60,697 nucleotides of DNA, filler included, from Porpidia crustulata (GCA_964255105.1; 8 parts of 8 records of this genome joined end to end with filler, not necessarily neighbours in it); one strand, 5' to 3'. Shown: positions 1 to 60,697, numbered from the whole stretch's first letter. Notes: generated from the letters alone by a model not told the origin. Made by a program: numbers and translations.

Positions 1-664
1 GGTTTGGGATTCGAGATGCTGATGTTCAGGGGTGCAAACTTCGGGCATCAGGATAGTCGGGTCAGCGTCATCTTCAATTCGGCATCTGCGAAGACTTGGA
101 TATTATTCGTTGAGAGCGTGAGGCCTTGATATGAGAATGTGGAGAAGAGGATGAAGATTTGATGATGGGAATTTTTTTGCGGATGTAGGGATTCTCGTTT
201 GTGAGAATAGATGTAGGTTTGTAATGGTAAATGAAAAGATCCGGCCTTTTGAGGAATAGTGGGCGAAGAGAGGATGATCTATGAGGATGTGTGAAGTTTG
301 CTCGGTTTATCACCTTTCTTATTACTCGACAAGCTCCAGTCTTGGGGGGAAAGAGACAGCTAGCGCCTTTCAACCCATTTTCTGGACTTGCAAGATAATT
401 TGATGGTATCTTGTAATGAATCCGGGATGTATGTTCATTAGACATTCAAACTATGGCGCGTCTTTCGTCATGCCACGATGAACTCGATATCATGTTATCC
501 CAATCCGAATATGTCCTTTGATTCTATCTACCCGCTAAACCGAACACAAACATATATATCTCCAGATATCAGCACGCTCGCTGACGCGCTTTTACCCCAG
601 GTCGTAGCCTCGTCATCGTAATCTCGTTTGCTATAGACAGATCCTCAGCAACCCTTTCCGTCGC

Positions 665-3466
665 TTACTCATACAGATCCATATCTCCCGCGCCGTCCTC
701 CAGAGCCAACAGTGCTTCCTGCTCGTCCTCTTCGTCGACCATATCCTCGTCTCCGCTCTCCCTATCCTCGTCGTTGTGGTTCGGAAGGACTGCGATCCTC
801 CCGTCATCCATCACCACCCTGGCTATTTCCCCGTCCTTGATGCTGCCCCTCAGGATCAGCACGGCGAGTCGGTTCAGCACTTCCTTCTCGATCAATCGAG
901 CCAGGGGCCGCGCGCCGTATGCGGGCGAGTAGCCGGCGCTGCCGAGGTAGTCTTTGACGTCATCGGAGCAGTAAATTTTTACTTTCCTATCGTTTGCTTT
1001 CAAACGTTTCTGGATCTCCTCGAGGCGGACATCGACAATCTTGCGTATTTCGCGGCGCGTAAGCCGGTTGAAGATGACGATGCTCGAGATACGGTTGAGG
1101 AATTCGGGAAGGAAGTAGTTGCGTAGGCTTGTCATGACCATTTCTCTTGTTGTAGGGTCGATCTTGCCATCGGGGGCGTTCTGACGAGCAAGGTACTCGG
1201 CACCGAGATTAGAAGTCATCACGACGATGCAATTGCGGGCATCGACGATGCGGCCTTGACCGTCGGTGATGCGGCCGTCATCCATGAGCTGGAGCATCAC
1301 AGTAAGGACCTCTTTGGCGGCTTTTTCAACTTCATCGAAGAGAAGGATGGAGAAGGGGCGACGACGGAGTGCCTCCGTGAGCTGACCGCCAGCATCGTGG
1401 CCGACGTAGCCAGGAGGTGCGCCAATCATCCGGCTGAGAGAGTGACGCTCTTGATATTCCGACATGTCGAAGCGGATCATGGCTTTTGCGTCGTCAAACA
1501 GGAATTCGGCTAGAGCTTTCGTCAACAAGGTTTTTCCCGTGCCAGAAGGACCGCAAAAGAGGAAGCTAGGTGGTTGATTCGGATTACTGAGACCAGATCG
1601 TTGTAGCCGAATCGCGTTTGAGACAGATGTGACAGCCTCCTTTTGACCTACGACGATCTTGCCTAGGACCTTTTCCATCTGGAGCAGTTTGTCTTTCTCA
1701 GAGGCCTTTAGTCTTGTGATCGGAATTCCTGTCCATCTGGAGACGATGTCTTGGATCTGCTCTGGTCCCACGGAGTCAGTCAACATAGCTTCTTTATCCC
1801 CTCCGCTGCGAGCGTACAGCTCAGCGTCCGCCCTTGCTCGATCTGCCTCGAGCCTGTCAATTCGAGCTTTAGTGTCCGGCATGGCGTAGTAGAGGAGATC
1901 CGAAGCAGTCGTAATGTCTTTATTTCGCTCTGCTTCCTCTTGCTTCACTTTGAGTTGGTCGTATTTGATCTTCGCCTCCTGGATGTCTTTACTTCGTTGC
2001 TTCTCACTCTCGTACTTTTCGCGCAGAGGTTTGAGATCCTCCTCAATGTTGGCAGCTTCGGTTCGTGCTTCCCCTAGCCTGATACGAGCTGCGTCATCTT
2101 TTTCACGCTCGAGTGCATGAATTTCGATTTGCAATTGACGCAACTTGCGCTCCATATTGTCAAGAATTTCTGGCTGGGATTCGCGGGTGACACGGACCGC
2201 GGCGGCAGCTTCATCGATCAGGTCCACGGCAGAATCGGGCAATCGTCGGGCTGTAAGATAGCGAGCGGCTAGAGTGGCCGCTGCAATTATAGCACCATCT
2301 AGAATATTGACGCCGTGGTGAACTTCATATTTCTCTTTCAACCCACGAAGGATGGACACTGTTTCTGGAATGCTTGGCTCTTTGACCAAGACCTGTTGGA
2401 ATCTTCGTTCAAACGCTTGATCCTTCTCAATGTACTTCCGGTACTCGGCGAGAGTTGTGGCACCAATGCAATGCAACTGGCCTCTCGCGAGCATGGGCTT
2501 CAGTAGATTAGCAGCATCCATGCCGCCTTCTCCACTTGAGCCAGCGCCCATCAGCAAGTGTATCTCGTCCACGAAGAGAACAATCATTTCCTTTGATTCT
2601 TCAATCTCTTTCAAAACACCCTTCATTCGCTCCTCGAATTCTCCCCGATATTTGCTCCCAGCCACCAGCGATCCAACATCAAGCGATAACAGTTTACATG
2701 CGGCAAGGTTAGCTGGTACATCGGCATTGACTATCCGTGATGCTAAGCCTTCTACCACGGTGGTCTTTCCCACACCAGGCTCTCCGATCAACACAGGGTT
2801 GTTCTTTGTTCTCCGAGACAGAATCCGTATAACTCGTCGGATTTCTTCTTCCCGACCAATGACTGGATCGATTTTGCCCTCTCTTGCCAGCGAAGTCATA
2901 TCGATAGTAAACTTCTTCAAGTTCTCGTTCTCCTGTTCGGAATCGGCCGTTTTGGTATCCACGCGCTTTGTCCCTCGAATTTGTTGTATCGCGCTGTCTA
3001 TTAATTTAGTGTTGGGGATGTTCGCTTCCGCCAGACATCTCTGTATCGAAGGATCCTGAGCCAATGCGGTGATCAGATGATCTATAGCAATGAAACTATC
3101 TTTCTGTATTTTTTGAAGTTCGCTAGCGGCGCGGAGGACCTTGGAGAACTGTGGTGATATGGAAACATTTTCTGGAGGTGGGTCTTGACTCGGCAGTCTC
3201 ACAAGGGCTTTCTTCATAGCACGATCGAGCATCTGAGGATCGCCATGGGCGCGCTCAACGACTTGCTTAAAGAGCGGGGCAGACGATCCAGAGTGTGAGG
3301 CATTCATGGTCTGTTGTTGATCTTTTGACTCGTCTATTGGTGGGTCGAGGAGCGACACGGCCAGATGTAGAGGTAGGATTTGAGAATGTGAGTATTGCTG
3401 TGCGAGTTCATGGGCGTCAGCGAGAGCCTTCTGCCCTCTGTCGGTGAACTGCATGCCTGAAGTCAT
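665..3466 (-). CDS. HSP104: Hsp104/ClpB AAA+ disaggregase (intronless, 933 aa)
   Basis: N-terminal Clp repeat region, NBD1 Walker A GEPGVGKT, middle coiled coil, NBD2 GPSGTGKT, RFDMSEYQERH and GARPL motifs, acidic C-terminal tail; no mitochondrial presequence evident. Confidence 0.97.
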   Translation of the reverse strand: MTSGMQFTDRGQKALADAHELAQQYSHSQILPLHLAVSLLDPPIDESKDQQQTMNASHSGSSAPLFKQVVERAHGDPQMLDRAMKKALVRLPSQDPPPENVSISPQFSKVLRAASELQKIQKDSFIAIDHLITALAQDPSIQRCLAEANIPNTKLIDSAIQQIRGTKRVDTKTADSEQENENLKKFTIDMTSLAREGKIDPVIGREEEIRRVIRILSRRTKNNPVLIGEPGVGKTTVVEGLASRIVNADVPANLAACKLLSLDVGSLVAGSKYRGEFEERMKGVLKEIEESKEMIVLFVDEIHLLMGAGSSGEGGMDAANLLKPMLARGQLHCIGATTLAEYRKYIEKDQAFERRFQQVLVKEPSIPETVSILRGLKEKYEVHHGVNILDGAIIAAATLAARYLTARRLPDSAVDLIDEAAAAVRVTRESQPEILDNMERKLRQLQIEIHALEREKDDAARIRLGEARTEAANIEEDLKPLREKYESEKQRSKDIQEAKIKYDQLKVKQEEAERNKDITTASDLLYYAMPDTKARIDRLEADRARADAELYARSGGDKEAMLTDSVGPEQIQDIVSRWTGIPITRLKASEKDKLLQMEKVLGKIVVGQKEAVTSVSNAIRLQRSGLSNPNQPPSFLFCGPSGTGKTLLTKALAEFLFDDAKAMIRFDMSEYQERHSLSRMIGAPPGYVGHDAGGQLTEALRRRPFSILLFDEVEKAAKEVLTVMLQLMDDGRITDGQGRIVDARNCIVVMTSNLGAEYLARQNAPDGKIDPTTREMVMTSLRNYFLPEFLNRISSIVIFNRLTRREIRKIVDVRLEEIQKRLKANDRKVKIYCSDDVKDYLGSAGYSPAYGARPLARLIEKEVLNRLAVLILRGSIKDGEIARVVMDDGRIAVLPNHNDEDRESGDEDMVDEEDEQEALLALEDGAGDMDLYE

Positions 3467-3700
3467 GTTGGCGTCTGTGTACTTGACTGTACCTCACAAA
3501 GAATTCGATGAGTGAGGGAAGCGGCTAATAGTATTTATTATATCAAATGGGGGAACGTCCTGGTTGTTTAGAGAATGTTTAGGACTCTTTCTTTAAGAAA
3601 TGTCCAAGATTCCTAATGGCAAGGCGAGGAATACTAACAGGTATCCAATTTCTTCCAGTAGGAGTCCTACGGATTGAGGTACGAATGCAATTCAAAGTCA

Positions 3701-3735
3701 CTTCTAGCTGCTTCATCTGCTTTCTGGGCCTTTCT
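3701..3735. promoter_or_regulatory. Putative step-type heat shock element upstream of HSP104
   Basis: TTC at 3702, 3712, 3722 and 3732 (exact 10-bp period, nTTCn-N5-nTTCn), ~235-270 bp upstream of the HSP104 ATG. Confidence 0.5.
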
Positions 3736-4044
3736 TCGGGGTTTCGGGACTGCCAGCAAATATTTGTAGGGCTGAGCCCTACCCCCGCGTCATACTCGGA
3801 GTTAATTTATTTCTAGCATAACCAACCTAAGCGCGTAGCTATCTATATCAAACGCAATATGCTCGCATTTCATCTTCTTGCAGTAGATGTGGATACGTTC
3901 GATGACTTGATCCCGAATACCTCTCACATATCAGATGCCGCCTGCTAATCTATACAATGCATCGCCTACTAATATCAAATCTTTTCCCACGAATGCTGAT
4001 CCTTCAGTATGTCCCTATATACATATATATCTTTGAGGATAGAT

Positions 4045-4881
4045 TTATAGTGTTGCCACAGCTATTGCTAATAGAACAGCGATAGCCCCCATCGCTCCGT
4101 TCGCTGAGCCACCAACCGCCTGCATTGCGCCAGCGTTTTTTGTCTGGTTTGCTGCAGTAGCACTCGCGCTACTGGAGGCGGAGGAAGTCGAGCTACTGGT
4201 GCCTGAAGAGGAGCTAGATGGTTTGCTGCTGGTGGATGTTGCCATGCTAGTCGGAGTTGAGGACGAGCCCCCGGGGGCAGCAGTCATACTGGTTGTCATG
4301 GTAGATGAGCTACCTGAGGTGGAGGACGCAGTCGCAAAGGATGTGACAGTGGCAGACTGTTGAGCGGAGACCCCGGCACCAGCGGTAATGACTACTGGGA
4401 AGTATTGAATCTCTGATGTGGCAAGAGTTGTCGTCGTAACACCGGGAAAGTTGGCTGAGAGGCCGGTCGCAGATTCTACGCACACAGCGGAGGTACTACC
4501 AGAGATCGCACAGCCTGCATCCAGAGTGCTTTTTCAGTCAGCTGGGCCGGTTGTTTACTGCCCCGAAGAGAACTTACAAACCCGGCGCACCGAGGGAGAG
4601 ATGTAGTGTCGAAGCTCCTCCAACCACAGTGATAGGTACTGGAAAGCCGCAGGAACTCGGATCACTGCCCGGAGCACATTCAATCACATAGGTCGTCGCT
4701 GGACCGCTCTGAAAATTGAGGTCAGAAGAGAATTGAATTGAAAAATGTTGGGGAGACTTACCGAGCCGGCGATGGAGCCCACCAGGCTTTGATTATCCGC
4801 TCCTGGTATGAACAACGAAACCGTCGACTGTGCTACGCTCCAGCCAGCCAAGGCCAATACTGTAAAAGGGATTGCGATCAT
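4045..4881 (-). CDS. Secreted Ser/Thr-rich, probably GPI-anchored cell-wall protein (3 exons)
   Basis: Signal peptide MIAIPFTVLALAGWSVAQ; introns ~4761-4709 and ~4577-4530; spliced Cys-containing domain (ATTYVIEC...SSCGF...GCAISGSTSAVCVES), long S/T stretch, C-terminal hydrophobic tail after KNAG. Confidence 0.8.
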
Positions 4882-7511
4882 CTTTAATATGTATAGTTGC
4901 TTTGGTGGATTGATTTAGGATAAGTGCGATCACAGGGATTCGGAATATATCAGTATGAAAGACCGACGATAAATGAAGAGAAAGGAATGACTGTGGGTTC
5001 AAGATGTGTAAGCTGAATGAAGAGAAGTGGTACGCAAGAGACGTTATTCATAAGGAGGCAACTACTCTCATATACCAATTCAGCTTTAGTGGACCCGAGC
5101 AATTTACCACCTCGCGGTGTGACCCTATAATTTCGCTTCTTTTAATAAAAAGTATAGGGGAACCATCAGCAGGGCCTGGATGCAGGTACCCGAGCGACAT
5201 AGCCGAATGCCCCGAGGGCGTCTAGCGAGGGCTAGACGATTTCCCAATCACGGTCTGTTCCACATAGATTTTCATCGTCCCCTCAACCCCTACGGAATAC
5301 AACCGTGGTCATTACGATCTTACGAGGTCACTAACCACCATGTGCGTGTAGTTGTGTTCAACACGAGATCTCATGCAAAGTTCTAAATACGGTTTACCGG
5401 ATCAGAAGCTAACTATTTAGCGTAATTTGTTAGGGTTGTTGGATAAATGCAATATCATTATATCACGAGCTACTGCATGGACTGGGCGTTTATCGGACCG
5501 CCAACACAGTGAAAATTCCGCGAATAATGGAACTCATAAGATCTTGTCACCTTGTGTCGGTGATACTTTCTTGGCTGACGAATTTATCGGACAGTCCTTC
5601 CGGCGAGTAGTCCCAGAACGAACATGGTCCCCAACTAGCAGCAACAAGTCCCTCGAGATAGTACGAGTAGTCAGACGTGGTAAATAATTCTAGTGTCGAT
5701 AAGCATCAAGAGAACTCGTCCATCGAGCGCCGAACAGCTCACGGATCTGAGCCGGTAGGAAGTTGATAGGGCGAAGCAGAGATCAAATGCTCGCTGTCAT
5801 GATTGCCTGTTTGTGGGTTTTTACCAATCTAAATAAGCCTACAGCTATGTCTTCAGGTCCTTTGGTATGGCCGAAAGCTATATTTCATTTGCTAGGGCGT
5901 TATCGTACGGATCAACGACATCTAGTTAGATAGTTCTGGAATGGTCGAATGTCATGTGAGTCAGACTTTAAGAACACCGATTGTCTACCTCTTGTATTTG
6001 AGTCATTATCATGCTGCGGTCTGGTCTGGTGGTCATAGCAGGCCAACTTCCCCCCTTTGCTTTGATACATCATAAACGAGAATGAAGTGGAGGACAGCTG
6101 GTTTTCGTGAATGATTCCTCTAGCTTTGGAATTTGCGTCAGCGACGATATATTCAACAGCGCTTCTGGAACAAGGAGATTTGGTTATGGAAAAACGTAGA
6201 CTGCGAAGACTCAATTCACTAAGGGACGTTGGAAAGAATCTGGAAAGACTTTGACGACATGCATGCCCAGGAAAGCTATATAGAAAGCGCACAGATGGGC
6301 AAGGCGATCCTAACGATCAACAAATGTCCTTGTGCTCACTTAGGATCTATCGCTATCCGGCTTTACTGCAACAGTGTCATGAATTGATGCTAATAGGTCC
6401 AACAGCAAAAGATCCCATATGTTCATCGTTTTTCAGACGATTTGATGATCTCTTAGCTTCAGCTGCTTCAATTCCTTGGCACATATACCTATTATTGCAA
6501 GTTTGAGGCTGCTGGATCGTTGCAATCCTCCCTTTTTCCCACTTCAAAAGGTTTCGTTAATGCGCATCCAGTTGACTACTCGAAGCTTCATCAATTCGAG
6601 AACCATCCCAGGCATGCCGATAAAAATAGCAGTGTACGATAGAGTCGTGGCTTGCTCGATGTTGAAGCCGCACCACGAATGTTCCCATCTTTCTTTGATA
6701 GAATCCAGCATGATTACAATAACGTCGTCAAGCGCCAGCTACCCAAATGCCCAAAGTGCTCACGTCGAATCCAGAGGCCGTGCAGAAGGAACATCACTCA
6801 GGTAGACTGCAAAGAGCTACTTGTTAGATACTACCAGGGATCTATCAGGAGCTGAGGTTCCTATCAAAGACCATCCTGTCAACAACCGAGAACGAGCATT
6901 CACAAAACCTTCGACCTCTGGAGGCTGGATCACGGCTTACCCCACCAGGCACCTCAGCGCCCGAACATCCAATACTTCGGATCCTACTCAATAATTGCAG
7001 CACCACGGGCATCGTCGAATCTCTCGCTACCCTTGCCGTCGAAAACCAACTCCTCCAAATAGCCACCAACGCTCTCAACAATCACTTCAAAGACACCTGC
7101 CAAGTCCACTTCTAACGTCTCCTAATCTGTCAACTCAACCAATTACCAACAAAACCCAAATCCCCCTCACGGCGCAGGACAGAAACTCCCTATTCATCGA
7201 TCTAGCTATAGTAGGATGTGAAAAGACATTATCTGCTCTAGCCATCCCAACTCGCGTGCGCCGTCTGGCTGTTCTTGATGGCGATTAGTTGGTAAGAAAG
7301 GAGATGATGTACGAGAAATTAGGGAAGGTTTTTGCTTGGAAAGAAAGTATTCAAGTCTGATAAGTTGATGAACCTCGAACGACCCGTTGACCAAAACGTC
7401 GGCGAGGTTTTTATTGATCTTTATATACAACTTTAATGAAAAGTATACAATATCATTTTTTCGGAAAACCTTAGCAAGGAAAACCCTGATCCCACAACCG
7501 CATTCCAGAAT

Positions 7512-7611
7512 NNNNNNNNNNNNNNNNNNNNNNNNNNNNNNNNNNNNNNNNNNNNTTAATTAATTAANNNNNNNNNNNNNNNNNNNNNNNNNNNNNNNNN
7601 NNNNNNNNNNN
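7512..7611. other. Artificial contig linker N44-TTAATTAATTAA-N44
   Basis: Identical 100-bp spacer with stops in all six frames; repeats at 15122-15221, 22722-22821, 30319-30418, 37915-38014, 45511-45610 and 53105-53204. Confidence 0.99.
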
Positions 7612-8070
7612 TCTCTGACTTCCGCCGCTCCGAATTCAAAGCCCATGGATAGGTTGAAAGGAAGCAATAACAGGATTTCAAGCAGTGCTCGACCTTCGCC
7701 TTCACTTCCGCCTTCACTTCCGCCTTCGAATTTAGCAATTCCTCCCTCTTCAGCACCTTCAGTAACAACAAGAGCGGAGCGGGCGGTGAAGGAAAAGACC
7801 AAATGAAAACCGACGCCGACGTCAGCGTCAGTGACCCGGCGAGCTCGTGATTCCGCTTTAGAGGCTGCTCCTCAGCCTACTAGGAAGAGGTCTAAAAATA
7901 ACCTCGTTGGCGCCGATAGTGTGGAGGAAAGGGAATAACAGCAGCAAGGGTTACTGAATTCACCGTTTATAATTAATGATGGTACCTATATTTAGGTAGT
8001 GACGCCACCTAAAATAATGTACCCCGCCTACTGTGCGCTAGCATGTGTGCGCTCACTTGGTGCGCTCCCC
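7612..8070 (+). mobile_element. Probable degenerate DNA-transposon 3' end (Mutator-like?)
   Basis: Frame from 7612 is interrupted by TGA (7804) and TAA (7936), consistent with TGG->TGA and CAA->TAA changes; basic TRAERAVK tail; terminal segment has GTGCGCT x3 (8033, 8047, 8060) ending in CCC; lies at a contig edge. Confidence 0.4.
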
Positions 8071-8396
8071 GGACTTCCCGTCGCAATTGAGGCTCTTGTA
8101 AGTAACAATCCACCACGATAATCTAGTCTGTCTAGGAAATTCTGTGCATTTACCTACGGTACTTTGAGTTACGCGTGACCGTCCGAGCCCTGAAACGGAA
8201 ACGCCTAGCAGTCGGTCAACAGAAGAAATATAGGTAGCCATTTACAGTAACTCGGCATCCATTTCACAGCCAAAAACTAAACCCTTTACAGCAATACGCT
8301 AAGGATGTTCGCTGTTCGGTTCCTTAGACCCTGTTCGTGAAGGAAAACCCTTCCACTTCGTCCCTCGTTTCAGAGCACAAGGCCTGTGATTCATTG

Positions 8397-8877
8397 ATGA
8401 TGGTAGGTGTTTTCAGAAGCAAGCAGAAATTCGTGGACTGATACATCGAGGCGGTCTATAGGAAAGTCCCCATGACCAGCAGCAATGCTTGCTCCTGTCG
8501 CGCATCGTTACCAACGTTGTAAGTTCTCTTATCGTAAAAAGCATTTGATGGAGCCTTATATCTAAATTGATCATTGACAGGAAAAGCTGAACGAAGCTGT
8601 AGTGGCACTCAACAAAAGTCTTCAAGTCTGTCTCTGGAAACATGCTTTTGGATAGGCGTGAGTCTGCCGCTAATGCAGGTACCTAATGACTAGGAGATCA
8701 ATATCCAAAATATGAACGTCGAGCTTGTGGCTCAAATGTTTAAGAATTATCAGTCCAACATCCTCTTCCACCTTGAAGGTCAGCCGTTCATCTTGACTCA
8801 GGTTGATTATGGGGATTAGGCGCTAACAGCGTTCTGCAACATTTCTAGCAACTGACAGTCTGCAAATACCATCTTGA
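8397..8877 (+). CDS. DAD4: DASH/Dam1 complex subunit Dad4 (5 exons, ~73 aa)
   Basis: Exons 8397-8402, 8462-8518, 8581-8625, 8694-8778, 8849-8877, all GT-AG. Splices to (M)[72 protein letters not shown], matching the fungal Dad4 pattern. Confidence 0.93.
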
Positions 8878-9199
8878 ATTAGATACGCAAAGTAGTTCTT
8901 TCGAGCTATTGTTAGGGGAGCTAGTGGAGTTCGATGATGGCTACGATTGTGATGAAAGTGCTATCTTAATTGGCTATAGAGCTTAAGCCAACTGCATGTC
9001 TAGATTTACTCGTACCTAGATAATTGACACCTGATATTCTAAAACATTGTCCTAAAATCCGAGCCAAATCAAATCGGCAAATATTTCCTTGCCCCCGAAA
9101 TCCTCGCCAGTAGAGAGTTCTGAATGATAGTGCAATCGCTAAGGGTCGGATTCGTACAGTCCATCCACCAGCTTGGATAGGATATCAGAAGGCCACAGA

Positions 9200-11694
9200 A
9201 TGACCATCAACTCCGTACGATACCTAGACACGGTAGACTCGGTCAAATGTCAAAACGAAATACATGAAGCAAAGCTGCCCTTACGGATTTGGCACGCTAT
9301 TGAGCCTCCATTTAAGGGGAAACAGCCTGCTCCAGCAGAAGGCTACAAACGGAGTACAAATGAGACTGTCATTGTAATCGACAACGGTATGTGCAACAAT
9401 GAATAGCACTGTAAGACCGCATCTCATGCTCATGAAATTGCTAGGCGCTAGTCTCATCCGGGCTGGCTGGTCTTTCGACGAAGCCCCCAGATTATCATTT
9501 CCAGCCAACGTAGCCCGTTATAGAGACCGAAAGCTGAATAGAACATGCTCTTATGTTGGATATGATGCCTATGCCGATGCAACAACACGAGGCCAAATAC
9601 GAAATGCTTTCGAGCCAGGAAGCAATATTATTGCCAATTGGGATGTTATGGAAGGGGTGCTGGATTACACATTCGTCAATCTTGGCGTCACTGGTGTGGA
9701 CGGAGGTATAGGCAGACCGGTACTTATGACTGAAGCTGTTGCAAATCTGGGATATTCACGGAAAAGTTGGTGTTTTTACAGGAAGCAGAGAATGCACAAT
9801 GCTAATTACAAACAGCCATGACCGAACTACTGTTTGAGTGCTACTCTGCACCTTCGTTGGCTTATGGTATTGACTCGCTATTTTCTTACAGATACAATAA
9901 AGGAAGCAACGGGCTTATCATATCTTCTTCTTACACTTCTACCCACTTAATTCCTGTTGTGGACTCGAAGGCTATCCTCTCTAGTACTACTCGACTCAAT
10001 TGGGGGGGCTACCAAGGTGCAGATTATCTGCTCAAGCTACTGAGACTAAAGTATCCCAACTTTCCAGGAAAGATTACGGATTACCAAGCCGAGGAAATGG
10101 CCCGTGAACATTGTCACGTATCAGAACACTATGACACAGACCTCACAAAGTACCTGGACTGGACTGGACTGGAAGACAGAGATCACATAATACAGTACCC
10201 CTTCACCGAGCAGGCCGTAATCGAAAAGACAGACGAAGAAATAGCTCGAATAGTTGAACGGAAGCGGGAAGGTGGTCGACGACTTCAAGAACAGGCCGCG
10301 AAGATGAGACTAGAGAAATTAGTGAGAAAGGAGCAAGAGTTGGAATATTTCAAAGATCTTCAGCAGCGCTTACAATTCCAGACCAAGAAGGAGCAAAAGC
10401 GCTTGCTAGACGAGGATGAGTTTAAGGATGAGTCTCAATTAGAAAAGACGATCAAAGAGCTTGAGAAGTCTGTTCGTAAGGCAAGGAACAAAGATGTCGG
10501 TGGCACAGAGAACCCCGAGGAGGAGGAAGCGCAAACTTTCCCAATGTTGGACATACCAGACGAACAGCTAGACGAAGCAGGCCTTAGGCAAAAAAGGCAT
10601 CAGCGCTTGATGAAATCGAATGTTGATGCTCGAGCAAGAGCTAAAGTTGAGAAAGCTCAAGAGCAGGCTCGAGCTGCGGAAGAAGGACGACTTGACGACG
10701 AGCGGCGTGCAAATGACCTCGTAGGTTGGTTAAATGGTCGGAGGGCAGCTAGATCGGTGAGTGTCTTACGACCTGCACAATCATTGAGCCGTTCGATAGA
10801 CTGAACGTTACGAAAGGCTTTACTGCAGAAAATTAAGGACCGAGATCGGCTAAAAGCAGACTTGGGAAACCGTAAATCACTGGCCAGTCAGATTCGGATG
10901 AAGACACTAGCAAATCTGGCGTCGGACGCGCCGGGCAAAAAACGACGCCGTGGTGGCGACGATGACAATTTCGGCGCTAATGATGAGGACTGGGGAGTCT
11001 ATCGTACCGTCGTTATTGGCGATCAAAGTGATGAGGATGAAGAGGAAGATCTTGGTGCAGGGCTTAAAAGTGTAGAAGCGCAGTTGTTGAAATACGACCC
11101 TAGCTTCACCGAGGCGAGCACCATGGATGCAAAATCGAACTGGTCAAAGAGCCTTATTCATGCATTCCTCCGTGGTCCCCGACCTTTTGATGGTGAAAGC
11201 CAGCAAGAAATTCATCAAATACATCTGAACGTGGAGAGGATACGCGTACCTGAGGTTATATTTCAGCCAGCAATTGCCGGCCTTGACCAGGCCGGTATAG
11301 TCGAGATGGTGGCTGACATAATGAATCATGGCCTGACCCAAGTTGAGAATCGTAACAACTTGATGAAAGACGTATTCCTCACTGGCGGAAATACTTCGTT
11401 TACTGGTTTTGATGAGCGCTTACGTAGAGAGTTGCGAGGGGTGCTTCCTGATAGAGCTGATATTGGCATTCGTCGGGCTAAAGATCCTCTACTCGACGCT
11501 TGGAAGGGTGCTGCCCAATGGTCAAGGAAGCCTGACTTCAAGAATAGTTTATTGACCATGGACGAGTATCAAGAGAAGGGTGCGGACTATATCAAGGTGA
11601 GTGAATTGAAGCGATAGCTGCAATTGGCTTCTTCAAGACTAATACAGGATGGTAGGATCACGACCTCGGGAATATTACAAACATTCCTAGCTAA
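9200..11694 (+). CDS. ARP5: Actin-related protein 5 (INO80 complex), 5 exons
   Basis: Introns 9387-9444, 9766-9815, 10757-10816, 11597-11655; actin-fold motifs IVIDNG, VLMTEA, ERIRVPEVIFQP, VFLTGG, DAWKGAA; Arp5-type charged insertion (RKREGGRRLQEQAAKMRLEKL). Confidence 0.95.
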
Positions 11695-12442
11695 GGCACA
11701 CAATGTATCCGAATATACGTCCGCAGGATACCGATGCAACTTCAATAGCCAAAGCATTCGTATTCCCTACCAGGTACATCCAAGCGAAAGTCAAACTACG
11801 AATACGCCTCATCGATGTTAGCAGCAGACAACATGGTTGTGATGCGGCATAGCCGCGAACGCCACCGTCAGTCAAGACTTACGAGGTTAAGGCCGCGAGC
11901 GAGGGTAGACAGCCGTAAGTCTGAGTGCAAAAAAAACCTGACTCGCAGCTGGTAGCTTCACTGTGAGTGTTGGCTAGTCTGATCAGTGGAAGTCTTTCTC
12001 AAAGTGTCATGAAAGGTCTGCTATGTGTTGGAGATCTGCAAGGACTTCGATCATGCTATCAGGTACTGTAGTATGGACTAAGCTTAAAATGTAGCCCAGG
12101 CTCTCAGAGTAGAGCTGAGCATATTTCCCAAGAACGCAAGAAGAGGTTGAAGTTTGACCAAGGGATCCTTCAACGCCATGCCGTTATCGTAAACTTAAGG
12201 AGCATGCAACATTCGCTCAAGTGGAAGCACAGGATCAGGACGAACTCCGATATCACCGACCTGCTCCTAGAATACTCCGTATATGGTTATGATGCTGGAC
12301 TAGACAAACCTCTAGCAATAGGAAGAAATATCCTCGCTATACGACCTATTCTGCTCATTGACCTGAGCAACTTCTGATATTCAGAGTAAAGATGCGCAAA
12401 ATAAGCCAACCACGGCGAAATGACTCGCAGGCTTGCACACCT

Positions 12443-13469
12443 TCAGGTAGCAATAGATCGATTGTTAGGGTCAGCATTAGGTGCTCCGATCTGAGAACCT
12501 ATATTGGTTCGCAAATCTGCCGATTCGTTCATCCTGGATCGTTTCATAGGGGTATTACCGGTCATGTAGGGACCATCCTCGTGTTGGTGTTTCTTGCCAC
12601 CTAGATCAGCGACAGCCTGAGCGGCAGAAGCTTGCAATTGGCTCACAGCGGACGAACCCATTGGAGCAGTAGGCGCTGGGACGTGTTGAATGGGACCTGA
12701 AGACCGTGGATTTGGGAGCTCAATATTCGATGGCGGTTGCGGATAATCGCCCTGAGATTCTATAAGACGAGACTGGAGACTGATTATGTAGTCCCGTAGT
12801 TGATAATTCTCCGCCTGGAGTGATTTATAGCTTTGGTCGAGTTGGTTGTAATCTTTGACCTGGGCCTCTAGTTGCTTAATGTGCCCTTCTTTCCTCTGCC
12901 TGAAAGCCCGCTATGAAGATGTTAGTAATTAATTTGTCACCCAATTTCGCCAAATTACAATTTTGTCGGAGCCTAACGAACAACAACATCCTGAATCAAA
13001 TGAATCGTCGAGCTACATACCTGAGCTGCTCTATTTTGCGCGGCGCGTTTTGAGGTTGACAATTCTCGTTTGCCACCACCCTTCTTCCCATCGCTGTTCT
13101 CATCGCCTCCACTCTCGCCTGCACTCGCACTCATCATCCCAGTTCCCGCAATGGCAGGATCAATATTATGATCGTGCGCACCATGTGGGCTTGCAGGGCC
13201 TGGAGGATGGGGATTATCGAGTTTATGAGCGGCATGAGGGTTTTGCACCTGAGCAAGCAGATGTTCACGGAGAGCTGACAAGGGACCAGATGTCAGCGCG
13301 ATATCATACTTGAACTGGATATACGAGTTCGAAGTGATTACTCACACTGGTCTGCAGCAGTTTCCTATTCCTGGTAGTCAGCGATTGCACTTCAATGACT
13401 GCTGGGATCGCAACTCACTGGTGCTGGTCGCATTGGATGCGGTGCAGGTGCTAGAGTTGGCTGCATCAT
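12443..13469 (-). CDS. kapC: bZIP transcription factor, KapC-type (4 exons)
   Basis: Exons 13469-13419, 13364-13346, 13274-13021, 12910-12443; N-terminus MMQPTLAPAPHP, NIDPAI motif, bZIP LSTSKRAAQNRAAQRAFRQRKE...LQAENYQLRDYIISLQSRLIESQG. Confidence 0.85.
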
Positions 13470-13873
13470 CAGACAGCTACACCGCGACAAACAAAGCAGG
13501 CCTTGCCAACCGCCCAAGGTCGAAGCGCCTTGATACCTTCCTGGTTTCTGGAGTTCCAAACGCTCCCCGTAGATCCGGCGCTGAGCAAGAGCTAATTGCG
13601 GTGGATAAGAAGCGATTCGAAAAACAAGGAAGCTTCTCAGTATGACACTGAGGTAGCAGCACTTAGTCTAGTATGCGCACGGCAGTTCAACGAAATATTT
13701 CCTGATTGTCGCTGCGATTCACACTCAGTGAATCCTGGCTCGTGAAGCCGAATTAGTAAGCCTGTTCAAGCTTGATTACCTGATCCCGTAGGATCCGAGA
13801 CACTATCAGGGGTTCGCGAATGTCATTGGGCCATAAGCGGCAACGACCAAAAGCACTACATCTACTCATGCAC

Positions 13874-13907
13874 ACCTCTAGTTCGGTCAGACCTCTAGTT
13901 CGGTCAC
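13874..13907. repeat. 17-bp tandem duplication
   Basis: ACCTCTAGTTCGGTCAG followed directly by ACCTCTAGTTCGGTCAC. Confidence 0.9.
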
Positions 13908-14065
13908 GTTAAGCCCTACGACTCGAACGCTGAGAATACATGTTGCGATTCACTCAGATTTGTAATGAGATCACAAGTTTTGTATAAGTTTTAAATTAAT
14001 GCAGAAACTAAAAGACTATCTGGATTTAAATTTATGCATGCACACAATACCAAAAGGTCAACACT

Positions 14066-14137
14066 GCGCTCCTCTCTACAACCTCCTCGCGCTCCTCCCT
14101 ACAACCTTCTCGCGCTCCTCCCTACAACCTTCTCGCG
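14066..14137. repeat. 23-bp tandem repeat x3
   Basis: GCGCTCCTCYCTACAACCTYCTC at 14066, 14089 and 14112. Confidence 0.9.
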
Positions 14138-14215
14138 GTGACAATTGAAGTCCTCACCACGGATGGGGCCATTATATACGCGTCTAGGTAAGGCAGAAGA
14201 CGCGTCAGCTTATCA

Positions 14216-15121
14216 TGTTAGATTCTATATCACGTCGGTTAAGAGACTCAAAGGGCTAGAACGCGTTCTTTGCAATACCCCTGATGGTTCAAGTCCATCT
14301 ATACAGTCATCGGCTGGGGGCTAGACATAGCGTTGGAAGGCCGGTTAAAAGCTACCAGAGACGAATCGTTAATACCGGCCTCAGAGACATATCATTAATA
14401 CCAGTTCTTCACCTTTTGGGGGTTCAAGTCCTTCCTTGCAGTCATTAGCTGAAAGCGGAAAGAAGTTTCTGATACGGGTACACTCTGAGCGTCGACACGA
14501 GCACACTCTGGTAAAGAAGGGATCTAAGAGATCTGAAACAGGCTGGGTCGCGCCCGGCTACAGACAGGGGAACTGGCTTATAAAAACCACCCGATCAGTG
14601 GCTACTACGTGTCGACGCCGTAGGCCGAAACTGGTCTCTACCAGTGAATGCGTTAGTCTGCTAGCTACTGAACAGGGCACCCTTGGGGATCGTGGACTAC
14701 TGTATGTAAGGAACTTGTTAATATCGATCTCTATCCCTCCTGGGAGTTCAAGTCTCTCTACACAGTCACCAGCTGGGAGCGGATTGATGGGGGTCGACAC
14801 AGGCACCACCGAACATACAGTATAGCGTTCTTTGGTTAGTAGGGTGGAAACGCTGCACCACACCGCTTGGCAAAGGGCGCGGTTGTTAGCAATCCCTGCG
14901 AGACACGGTCGGCCTGACTGAGGGAGACCTCTGACGGCAACGCGAAGCGAGGGTTTTATAACCTTGTGGGGCGTGGTGTTCAATGGCGGCCACAGTGAGA
15001 CCGTCTGTTCAGCTCAAGAGGACAGTATGCGCGTGTTGGTATACCGAGAGTCAAGAGAACAATCTACCTCTAAGAGGACCTGCGGCGGAGCAGAGAGCAA
15101 GCCAAAGTGGTATTACACCTA
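14216..15121 (+). ncRNA. Putative highly structured non-coding RNA or repeat element (truncated by contig end) with three copies of a T-loop three-way-junction motif
   Basis: 43-nt motif at 14278-14320, 14413-14455 and 14737-14779 with covarying stems; many further hairpins; no credible ORF; begins TGTTAG (LTR-like start). Confidence 0.55.
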
Positions 15122-15221
15122 NNNNNNNNNNNNNNNNNNNNNNNNNNNNNNNNNNNNNNNNNNNNTTAATTAATTAANNNNNNNNNNNNNNNNNNNNNNN
15201 NNNNNNNNNNNNNNNNNNNNN

Positions 15222-15680
15222 TGCTTCATAGCCCTAGGCTGCATAAGCACGTAAAAATGAAGTAATAAAAAAAATACTGTTCAACATTATTTAACGGGAT
15301 GTATTTTCTTATTACAGATATCGTCATTTTAAACAAATTATACATTCGAAGAAGTCGGACCGAGCACGATATGTCTGTGTTATTGGTCTGTGCAGCGATC
15401 AAGACGTTAAGAATTCATTCTTCTCGCTTATTCAGAAACGCTTTCGAAATTTAACACGCTCTAAGATTTTACATGCATACATTCACTTACACCGTTCTCA
15501 GACGTAACGATAACAGAATAAAATACGCTGAATTCTCAGATTATTTATTAAAACGTTTCGATAAACCAACAAGAAGATTCCGTTCTCCAATGAAAGGCTT
15601 TACGTATGAGGTCTATTCATGGAGATCCGCTTTATTCGTGAATCCAGGGCGTTGGGTATATTCATGACCATGGTACAATT
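15222..15680. repeat. AT-rich, possibly RIP-degraded repeat relic at contig start
   Basis: Visibly more AT-rich than the flanking genes, no credible ORF, at a contig edge. Confidence 0.3.
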
Positions 15681-15909
15681 TACTCTTATGCACCTTCCAA
15701 GGGAAGCTCAAAATTATTGAATTGTTTACAACTGCTTAGCCCTACAACCTCCCAAGTATCTAGATCATGAGGGAAGTATATTCACCATAAATGTACCTAG
15801 GATAAGGTAGATAAGACATTGTGTGCAAATTCAGCACTCGACACCCATTATGAGATTCAATCATGTGAACTTCCAAACCTACGGCTACCGCGTTCATCAC
15901 GGTGCTGCG

Positions 15910-16559
15910 ATGGCTAGTGGCTGCGATGTCTGTGCAGTTTCAACCGCAAGATACACGTGCCCATCATGTCAAGCCCAGTAGTAAGAACGCCCTAAGATGC
16001 CGTCGAAGGCGAAGCTGACGATGCCAGTTGCTCGGTTGAATGCTATCAGAAACATAAAGAAGCACATGTAGATGGTCAAGTAACCTTGGTGCTTGGCGAT
16101 ACAGATTCGGCGCTTCCTCTAGAGCCCATGCGAGTGAGTCTCGAGGACGAAATCAAGGACAAATATATGCCAACAGCGACTGCTTTCACAAGCTTAGAAT
16201 CATCGCCAGCGCTTCACGGCATGCTTTCGATGCACCCCCAGCTCCTGGCACAGCTCCAAACGATTTATAACGCAACTCTCGAACCTTTGTCTGATAGCCA
16301 AAAGGATGAGCATATGAGAATTTGTCAGATTGATCACGGAGGTGGACGGGTAAGGGGTCGAGGGAGAGGCAACATAAGAGGGAGCAGACCTTCTTGGACT
16401 CCGCAGAGGGGTCAAAGGCTCGCTCTCTCGCAGATAAGGCAGATCAAGGCCTGCGAGGGCAATCATGGCGACGGCATCAAAGAATTCTCGCGGCTTGTAA
16501 TGAGACTTATCGACAGCGAGCCATCAGACGAAAAGACTTGGGGTTTGGCGACTATGTAG
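15910..16559 (+). CDS. zf-HIT zinc-finger protein (Hit1/ZNHIT3-like), 2 exons
   Basis: Exon 15910-15980, intron 15981-16027, exon 16028-16559; spliced CDVC-x7-CPSC-x4-CSVECYQKHK HIT-type finger; RGG-rich segment. Confidence 0.8.
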
Positions 16560-16901
16560 AGCCATAACAAGTGTTCATAAAGGTTCAATGCCATGTATTC
16601 CGAATGATCATTGTCTAGTAACATCGAGGTTTCGTTCGTCTACATAATCGAGATGTAAATTTCCGCTGATACGGAATCTTAGGTACTGCTTTATACACTT
16701 AACTGAGTCCATAGATGGTTTTCCAATGTAGAATGTTGGTATTTACGCTCGCTGATAGTACAATTCTCGCCCGCCACATCCATCAGGCTTAGCATATGAA
16801 TTAGCGGTAGGGTCTCGCCACATTGGTCACCACTGCGTCCTGCCGATTACCAAGGTCGTCAAAGTTCAACCGCTTATCCCTCGACCCATATAGAACAACC
16901 A

Positions 16902-19900
16902 TCATCGCTGGAACCAATTGAATTTTCGCCTGGTTTCCCCGGTACCAGGTCCCTCTATTTGTATACTTCGTTCGTAAAGCTCCTTGCAGACGTGCGTTAG
17001 GGCCTGATATGGGTAACAAAATGGTAAATACATCAAGGCCAGACACAAAGCTGTACTAGGCTGAAGCGCGGACGCGGTAAATTGGATAAAAATCCCACAA
17101 AGTAAATCTGGAGGAACTCACGTCATCATCTTTGGAAATTTTTCCTTCCAGCACTAGGCGTTGCAATTCTTCGTTTCGAGATATTGTTGGGTAGGGTGTT
17201 CCTTGGCTCTTCTGGATTTCTACAATCACTTCTCCCATGACCTCGAATTTCTTCCAATTGACGCGCCCACCCTCCTCTCCTACCAGCGTTTTGTTTCCTT
17301 CCTCCGCGAAAACGAGATCCCTTCGGTGGAGCGGTAGAAAGGGAATACGCTCCGAAGAAGTGTTGCTCCACGCTAATCGGTACGCGAAGTGGCTCTTTGC
17401 CGTTCCCATGAGGATCTCGAGGCGCATGAATTGCTTCTGAGCTTGTGACGAAACCAGCTCCCTAGTCTGGACCAGGCGGTGTACAGCTGTGCCGTTGATT
17501 CCGGCTATCACAGCGCCCAGAGAGTTATAGTTATTTAAGTAACGCAATTTCTGAGCGCTTGCAGTCAGCTTGAGACATCGAGCCAGGATTGCCATCTTTG
17601 TCTTACCCACGCGACTCCCATGAACTTTTCCAAAGCCTTTGCTCGGTGTTTAGCTTTGTCGCGGAGAAGTATCATATTAGCGACCCAGAAGGCAATGTGA
17701 TTGAATTGGTTAATCATCCGATCTACGTTTTCGAGGCTTCTGCATTTCTCCTTTTGATCTGCGGGAAGGATCACGTGTCGTACAAGGTCGCGAGGCTTAA
17801 TGGAAAGAAACATGATCCAATCGATCCGCGTCAGTTCGCTAGCAATATCGTCGTCAGACATGTCCATCATTTGGTGCCATTGAACCTTAGTCAGAGTATG
17901 CCGTGGTGCAGGAGTTAAAAGCTTCGCTTGGCGCTGAGAATTCTCCACTGAATTGAGAAGCGTCTGGAACGAGCCAGTGGATTGACTTGCAGACCTTTCA
18001 GCACTGGAAGAAGTAGACGGCGTCGCTGAGCTCCTAGTCGATTGACGCCTTATCCCTTGATCGGGACTCGGCTCACTGCTGGCATCTTCTATGGACGACT
18101 CAGCAGTGATGGTCGAAGCTACCTGTCGAGTAGAAAACCGGCTGATAGAGCTCTCGGCAGTGCTAGCCCTGCTTCTCTTGCTATCTGAAAATGCCCACTT
18201 TGTATCGTCGTCCTCGAATACAGTGTCCAGGTGCAAAATCATCTCCTTGCTAGCTACAGCGAACACCCTATTGCCTGCCAAGCCCGCGATGAAACTTGCC
18301 ATTTTTTGTTTAGTCAAGGCGTGCGCGAAGTCGCCTGGGTAGTCAGAGATCCACTGCGCAAGGATGTTAAGATACCGCAGTTGGGATGAGATACGTAAAA
18401 TTTGCAGATCCTCGCTTTGATCAAGCCGCTCAAAGCGATTTATGATCGCTGACATCAGGTCCAAAGGAGCAGCAAATTTTCGATATAAACAGAGAAAGAT
18501 AGCTGCAAATTTGGTATCCAGTTTTGACGTTGGCTGTGATAAGAGCCGATCAACCAGGTCATCAAACGAGACGCCCACTTCTTTGATTCCGTCTTGGCTG
18601 GATTGCGAAACATCATTACTTACTTTGTGGATTGTCTGTATGCCTTCGACATTCTCTGCATCAACATGTTCTACATTCAAAAAGGAGCTAGCAATATCAG
18701 GAAATATCTCAGCTGGAGGGCGGGACCTTTCAGGAATTTGAGAGGCGATGGGCTCGTCATCGCCTTGGGTTTGAGATACTGGACAACCTCTTGGTACATC
18801 CTTATTGCTGGAATTCGATGGTGATTTCGCTATTGTAACGTTGGGGTAAGGGAATGAGACGCGAGGTTGTGATGAAAGTCCTCGAGCGTCGGTTGCTATC
18901 ACCTGTGGAGCCCAGCTGTGAACACTATCGATTGAAGGCAGAGCTTCGACAAGGTTGGGTCTTTTAGCACAACCAGTTGAGGTCGGTAGCTCGGACACAG
19001 CCCGATTATGTTTATTCTTACAGAGAGTACTGGTCCTGCCTTGCGTATGGGTATGGGTGAGAGCGCGGATTCGTGGAGGGCGAACACCTATTGGTGTTCT
19101 TTTTGCTTCTTAATGATTAGGATAATAACGCAAGTCACTACAGTTGATTCGCCACAGGTAAAAGAAGGTTTTCCGTGATTGCGAAGCACACAGAAATCAA
19201 GAAAAAAGGGGTAAGACTCAGGCTAAAGTAGAATGATGCCATACATGAGGAGACTTACCAGCTCTTTCCAACATGACATTTCTCAATATTACCGACAAGC
19301 AGCGTTTATGGGATTCCGGTACCACTGAGGACGTTTGGAAAGATTCTAATCCATCCAAGACTGTCCACATGCCATCTACCGTTTGATGCTCAACCTCCCA
19401 TAGATCTGGGTTTATGTCGCATTTAGTGGAAACCAGGACGATCGGTACAGCAACATTGGAAAACGCCTCTAATTAGTAGACGGCAAAGTAAGCAATCTAA
19501 CTATCGCAAAAGACTGTTGATACAGTGAATCATGAGTTCTTTGTCGGCATTGAAGAGGCCGCCAAACTTAAGAGAGCAATGAAATTTCCACACAATAAGA
19601 GAGTCAAAATCTGGCAGACTTACTTTGTAGGTCAGGCACCTGAGCTATACTGCGTTGATCCGTGACATCATACAGCAACAAGACACCGTCCATTCGTGGC
19701 GTGGCTTGGTCGCCTACTGTCTCCGGCCATTCTATCTCATGGGTTCTAGTGATCTCCACTTGGTCGATAGGAAGCTCGATCAGACGTAGAACAGAAGTTA
19801 CACCTTCCAATGAAACCTTCTTTATTGAGGCTGGCAGAACCGCGGGTCTCTTCAAATCCAAGGCACATTGTACAAATGTTGATTTCCCAACATTTGCGGC

Positions 19901-20304
19901 ACCTAGAACTCCAAGGGTTACCTCCTGCATTCCCTCTACATTTTCACCCTTTGAGCCCATTAGCGTTGGCATATAAGGTACGAATCTCGCACTGGGAAAG
20001 GAAGACTTACAAGCTCCTTTCCCCCAGGAGGGATGGCCTCGGACCTGGGTGTGGAAACCAGTTGCGATGGTAGAGACCTATCAGCTGGCGTGATATCTCC
20101 GGTTTCCTTCGGGCTCGAATCTAACCGATTCCTGGGGGTTTGCCCTCTTTTACTCTGCTGCTGTGGTGTGATTTGTGCAACCAAGGGAGCAGATTTCACG
20201 CGCTCTTGAAGCAGTGGTCGCCCTTGTGAAGGACCATATGTTTCCCGCGAAGCTCCTGGGACCTCCCCATAGGATCTCGTCTTTTTGGACTTCCTCGAAT
20301 CCAT
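16902..20304 (-). CDS. RasGEF (REM + CDC25 domain) protein with N-terminal Ras-like domain, multi-exon
   Basis: Exon 1 20304-20011; next exon has P-loop GAANVGKST; later VSTKCD; REM (FDDLVDRLL...FLCLYRKF); CDC25 domain (IASELTRIDW, LNNYNSLGAVIAG, IPFLPLHRRDL, VNWKKF); last exon ELYERSIQIE...KFNWFQR*. Confidence 0.85.
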
Positions 20305-21448
20305 TATAGATAAAATGTCTGCATTGTGCAGCGCACTTTATGTTCAATTATTGATACAGCTACCTTCTGATTTTTGGAAAATACTGCGCGTTCTCTGGAG
20401 ACGCAAAGCGCACCGCGTCGAGCCTTTGCTCCTTCCCTGCAGCCAGCACAGGTGCAAAGGCATGAGGCAGCATTGGAGAGCTTATGGCTGGAGATGTCCG
20501 TGCTGATATATCTCAGCAAGGGGATACCAGACCAATGTTGGAATGATAACGAGAGTGCTGTCATGGGAAGCGCTCCTGTGAAGTCAGTGCGTAAAATTCA
20601 GTCTAAACATGCCAGTAATTTAGAGTAGCGGAAGCGATGGGAAGCGCTGGTTTAGGCTATCAAGTAAGCACGGTAAGGTATGGATTAAGGTAGGTAGACT
20701 CCACATGCTAAGTGCCACAGGGGGTGCCAAAAGTCATTGGACTTCCTACGGATACTATCGAAAGCACTAATTCCTAGCTGAATGAGAGTATGTTTTCACG
20801 GAAGAACTACGGACGCGCATCCTGATGCCATGATGCTGTGTTTACCTACCTTCTAAAGCTGGAGTGAATCAATTAACTCGGATTTGTGATGGTTGTATTC
20901 GATGTCTTTGGTGACATGGGGGATACCTCGGCATGCTCAGTAACCCTTGAGCCGCTTATGGAGTCCAATGACTCCTGGAAACACGTGTGCCTCACAGCCT
21001 TGTAAGATACCTACCTTAGGTAATATGTTTCTTCTTTGAGCTTAGTGGTACGTTTGGCTTGTAGGTACCTTACCGTAACACCATTTCAGAGCTCTCGATT
21101 ATGCAGCACAATCCATATCTGATTTGGCTATTATTGAGTCGGACTATTATTTTCCATGACTCCGTTCAGTTTTGATTCATGTTACAAACAGGACCATAAC
21201 TCGTAGTTCAGGTATCCTCCAATGAGATGGTGAGTGAGAGCAAGGGGCCTGGGCGCTTCTGACAACCTAACCGCCAAATTTTCCCACCATTCCGCACCCC
21301 GTATCCGCGGACCCGTGTCCTAGTCACAAGACCCAGGCGGAAGCCCAATTTTATCTATATAGGGGTCTCATTTAGTCCTTCGCTTACTCGTTCTGCACGG
21401 AGATGATGCAACTCTTAAAGACTCTTTTCAAGAGACCGCGCTGCCAGG

Positions 21449-22348
21449 ATGCAAAATGGTGACCAACATTGTCATGAAGTCAGATGTATGACCTCCCTTC
21501 AGTCCAAGGGTGCCACTGTTGCTGACGGTGTTGGCCAGACTAAGCTGCCCTTCCGGTCAAAGTCGCATCCTCTTCGCGATACTCGAACATCGGGCCTATT
21601 GGATAGACAGGCTGAGGCCTTTAATCCGGATGATTTATGTACAAGACTTGAAGCACTCCGCCGAGATCTTCGTCAACAGCATAGGCGACGTCGTGAAGAC
21701 GCTGAGAAGCCAAGAAGATCCGAGACTTATCATCATGTTCCTCAAGTTGCGGCAAGGGACTTTGCCAAAACTACTACGCCTCACAAGCTAAGAGACAAGG
21801 ACATTCACAAGCTTTCACGGTCTGTCCTTAAAAAGTACAAGCTTGGTTCTGGGTCCAAGACTTCAACTACAGATGAGCCGCCAAAGCAATTTAGCAATGC
21901 CCGCGAAAGCATGGATGTGCTAGCAGAGCGCAACCAATTCCAACGTACTCAAGCATTAGAATCAGCGGCATGTGCCGACAAGGCTAGAAGCTTAGCTATG
22001 AGCAGGCCCCATGACATTCCACACCTCTTGGTGTCATCGAATCCTCATGCCGGTAATAGTCGCTCAATCGGACCGGCAGAAGTAAGCGAGCTGGCTATGT
22101 GGGACCCCGATATTGAGTGCTGCAAACCTTTGATCTATCGCCCCGAGGATAGGAACGATTGGACGCAAAGAGACGACTTTGAAGAGGACGAACGGCATGT
22201 CTTGAAGGACTTGGTGGGTCCCTTCTTGAGGAGACTAGCGAAGAATTCTACCCCTGAAGAGACGACCTGTGATAGTACTGTGGATCTTTCGAATAAGCAA
22301 CCTCAAGGGTTCCGAGCATCACGTCGAAGATTTAGTTTTTTTACGTAG
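21449..22348 (+). CDS. Hypothetical protein (299 aa; true start uncertain)
   Basis: 900-bp open frame with protein-like composition; no recognisable domain. Confidence 0.6.
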   Translation: MQNGDQHCHEVRCMTSLQSKGATVADGVGQTKLPFRSKSHPLRDTRTSGLLDRQAEAFNPDDLCTRLEALRRDLRQQHRRRREDAEKPRRSETYHHVPQVAARDFAKTTTPHKLRDKDIHKLSRSVLKKYKLGSGSKTSTTDEPPKQFSNARESMDVLAERNQFQRTQALESAACADKARSLAMSRPHDIPHLLVSSNPHAGNSRSIGPAEVSELAMWDPDIECCKPLIYRPEDRNDWTQRDDFEEDERHVLKDLVGPFLRRLAKNSTPEETTCDSTVDLSNKQPQGFRASRRRFSFFT

Positions 22349-22821
22349 CTCGAACCACAGTTATCATAGCTGTATCATCCTCCTAGGTTGAATAACGGAC
22401 GTCATGGGTCTAGTACTAGGAAATTGTAATATACCTGCGGCTTCATATTAACCCGTCGTTTTCAGATTGTCTGTCCGTTACGGCTGACTGTTATATTCAT
22501 TCACTCTTTATCTCAACTTCTAAACGTGTTAAGTCCGACTGAGTTTCCGTAAATTTATTAAATTCGTTATTTCATTTTATTTTATACAGTCTAGAATCAT
22601 AGAACACGATATTATTTTATATAATTTAATTTAATATATTTATATGTTAAGCTAAAAGGGCAGCCGCTGTTACGGCCATACCCACCATATCTAGTAGTAT
22701 TGGACCAAGTCTTCCAACTTGNNNNNNNNNNNNNNNNNNNNNNNNNNNNNNNNNNNNNNNNNNNNTTAATTAATTAANNNNNNNNNNNNNNNNNNNNNNN
22801 NNNNNNNNNNNNNNNNNNNNN

Positions 22822-24386
22822 GAGTTGGGCTGTTGGTTCTGGTGAGATTGGTGGGTCTGGGCGATGGATACCAGGTTGGCTTGGGTAAGGGTGTTGCTGA
22901 GACTAATTTCGGCGCGACAACAGTTGACAGGTCATCTATGCGGGTCAAATCAGTTATTGCGTGTCTCATTATTCGTCTCTCGTTACATCCTATATCCTAC
23001 ATGAACGCCCAGAAAATAGTCGTAGGGTGAGGAACAATATTGAACCTACCCACCAATCAAAATCATCGGTCTATTCTTCATATTCTCCAACTGCCCCATG
23101 CCCGCATGTTTTGCTTTTTTCCTCTTCACAGCCACGCCAATTACTTCCAGCAGTTCTCTTTCTCTTTCCGCATATTCCAGAGATCCCGTGCCTCCGGGTA
23201 GAGATTGTCGCCGGTCCATCTCAAACCTCTTGATAGTTTCCATTGCTTCTTCATCGATGGGCTCGCCTCCGTTGTCTTTTCTCATGAGATCCCTCAAGCT
23301 GACTTCCGCGTTTCCGAAGAGACAGACTTTCAAGTTGCCGTCGCCGGTAATACGCAGACGATTACAGCTCCCACAAAAGTTATGAGTCATGCTGGTGATG
23401 AATCCAACCCTGCCGACAAATCCTGGAACTTTAAAGGTCTTACTCGTGTCGTTCTCGTGATCCTGAACTTTGCGCAGTGAAGGATATTTTTCTCGGATTA
23501 TCCCTAGCATCTCCTTATAGCCAAGCATCTTGGCCTTGCTCCACTTATTCCCGTCGAACGGCATGTATTCGATAAACCTCACTTCGACATCTTTTTCTCT
23601 ACCCATTTCAACAAACGGGAGGATTTCGCGATCATTGATGCCACGCATGACGACACAGTTGATCTTGAGTTTGATACCGGCTCCGAGCTTGTTCATTTCC
23701 AAAATTTGCTCCATGCTCTTGACCACCGCCTCAAATCCTTTCCGCCTTGTCATGATCTGGAATTGATAAGGATCAAGAGTATCCAGACTCAGATTGACAC
23801 CTGTCAAACCTGCTTCAGCCATACTATCGAGCTTGCGATGCAGCGCAATACCATTGGTTGTCAGACACAACTCCCGGAGACCATTACGGCGGAGAGCTCC
23901 AATCGAGTGCATCAGGGGTAAGATATCTTTTCTTATGGTGGGTTCACCACCTGTGAGCCGTATCTTTGTGACACCTTGAGAGACGAAGAGAGACGAGAGA
24001 TAAGTAATCTCTGGGGACGTGAGAAGGTGGGAGGGTGGAGAAAGGGGCACGCCTTCTTCGGGCATACAATAGGTGCAGCGTAAATTACAGCGCTCTGTGA
24101 TACTGATGCGTAGGTAATCATGTTGGCGCGAGAACTTGTCTGTAAGGAAGGTGGAGAATGGTCGAGCAGCTTGTAATTGCTCCTTTCGCGACAGTGACTC
24201 AATCGTATGGGCGGATGCAGGTTTTTTCGTAGCTGACAACGGAGGAAACTCTTCAATGTGAGCAAATTCCTGGGTAGCTGCTGCCGAAGTTATGCCACGA
24301 TAGTGCCGACCGTGAGGTTTTACTAAAGCCAAAATATTCCTAGAAGGCGACAACCTACAGAAGCCCCGAGGCAATAGAATTTCCAT
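22822..24386 (-). CDS. MOCS1: Molybdenum cofactor biosynthesis protein 1: radical-SAM GTP 3',8-cyclase (MOCS1A) plus start of a spliced downstream extension (truncated)
   Basis: YLRISITERCNLRCTYCMP (CX3CX2C), IRLTGGEP, FCGSCNRLR...KVCL, C-terminal RPMILIGG* (TAG 23046-23048); intron ending at 22936 leads to a frame open to the contig edge. Ortholog of A. nidulans cnxABC / N. crassa nit-7. Confidence 0.95.
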
Positions 24387-24894
24387 GCTCAGCGGGGATA
24401 CCTGAAAGAGGGACAAACTATCATGGCTCGAAGCTACTCCAATTATAGACCTGAGCAGGTGGTTGGTGAACAGATTGTGTTATGCCATTCTATATCAATA
24501 ATTAATTCATTCTTCCGAGTCCGAGAGTCCGTCATTCCCCAACTTCTTGCTTACTCAACTGTTGCCACTAAGGTAGCCTGTGAACTACCTTGGTGAAAAC
24601 CCATGGTCGGAGGCCGTAGGATATCTAGAGCGAATACCAAGGGTATCTATGGTAGTGAAATAAAATTTATTCATGAATAAAGTGGCTCGAGGCAATGATG
24701 AAAGGTGGAGCTCTGGCAAAGAAGCTTCATTAACTAAATCTAAGAGCACAGACTTTGGCGATACTAGTTTATGCTCCGCAACCAATATAATGCTCGAGTT
24801 TCCACCACAAGTCGTAGGTATCGTAAAAACACAACCCCAGGCAAAGGAAGTCCAAACGCGTGTCGACACGCTAGAAAACGCCGGCCCAGATGAC

Positions 24895-26850
24895 TTATAA
24901 ATGAGACGTCACAGAGGCAATCTGTTCCGAAATCGCTTCCATACTCGAGCACAAACGCTGAAACCTTTCCATTGTAGCAGAGCTGACTTGTTCGGCGTCA
25001 CGTACGTCAGATTCAAGTATCAGCTCCACCCGACCAAAAGCCTTCTCGAGTTCAATGCTTCCGAAAAGCCACTCTTCCTGTGGAAAGTTGGGAGATTGGG
25101 AGTCTGATGAGCTATCGGCAAAAAGGGCAAAAGCGGGATCTGATTCATCGAAGGGGATGTCACACAGTGACTCGCACTCTTCTGAAACATGTTCGTCCGG
25201 GATTGCCAGCTTAGGCATCAACTCAATTATTGGAGCGTCAGTCTTGCAGCCGTACATCGACTGAGGTGCGGCAGTTGTTGATGGCTTGCCCGAGAGAAGC
25301 TCCAAATTAAGCTGATCGAATGAAGGACCCTGGGGTAAGTCGGTAACGGCAAAGACTTGTGCATCGTATAGAGTCATGTCCATGTTGTTATCAGTCCAGC
25401 CTAGGTTGCTTGTGTCGAAAGTAGTGTAGTCGATTGATTGTTCTGGCATCAGAGTCATGCCCACCTGTTGATCATTGGGTTGGTGATTCTGTGCGGTCAC
25501 GCGGTGAGGATTGACGTCTTTGTGGAGGTGTGATTGAGTCTTCTCAACCTTCAAGCTCGGTGACTGCGTTGATGACGTGGATGACTGTACGGGAGCAGAT
25601 GAATTAGGGACACTGCCGCTGAGATCGTTCAAGAAAGTTGAGAATGCTGGCGAGGCGAGAAGCATTCGAGTCAAATCAGTCAAGCGAGTATTCTCAGCCA
25701 TCAAGTCTTCGTTCTTTGCTCTTAGGTCGTCCGCCTCAGCCGCCTTGGCGGCAATTTCTCCTTCGAGTTGGCCGATATATTCTGGACGTAGATTAGCATG
25801 CGTTTTTCTCAATAAGGTGAAATAAATACCTTTTCTTCGAGATCGGAAGGCCCTCGCGGATACTTTGTTCCTCAGTTGTCGACGTTCTTTGCTGCTCAAC
25901 TTCTTTCCCTCTTCGCTAGCCAACAACCTCTCATCCTCGTCCATATCTTCCTCGTCCTTTCTCGAGCGAGTCATATGCGGGCCGTTACCGTTAGCAGTGG
26001 GAGTTGTTGCATCGTCATCGTTGGATGACGCAACACTGCTGTGTCTCATTTGGTTGAGGAGACGAGATATCCTCTCTTCGACAATCGGATCAATCGCTGG
26101 ACGCGATGTACTTCCGGTAGATCTATGAGTGGATTGGCGAGGTTGAGCAGTAGCTAAACCGCGAGGTGTTGGTGGTGCAGCGTGCTGTTGACTTTGCTGT
26201 TGTGCTTGTGCTTTCAGGGCAGCGTGCTGTTGATGCATGCCAGGCCATACGCGGCCGAGGGTGGCAGGTGCGGCTACCGTAACATTGGATGCTTCCTCTT
26301 GCCCGCCGATGGCAGCCGGATCAATGAAGTCCGTGTTCGATGACTCCATACTCTGTGTGAACGTATCTTGCATTGGAGAGCCAAAATCAAGATCCATATC
26401 CGTTCCTCCCGACGATGGATTTCGACTTGGAGCAGTACCAAAGTCGATGCAGTCGTCGGTTGAATTCATGCCAAAATGATTGTCGTTCGAGGCCATGCTA
26501 AAGAATGATTGTCCACGAGCCCCGTATGAGAGGTGATCGGCTTGATTTACGGCGACAGTGTTCGCCAAGGCCCCCGGAGCCAGACCAGCCTGTTGATGAT
26601 AGGCATCATACTGATGGTTTGGAGGCGGGAAAATCTGTTGGCTTTGCTGATTCGAGAAAGGCGAAATGGCTGAAGTCACAATTGATGCATTTGGTGATGC
26701 GCTCGGCTTCGGCCGTGATAATACAGGTGATGTAGATGGGGAGGGATAGAGATTCTGGTCGTAGTTGATGTAGCGATCAATGTCGAAAGGATCGAAGCTA
26801 CTCTGAGATGACGATGGTGTCGTCGTAGGCTTCTGCAGAGAGATGGCCAT
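24895..26850 (-). CDS. bZIP transcription factor (LziP-like), one 48-nt intron
   Basis: GKKLSSKERRQLRNKVSARAFRSRRK|EYIGQLEGEI...LMAENTRLTDLTRMLL; intron 25829-25782 (GTATTT...CTAAT...CAG). Confidence 0.88.
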   Translation of the reverse strand: MAISLQKPTTTPSSSQSSFDPFDIDRYINYDQNLYPSPSTSPVLSRPKPSASPNASIVTSAISPFSNQQSQQIFPPPNHQYDAYHQQAGLAPGALANTVAVNQADHLSYGARGQSFFSMASNDNHFGMNSTDDCIDFGTAPSRNPSSGGTDMDLDFGSPMQDTFTQSMESSNTDFIDPAAIGGQEEASNVTVAAPATLGRVWPGMHQQHAALKAQAQQQSQQHAAPPTPRGLATAQPRQSTHRSTGSTSRPAIDPIVEERISRLLNQMRHSSVASSNDDDATTPTANGNGPHMTRSRKDEEDMDEDERLLASEEGKKLSSKERRQLRNKVSARAFRSRRKGIYFTLLRKTHANLRPEYIGQLEGEIAAKAAEADDLRAKNEDLMAENTRLTDLTRMLLASPAFSTFLNDLSGSVPNSSAPVQSSTSSTQSPSLKVEKTQSHLHKDVNPHRVTAQNHQPNDQQVGMTLMPEQSIDYTTFDTSNLGWTDNNMDMTLYDAQVFAVTDLPQGPSFDQLNLELLSGKPSTTAAPQSMYGCKTDAPIIELMPKLAIPDEHVSEECESLCDIPFDESDPAFALFADSSSDSQSPNFPQEEWLFGSIELEKAFGRVELILESDVRDAEQVSSATMERFQRLCSSMEAISEQIASVTSHL

Positions 26851-27847
26851 TGTTCCTATCGGTTGCTCTTGATATCAACGCCTGGCGACGTATGCGCTGA
26901 TGAGTCGAGAAAGTGTGACTCAGGGACTCGGGAGACACCTGGTTTAGGTATTCGATGGTTGCCTAGAGGCGTACAGTTTGTTGTTCAGCCGCCACGGCAG
27001 GGGAGATTGCTGTTTCGGGAAACTTCCTCTCGCAGAACTCTCTCTGAATGTGGCAACCAAGAGCCCAAAGTCGTTAATGAATATTTTGAGACTGTTGATG
27101 AGAGTTGTAGAGCAAGACAACAATTTTTAAGAGATTTGAATGAAGCTGGACTGGCGACACTGGTTTTCGCTTCAGCGGGCTATGGCTCTCAGGCCGAAGG
27201 GGGCAGTGCAAAGACGTGGTTGCGCGGCTTACACTCAACCAATAGGTATTTAGTCCGTGCAGGGATTGATACGAAATAACGAGTATCTACTAGCGAGTCA
27301 TTTATGTCTGTTTCGGCAAGTGATATACCTTCCTATTCCGTACCCGAAAATAATGCGGCCGAATACCAAGCCCGAGAAACTTCTAACGTCTAAGGTCTGA
27401 ATGTACGTTGGGGGAGTACGCACCTAGGTCCTATCATTACACATCAAAGCCACTTGGCATACAATGAACAACTCATAGATATTTCAAGATGTGAGGTAGT
27501 ATCCAAGACCTTGCGCTGACTTTACTTTGAAATGTTTCAAAAGTACTGAACAGTCATTCATCTCCACATCTTATTGCAGGAACATGAAGTCCACAATAAC
27601 CTCACCAACCTCGCCGTCTGCCCGAAAAATTTAAGGATCTACAGTTTCATCAAACTCGGCACCTCAGAAAACAGTGTAGTTCTGCATCGTTACTGTCGTG
27701 TATCTATCAATTGTCTCCCAGATTTCATGCCTTAGATACGAAATTGCATAAATTGCAAAGGCTCGTGGTCATGATGGGCCATTCTTCGGCAAACCGGAGG
27801 TAATATCATACTCAGTCGCTTTCCCATACGTTTATTCATTCGCGCAT

Positions 27848-28528
27848 TCACAGCTGCTGCCAATATAGCTGAACACGCTCTGTCGCAGTGCGAACGCCCA
27901 AGACCACGCCGTTGGTACCAGTCGGCGCGGATGGTGTATATAAGTAGCCGGTGTTAACATGACCAAAAGTTATCAGGTAGCCGTTGTTCTAAAGGCGTCC
28001 AAAAAACATAAATTAGCAGCGTTCTATGAGCCACTGCAGTTGTTTTATTCAAAGTCCCACTTCATGTTTTTTGAACGCAGAACCCAAATTGATCCGCCTT
28101 TTTGCACAGTTGATTTCCACTAGGACTGGAGAAGCCAAGAGCGCTAGGCTCAGAAGTAATGGGAGCATCAATACACTCACATGCCAATTTTCAGGCCCGT
28201 TCGGATTTCCAACCTCGCAGACCAGCTCGAACGTCGCATCCAAACCGCATTGTCCGATAGAGGAAGTCAGTTGAGTAGCAACTCCTCCTTGTGACGCTGC
28301 CGAGAACACCGCACACTGTCCGCCGATGGTCCACTTTCCATCCGTAGTGATACAACCATTGTTCATGGTCCCTTGGCGTACCACTAGGTTTCCATGACCA
28401 GAGAATGGAGGTACATAACGTGTCTTCAAAGTTGGCACTGCGAAGGCCAGAGTCTTGGATGGGTGTAGAGCCAGAAAGCTCAATATGAGGACGGCAACAG
28501 ATGGCAGGAATTGGAGGATCGAGAGCAT
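27848..28528 (-). CDS. Small secreted protein (~162 aa) resembling the C-terminal domain of fungal RNase T2 (Rny1-type)
   Basis: Signal peptide MLSILQFLPSVAVLILSFLALH; exons 28528-28181 and 27988-27848; PFSGHGNLVV...GCITTDGKW...QCAVF...LTSSIGQC...LVC...VQLYWQQL*. Domain resemblance recalled from memory, not searched. Confidence 0.7.
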
Positions 28529-30418
28529 GATGCTTTTTCTACGGGTGACCTGACAAAGCCTATGCCTAGATATGATATGAAGATGATATGTGGTTATGGG
28601 ATCTGATGAGAATATATTCACCAAGGACAGTGATTGAAATGGCAGAGTGCTGGCACGCAATGAAGTAAATGAACAGGCTTGGCAGGTTGGATTTATATTG
28701 AATGAAATGAGGGTCTGCAACGTTGAACAAACAAGGCATGCTACTACCCGATCGCCAGCATTCATTATTCCGGCCCCTTGCGGTTCACCTTTGACCTCGA
28801 AGCGACTTTGTGATAGCGGAGACGTCGGCGTTGGCTCGCTCTGGGGCAGGTGTGTTCTGAGCACATGACTGGGTCACAGCGCCGGATTGGCCGAGTTCAT
28901 CCCAGGGTACCAACCATGAGGTGTACCTGAGCATAAAGGAGAAGCTGTCTCCGGCGGCAAGACAATGTTCCAAAACAGGCATCTCTGACATTCTATAGCG
29001 CGTAAACTGCAACCATCAAACCTGTTTGTGAGGAGCCTTCAATGATTTTCAAGCTGTCCCTTGTTCATATCTAAATTGTTACGCTAACCATGGTTAGCAG
29101 GTAGAAAAATCGTCATCGTATCGCAGCTACTCCTTGAGGTTGGTCAAACAAAGTTACTAGCGCGCGAAAGGGGGGGTCAAGGGCTTGCAGTATCCAATCA
29201 GAACAAGCGTAAATATAAGCACACTAGTATCACTTTCGTTCAAGTATCACGAAGCGTACGATCTCTCATGCGTTCCAGTCGTCAAATAGAGACGTACTTG
29301 AATAGCCGCAGGGACTCGACGACAGCGCCTGTACCAAGTGATTACGAGGCCCAAAGACCTTCTTGCTATTGCTAATACAAGTGTCCAAATTCCAATACCA
29401 TTTAGCGGAGCCGGTGTTTCATGTGTGAGTTCGCTCGAAGGTAAGACCATAGCCTTTTACATTAGGCAAGTTAGCACCAGCTAATATGTAACAATAGAAG
29501 CTCTGTGTCCTAGTCCTACTGCGCAATTGCGGACACGTCCTGTGTCTTGCGTGTCACCGTGTTAAGGCTCCCGCCATACCCGTCGTACTGTTCTCCAAGA
29601 CGTGCGACGTTCGCCAGTAGACGATTCGTATTGACTTCAGACACGACCATTCCCTTCAGTTCTGTCGCTATTGCGATTATGTTCGAGGACTAGTGCCGAA
29701 AAACAAGCCTGTTTCTTCTTGAGTAATGCTTGAGCATTTCGTGGATGACGATACTCTCCTGTGCTAGGGGGCAAATTTCGTCAGATGTAAAGCCAGAACA
29801 CTTCACCTTCAGTGCAAATGGTTCGGAAAAAACCATAATAATAAGAGCAATTTCCAGCGCCGAAGTATCTGTATACCATCTCTGTTCTATCAAAATATGT
29901 GGGCTACATTCAATATCGTGGTTTCCGGGGAAAATCGCTTCCGAGATAATGTACCTTGTTCTTCTTCTTAATCATACTTGCGGTGGTAAGGTCGTCTGAT
30001 ATGATACGTCGAAAATTCACATACTCTCAATGGCTCGCTCGGAATGTGCCCATGTCTGTTATCAAGTGTGTATATTTCTGATGAAACATTTTGGATGGGA
30101 AACAGTTTTGCTTGCGAAAGAGACCATGTTATACTGGTGCACAACGTTGAATACTTGGGATAATCCGGTTCTTCGGACTATCGCAGAAACTTTTCACTCC
30201 AGGTGATTGTATATACATCGTCCAGGATATGCGCCACACGAATACCACGCTCTCCATCTGCAAGACGACCCAAAATCCGTCGCTCAACATGGCCTACAAA
30301 GAGACCTTTATAGTACCANNNNNNNNNNNNNNNNNNNNNNNNNNNNNNNNNNNNNNNNNNNNTTAATTAATTAANNNNNNNNNNNNNNNNNNNNNNNNNN
30401 NNNNNNNNNNNNNNNNNN

Positions 30419-30738
30419 CCTACATGGCCGGCCTTATGCCGGAAAAGTCCTCCCTCGAATCCATCGGGTCCGTGGCCGCCAACTTCGCCCGCAGCAGCGC
30501 CGAGGAGCGCCGCCTCGACCACATCCGCTTCTCCCACAACTCCTCCCTGGCCGAAATGATCCTGGCCACCCTCGGCGACGCCGCCTACGCCGCCTACATC
30601 GCCGACATGCAGGCCCAGTCCGAAGCCGAGCGCCGGGACAAGGCGAAGCGGCTGGCCCACAAGGCCGCCAGGGAGGCGGCGATCAAGCGCTGCCGGCAGC
30701 AGGTGGTGGCGCTCGTCAAGAGGGTCGTTCCTTTTTGA
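30419..30738 (+). CDS. 3' end of a hypothetical protein (5' truncated)
   Basis: Open frame from the contig edge with strong GC3 bias, ending ...KRVVPF* at 30738. Confidence 0.5.
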
Positions 30739-30817
30739 GCGGTCTTTCGAGGTAGCGACATCGGTTGTTCGGTGGGAGGGCTGGCGGCGGAGCGGGGTGG
30801 AGTGGCCGGCCCGGGTA

Positions 30818-31214
30818 GCTGGAGCTGGAGCCCCCTCGCGTGGGGGAGTAGCAGGCTGCTCGCCGGGTCTGGTTGGAGATGTGGATATTCTGTCGCTGGA
30901 GCTGGATCCCCTTGCCTGGGAATTAGCAAGCGATAGCGACCTGGGTAGCTGGAGCTGGACCCCCCTTGCGTGGGGGATTAGCAAGCTGCTCAGGCTGCGT
31001 CGAGTTGGAGACGTGGACTAACGGTGTATCTCCCTCCTGTTTTCGAAGCTGGATCCCCTTGCTTGGGCAGGAGCTGGCGACAGCGATCATTGCAGTTCGA
31101 GCTGGATCCCCTTTACGTGGGGAAGGAGCAGCTGCTCTGGTTGTCGAATTGGAGGCTTGGATGTATTAGTCCTGGTGCTGCTGGAGCTGGATCCCCGTTG
31201 CCTGGGAAGGAGCA
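30818..31214. repeat. Six dispersed ~26-30 bp hairpin-forming repeats
   Basis: (GCTGG)AGCTGGATCCCCTTGCNTGGG(G)A variants starting near 30818, 30895, 30948, 31047, 31100 and 31180, with variable spacers. Confidence 0.8.
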
Positions 31215-31295
31215 GGTGGTTCTTGGCCTTTTTACTTTGTGTGGTATCGCTTATGTCGACGCGAGACTACGGGCCTTCGACATCACGCTTTGGAA

Positions 31296-31498
31296 GTCGA
31301 AACGGTCTATCGATTAATCGGCACCAAACACTTGACGCATCGACATCATGACGATCTAATCAGTGTGAACACTCAGCTGCTTACTCGGCTCAACGCTCTG
31401 ATGTCGAAATGATCTATCGATTTATCGGCACTGAATACTTGAACGCATCGGTATCATTGTGGGCTTACCAGTGTGACGAATTAGCTGCTTACCCGTCC
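31296..31498. repeat. Diverged ~107-bp tandem duplication
   Basis: GTCGAAA..TCTATCGATT.ATCGGCAC...ACTTGA.CGCATCG...CAGTGTGA...AGCTGCTTAC at 31296 and 31403. Confidence 0.8.
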
Positions 31499-32338
31499 TA
31501 CTGATTGTCGGACCGGACATGGAAGATTAGTCTGGCATGGCACAAAACTTCGAACTTCACGTTCAGCGCTTCTGCCCTTTGAAGATTCCGCGGACGCTTT
31601 CTTGGTTTTATTCCTACCACCATCATCCATACGCCTTGCTCGCTACCTCGCCAACTTGAACGCATATAGACATTCGAAGTTTGTATCGGCAGACCCTCTA
31701 TTCCACCTCGTCGAATAAGTACACCGGCTTCAAAATATAGACTAACGATATCGACACCTACCTCACTTCCTTCGCTACCAGCCTCGATCTCATAACGATT
31801 CACGATTACGACAAGGCTTCGATTTACGGGTCGGCATTTCGAATTTCTGGGAGATCTGATGGTTTTGGTTGGGTTATGGGATTCTTGTGGCATACTTCTC
31901 CTGCCTTTGGTCATAGTCATAGAAGCCAAGACGAATACATACCGTCTCAGTTGCCATGACTCAATCAATGTTTTGTGATATGTTGTGCATTGCCTTGAAA
32001 CTGCCCTAAGTCAGAGAATTGGAGATCTTATTGTCATCATTGTACCTATTCTTCAATCTCAAGTAGAGGTACTCATTATTCGTCGTGTCCCAGGGCAATG
32101 AGAAACCCACTGTCCAACCATCCGTCCCCTCTGTTATTCCTGGAAGTTCTCGGCTGTCCAATTCGATAGCTGGCAAGAATATGTGATATTGGTGCGGGAG
32201 ACAGTAACTCTATATCCCTTCCCTACGTCCGTGCTCTTCCAAATTAAGTTTCTGACCGACTCTAAACGGACTCATACAATATAGTAGACACGGAGCAGCC
32301 CTATTTTGTTGACCGACTTACTCTTGAACTGGGCGCAG

Positions 32339-33043
32339 ACTATGTGGACGACTTGGTAACCGCAACGGTATTGCACCCGCCACCCCTCGACGAACGATGC
32401 GCGGTGTGCCGGGAGCTGTACTCATTGAATACCAAAGATCCGGTCACACCGGAGTGCAGCGACCTTATTGGGTGAAGAAGCCTCAAAGGATGACTATCGG
32501 AGGAAGAAAATGACCAGTTTTCGTGTCCCACGTGTAGGCGATGGCTCTTGACAAACTTCATTGACAACATTATGCAGGCCGACGAAGGTCTGAAAGAGCA
32601 TCGCGTACAGTAAGGGACACTGTCCTTAGGTTCGACGTTGCCTCATACCATGCCCTTCGTTGTCGAGGCTCAATGCTGCCTCCCATCAATCCGCAAGTTA
32701 TTGCGCTGATGATAATTCATGAAGCGGTGTTGTTCCATGACCTCCGACGGCTGAAAACCTTCTTCTTCAGAGAGAATTGAGACACTCCCAAATGAGTTGT
32801 GCAGCTCGGACGAGGATTATTGGCGGGCGAATGATGGCCAAAGGGTGGAAGGCTCCTCAGCACGCGATTCTTGCGCGGAAACGCCATCGATCCCGCTCAG
32901 AGGAAGCCCTTCGTGGTGAGAATCTTCAACGATATCAATTCATTGTTCAGGAACTCTTCGACAGAAGTCTCGACATTGAAGAATAGGACCCGGACTAGGA
33001 AGAGAAGCGAATTGACGAAAACATGATCCGGGAAATCATGTGA
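32339..33043 (+). pseudogene. RING-finger protein pseudogene
   Basis: After a CAG acceptor: ...DERCAVCRELYSLNTKDPVTPECSDLIG*RSLKG*LSEEENDQFSCPTCRR; TGA at 32473 and 32491; His and Cys ligands replaced; further stops near 32985-33000. Confidence 0.65.
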
Positions 33044-33644
33044 GAATTGATGACAACTTCATAATCGATTCTCAATGGATTGATTGTGATACTATCCAAA
33101 TTTAATTGGATGAGGACCTTCTTCGAGATCACAGAACATAGAGGAGCAGACGAGAATGAGCCAGGTAGGTGGACGCCTTTCTGAACAGAATCACGGGTCA
33201 ATGATATGATGAATAGATCCGTAGATTTCTACATTTGAGGATAGGAACACGAGTCATTTGGCTTGTTAGAACTGGTTGCGTACATAGCTGAATCCAAGAT
33301 ATGTTTGCTCAAGATGAGCTGGAGAAAGATTATCTTCACGAAAAACTTCCCTTGCTTGGGCTCTCGTCTCCATATGGTTGGTAGATCCTTCATGCACAAT
33401 GTACCTATGCGCTGTATAACGGAGCCACATATTTGACCCTTTGCTCTTCTCGCCCGTTCATATGATATCGAGGAAATCAACCTAGTTCAAGAATGATGAT
33501 TGATGATGCTAATGAGACAACAATGGTCCTGCCTACAATCCATTTGAGATAGATATCTGCGTTTATCTATTGACAAATTTGGGTTGTCGCCTGACGACGG
33601 AACGCGGCTCCGCTAAATAAACATCGACTCTACCAAAGTCTTCG

Positions 33645-36323
33645 ATGGCAGCTTCGACTGCTACACCTGGTCGGCGCTCATTAGCCCGTCCTCGACCTTC
33701 GTTAGGCCAATCGATTAGTACAACTAGCACACCAAACCTACTGGCCGCCGTCACTGCGACGCAACGGCCCCCCTTACCTCCACCTCAGTCACAAAGCTTT
33801 CGCGATACCTCTGCGCGCAACGTCTCATCTAACCAGTCAGGCTCAAGTCCCATCGCCAAAGCATTTAGAGACAATCAAGGCCAAGAGGTAGGCTCGAGCC
33901 CATTCACAATGCCTCCCACCACACCAGCCACAAATAGGACTGTCAGCGGGGACGCCATTGGAAATGCCAATCTAGAAGTGGGGGATACGGTGGACGTGCC
34001 TGGGGGCATGTATGGCGTGGTCAAGTTCATTGGCGAGGTCAGAGGCAAGAAAGGCATATTTGCAGGCGTAGAGCTCAGCAGAGAATTCGCTGCCCGGGGA
34101 AAAAATGATGGGGACGTTGAAGGGTAAATCTTAGCAGATTGAAACCGAAACACTGGACTGACGATCGGACGTAGGACACGATACTTTACCACAACGCTCC
34201 CTGGAGCAGGAATATTCCTCCCATCTAGCAAGGCTTACAGGAGGGCCTCTCCTGCAGGATCCAACGATTCATTTCCAATGACACCGACAACCCCCTCCCT
34301 TACAGCTTTCAATCTCGGAGGGCGAGCAAATGGTAATGCCTACACGCCGCCTACGCCCGCAATGTCCAGATTCAGCCAGTCTGTAGGCCCCGGTCGAGCA
34401 GCCAGTCCCACGCTTCGAAAGCAATCACGTCCATCCCTACCTCGACCAGAGTCTCCTTTACGTAAAGGCCAGAATGTAAATTCTACGCCCGCAGGCAGGC
34501 CATCAATTGGAGCGCCAAAGTTTTCAAAGTCCCAAGTTGGGAGCACACGATACGCACCTAGTCCTGTGCCTGGCAAGTTTGGGTCCAGTCTTCGTATGGG
34601 GAAAAGCACAGCAACTGGGGATCCAGGGAAGAAGGCTGTAAATCTACCGAAGAATAGCATGGCGACTCCCGTCAGCGCAAGACCTGCATCTCGCAGTCAA
34701 TCTCGACTTGGGCCTGAGGCAATGTTTGACGAGGATCCAGACACCACCCCTATTGGGGTTGCGAAAAGTACTTACGGTGCTCCAGGCGGCAAGCCCAGGT
34801 CGCGCCCAATATCTGGTCAGAACAGCGAGATAGAAAGGCTCAAATCCCAATTGGAAGATCGTGACAAACAGCTCACTGAGATGTCCTCAAATCTAGCTGA
34901 AATGGAGAATAGCGTTGCGGAATTACAATCGGTAATGCCAAAACAGAGTTCAAATAACTCGGCCCGAGGATCTAGAGGTTCTGCAATTGATGATGCGGAC
35001 GCTACGCAGTTGCGAGCTGTCTTACGGGAGAAAAATGAAAAGATTGCTATGCTGACTGCTGACTTTGATGCCCACCGGGCGGATTTCCGAAGTACTATTG
35101 ACACCCTAGAGCTTGCCAGTACGGAGACTGAGCGAGTCTACGAGAGAAGGGTTGAAGATCTCTCTCAAGAAATTCGAGAACTCCAGGGAAGCGGTGAGGA
35201 TGTAGACAGCGTTGTTCAACAGCTGAAGGTGCTCGAGGACTTGGTGCAAGAGCTTGAAGAAGGGCTGGAAGATGCTAGGAGAGGTGAAGCAGAGGCAAGA
35301 GGTGAAGTCGAATTCTTGAGAGGCGAAGTGGAAAGAGGTCGGTCGGAGCTACGGCGTGAAAGAGAAAAGGCAGCGAGTACGATCAAGGGAGCAGGGAGCG
35401 GCATGGAAAATGGGCTTACCGCGAATGGAATATCGCGCGAGGTTGAGCAGAGAGATGATGAGATCCGAGGTCTGAAGGCCATTATTCACTCACTGAGTCG
35501 TGACGCTGTATCCGAAGGAGCCCCCAGGCCGGGCAGCAATAGAGGCTCCAAACATAGAGACAGCACTCACGGTCAAGCAAATGGGCACACTAACGATCAA
35601 TTAGCAGACGAGCGCCATGCCAGAGAGAAGCTTGAACGTGAAGTGAAAGAGCTGGAGGGTCTGGTGGATCGGAAAACATACCGCGAAGAGGAGCTTGAAC
35701 ACGAAATCGAACGTTTGAGAAACGCTAATGCGACAGGCAAACATGATAGCTCAGGAAGCAACGGTTTCTCCGAACGGACGGTCATGCCCGGTGGTCGTGG
35801 CTCGGGTCCTCACGGCATGGGGATCTCGTCCGATCTACGGGAAAAGACTTTCTCGCTAGATTCCCACCGTCGTGGCGGCCATTTCGAAGCTGTACCAGAG
35901 GTCGACACCCATTCAACCGTGACCGATGGGAGCAATCTCTGGTGCGACATTTGTGACACTGGTGGACACGACATATTGACCTGTACCAACATGTTTGGCA
36001 ATCCAGCCGGTAAAGGAACGGAAGCAGATCAGCCAAAGTCCAGTCCCAATTCGCAACGAATAGGGCGCGATGTGGTGAGAGAAGGTCTGAAAGGGCTGGC
36101 CGTATCATCACCGCATGATGATGACCGTGTGGCGCCTCTAAGCCCCTCACGGAAAAGCCCTGCGGCTACACCGAAGGCACATCAGCCTCCGATGCCAAAC
36201 CCAATGGATCAAGAAATGGTGGCAGGCAAGGCTAGTGGGATCATCGATGGGAGCAAGTGGTGTGCCCTGTGTGAGAGAGATGGACATGAGAGCGTAGATT
36301 GTCCTTTTGATGACGCCTACTGA
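33645..36323 (+). CDS. clipA: CLIP-170 homolog (CAP-Gly, coiled coil, two zinc knuckles)
   Basis: CAP-Gly (GVVKFIG...FAGVEL...GKNDGDVEGTRYF) across intron 34124-34174; long coiled coil; WCDICDTGGHDILTC and WCALCERDGHESVDC; acidic-aromatic end DDAY*. Confidence 0.88.
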
Positions 36324-37006
36324 TGTATAGGAATTGACTGCGATGAGAAAATATCTTTGTGGGATGATATAGGAATGGCCGCAAGGCTTTTTGGGGTCTT
36401 GGGCAGAGGAAATTTTTCATTTGGCAGGTGGGTAGTTATTCAGGGTCAAGGGTGCATTGCGTTGGCAGTTATGGCTATGGGCTCCAAGATACTTGTATAT
36501 CCCTCCGGTTGATACTGTGATTACTGTTTACGACGTAAATACTTCTTAACGAATCTTGAGAAGGACTCGGCGGGATAGCACGGTGCGGTAGAGCCCCTAT
36601 TTTTTCCAGGAGATCTCCAAGCATACATCTTGTGATCTTGAGATCAACATTTAGTGCGAGCAAAATCTCATGGAACAGCACTTTGAAGATCTTTACCCAA
36701 GCCATCCGAACATATCATCACAATGTCTCGAAGACAGTTCCGCAGCGGAATGTGTCCCGCTCCACCCCCTGCACCTCAATTACGGCAGCTTAGACCTTGG
36801 CATCCTTACTTCCGCTGTCAAATTGAGGAACAAGTAGACAAACGTGTTCACCGTAGAGCGCCCCCACTTAACCAGAGGATTCGAAGCTCCAACTTCATCG
36901 AAGAAGAATCACACTACCGCCATCAGCAAATGCTGGGTGAACTCGATTGATTTGAGCTGACGCGCCCTCATCCACCTTGGGGCCGCGTCCTATCCACCAC
37001 GCAGCT

Positions 37007-37914
37007 ATGGCGCAATCCATAATGAACATCCTAGACTCGCTCTGGGCCTGTATGTCTTGTCTCCCAAGTTCGCCAAAGCTCAAGATCAACAATCGAGGCT
37101 TCAAGATGCTGCGATTGCTCGGCGAAGTAAAAGCCTCCCAAATTTCCTCGCGGTAATGCTCTTGAGCTAACCCTCAAGTGCTACATCAGGGGGGCTTCTC
37201 ATATGTCTATTTGGTCGAAGAGACAACGACGTCTCAACTTTACGCGCTGAAGAAGATTCGCTGTCCCTTTGGCCAAGAATCTGTCTCCCTCGCCCTGAAG
37301 GAAGTCGAAGCTTACACCCTGTTTACGCCGCACCCCAACATCATCGCTTCCGTGGACTATTCCGTTGCTTCTGCAAGAGACAAATCAGATCCTGGCAGCA
37401 AGACGGTCTACATACTTCTCCCTTACTATCGAAGAGGAAACCTACAGGACGCCATAAATGCAAATCTAGTGAATCACACCAAGTTTCCCGAGAGAAGGCT
37501 TATGGTGTTATTCCTCGGTGTTGCCAGAGCCCTCAAGGCAATGCATCAATACAGAGTCAAGGGCGCGCCTGGAGGGCCTGTTGCACAGAAAAAGGCGAAG
37601 GGGGTCCGGCAAGACGCCGCGGTGGCGGACGAAGATGCAGCGAGGAAAGCCAAGGGGAAGCGGCGGCAGGAAGTGCCCGATCGAGACGAAGAGGATATTG
37701 AGCAGGAACCGTTGATGGGAGGGGAGGTCACCAGAAGCCAAGAAGGCGTTGGAGACGGCGAAGTCAGAGCGTATGCGCATCGCGATATAAAACCCGGTGA
37801 ACTTCACTCCATCTTTGATCAACCGTAACCATCACCTTCAAAGCCCTAGCTAACAACCCACACATAGGCAACATCATGATCGCCGACGACGGCCGCACCC
37901 CTATCCTCATGGAC
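37007..37914 (+). CDS. ENV7: Ser/Thr kinase Env7/STK16 (NAK family), 3' truncated
   Basis: Exons 37007-37126, 37190-37796, 37868-37914; N-terminal Cys pair (ACMSCLP), LGEGGFSYVYLV, YALKKIRCP, HRDIKPGNIM...PILMD. Confidence 0.9.
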
Positions 37915-38014
37915 NNNNNNNNNNNNNNNNNNNNNNNNNNNNNNNNNNNNNNNNNNNNTTAATTAATTAANNNNNNNNNNNNNNNNNNNNNNNNNNNNNN
38001 NNNNNNNNNNNNNN

Positions 38015-39375
38015 AGGCAGTAGTGCGCCGGGTCTTTGGGCGGGTCGGCGTCTGGAGGGCCGTTGCCGAGGTCGGCGGGGGGGTGGGTTGGCTGGTCCAG
38101 GGGGTTTTCTTGTTGGGAGGGGGATTTGAGGCGGCGGATGAAGAATTCGCCGGAGTATGCGATGTAAATGTTCACGTCGCTGTGCATGGTGTGTTTTGAC
38201 AATAAATCGATGCCGAATTCCTTTCCGGTTTCGGTGAATCGCCATTGGCCGTCCAGGTTGAGGACGTAGGTGTATATACGGCCGCCGCTGTCGTAATGGA
38301 CCAGGTCTAGAAATTTGAGGGTCATCTCTTTGCAAGGGTGGGCAAAAGAACCGTAGACAGTCGTACGATCGTAATTGTAGACGCGGGCGTGCTGGTGATG
38401 GAGCGCGCGGTTGAGGATCCGGCCACGCAGTGAGTGGGAAGTGAACATGCCGGCGACAAAGGGTTTGAACTCGACGTAACGATGGTACAGTTCGTGTGGC
38501 ACAGGACCTTCAAGCTGGAATTGATTTGCTTGGAAACTACGATATCATAAGCTTGAGTGAGAAGGATGGAGTTTGTTCATGACCAACTTGTACTTCTCGG
38601 TCTGTCCCTGTTTACCCTGTCCAGGGTCCTTTGTCCCGGCTAGTCTCCCAATCATGGGGCTGAGATGCTGAGTCCAATGACATGGACCGATTGTCCACGG
38701 TCTACCGCCATTGTCGACGTCTGTTCTGCCGAGCACTTTGATACTGATTACAAGATCCCCCGACATGTGTAGACCTCGTGAGAACATCGCTGCGCAGCCT
38801 CTTATGAGATACGCTCTTTTGCTCCCCATTCTTTTCTTGATCTTGTATGCTTGCTCTCTTATGCCATTCCAATTCTCATCGATCTTCTCCACATTGACGT
38901 GCACGTTACCCAACCTATCATCGTGGTCTGCAGGATCCTCATCGTATAGTCGTAGCTTGAGTGCAAAGCCACTGGAGGGAATGTTGGCGACGATCCATTC
39001 GGCATTCCACTCTGGGTTCGTATTTCTTCTGATGGTTGGCGTCCGGAATTGCATGTCTGGATCTTGTTTGTGCCTCATTGGTAGTGCAGTCTTCAGTGTT
39101 GCCTTCACGTAAGGATCCGAGGACAGTGAGTTTATGTCTGCCATTGGGAGATTGGTTGCGCGGTGAAATGTAAACTTGACTGTATATCCAGGAGGGACTT
39201 CTGGAATTGGCGTCTTGTCCAAACCACCAGCTGGTTGTTTATCGGGGTTTGAGCCCTTGCCATGTTGCAGCGCTTTCTCTTGCAGTTCACCCGTCTTGTC
39301 GACGAACTTGGTTCCGATGGCATCGCTACGATGCCCGTTAGGCTGCGAGGGTTCAGTGTCCATCTCGTCCTCCAT
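38015..39375 (-). CDS. Fungal C2-domain protein, 3' truncated
   Basis: C2 motifs FTFHRATNLPMADINSLSSDPY, TPTIRRNTNPEWN, LYDEDPADHDDRLG; intron 38587-38537; C-terminal region RFTETGKEFGIDLLSKHTMHS. Confidence 0.85.
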
Positions 39376-40433
39376 GATTGCCACCGAGATTGAAGCCTAC
39401 GCGGGTCGCCACGACTTGGCCATCAATGCACAACCGCATCCGCAGATCAGGTTTCTTGTCCGTCATCCTGTTCCGCTACAGGGTCACATAAGCTTTTGCG
39501 CTTATGATATTAGTGGATTGTTTAAAACAGAACGTGCCGAAAGCCGAAGCCCTAACCCTAGCATTTGGTAGGATGAGATGTCGACTTCTTGGGTCGAACC
39601 AGAGCCTCTACAACAGATGCCCAGATTAGAAATTCTTCCAGCGATGTAATGATAGACTTGAGAGATTCCTTTCCCAATGAAATAAACAACCACTAAGACT
39701 GATGGACTGTCATTTTGATTGAGCTCATCAACTCAAGGCTTTTCACGTGATCTATAGAAACTGGTTTATTTGGGTCTCTGTTCAGCACTACAGATCACTA
39801 GTTGGCTTCTTTTATTCCTTGTATCGCTATGGCCTTGCTCAGCACTTACCAACAAGTCCCATGGAGCTGTATGTTCTCCTACTGACCAGCCTACCTTTAC
39901 TTTGGTCTTCGAACGAGCGTCCCTGCAAGACACGTTATTAAGCCTAGTCCCCCGAGGAAAGTCAATTTGCACCAGTACTTTATGTTTGATTGCCCATATT
40001 CTGATTGGAAAACGCCAGCACAGACACGCTGAGCACCGAAAATCTGTGTGGATAACCAGGCAACCCCTAAACGTGGCACTAGATTTTGTCACTGGGCGAA
40101 TGGAGGCTGATGACCAAGGTCATGTACGTAGAAGATCCTTTTTTTGTTAGTGCAATTAGCTATGATCGAGAATGATGGAGAGTTTCGCAGAGAAGGATCA
40201 CAACGTTGACTAGAAACCGGCAAACGATATGGCAGCATTTCCTACGATTGGCCAAGCACATTGAGCATGCGTGGTCAGATTTTGACCCTTGTACTGCTTG
40301 ACTTTTTGATCGGATCTCTGCACACAGAGATTTGAGCCAACCACGGTATGTGTGGCAGCCTGATAGGATGGTTTTCATATTGAAGAGATAATTGTCTCGA
40401 ATGTTTCTGATTCGGAAGAAGACTCGGGATAAG

Positions 40434-41988
40434 TCACACATTTTTGCTGACCAACTCTTCCTTTCTTTGTGTTTCTGCATCCTTAGTTGCAGAGAGCGAC
40501 GACCCGACGAGTGTTGCCGACTTGTGCTCCTGAGATTTTGGAGGAACTTGCTGAGCAGGTCTCTTAGGAAGCGTAGCCAATTCATCGACAGATTCTAGCA
40601 GATTCCAATCGGACCACGAAGGTACCCTGTCTGGATCAATCTTAAGAGCTTCTTTCCAAGAGATCCTCCCGACAGGAATATTATTTTGAGATGGCTCGTC
40701 CACAACACTCGGCTCCTCCCCCGCTGTCCAGGCTGCGGTGGTGTCATCCTTGCCGAAAGTATTCGCCCATATGAATCGACCGTCGCTGTCCTTCTCAACA
40801 ACGCCCTTCTCAGTCACAATGCCGTCGATAAGCTCGGCAGGGGTCACGTCAAAGGCTGGATTCCAGGCGTGTGTATTCTCAGCTGCGATTCTAATCTCCT
40901 GAGTAGACTGCGTCACAAGAAATCCTTGACCTTTGACCAAACTGTCGAAGGCCAAGCCTTTCATCGTGGTCATTTCTTCAGCGGGACGCTCTTCAATTTT
41001 AATATCAGAGCCCGAGGCTGTACTCAAATCGACGGTAGTCCAAGGGGCTGCGACAAGGAACTTTACACCATGGAAACGAGCCAATATTGCCAACGCATAG
41101 GTGCCGATCTTGTTCGCAGTGTCTCCATTGGCAGCGACTCGGTCCGCACCAACTACGATGGCCACAATGTTCTCAGATTCACCCTTTTGACGAAGAAGAG
41201 CTGCGGCCATCGAGTCTGTCACTAGCGTTGCTGGAATCTCATCGTGAATCAGCTCGTATCCTGTGAGACGTGATCCTTGATTATATGGCCTGGTCTCGGT
41301 ATAGAAACAACGCCGGAGTGAATCGCCTGCATGCAGGTTTCGAACAATTCCGAGAGCGGTCCCATAACCGGCAGTCGCTAAGGAGCTACGCTTGTCCTTT
41401 AGATAATCCTCAATGGCCAGTGGTCTACTAGGCACAGACTCACCCGGTGTTGCAGTGCGTAAGCACACTGACTTTGCTTACAACCTTTCCTGCGCTAGCA
41501 TTCTTTAGTATCCATTTTGCACCGTATTCTCCGATGTTCTTATTATCCTGCACATCATCAATGAGCATCTGTTCCGCCGCCTTTATGTATGCTTCAATCA
41601 CAGACAGGCCCGTCGAGCCAGGCTTATGAGAGGCAGCCCAGACCACTTCTTCCAACTTCCTGGCGGCATCAGCAAGATTAACGGCAGTAGGTCTGCTGGT
41701 GACAAGATATTTCAGACTGTGTGATAAGTCGGTTGGCATGTTCTGATTTTGAGGTCGCTCAAGACTTTCATGTTCTCGCCTTTGGTGGATGTATGAAGCA
41801 CCCCATACTGCTAGACTCAAAGCAGCAACGATAGCTATGGCCGGGGCACCGCGAACTTGCATTGTTCTAATCGCGTTACGAGCATCTTCAGCGTCTAGAA
41901 TGTCAATGTACACTTCCTGATGGGGCAGTTTCAACTGATCAAGGATTTCGAGTTTGCCCCGGGTGTACTTGATCGCTTGTAAAACCAT
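40434..41988 (-). CDS. MRI1: Methylthioribose-1-phosphate isomerase
   Basis: [41 protein letters not shown] (intron 41443-41386), [35 protein letters not shown]. Confidence 0.95.
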
Positions 41989-42942
41989 ACTCAGGGTGCC
42001 ACTCCTATGCTGTAGGCCTGTTAGTGTTATCTCACTGTTCTTTCTGATCACCCATAGAACATGCAGGGCGTTCCAGGACTCCGTACCAGGCAGGGATGAC
42101 AGGTGACAGCCGAAAGTGGGTACTTCTAGTGGATTGACTTACCGAAATCCAGTCAGACATGAATAGGCTATTCAGGAGTCTCACACAAGCGAGACGCTAA
42201 CCAAATGAGAGTAAATATGAATCACTAGGGTACAAGACCGATCAGGACCACTCGAGTTGTGATTGGTGTAATCCTCTGGCGCACGTGGCTTTGCGCTCAC
42301 CACGCTACTTGGCCTCAGTAGACCCTATTTTTACCTACAGTTGTGATTTCCACTGGGTATCAAAATGACTCGCTCGAGCTAACTTCAGCCGCAATACTAT
42401 TTTACGATTGTCGCCCTATTGAGTGTCGTAAATAGCGTGAGCTATGCCCGGAAGGGGGAGCCATGCCGGGACGCTACTCATGGTCAGGCACTTGGCACGC
42501 AGGGCGACTTACATCGTTGGAGAACCCCCAAACGGCAGAGATTACAGGATGTCCAGCCTCCTTCGAATCTTCAACTCTCGAGCTCTTTCGGTCGACTATA
42601 TGGGTTTCACCCTTCACGACTCCGCAAGTATCGGATTCCAGATAGTAAAGCGAAACCGAATATAGTCGATAACGATAGGTTCTTAAAAAGCCGAAGATTG
42701 GGGTTGCCTTTAGACCATGTCGTATGTTCGTGACGCCAAGGGCGACATGAAACACCATAATAGCCAGCTCACTAGATAGTCCACGCGAAGGATCCTCGAC
42801 CCTGCATTGATATGCAGCTTATTTATCTACTATCAATTAGCACGAACTCATAGCTGAAGATTCTTTTTGCTTTCCATAATGCTATGCATCCTCATCAACA
42901 AGCGTCGCCAATGTGAGCTTTTCTGTCGTTTCTGTATTTGAG

Positions 42943-45399
42943 ATGCAATTGCTTTTATGGCTCGCAGGCAGCCTGCTTTGCTTTGCGGCGGCCACCTGCC
43001 AGCCTTTGCAATTGCTTGAAAGCAGAGATCTTGATGATGGCCTCTCACTCAGTAGCCTTGTGGCTCGACAAGCTTCAGCAACTGTCGCCAACTCGGATTT
43101 CTATCGACGAGGTTACCATGCATGTAAATTCTCCTACCAAAGGCTTACTTCGTCGTCGGCTTCTAATTGTCTCTAGCTGCTGTTGCTGGCAATTGGATCT
43201 ATATAGATGGCGGGGAAATCTCATACAAGAGTAACGGAAACGTCACTTTTCAATACTGTATGTACTTGACGCGGTCGTCGCTGGATGCTGCATGCTCACC
43301 TTATATTCTCCAGCAACATCCCTGCTTTCTATCGATCTATCTAAATCGTGGACTAATTCAACGGTGGAAATACACGCGAACAGCAAGCCAGATGCAGTGC
43401 CGAGTCTTGTCAATCCCTCTCTCTGGTACAGCGAGCAAGACAAGGTTTTATATTCCGGCTTCGCTGGGAGAATATCCCTCTACGCAGATAAACCACCGCC
43501 AGTCGAGTTGCAACTATGGTCTTTCAAGCCAGATGGCGCCGGAAGTGGCAGCTGGACCGAAGTATATGGGGCAAATGACTCGGCATTTGGTTCCATAACG
43601 CGGCCATGGAGATCCATGATGGCTTATGGCGGTGACAGCGCCTTCCTCTTGGGTGGAACAGAAGATTTCCTGACAACTCCCGAAACGGCGTCTAAGCTGG
43701 GCGGCGAAGTAGCTCTGCCTGGACTTGTGCAGTTCAATATGACGACGAAGACATTTTCAAATTCAAGTGCAGCTGGCTATCAGGTCAATGGGACCGCACA
43801 GCGAGGAGTCATGCATTACGTTCCCTCCTTTGGGCCAAATGGACTCTTCTTTGTATTGGGTGGTGACTACATCATTCCGACCGATCTTCGAGACTTCTCG
43901 ACGATCTCGATTTTCGATCCTGCGTCGAAAACATGGCACCAGCAAGCTACGACAGGGTTTATTCCAAAGGCGCGAGTAGAATTCTGCACCGCTGGTGTCA
44001 ATTCAACTAACGGTACATATGAAATGTGCGTACCTTATGTTCCGTTTTCCGCTCCTGCTCTCATACGTTGGATTCGCTGATCCTTATCTAGCTTTATGTA
44101 TGCCGGATGGGATGGGAACCTTGGTGTTGCCGCTGTACCATATGATGAGGTCTACGTCCTCACTTTGCCGGGATTTTACTGGATCAAGGCCAAGTATCCG
44201 GCTGCGCATCCTCGCCATGGCTTAACTTGCAATGCTGTTGGCGGTAGCCAGATACTTACCATTGGTGGAGTGGACACCGACACCACCCAGACTCATACCG
44301 GAACCGGATTTGAATTGGATCAAGCGACTTTCTCTCAGTCCCCAGATCCATTCACGCAAGGTCTTGCTATTTTCGACATGACGACGTTGAGTTTCGCAAG
44401 CCAATTCACCGCTCCGGCTCCGCTATATGTGCAGTCTGGCCCTGTACAAAGTTACTACTCACAAAAGTAAGTAATCTGGGAAACGGAGGTCCGACACTGG
44501 ATAGAAGGCTAAAGTGATCTTATCACAGCATAGCGACAAATTGGAGCTCCCCAGCACTCCAGACGCTTTTCCAAACAACCCATTTCACCAACATAACCAC
44601 CTCTCCTACTAATAATCTACCCTCGACTGGCAATGTCACTTCTTCAACCCCAACGCCAACCCCATCTCCCACACTAAAGTCTAATTTCGCATGCATTGCA
44701 GTCGGTGTTGTCGGCAGCGTACTAGGCTGTGCCTTGATTGGTGTTTTCTCATATTTTCTCCTTAGACGTCGGAGAGCAAAAAAAGTCGCAGCCGCGAAGG
44801 CCGCCGACATAGCTAACGGAGGAAACCTCGGATCCCCCAAGGCGCAAAAGGGTCTCCATGAAATGTACCAACAACCTCCAGAGCTCGCAGGAGGGCATCA
44901 AGATGAAGTACGCGCGGAGTTGCCGGAGGCAGCGATGTTTGAGCTGGACGGAGGGGACCATGGTGGAAATAGGGGGTTTTACGAGCCGCCGAAAGCCCCC
45001 GTCCGAACCCTGAACGACGAGAGCAATCATCCTAGCAAAACAATGAAGGAACCGACCAAAGAGCCCGAGCTTTTCCACGAGCAGGTCAGGGAAGCCCTCC
45101 AAAAATCCATTGCCAAACCAGCCCAAAGCCCACCCTCACCAGCAAACCCGGAAATATCCCCAATCAAATCCGAAGTCTCCCCCGTGCGCGAGTCCGCCAA
45201 TACAAAACCAATCAACAAACCCCTCGCAGACGCGAAAGCATTGCGGCCAGACGACGACCAGGTGTCGCCGGTTGACGGCGTGGTCTCGCCGTTCAGCGAT
45301 GCCTTTTCGCCCGTCAGGACGCCGGGGGCTAGGGGGTTACGGAATCATTCGGTCAACAAGAATTTACCGCCGGAACCGGGGCGGGGGAATGGTTTTTGA
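42943..45399 (+). CDS. Type I membrane protein with kelch/galactose-oxidase-like beta-propeller ectodomain (5 exons)
   Basis: Signal peptide; introns ~43124-43176, 43258-43313, 44026-44091, 44468-44528; YIDGG, LSIDLSKSW, FVLGG, IFDPASKTW..Q.TTG, LTLPGFYW motifs; TM segment followed by RRRRAKK; Pro-rich cytoplasmic tail. Confidence 0.85.
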
Positions 45400-47322
45400 T
45401 GATGGCTGTGTAGATATCATGGGATGGGACGGGATGGCATTGGGTTATAGAACTAATACATTTTTACTTCGCGACATGACCTCAACGCCCCGCCCACGAC
45501 GCGCATGTTCNNNNNNNNNNNNNNNNNNNNNNNNNNNNNNNNNNNNNNNNNNNNTTAATTAATTAANNNNNNNNNNNNNNNNNNNNNNNNNNNNNNNNNN
45601 NNNNNNNNNNCCCCCCAACTACCCTCATCTCCATCATCCCATTTACCGCCACAAAATCCCCTTACCTTTTCATCACCCTCACCTTCCCTTCTCGCCGCTT
45701 CGTATCATTTTCTCTCTTCGTAGTGTTTGTCTCCTGTCATGAACCTTAGGGAATGTTCTACCACTGAATAAGTACGTAGGTGTAGATATTATCTTTTAGA
45801 TAGACCTGTGGGATTTAGATTCCGTATAGTTGGTGATTATAGGGTGTTAGATATGTTTGTTTAGGTAATGTTTTTCTGGGGGGGTTTGAGGGGGAAAAGG
45901 TTGTTGCTCATTTGCTTGGTAGTCTTCGTAGCTTTTGTACCAGTATTTGCGTTTCCGCTTGGCTCGCTTTGTAGTACTCAATTCTCCTTTTATTGTATTC
46001 ACCACTATCTATCTACACGCACCCCCAATATCGCAAACCACATCCCCACACTTCGAAAAAACACGTACATTGTTACCACGACCTTTTTGAGCCCTAATCG
46101 CCGTTGTGTGGAGTTATACTATCCAGTGCGTTTCTACCGAGCTGTTTGAGTCGGATCAGAAAAATCCTCAACCCCTTTTGAAGAAAAAGAAAAAAGGATC
46201 AAAATCAGAGCGGAGCCATCGGCGAATAAGGTGGCATGGAAGCAAAAGACCTGCATTACATCCGCGAAGCGTAGATAGATCATGCGCGCTCAGAAATTGC
46301 AGTCGACAAAAAAGTCTCTTCCCCCAGGCGATAGAAACGATAAATTCCCAATCGAAGCCATAGATTCCCCTCTTCCAATAATCATCGTGGGTCAAAAAGT
46401 AGAGAGAGCGCCATGATGCACGTCTACAATACTCAAGCCGCGAGCTTTTATCGAATGAATCCGTCAAGCTCGGGGTTATCGGTCTGTCCGACACCCCAAG
46501 CGATAAGGGGTGGCCTAAGAACACTGCCTCTGCCGCCTGTAGGGGCTTTTTCACGCAAGCGTAAGGAACTATACTTGAAATAAGTAATATCCGAGTTTTT
46601 CAAGATAAAACTACATTCAACTTACGAAACATCGAGCTCAACGCCACGCGAGCACATCCGCGGAACTCCTTTCATCGACAACAATTCCGATGACGATAGC
46701 ACTACCAGTGTCTTTGCCCAAGGGAGTGCAGAATTTACATCGACGCCGTACTAAGGCGAGTTAATTGATAGTTCTTGGAGCGCTATTGGATAGGGTGATG
46801 GGAAATGGAGGATATCAGGTCGTGAGGTGGTGGACTTCGCTCGTCAACCTATACTCTACCCATCTCCTCCAGCGCAAAAAAGCCATCACCAAAAGCTGAC
46901 CTCCGACATGACGACTTAGGGAGTCACACTCAATGCATCATGTAGTAGCCCCGGTGACCATAACAAGACGAAGAGAATCAACACCCAAAGGGCTATTGTC
47001 AATGCCACGGCCGCCATGGCTGTTGTGATTATAAATAGATGTTGCTCGAAATCGCTATAGAATTAACAAATACAATCAAGCTATGTAAATTTGTCGAGAT
47101 GGTGGAAGTATGGTGTTGAAATGTGTACGGAACTTAGTTGATTGCTATGGCTGGGGCCAAAGGCCCCTTCTATATACGTTGGGTGGCTGGATCTAGTCAT
47201 GTGACACGTCACATCACTCCTAGCTTATGAATGTAATTGCCTGTTTCCAACACTCCCACACATTGATATGCTAAGTAGGAAAAGAAAATATCATAAATTC
47301 GGCTGGGCATCGCGTCAAGATA

Positions 47323-47530
47323 GGACACCTCGTGTACTCGCTTGAGTATCGCGGCAAGACATCTCGTGTACTCGCTTGAGCATCGCGGCAGGACATTGCG
47401 GCAGGACATCTCGTGCACTCGCTTGGACATCGCGCCAGGACATCTCGTGTACTCGTTTGGATATCGCGCCAGGAAAGGAGATCTCACGTATTCGCTTGGA
47501 GATCGCGCCAGGACAGGACATCTCGTGTCA
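47323..47530. repeat. 34-bp minisatellite (~5 full units plus partials)
   Basis: GGACATCTCGTGTACTCGCTTG(A/G)(G/A)YATCGCG(G/C)CA units at 47323, 47357, 47404, 47438 and 47477. Confidence 0.9.
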
Positions 47531-48388
47531 TCAAATAAGCGCTTCCTAAAGTAGGCCTGTACGGACGCTCACATATGCCCGAACAACTTCCCGAAGGCGT
47601 AGCTCCCACACGTTTGTATTCCTCACAGCATTGTTGCATCGTCGTCCTTCTGTGGATCGTTTGAAATCTTTGTTTTACACGCAGGCAATTGCGTGCTAAG
47701 AGTGGGTCAAAACGTAGTCACAGGGTATTCAGAAAGATGGTGCATCAGGGCTGTTTCGTGTGGATGAGGCGTGGAAGGGCGCTCGGGTAGCTTGGGGGCG
47801 AGGTTGGCTGTCGTTTGTTTGGCCAGTTGGAACTCCTGTCGCGTTGATTTGGCTAGCCAGGTAAGGGAGAGTGAGGCGCAAAGGCTCTCATCGTTGGATT
47901 GGTCGTACCCCTCAAGAAATATTGCTTCAGGCTTCATGGTACCGATTAGGTTTCGTTGTGAGCCTAGAAGAATGTCTTGCCTCTAGGGGTGGATGAATCT
48001 ATAGTTGGATGTAACCGTCTGTTTCCAACATATGGAAGCAGAAATCTGGGAGAACATAGGTATATGGACGTTATCTCGTGTCAACCTAAGAAAGCATTTG
48101 GGATAGCCAGGCTCTTCGGAATTACTTTATAGACGACGAGTATATCCAGTATGATCACCAACACAAAGCTCAATTGTAGACGCGAAAGAATCTTTACAGC
48201 CAGGTAGATAGGAACATTGGTGTTGAGCAAGCTAATATGTTGTGGAATCTGAGCGAAGTAGACGGGACATAAATTTGCTCTTCCTGATTTGCAATGATCA
48301 AAAGTGACCATATGTATATCGAGTCAGGAAGTTAACATTAAAAACAATCAAGCCCGCCTAGACTGTAACCTCCACCCTTCCATCTCCC

Positions 48389-51300
48389 TCATCCTTTATG
48401 CTTTTCGCCACTGCCCCTCCACCTCATCCAATCCTCACCAAATGTCCTTGCCTTATCCACCTCACGCTGTCCACCGACATCCATATCCAGCCCATCAATG
48501 CTACCCAGATCCGCAAGTGGTACCATACTCGGCCGCCCATGTGCGCACTGAAACGGAAACACACAGTTCGCTAAACTTGCTATCAAAGTGCTGCATTCAC
48601 CAACTGTCAGGGTGTCATTGAACATGATTGCAGTTCTACAGGCACGGGAGTTGACCATATCAAGGATGGAGGGAGGACAGGACGAGATTTTTGAAAGCCA
48701 CGAGGGCTTCGCAGATGATGATTCAGACGATAGTAGCGGTACCGATAGAGCTGGAGAAGGCGAGCGCTGCCGGGCGTTGTTCTTGACGCCAGGCTCTTCT
48801 TGTCTCCAAGCTTCACCTCTCAGCAGCTCGATAAGGACTTTGGGGTCACTCCGGCACCTTTCAGCTATGACTGCTGGCAGGGTCTTGACAGTCAATTTGC
48901 ATAGAGCTGACTCGACGGCCGTAGGTCCTGCGAGGGGCGCGCTGAGGTCAAAAAGAATACCCCAATCCGCAAAGTGTCTGGAATGAATCGTGAACAGCCG
49001 ATGCTCCCGCGCTTGTATGTGGAAGGCGATGGGTGTTTGTAACATCTTGGTCTCGATGGCAGATGTCAGGGACAGAGATGAACAGATTTTGCGGGTCTCT
49101 GATGTTGGAATTTGGGAGAGGTCTGCGAACAGTTTCTCGACGCGTATACGCTCGTCAGCTGCATGCTGATCGATAAGCACAAGTAGTTGCTCCTCAGTTA
49201 CTTCTTTGCCATCACCCTTTTTAGATATGGGGAAAGCTTCCATGCGTACCAGAATAAACTTCTTATGGACTTGGGCAATAACTTTGGCTTTGGCCAGGCT
49301 CCTTTTCGAGAGTTTCGCGAAGAGGGAAGACGAGGCTTCTGTAAAAGCATTCTGAGCATTCTTGTGACAGCATCCTATGTCTTTATTCTCGATTGTGGCT
49401 ATTTTCAGAGAAATCTGTGGTATGCGCTCTTCCGTGGGCTTGAAAACAGGATTCTCCCAACTCTCCAGAAATCCGCTAATCCAAGACCTCGGATCAGACG
49501 TCGGAAAAGGGGCCGAGGCGCTGTGGATGAGTCTTTTCTGGCTCCTCAGCGTCACACCGCCCTTAGAATAGGACGTAGCCCATGACTGCGAAGGATCATT
49601 CGCACTAGCAGAATGGGGTCTTGCCGACTGTGGAAGGACTACAAGGCCAGTCCTGGCATTGACTAAGACCACGGCTTTAGTGACAGGATTGATCCAGGTA
49701 TATATTTGCTCTGTCTGTGGCGTAGTCTCGCACATTTGCGGATCAGAGAGTGGAACAGTCTCTTCTAAGGATTCGTCCTCAATGAATGGATCATCCAGCG
49801 CTGGTACATCGTTGCCAAAGGCTGAGACTTCATTGGAGGAGTCTTCCGGGATTCTTGAATCCTCCACATGCTCAACCTCGCTCTTGCTACCATTATCACC
49901 TATGGGCTCCGCTGAAAGGTTCACAAGGTCCGAAATACCGCTCCTCAATGCCTGCGACTTGGCTTTAAGACCTGGTTTCAAGCCAGAAAACTCATCATGT
50001 GTACGGTCTGATTTCCCACTTTTAATACGACTCCATCTTCTAAAGTAATCTCCAGCCTCGCAGTCACAGTCACGGGAGAATTTGGGCAACTTAACACTAC
50101 TTCCGAGATCATCATCCATGGGCGTGGATATGGTTTGGTGAGCTCGCTTGCTTGCCTTCATTATATCCTTTGTCCGCGAGAGTTCCCTAGGTATTTGCAC
50201 CGTAGTCGATTGAGACCTAGACTCTGGAGGTGGACTGGCAAAACATTTGAATGTTCCGGTGCCTAGAGTGGTCTGCAAAAGCGCTGGCGGTAAGCTTCGT
50301 GGGCTACAGTAATCCAAGGTGTTTTGAGGTGGTTTTGGGTGGTTTCGAGTACGTCCAGATCTGGGTCTAAAGTGATGGTCTTGAAGGAACCCGTCAACCA
50401 GGGCTCTGAGAACTTTGAGTATGCTAGATAAAGTGTTATCCCTCTCGAGAGCAGCGTAGGCACCGGTTTGACCAAAATTACTATCATCATGAAGCTGAAT
50501 ACGGAGTGAAAACCTTGGCCACTTATCGACCCCTTTTCCAGCCCCTTTAAGTTGCTTGTTGGTGAATCCATCTTGCTTGAAACGCCTGTCTTTACTACGC
50601 CGCTTTTGGCCCTCGGAGTCTGGGATATCTTCTTGCCTTCCGAAATTCGATAAAGTGAAGAGACGGTTTATTTCGTCGTAAATTACATTGCCGCCAAATT
50701 CAGGGTCAAGGTAGTGTACACCCAAAGCAATGAATTGGACATGTTTGGATGGACCCGGCTGCAGAGATATCGCACCCTGGATAGTAATCAGAGGCGTCCG
50801 GGCTGATGTCTTGATCCAAGTATCCCATTCCGAGGGGTCAATGTACGCGGCTTGAGATAGTACACTTCGCATTAGAGACAAATCGAATGATCTACAGGAA
50901 GACCGATTACGTAGAATTTTATCAAAAGACCCTTTCCCACGTATGGTGAGTTTTTTGGCGCTTCCAGTACCCCGTATAGTGACCATAACTGGAACGTCCC
51001 AGGCCAGGAGAAGTCCGACAACGTGGTGGTGCAGTTGTCCCAGCTGCTTGTCTTCTTCGCTGCCAGCGCCGAACAGCATACCGCGCTGCTTCACCCTTAC
51101 GGGCATATTCCCAAATAGATCTTGGACATTGACTTTTGTTCCGTGCTCTCGATCCGAGAGTTGGTAGTGCACCGGCGCTGGCACTAGCCTTGCAGCTGGT
51201 CTAGAATGATGTAGTATGAGGGTTGCGAGAGAGCGGTGCGCATGATGATGGGAGGTGATTGTAAGTGTCGACAAAGCAGCAAGGGAGGGCAGAAAGGTTC

Positions 51301-51642
51301 CGTGACGCCCATGTATTGGACCAAGATTTTCATGCTTTGATGTATCTGGATAAATTAGTTGATCGGTGGAATCTCAGCATGGAAAAGTAAGTTACGGTAC
51401 AGCTTCCCCAATCCTCCGCTGTCTGAAAACTCTAATGGGTCGATCCCCCGTCCATCATCTTCAACAACGCAAGCACCTCGAAGGAAGTCCACAGTGATAT
51501 TAATCTTTTGCGCCTCTCCATCCAAAGAATTCTCGAACAGACCAAGGACAGCATGGTTAAGTGAGGATATAGCAGTAGAGGACTTGATTTGAGCTGCAAC
51601 TGCTGTGGGTAGAGGCAAAATTCGTGCTGAATCGTTGAGCAT
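48389..51642 (-). CDS. MLH3: MutL homolog 3 (mismatch repair / meiotic crossover endonuclease)
   Basis: GHKL N-terminus (ENSLD, VEDDGRGI, HGTKVNVQDLFGNMPVR), intron 51395-51346, endonuclease motif DQHAADERIRVE, SRACRTAIMFND, FQCAHGRPS. Confidence 0.93.
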
Positions 51643-52372
51643 TCCAGGGTGAAAGCTGACAAGCAAGGAAATAGAAGCAAGCAAAATCCTGGTATGTAAA
51701 ATTGCTAGCGATTGTAAGACACCTGAGGACAAGACTCAAGGCGGATACCACTGCCCTATGAAACAACTGAATAATATGGGAAGGAGCATTTGAGGGCACT
51801 GGTACTTGACTGCAAGCTTGATATCAATGCTGAACCAACACAGACGTAGATTTCAATGCCTTCTTCAGATTTGGCGAGTCCGAGAGATTCGTTCTAGGCT
51901 GTGTCACGAAGACATCGTAGACTGTGGAGAAGAGTATGGGGGTTCATGTAGTTGATCATTCCGACAGGCAGATTAGGATTCATAGGGCTGAATCTCGCTT
52001 AGATCCGAACCGTCCGACGTTATTAATCCCTGTCAGTCCTCCAGTCCGAGGCACGTTTCTGCTTGGTACACCACTTCCAATCTCAACCTTGAACCTCCTT
52101 TTCGAGAAGATGTCTGTTCTATTCTGGGTTTCATTCCAAGCAGACTTGCTATTCCTTAGGTTCTTGTCAGTGCAATACAACCTCACCTATCCTGTGGAAC
52201 TTGCGATCTCCTTCATAATCGGGCAGCACTGACCTCTGTTTCTCGGCATCTGTTGTACCGCGCTCGCAAGACTCGAGACCTTCCATTTTGGCGTGGAACT
52301 TCGGAACAATTGGCGCGATACATTCAACTTATTGTTAACTCTACATAGATCGATATCAGACAGCTGAGCAGA

Positions 52373-53104
52373 ATGGCGACTGCTGATCCAGCCTCACGAC
52401 CACAAGGTACTTCCCCGTCACCATCCTCGTATGGCCGGACCACGAGTGAACTCTTAACACCATCACTCTGAAAACCCACGAGTGCAAGATCTAGCTAATT
52501 CCGAACACAGATAAGCACTTTCGCCGTCGTCCCTTTACATGGATGAAGCGTCTGGCAAATCTCAAGAGTTCCTCACCCTCCGAGTCGAGCACAGGCGGAA
52601 AGCGGAACCAATTAGCCTCTGTCACGAAAGCCAAAAAGTCCAACATTGCAAAAAACAATCCCTATCCAGTGTCGAAAAAACCGGATATAAATCCATCCAT
52701 CCCTGAAAGCGGCAATGGCCATCTCTCATTCTACACTCCTCCATCAGGACGAAGCGTCAGCTATGTCTCCCCATCTCATAGCAAAGAGTCGTTCCCCGTC
52801 TCTAGCGATGGGCAACAGCCACAGGCAACGGGCAAAAAGTCTGTTGCACCGACAGTTGCAACTACAACAGAGACTATCGGTTCAGACGCAGCCGACGCTA
52901 ACTCGAAAGCCGGAACCGCCGTTACTGCTGGCGGCGCCCTGAGTTCCAGCGGTCGAACCGGTGGCGAAGGAAGTACCTTCTCCTCACCGGCCCCATCTGT
53001 TCGTTCTTTAGCCACCACACTCACCACCATACAATCCGCCGCCCCCTCGAACGTGCTCAATAACCAACCTGCCCAGACCGGTGGCCTTGTCATCCCCACA
53101 TCCC
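52373..53104 (+). CDS. Ser/Thr-rich hypothetical protein, 3' truncated
   Basis: Exon 52373-52406, intron 52407-52510, then DKHFRRRPFTWMKRLANLKSS...TFSSPAPSVRSLATTLTTIQS, open to the contig end. Confidence 0.7.
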
Positions 53105-53204
53105 NNNNNNNNNNNNNNNNNNNNNNNNNNNNNNNNNNNNNNNNNNNNTTAATTAATTAANNNNNNNNNNNNNNNNNNNNNNNNNNNNNNNNNNNNNNNN
53201 NNNN

Positions 53205-54651
53205 TTCGGGACGGCGGGGAGGGTTGGGGTGTTGGCCGAGGGGCGGGCGTGTTTCTCGGAGCGGGCGACGGCTTGGAAGGCGTGGCCGTGGAGGTGGAAG
53301 GGGTGGCGGCCTTTGTCGTTGTTGTTGAGGATGATTTCGACGACGTCATTTTTCTTGAGGATGAAGGCGTTGGTGTTGGTGCCGTAGATGAAAGGGTTGG
53401 TGGCTAGTGGGCCGGAAGTCAGGGCGGTGTAGAGACTAGGGACTCTGGGTCGGGTGTAGGTTTGGTTGTTGAAGAAGGCGAAATTGACACCATTAGCGAG
53501 GTTCTCCATGTGGACGTCAAGGTTGAGGGAGTGGTCGACCTTGTCCAGGAGGACTTGGCCGTCTCTGGGGATCAAGCTGAAGTCGTCAAAAGGGGCGAAA
53601 GAGTTCACAATGGTGGGCTTTGGGAGATCATTAGTGTTGTCATAGATCAGCCATCCAGTGACATTGCTATTCAGCTCTGGTGGCACTTTATCAAACAGGG
53701 TCTGTTGTAAATTAGCATTGAGTGAAAATCCTGGAGGCAAATCATGCTCACCTCGTCCATGCTACTCATGAAAGCAAAATTTGAAGTCGTGTCGTTCTTC
53801 GTGGTAATGAGTACACTAGCACGCTGCCCAACGGTCAGATAGATCATATCTGCTTCTGCGGCCTCGGTATAGATTCCATCGACCTCGACGATACGCATGG
53901 CATGGCCTTCGAACCAGAAATATTGACCGGCAAAGGCGCCCATGTTGACCATGCGGAACATGTACGTCTTACCGGGCTGGACAGAAACCTTAAGATTTTG
54001 GGTATCGTTCATCAGTGCAGCCTTTGGGACTGGCTCAGCGCCGGTTGGGTTTGTCACACTGTTGAAATGCTTGATGAGAGTCGGTGTCTGTTCGTGATAC
54101 CAATCAGACAGAGTCAGGATCAGCTCTTCGTCATACTGTCCCTTGTAGGGTGATTCGGGATCATTGACGATCAATGCTCCGCGTAGTCCGTCTGGATATT
54201 GGCCAGCCTCATGCGAGTGATACCAGTAAGTACCAGATTGGTCTATCTGCACATGTTTAGACATAATTATATTATGGAAGAGCATATATTAGTGACCTAC
54301 TCGAAAATCATACGTGAATGACCGTCCAGGAGGAATGCCGCATTGGCTTACGCCAACAGGACCGTCCATTTGGGTGGATCCATTCATGTAGAGACCGTGG
54401 AAATGCAAGCTTGTGGTCTGATCTCCAAGATGGTTAGCAGCGTTGACTACCACACGATCTCCAACGGCTGCTGTGATGACAGGTATTGGCCACTGTCCAT
54501 TAATTCCAATGACGGGGCGTTGATACATTCCATCAGGATTGGCTGTGACCCAAGTGATATTGAAATCATAGGTAATAAGAGCTGCGTGTGCGAGGTATGG
54601 GAAAGCTAATAATGAAGTACTTAACGTCGATTTGATTGACATTAAACCCAT
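53205..54651 (-). CDS. FET3: Multicopper ferroxidase Fet3/FetC, 3' truncated
   Basis: Signal peptide; [17 protein letters not shown] copper motifs; NPTGAEPVP; introns 54300-54247 and 53751-53702; divergent from an FTR1 gene. Confidence 0.93.
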
Positions 54652-54983
54652 CCTCTTCGTTGGTTCCTAGACAGTTTATGGCAGTGAGTAGACAGGATGG
54701 ATCAACACCCGAGAACTACAACCCTATGGGTTGCAGAAGTCTTTAAGGGGACGAAACCCTCGAAGGCCTTGGTAGGAAGGCCTTGACGCGATCTCTTGGT
54801 ATCTGATCCCAGCAGCCGAGTGTGCAAACAGAATCCTAGCCGGCTGGATTCTAGGTTCCGATGCCTGAACGGCCAAACGGAACCTCGAAGAACTTTGTAT
54901 GGCTTGTTCCCAATTATTATTTTCTCAAATGACTAAAATGTGGGCGAAGCGTGCGGCGGGATTATCAATCTGCTTGTCAGATG

Positions 54984-55656
54984 ATCAGATAAGATTTGAT
55001 TGTCGCGAACATCAATGAGCAATAGTCTTGGCAAAGCGCCCCAACGTATACCATCTGGGTAATGACGAGATGATTCGGACTGCGACCAAATGGACAAAAT
55101 TTGTACTGCTGAGGAAAGCTGCAAGACTGTCTTGCTCAAAGAATACGAAATATCACGAGCGCTGTTGTCTGATGTAGGGACAGTGTTCAAGAGAAAGATG
55201 GCCGTGTCGTAGATAGAATACACAGCACATCAAGACACCAGTCAATCCCTTCAAGGTCATGAGAAAATTATAAGCGGAAAGTGAGAAAAGAGACACTAAC
55301 GGGATATGGCGAAGTGGGATGGATAGCGCCGAAAAACCAAATCAGGAGCCGTTCCTCCGCTCAAAACACCGCGCGATGTGGTGCATTATTCTTAATCATT
55401 CGTTTTACTCACCGACATCGGCCACTCTTTCACTCCAGGAACAGTAGCAACCAGTATGTTATTTGCCGGAAACTGGCTAGACACAACCTACTTCATGAAG
55501 AAAGACGCACGGTAGTCGTTGGGCCGTGTTGTTCCTTGTGAAGTGTGTGCATACCTTAGTAAAGTGACTTCCGTGATCGGGCGCTAATGTAATATTTCAG
55601 AGGATCTGATAAACTCCATCCCCTTCTCTGCCGCTCTTATCAATCTGATCTGATAA
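54984..55656 (+). promoter_or_regulatory. SreA/Fep1-type iron-responsive GATA elements in the FET3-FTR1 bidirectional promoter
   Basis: ATCAGATAA 54984-54992, ATCTGATAA 55604-55612 and 55648-55656 (ATCWGATAA consensus), plus CTTATC at 55636. Confidence 0.75.
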
Positions 55657-55797
55657 CGCTCCGTACCGCTCTGACAATTCGTGTACCCGATACAACCCGA
55701 CCACACACTGTGAAAAAGGTCAGCGTTGCAATACTTTGCAAGGATAGTATCCAATCAAGAAGCCCATCCAAGCTGTGAAAAGCCCGGTGTTGTCACG

Positions 55798-57162
55798 ATG
55801 GTGAACCTATTTGCGGTCCCAGGCATGTTGAAATCCAAGCAAGCTCAAAGAAGACCGAAAATCATATTGATGATCTTGACTAGTATTCTTCGTTTGTCTT
55901 CGAGAAGCAATAGAGACCTGTATCATCGTATCAGTGCTCTTGACGTTCATAAAGCAAACTCTGGGAGGAGAAAGTGATGCGGTGAGACACAAGCAGCAGA
56001 GGCGGCAGGTAGGTACCACCCGAAAAATATTCCCTTCCTGAACTCTCATTGAGCGCAGCTTTTCCAGGTGCTATTGGGTACAGGCCTAGGTTTCCTCCTG
56101 TGTCTCGTCATCGGCTCCATCTTTATAGGGATGTTTTACGCCATTGGTAAGAATCATTGGGCCAAAACCGAAAACCTCTGGGAAGGGGCTTTTGGCATTT
56201 TGGCGTCAGCCATCATCACCTGGATGGGTGCTGCTCTTCTTCGTATATCTAGACTCCAGGACAAGTGGCGGGTCAAGTTGGAAAAGGCGCTGGATCCCAG
56301 GATGCGTACCGAACGAGGATGTTGGAACGGTTTTCAGTTGTTCTGGGAGAAGTACCAGATGTTTCTTCTACCGTTTATCACCATTCTTCGCGAAGGCATC
56401 GAAATGATTGTCTTCGTTGGTGGCATGAGCATGAACCTTCCAGCCACTGCATTCCCAATCCCCGTGATCACCGGCATCGCATGTGGAATATTGATCGGAT
56501 ATCTCGTCTACAGGTAAGCATGGCCGCAAATTCATGTATCTCTGGCAAAGGGCTGACGTCGGTTACAGAGGAGGGAACGCTGCGTCACTCCAGACGTTTT
56601 TGATCATCTCGACGTCGTTCTTATATCTTGTTGCAGCTGGCCTTCTGTCCAAATCCGTCTGGCTTATTGAAGCGGATCGTGTAAGCTTTTCCTCTTGTAC
56701 CTTAAAACGGCGACCTGACGATGTTGTAGTGGAATAAGGCAATTGGCGCCGACGCTTCGGAAAGTGGGTCTGGCCCAGGATCCTATGACATCCGCCAGAG
56801 CGTTTGGCACGTTGACGTAAGTATTCTTGGGAGCTTATAATATTGACGAGGCTAGAAGCTAATCTGTTGCCTAGTGCTGTAATCCGAAGATTAATGGTGG
56901 TGGAGGTTGGGGAATATTCAATGGCGTCCTTGGCTGGCAGAATTCCGCAACATACGGCTCAGTCCTTTCATACAATTTGTACTGGCTTGCAGTCATATTT
57001 GCGTTTCTTGGTATGCGATACAAAGAAAAGAAAGGCCACTTGCCGTTGATGAAGCCAAAACCAGTGAAGGAAGCAAGAGATGATAAAACACCAAGCAGAG
57101 GCAGTTCTGTCGCAATCGCAGATGAGGACGCAGTAGCAGGACAGACTATACCAGGGATATAG
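55798..57162 (+). CDS. FTR1: High-affinity iron permease Ftr1/FtrA (6 exons)
   Basis: Introns 55823-55883 (GC-AG), 56009-56067, 56514-56568, 56681-56729, 56817-56874; two REXXE motifs (REAIE, REGIE); [32 protein letters not shown]. Confidence 0.95.
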
Positions 57163-58128
57163 AATACGGAGCGCTGATAGTGACATGGCATTTATACCCT
57201 ATCCACGTGCAAAATATCATGTTGTCGCAGCATGTTCTAAAAAGAGCTGGGTCAACATTTACGGCGTCAGGCGTTTGCGACAAAGAGCAGCCAGTAGAGG
57301 CTTATCGATCGAGATACCCATTCTCTTACCACCAAGCTATGATTTTGGCCCGCGAGCATTTAGTTAGCATCGCAGTGCCAGAAAGTCGTTATTGAGTGAT
57401 GGATAGGCAGTAATGTTGTTGACGGCGGAGGTTGGTTTCGAGGGGGTGGTCATCCATTAACATTTCCGGCATCGCTGATTGGTCAGAATTTCTATGTAGA
57501 TAAATAGCTATTAAAGTCAGCAATGAATCAACACATACTGATTGAATTTTGGACAAGCACTCATAAGCTACGGTATGGAGATTATATTACTTGCGATTCT
57601 GAGTTATAGATATCACTATGTAACATGTTCATCAGACTAGGCATCTCCCATCCACTGAAACTGTATGATTAAGCGATTGACGGTCATTTTAGTGGTACTC
57701 TGGAAGTCTCTGGGCTTCCAATCATCTAACCCCCTCCCATATTTCCATACGTCAACCCATCTATCTATCATCTTCGAGGCTCTGTATGAGTATTCATACC
57801 GGCATGGCTTGGCCTTATCCCTGAGAGATATATGATCGCTCAGCTTGCATACACATATTTGGCTGAGTTCTTCACGTCTATTAAACTATGGCTCTGCATT
57901 TGGTCTACTAAAGTACGGTCTGATCAAGTCTAGAAGTAGAAAACGCTTACAATTGACAGATAGTCAAAGCATCTCGTATCTATCAACAGCTCAGTCGGAG
58001 CAGCGCCAGCCAATCCTCTAAATCTAGTCTACCGCCTATTAGCAGGATCCTACCTCATTCAAGCAATTGCAAGAGAACGTTGAGCAGCACTGTTACAGTT
58101 CGGAAGGTTGAATGAAACTCGCACCGCA

Positions 58129-59553
58129 ATGGAAGAAGTCAGCGAAGAACCTTTGCTAGATCACATCAAGGCTCCTATAGACATTGACCCAAATGGCGAT
58201 TTGCTTCTACGACTCAATCACGCGGGAACGGGCGCGGACTATGTTTATCGCGTGTCGAATATTGCTTTGCGTAGAGCATCCCCTTATTTCAATGTCTTAT
58301 TGGACCCGTCAAAGTTCAGCGAAGGAATTGCAGTTGAGAAGAGACTGAAAGCAGTCCGCGAGCTACATGGAGCCACAGGGGCAATACCTTTTTCGAAGTT
58401 ACCAATGATCTTCATACCCGATATTGGCCAAGTACCCAGAGGTACATCTACGGAATCGGCGGTTTCACTGTTCTTGCATATATTACATAAGGACGATACT
58501 GCCTGGCCCGCCCCTAGGTTATCTGTTGTCGCCCTGATAGCGATTATTGCCGATAGATTCGCCGCTACCACGCCGATAGCAAACTATTGTATCCAGCAGA
58601 ATTGGAAAAGTAAGCTCATTGCGCAGAAAGGCGTCACGTCATCACATGAGGTTCGAATACGACAAGAACTACTCATTGGCTTGATACTCCGTTTCCCAGA
58701 TTGGGTCCGCCAGTACAGTGCCACTCTTGTAGTGCAAGGTTCTGAGAAATGGAGGGAAGATTGCGAAGCCCGGAAAGAGAGCGAAGCATTATGGTGGAAC
58801 TTGCCGAATGGCTTAGAAGGTAAGCGAAGCCTTGAAAGCGCCATAAGCCTATCTATCACGCTATCGTGCTTCTCAGCAGTTTGTTGCTACTTCGGTATAG
58901 ACATGCAAACCTTTCCCACTAGAATCCTGGAAAGAACCTCCTTTGCGTTCATCTCATGGACCTACCCAAGAGTTTTCCTGGCCCTCAAAAGTAGAGTTTC
59001 GCTAACTTGGCAGTCAGATGAGCTACTGTGTCGACGACAATACGTACTCGAAACCATAAGCTCCATCCAGAGCCACTTTATCAATCTCTACGCCTCCAAG
59101 CAACCACAGTGCAAGTTATGCTATGATTCCTCACCGCAATGTGACTCCTTCCAGCTAGGCGAGATGGTCCGCTTTTTCAGTCGAAAAGGCCTGCTGCACC
59201 TTCAGAGCACCTTTACAGAACCCACAGACAACTTGACATATTCAGGAAGCGTGGCGAACCTTTTGCATACGCTCAGAGAATGCCCGACGTACCAGATTGA
59301 TAGAAATCATACGCACTGCGGACTCCGCAGCAGGTTTTATCCAGCGCTGGAATTTATCAAGCCGTTGTCTCAGGTTGGCCTCTGCCTTCATTGTTGGAAA
59401 GACGGCCAAGACAGCTGGTTGGAACGCCCAACAGAGGGCATGTGGAGCCCCGTCACACCAAGGCTACGGCCACCGAGTGCGAGTTGTCGAGACCATTTGT
59501 CTTTTAAAGCAATGTATACGGCTGAAAGGAGAGACTGGACGCCTGCTCCTTAG
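58129..59553 (+). CDS. BTB/POZ-like fungal protein, probable intron 58820-59017
   Basis: IDIDPNGDLLL...YRVS...LRRASPYFNVLL (fungal BTB start); C-terminal CKLCYDSSPQCDSFQLGEMVRFF and HTHCGLR. Confidence 0.8.
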   Translation: MEEVSEEPLLDHIKAPIDIDPNGDLLLRLNHAGTGADYVYRVSNIALRRASPYFNVLLDPSKFSEGIAVEKRLKAVRELHGATGAIPFSKLPMIFIPDIGQVPRGTSTESAVSLFLHILHKDDTAWPAPRLSVVALIAIIADRFAATTPIANYCIQQNWKSKLIAQKGVTSSHEVRIRQELLIGLILRFPDWVRQYSATLVVQGSEKWREDCEARKESEALWWNLPNGLEGKRSLESAISLSITLSCFSAVCCYFGIDMQTFPTRILERTSFAFISWTYPRVFLALKSRVSLTWQSDELLCRRQYVLETISSIQSHFINLYASKQPQCKLCYDSSPQCDSFQLGEMVRFFSRKGLLHLQSTFTEPTDNLTYSGSVANLLHTLRECPTYQIDRNHTHCGLRSRFYPALEFIKPLSQVGLCLHCWKDGQDSWLERPTEGMWSPVTPRLRPPSASCRDHLSFKAMYTAERRDWTPAP

Positions 59554-60581
59554 TAACCACATTCCACACAGGATGAGGCCAAGTCGGCATGCTAGACGGA
59601 GTTCGAGCATCGGTAAGATGTAGGGAAATGCAATAACCATCAGAAGACTTGTTCGCATAGGCAGAGGATCATGCACTTAAATGAAAGGAAGCTCAACATA
59701 GCCTCGAAACGTCGGCGCAGGCAAGGATTGAGACAGTTTCCGAGACACGCGATGAGGTTCAGGTTACGGAAGTATTGCGAATTCACAGCATGAAAGCACT
59801 TTGCCATTGGCATTGCCCACATAATTTCCCTGAGGCGAGATCAGTAGCGAATACGTATACGCATATCTTACGCATAGACGACTCCACGAAGGCGGCCAAT
59901 TTAAGGCCAATGCATGGCCACAATTATTAAGCTAGTGAGGATTGAGGCTGGACAGTCATAGGGCTGACCTAATTATCCGCCGCTTCGAATTGATTTTTGA
60001 TTGGACTATCTTCATTACATAATCAGGCGCAGCGCGGTCACTATGTGGCGCTGTCTCACACTTACCGAAATCAGCTTAGAGTATTGCGACCGCAGAAGAA
60101 GGCGCAGTCGATCTGTTGACAGCCGCACAGTACACGACAACGACCCAATGTGGAACTTCGTGTCAAACATAAAACAAATCGCCTTTGCTGTTTACATTCG
60201 CAGCGTATGACAGGCTGATGTCAAGGCACAATCAATCAACAAGGCAGTGTGAGCCTTCAGCGGGTGTAGGATGAAAGATCATCATGGCGAGACTTGTCGA
60301 TGGCAAGAATGAATTCAAATAATGTAGATATAAAGCATGATGCCAAGGAGGAAGAACCATTCTTTGTCTCAACTCAACCAAGATTCCAAGCCAGAGCCAA
60401 TTCGCAAGACAAACTACCGCAGTTCTTTACCAAACTTCCTTTGTTGTTCACGTGGAATTCACCTTCCCAGCAAACAGTCACATTCACCTCAGTCATGCCG
60501 TTCTTAACTTCCACTTCTCACTGCTCCCCTCGCCCCCTCTCCTCTATATCACCAAACATCATTGCTGCTCCAAACGGCAAG

Positions 60582-60697
60582 ATGGGTCTCGAACGAGTGT
60601 CGAGTTTCTTCAAGACAAGCAAATCCCAGAAGAACCCCAGCATCTCGTCAACCTCGACCACCTCATCCACTAAGCTCTCGCCCAAAGAACCCAAGCC
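60582..60697 (+). CDS. Possible 5' start of a gene (truncated by window end)
   Basis: ATG after a pyrimidine-rich tract; frame MGLERVSSFFKTSKSQKNP... is open to the end. Confidence 0.35.
   Translation, partial: MGLERVSSFFKTSKSQKNPSISSTSTTSSTKLSPKEPK

Follow-up and report, generated by a model that had tools for sequence, protein, structure and literature searches.

A reiterated RNA junction module with a tRNA-type T-arm, probably part of the non-coding head of a composite non-LTR retroelement in Porpidia crustulata

The locus

The DNA analyzed here, hereafter the window, is a 60,697-nucleotide stretch from Porpidia crustulata (GCA_964255105.1). It is a chain of ~7.5 kb pieces, of which neighboring ones may be non-adjacent in the genome. 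The joins between pieces are N runs around a 12-base linker with stops in all frames (at 7556, 15166, 22766, etc.); they occupy 7512-7612, 15123-15222, and five further sites of the window. The piece at 7613-15122 contains an actin-related eukaryotic gene at 9399-11617 and three 43-nt units, the last of which lies ~340 bases from the piece end, while the remaining pieces carry ordinary eukaryotic housekeeping genes. The actin-family (Arp-like) gene spans three consecutive open frames, which introns or frame changes could explain. A 17-nt direct repeat, present in 1.9 copies, is found at 13874-13906, ~160 nt upstream of the region that we call the head. The visible part of the head (14066-15122, + strand) holds all three units and is supported by its similarity to relatives, its non-coding pattern, and a rise in contig depth.

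The 43-nt module

Unit architecture: All three units lie on the + strand. Module 1 (14278-14320) combines the closing stem CCCC/GGGG with the T-arm and the hairpin CAGU-CAUCG-GCUG. Module 2 (14413-14455) has the closing stem CUUU/AAAG and sits atop an extended imperfect stem at ~14401-14477. Module 3 (14737-14779), closed by CUCC/GGAG and carried by an extended stem at ~14724-14798, is positioned between two conserved core blocks of the head. Against the covariance model R1, described below, the three score 63.1, 67.7, and 62.1 bits, respectively. An earlier sequence-only reading had proposed these units, and re-reading the window reproduces its coordinates and sequences; the identical spacing that it also described holds inside the units but not between them (135 versus 324 nt). 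The core pattern GTTCAAGTC-N3-C-N4-CAGTCA-N3-GCTG has exactly three matches in the window, all on the + strand and with zero mismatches, against a chance expectation of 0.01, and none of 100 shuffles reached three. The R1 search revealed no further module elsewhere in the 60.7 kb window.

Three elements make up the module: a closing stem of 4 bp, a T-arm of tRNA type, and a second hairpin of 4 bp, CAGU-CAYYR-GCUG. The T-arm consists of 5 bp and the loop UUCAAGU, with a near-invariant G-C pair closing the loop, and the linkers of the three window units read UAUA, CUUG, and UACA. An H-type pseudoknot between the CAAG of the loop and the linker CUUG was considered and rejected on account of an implausible geometry and of the linker sequence, which elsewhere reads UAUA, UACA, CUCG, and others. 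Copies 1 and 3, but not copy 2, adopt the three-way junction as their minimum-free-energy fold, and the folding energies of the units are unremarkable when compared with shuffles (z of −0.79, +1.01, and −0.66 for copies 1-3). Folding energy alone would thus not pick out the units, and the support for the junction is comparative.

Module surroundings: The base following each unit, previously noted as a bulged C, is C in 22 of 33 modules but A in five and T in six; the pairing of AUCC with GGAU past this base in copy 3 is part of the minimum-free-energy structure. More generally, the module usually sits atop a longer imperfect stem, and the pairing of its flanks is specific, with an energy of −12.2 kcal/mol versus −8.4 ± 0.6 kcal/mol when the 3' flanks are swapped among modules (0 of 30 controls as low). 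The flanks include conserved words, GUUAAUAC... upstream and ...ACACRGGC downstream, which together with the modules form tandem monomers of ~116 nt in some loci (L008, L018, L017).

Relatives and covariation

The core pattern matches 22 metagenome loci, often two to four times per locus and on one strand. It has no match in viral contigs and none in the 596 billion bases of prokaryote genomes searched as a background control. Two of the 22 loci, L009 and L014, were excluded from all counts as unrelated: their pattern match lacks the closing stem and scores 26 bits over model positions 6-39 only. The flanks of these two matches (L009 1497-1530 and L014 953-986) are alike, and they probably belong to an unrelated conserved sequence. 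Duplicate loci, judged identical over the compared stretch, were counted once (L019 = L001, L007 = L002, L010 = L003, L016/L021 = L005, L015 = L006; L004 ~ L012). The covariance model R1 was built from 26 modules, and its search returned 37 modules in 14 sources, namely the window and 13 distinct loci.

Pairing is largely preserved in these homologs. In the 37 modules, standard pairs fill 96.5% of 480 pair cells, versus 84.8% with shuffled partners (0 of 500 as high) and 41-62% in slid registers. Cells changed on both sides number 84, compared to 28.5 ± 7 in shuffles; such changes affect all four closing-stem pairs and four of the five T-stem pairs, and the covariation score of the modules was equaled in 0 of 500 shuffles. 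De novo folding with RNAalifold of 15 windows of 90 nt recovered exactly the same junction. The covariation of the closing stem and of the 5-bp arm, first noticed on three copies, is confirmed over 37 modules and 14 sources. G-U or U-G wobbles occupy 73 of the 480 cells, so the structure exists only on the + strand, and the argument for + strand polarity that had been drawn from the wobbles is right. The G-U pairs and the LINE reading frames found on the same strand, described below, together fix the polarity of the module.

The 7-nt loop and the CAGT/GCTG stem, described as invariant in the window, are nearly but not strictly so across modules: the loop reads UUCAAGU in 36 of 37, and the G-C pair closing it is present in 35 of 37. 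Helix 3 and both loops were preset by the search pattern in 26 modules; they are near invariant too in the 11 modules found by the model only. The combination of two near-invariant loops and a near-invariant helix 3 with drifting helices 1 and 2 is the pattern expected of a recognition surface. Loci contain one to four modules, whose position varies among related heads while the core blocks are conserved, and the group formed by L008, L013, L017, and L018 has no module between the core blocks. This variable number and position is easier to reconcile with independent units than with a single fixed tertiary contact.

Comparison with tRNA and other structured RNAs

The T-arm signature is genuine, with a 5-bp stem, the loop UUCAAGU, and the conserved closing G-C pair. 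At the sequence level, it reproduces the T-loop consensus, a U-U-C-R-A loop closed by G-C on a 5-bp stem, and the loop fits the U54-U55-C56-R57-A58 pattern of tRNA. Every module also contains GGTTCAAGTCC or AGTTCAAGTCT, a candidate B box. By eye, no A box is present 30-60 nt upstream of the B box, where the flank GUUAAUACYGG, ~20 nt before the T-arm, does not fit.

The likeness to tRNA ends with this 5-bp stem and 7-nt loop. The module has no acceptor, D, or anticodon arm, and its T-arm is embedded in a three-way junction of mirrored topology, in which the closing helix prolongs the 5' strand of the T-stem instead of its 3' strand. In keeping with the earlier failure to match the fold to tRNA, hammerhead, twister, or HDV, ARAGORN found no tRNA gene in the window or the 13 loci, and the hammerhead, twister, and HDV models, as well as those of SRP and mascRNA, went unmatched in the same sequences. 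Rfam searches were empty at gathering score in the window and at E up to 0.1 in the 13 loci, and around the site nothing relevant appeared even with E as high as 10. A hammerhead-like CUGAUGA on the minus strand, the reverse complement of hairpin 2, was rejected, as the CAUCG variants do not preserve it and the minus strand is incompatible with the wobble pairs. Telomerase RNA was likewise discarded, since the head is multi-copy and contains neither CCCTAA nor TTAGGG.

Two classes of LINE-dependent RNAs share some features with the module and its head. Elements of the tRNA-derived SINE class have a B-box-like T-arm, LINE dependence, and a LINE-derived 3' part in common with the sequences described here, but the present head exceeds 1 kb, carries two to four modules, and has no A box and no tRNA-like body; moreover, selection acts here on pairing at the RNA level, and the LINE part can reach kilobases. 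The possibility, raised at the outset, that the motif is a tRNA-derived SINE came close in pointing to a retroelement, but the element is not a SINE by its size, it lacks an A box, and the T-arm is the sole tRNA resemblance. The Alu domain of SRP RNA arranges two small hairpins on a short helix leading into a long stem, a fold that gets a LINE hitch-hiker to the LINE enzyme. The module likewise has two small hairpins and a short closing helix followed by a long stem; unlike the Alu domain, it has no visible UGUNR turn, complementarity between its two hairpin loops is not evident, and the SRP models give no hit when E is relaxed to 10.

The non-coding head

Head extent: Heads are ~1.1-1.5 kb in length. 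The window head is cut by the piece end at 15122, and relatives suggest ~190 nt more before the terminus ...TTGGC. Its 5' limit at 14066 was set by analogy with L006, where a target-site duplication adjoins the tandem repeats. L001, L002, L005, and L006 align with it from ~14290 as far as the piece end, with 66-76% identity over up to ~800 nt. The head is non-coding: variable columns are spread evenly over the codon phases (133/133/134), and indels have lengths other than multiples of three. The open frames at 14436-14825 (+) and 14558-14983 (−) were rejected as protein-coding on the lack of a Pfam match and of codon periodicity and on frame-breaking indels.

The 5' region: The head opens with a tandem repeat of 23 nt × 3.1 at 14066-14137 (+ strand, TRF). 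Tandem repeats of 23-31 nt also open the heads of L005, L006, L008, L013, and L018 by the same program, at positions 933-993, 640-684 (reverse strand), 1-96, 1-70, and 1-61, respectively. These repeats are C/T-rich and differ in sequence between groups, with position and style in common. Between them and module 1 lies a stretch (14172-14266, + strand) with a TATATA run and three ACGCGT hexamers, located at −100, −78, and −17 from module 1. The hexamer occurs 23 times in 13.1 kb of heads versus ~3.2 expected (~7-fold), with a cluster around the first module (−140 to +65), and in the heads of L001-L018 its copies are often inverted pairs flanking a module. ACGCGT could act as a promoter element akin to the cell-cycle box; possible roles of the stretch are an internal promoter region or RNA palindromes or stems.

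The core blocks: Core block 1 (14543-14692, + strand) is a multi-helix domain kept in all relatives over 14564-14688. RNAalifold on 10 sequences gives it 46 pairs, of which 21 are changed in a compensatory way in one sequence or more. Long invariant stretches mark 14830-15122 (+ strand), a region that comprises core block 2 and the beginning of block 3 and is cut at the piece end; block 2 is conserved over ~14830-15058, with 71-78% identity even to the distant L008, L013, L017, and L018. Overall, the head is a large structured non-coding RNA domain with many covarying helices.

Fusion to LINE sequence

The 3' end of the head, ...TTGGC, is identical in all seven loci in which it is visible, and it is followed by sequence that is unrelated from locus to locus. 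In five loci, this sequence was confirmed to encode parts of a LINE, in the orientation of the head and with varying entry points. LINE pieces were mapped by BLASTP on a 1119-aa endonuclease and reverse-transcriptase protein, found via a fragment in L008 that has 46 homologs, many with RVT_1, Exo_endo_phos_2, and Exo_endo_phos domains; Pfam on the short fragments gave sub-threshold scores only, and BLASTP to the full-length relative was used instead. The piece in L005 covers residues 1-203 (Pfam Exo_endo_phos_2, 2e-12) and provides a complete start of the LINE reading frame ~335 nt past the head, while BLASTP places the pieces of L020, L018, and L002 at residues 506-578, 717-824, and 1009-1066, all on the strand of the head. 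The sequence past the terminus of L001 was not confirmed as LINE (BLASTP E of 0.44; sub-threshold RVT_3 at 0.006).

One locus displays both ends of an insertion. In L006, the tail after the head measures 755 nt, ends at a point common to L002 (A10 there), and passes into poly(A); a 13-bp direct repeat lies directly before the 5' repeat of the head and directly after the poly(A) tail. This target-site duplication and the poly(A) indicate that the whole ~1.9 kb was inserted as one piece. The tail shared with L002, together with the poly(A), also supports a LINE part in L006. A duplication was found in one of the five loci searched, most loci being too short for both ends. A 10-nt direct repeat in L020 does not adjoin the element ends and was taken as chance. 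The composite element thus appears to be a head, a variably 5'-truncated LINE, poly(A), and a target-site duplication, of which the window copy is seen only to 15122.

Contigs point to a multi-copy state. Run X1, the likely source run, contains 74% of the words of the stretch. Its contigs represent the upstream flank by one contig of depth 11.5 that breaks at 14107, and from ~14065 onward by many short variant contigs with a summed depth of 30-118; in a related run, the depth is 21.6 in the flank versus 650-3850 in the head, although summed contig depths are not copy numbers. Several distinct head variants clearly coexist in run X1. Beyond 15122, contigs of X1, X4, and X9 go on with head-like sequence; the window copy is cut inside the head by the end of its piece.

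Relation to MINE and other composite elements

The closest described architecture is MINE of Magnaporthe. According to the original paper, MINE joins a full-length, 1.1-kb non-coding and well-expressed RNA named WEIRD, of a function unknown to the authors, to copies of the LINE MGL truncated at 28 different sites, and is flanked by 10-20-bp duplications (PMC2104539). The paper reports no solo WEIRD copy and no homolog elsewhere at that time, and it proposes that MINE arose when the LINE enzyme switched templates from LINE RNA onto the WEIRD 3' end, WEIRD itself deriving from a host RNA gene (PMC2104539). MINE shares with the present elements a full-length non-coding head of ~1.1 kb fused by its 3' end to a variably 5'-truncated LINE, target-site duplications, a multi-copy state, and the lack of a solo head (PMC2104539). 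The corresponding features here are the non-coding head, the fixed 3' terminus, and the variably 5'-truncated LINE on the same strand, together with the target-site duplication and poly(A) of L006. The likeness is one of architecture; at the sequence level, WEIRD was compared through two 20-nt primers given in a later paper (PMC3978060), which have no match in any head with up to five mismatches. The literature searched describes no structure, T-loop module, or homologs for WEIRD, nor does it describe the 43-nt motif. Mammalian U6-L1 chimeras are also full-length small RNAs fused to variably truncated LINE copies, as summarized in the Magnaporthe paper (PMC2104539), but here the 5' partner is a long RNA for which no solo gene was seen.

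Interpretation

The 43-nt unit is very probably a conserved RNA module within the head of a composite non-LTR retroelement. The sequence-only reading, which had called it a selected, modular + strand RNA domain, was correct as to covariation and T-arm, but the domain is not free-standing; it is part of a retroelement head. Identity and mechanism taken jointly, the account given in this section is our best explanation overall and, on balance, somewhat more likely than not. The mechanism considered by itself, in which the modules serve as multivalent tRNA-elbow mimics that recruit a T-arm-binding factor, is put forward tentatively.

To illustrate this proposal, the steps can be laid out from transcription to insertion. 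The head RNA would be transcribed on the + strand and then copied by the LINE reverse transcriptase, which would reach the 3' end of the head RNA by template switching, as proposed for MINE; the fixed terminus of the head argues for such a discrete RNA end. At the RNA level, the modules would act as independent, multivalent mimics of the tRNA elbow, with the T-loop and the invariant second hairpin forming one recognition surface. This surface may recruit a T-arm-binding host factor or a LINE protein, candidate partners being T-loop modifying or chaperoning enzymes, the ribosomal contacts of the tRNA elbow, and the LINE protein, and the recruited factor could stabilize or position the head RNA for capture by the LINE enzyme. 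Given the T-loop signature, elbow mimicry would be the simplest reading, based on resemblance in sequence and on the way T-loops are recognized. The intact LINE start in L005 suggests a variant of this scheme, in which the head could be the natural 5' leader of a full-length LINE, released by processing, rather than a separate RNA.

The modules could instead be architectural, their T-loops docking onto receptors within the head RNA to aid its folding, with no trans-acting factor. T-loops are common tertiary modules of large RNAs such as RNase P, T-box, and rRNA, and the head is a large RNA with many covarying helices. Nevertheless, we regard this role as unlikely, since the number (two to four) and placement of modules vary while the core blocks are conserved, one group has no inter-block module, and the tandem ~116-nt monomers of L008, L018, and L017 look like reiterated independent units.

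Selection could also act on DNA, the T-arm being a B box bound by TFIIIC that serves as a Pol III internal promoter or as a boundary shielding insertions from silencing. GGTTCAAGTCC fits the B-box consensus, retroelements need an internal promoter, and the loop is the same in 36 of 37 modules even at positions that tRNA T-loops usually let vary. On the + strand of 10 heads, T runs of four or more number 11 and A runs 34, but this depletion of T runs is weak and its units are non-independent. Selection on RNA pairing is shown by covariation in the closing stem and in pairs beyond the B box, and by the 73 G-U cells. In addition, visual inspection of the upstream side gave no A-box-like motif, and the conserved 5' flank GUUAAUAC... 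does not conform to one; the distance from the head start to the first module is ~210 nt, transcripts must cross kilobases of LINE, and the ACGCGT cluster with the 5' repeats offers another candidate promoter. A B-box function at the DNA level is therefore unlikely.

A broader version of the RNA-level reading holds that the head is an autonomous structured RNA, a widespread relative or analogue of WEIRD, which would draw the LINE reverse transcriptase onto its 3' end while its modules dock on the translating ribosome or on LINE protein. Such a head would be the tRNA-mimicry counterpart of Alu and SRP9-14, conserved in many filamentous fungi; in this full form, we consider the idea doubtful.

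A host master gene would place the window locus in the role of a housekeeping non-coding RNA gene, with the LINE-fused copies as pseudogenes comparable to U6-L1. The Magnaporthe authors proposed the same for WEIRD (PMC2104539). The fixed 3' terminus implies a discrete RNA end, and the window copy could belong to such a gene insofar as its 3' end lies beyond 15122. Solo ends, however, are found in none of the seven loci with a visible end, the flanks of 95%-identical copies are unrelated, heads are mosaic (L005 and L002 share 93% in one segment and 73-75% in the next), several variant copies occur in one run, and the 5' tandem repeat adjoins a target-site duplication. All of these fit a mobile family, and we judge a master gene at the window locus improbable.

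Finally, that the modules are processing signals, either tRNA-like substrates of RNase P or RNase Z or part of a self-cleaving ribozyme defining the ends of the head RNA, is highly improbable: the T-arm resemblance and the need for some step that produces the discrete ...TTGGC terminus speak for it, but ~210 nt separate the 5' end of the head from the first module and several hundred nt separate the last module from the 3' end, the topology mirrors that of an acceptor/T minihelix, nothing in the analysis points to a ribozyme, and no ribozyme family, the small self-cleaving models included, scores on the window or the 13 loci.

Composite head and LINE retroelements have so far been described in one fungus, and their head RNA has been without known homologs, structure, or function since 2005-2007. 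Heads of the same architecture are now known from at least 13 distinct metagenomic loci plus the Porpidia crustulata genome, and their T-loop junction module, reiterated and sharply defined, is not in Rfam. The RNA motif is new, and the element adds a widespread new case to a class of composite retroelements that is known but poorly understood. With its covariance model, the 43-nt motif provides a handle on the copying of a non-coding RNA by a LINE enzyme, and R1 can serve as a marker when elements of this class are annotated in fungal genomes. Were the modules only B boxes or folding aids, they would still constitute a well-supported new structured RNA family, of narrower interest.

Variation among copies

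Copies differ by decay as well as by rearrangement. Over ~1105 nt, the heads of L006 and L020 share 95% identity, with unrelated flanks; of the 56 differences, 43 are changes of C to T or of G to A in L020. The modules of L020 have 35-40% G+C and pairs broken without compensation. This bias and the uncompensated broken pairs identify L020 as a decayed copy, and its mutation pattern resembles repeat-induced point mutation. Heads are also mosaic: in L005 (1149-1403 and 2103-2433), segments of 89-93% identity to L002 stand beside others of 73-75%, which suggests recombination or template switching between head lineages. In run X1, a contig of depth 73.9 joins 14784 to 15017, so that a head variant without 232 nt of core block 2 exists in this run, and another head variant in the same run is L001-like near 15051.
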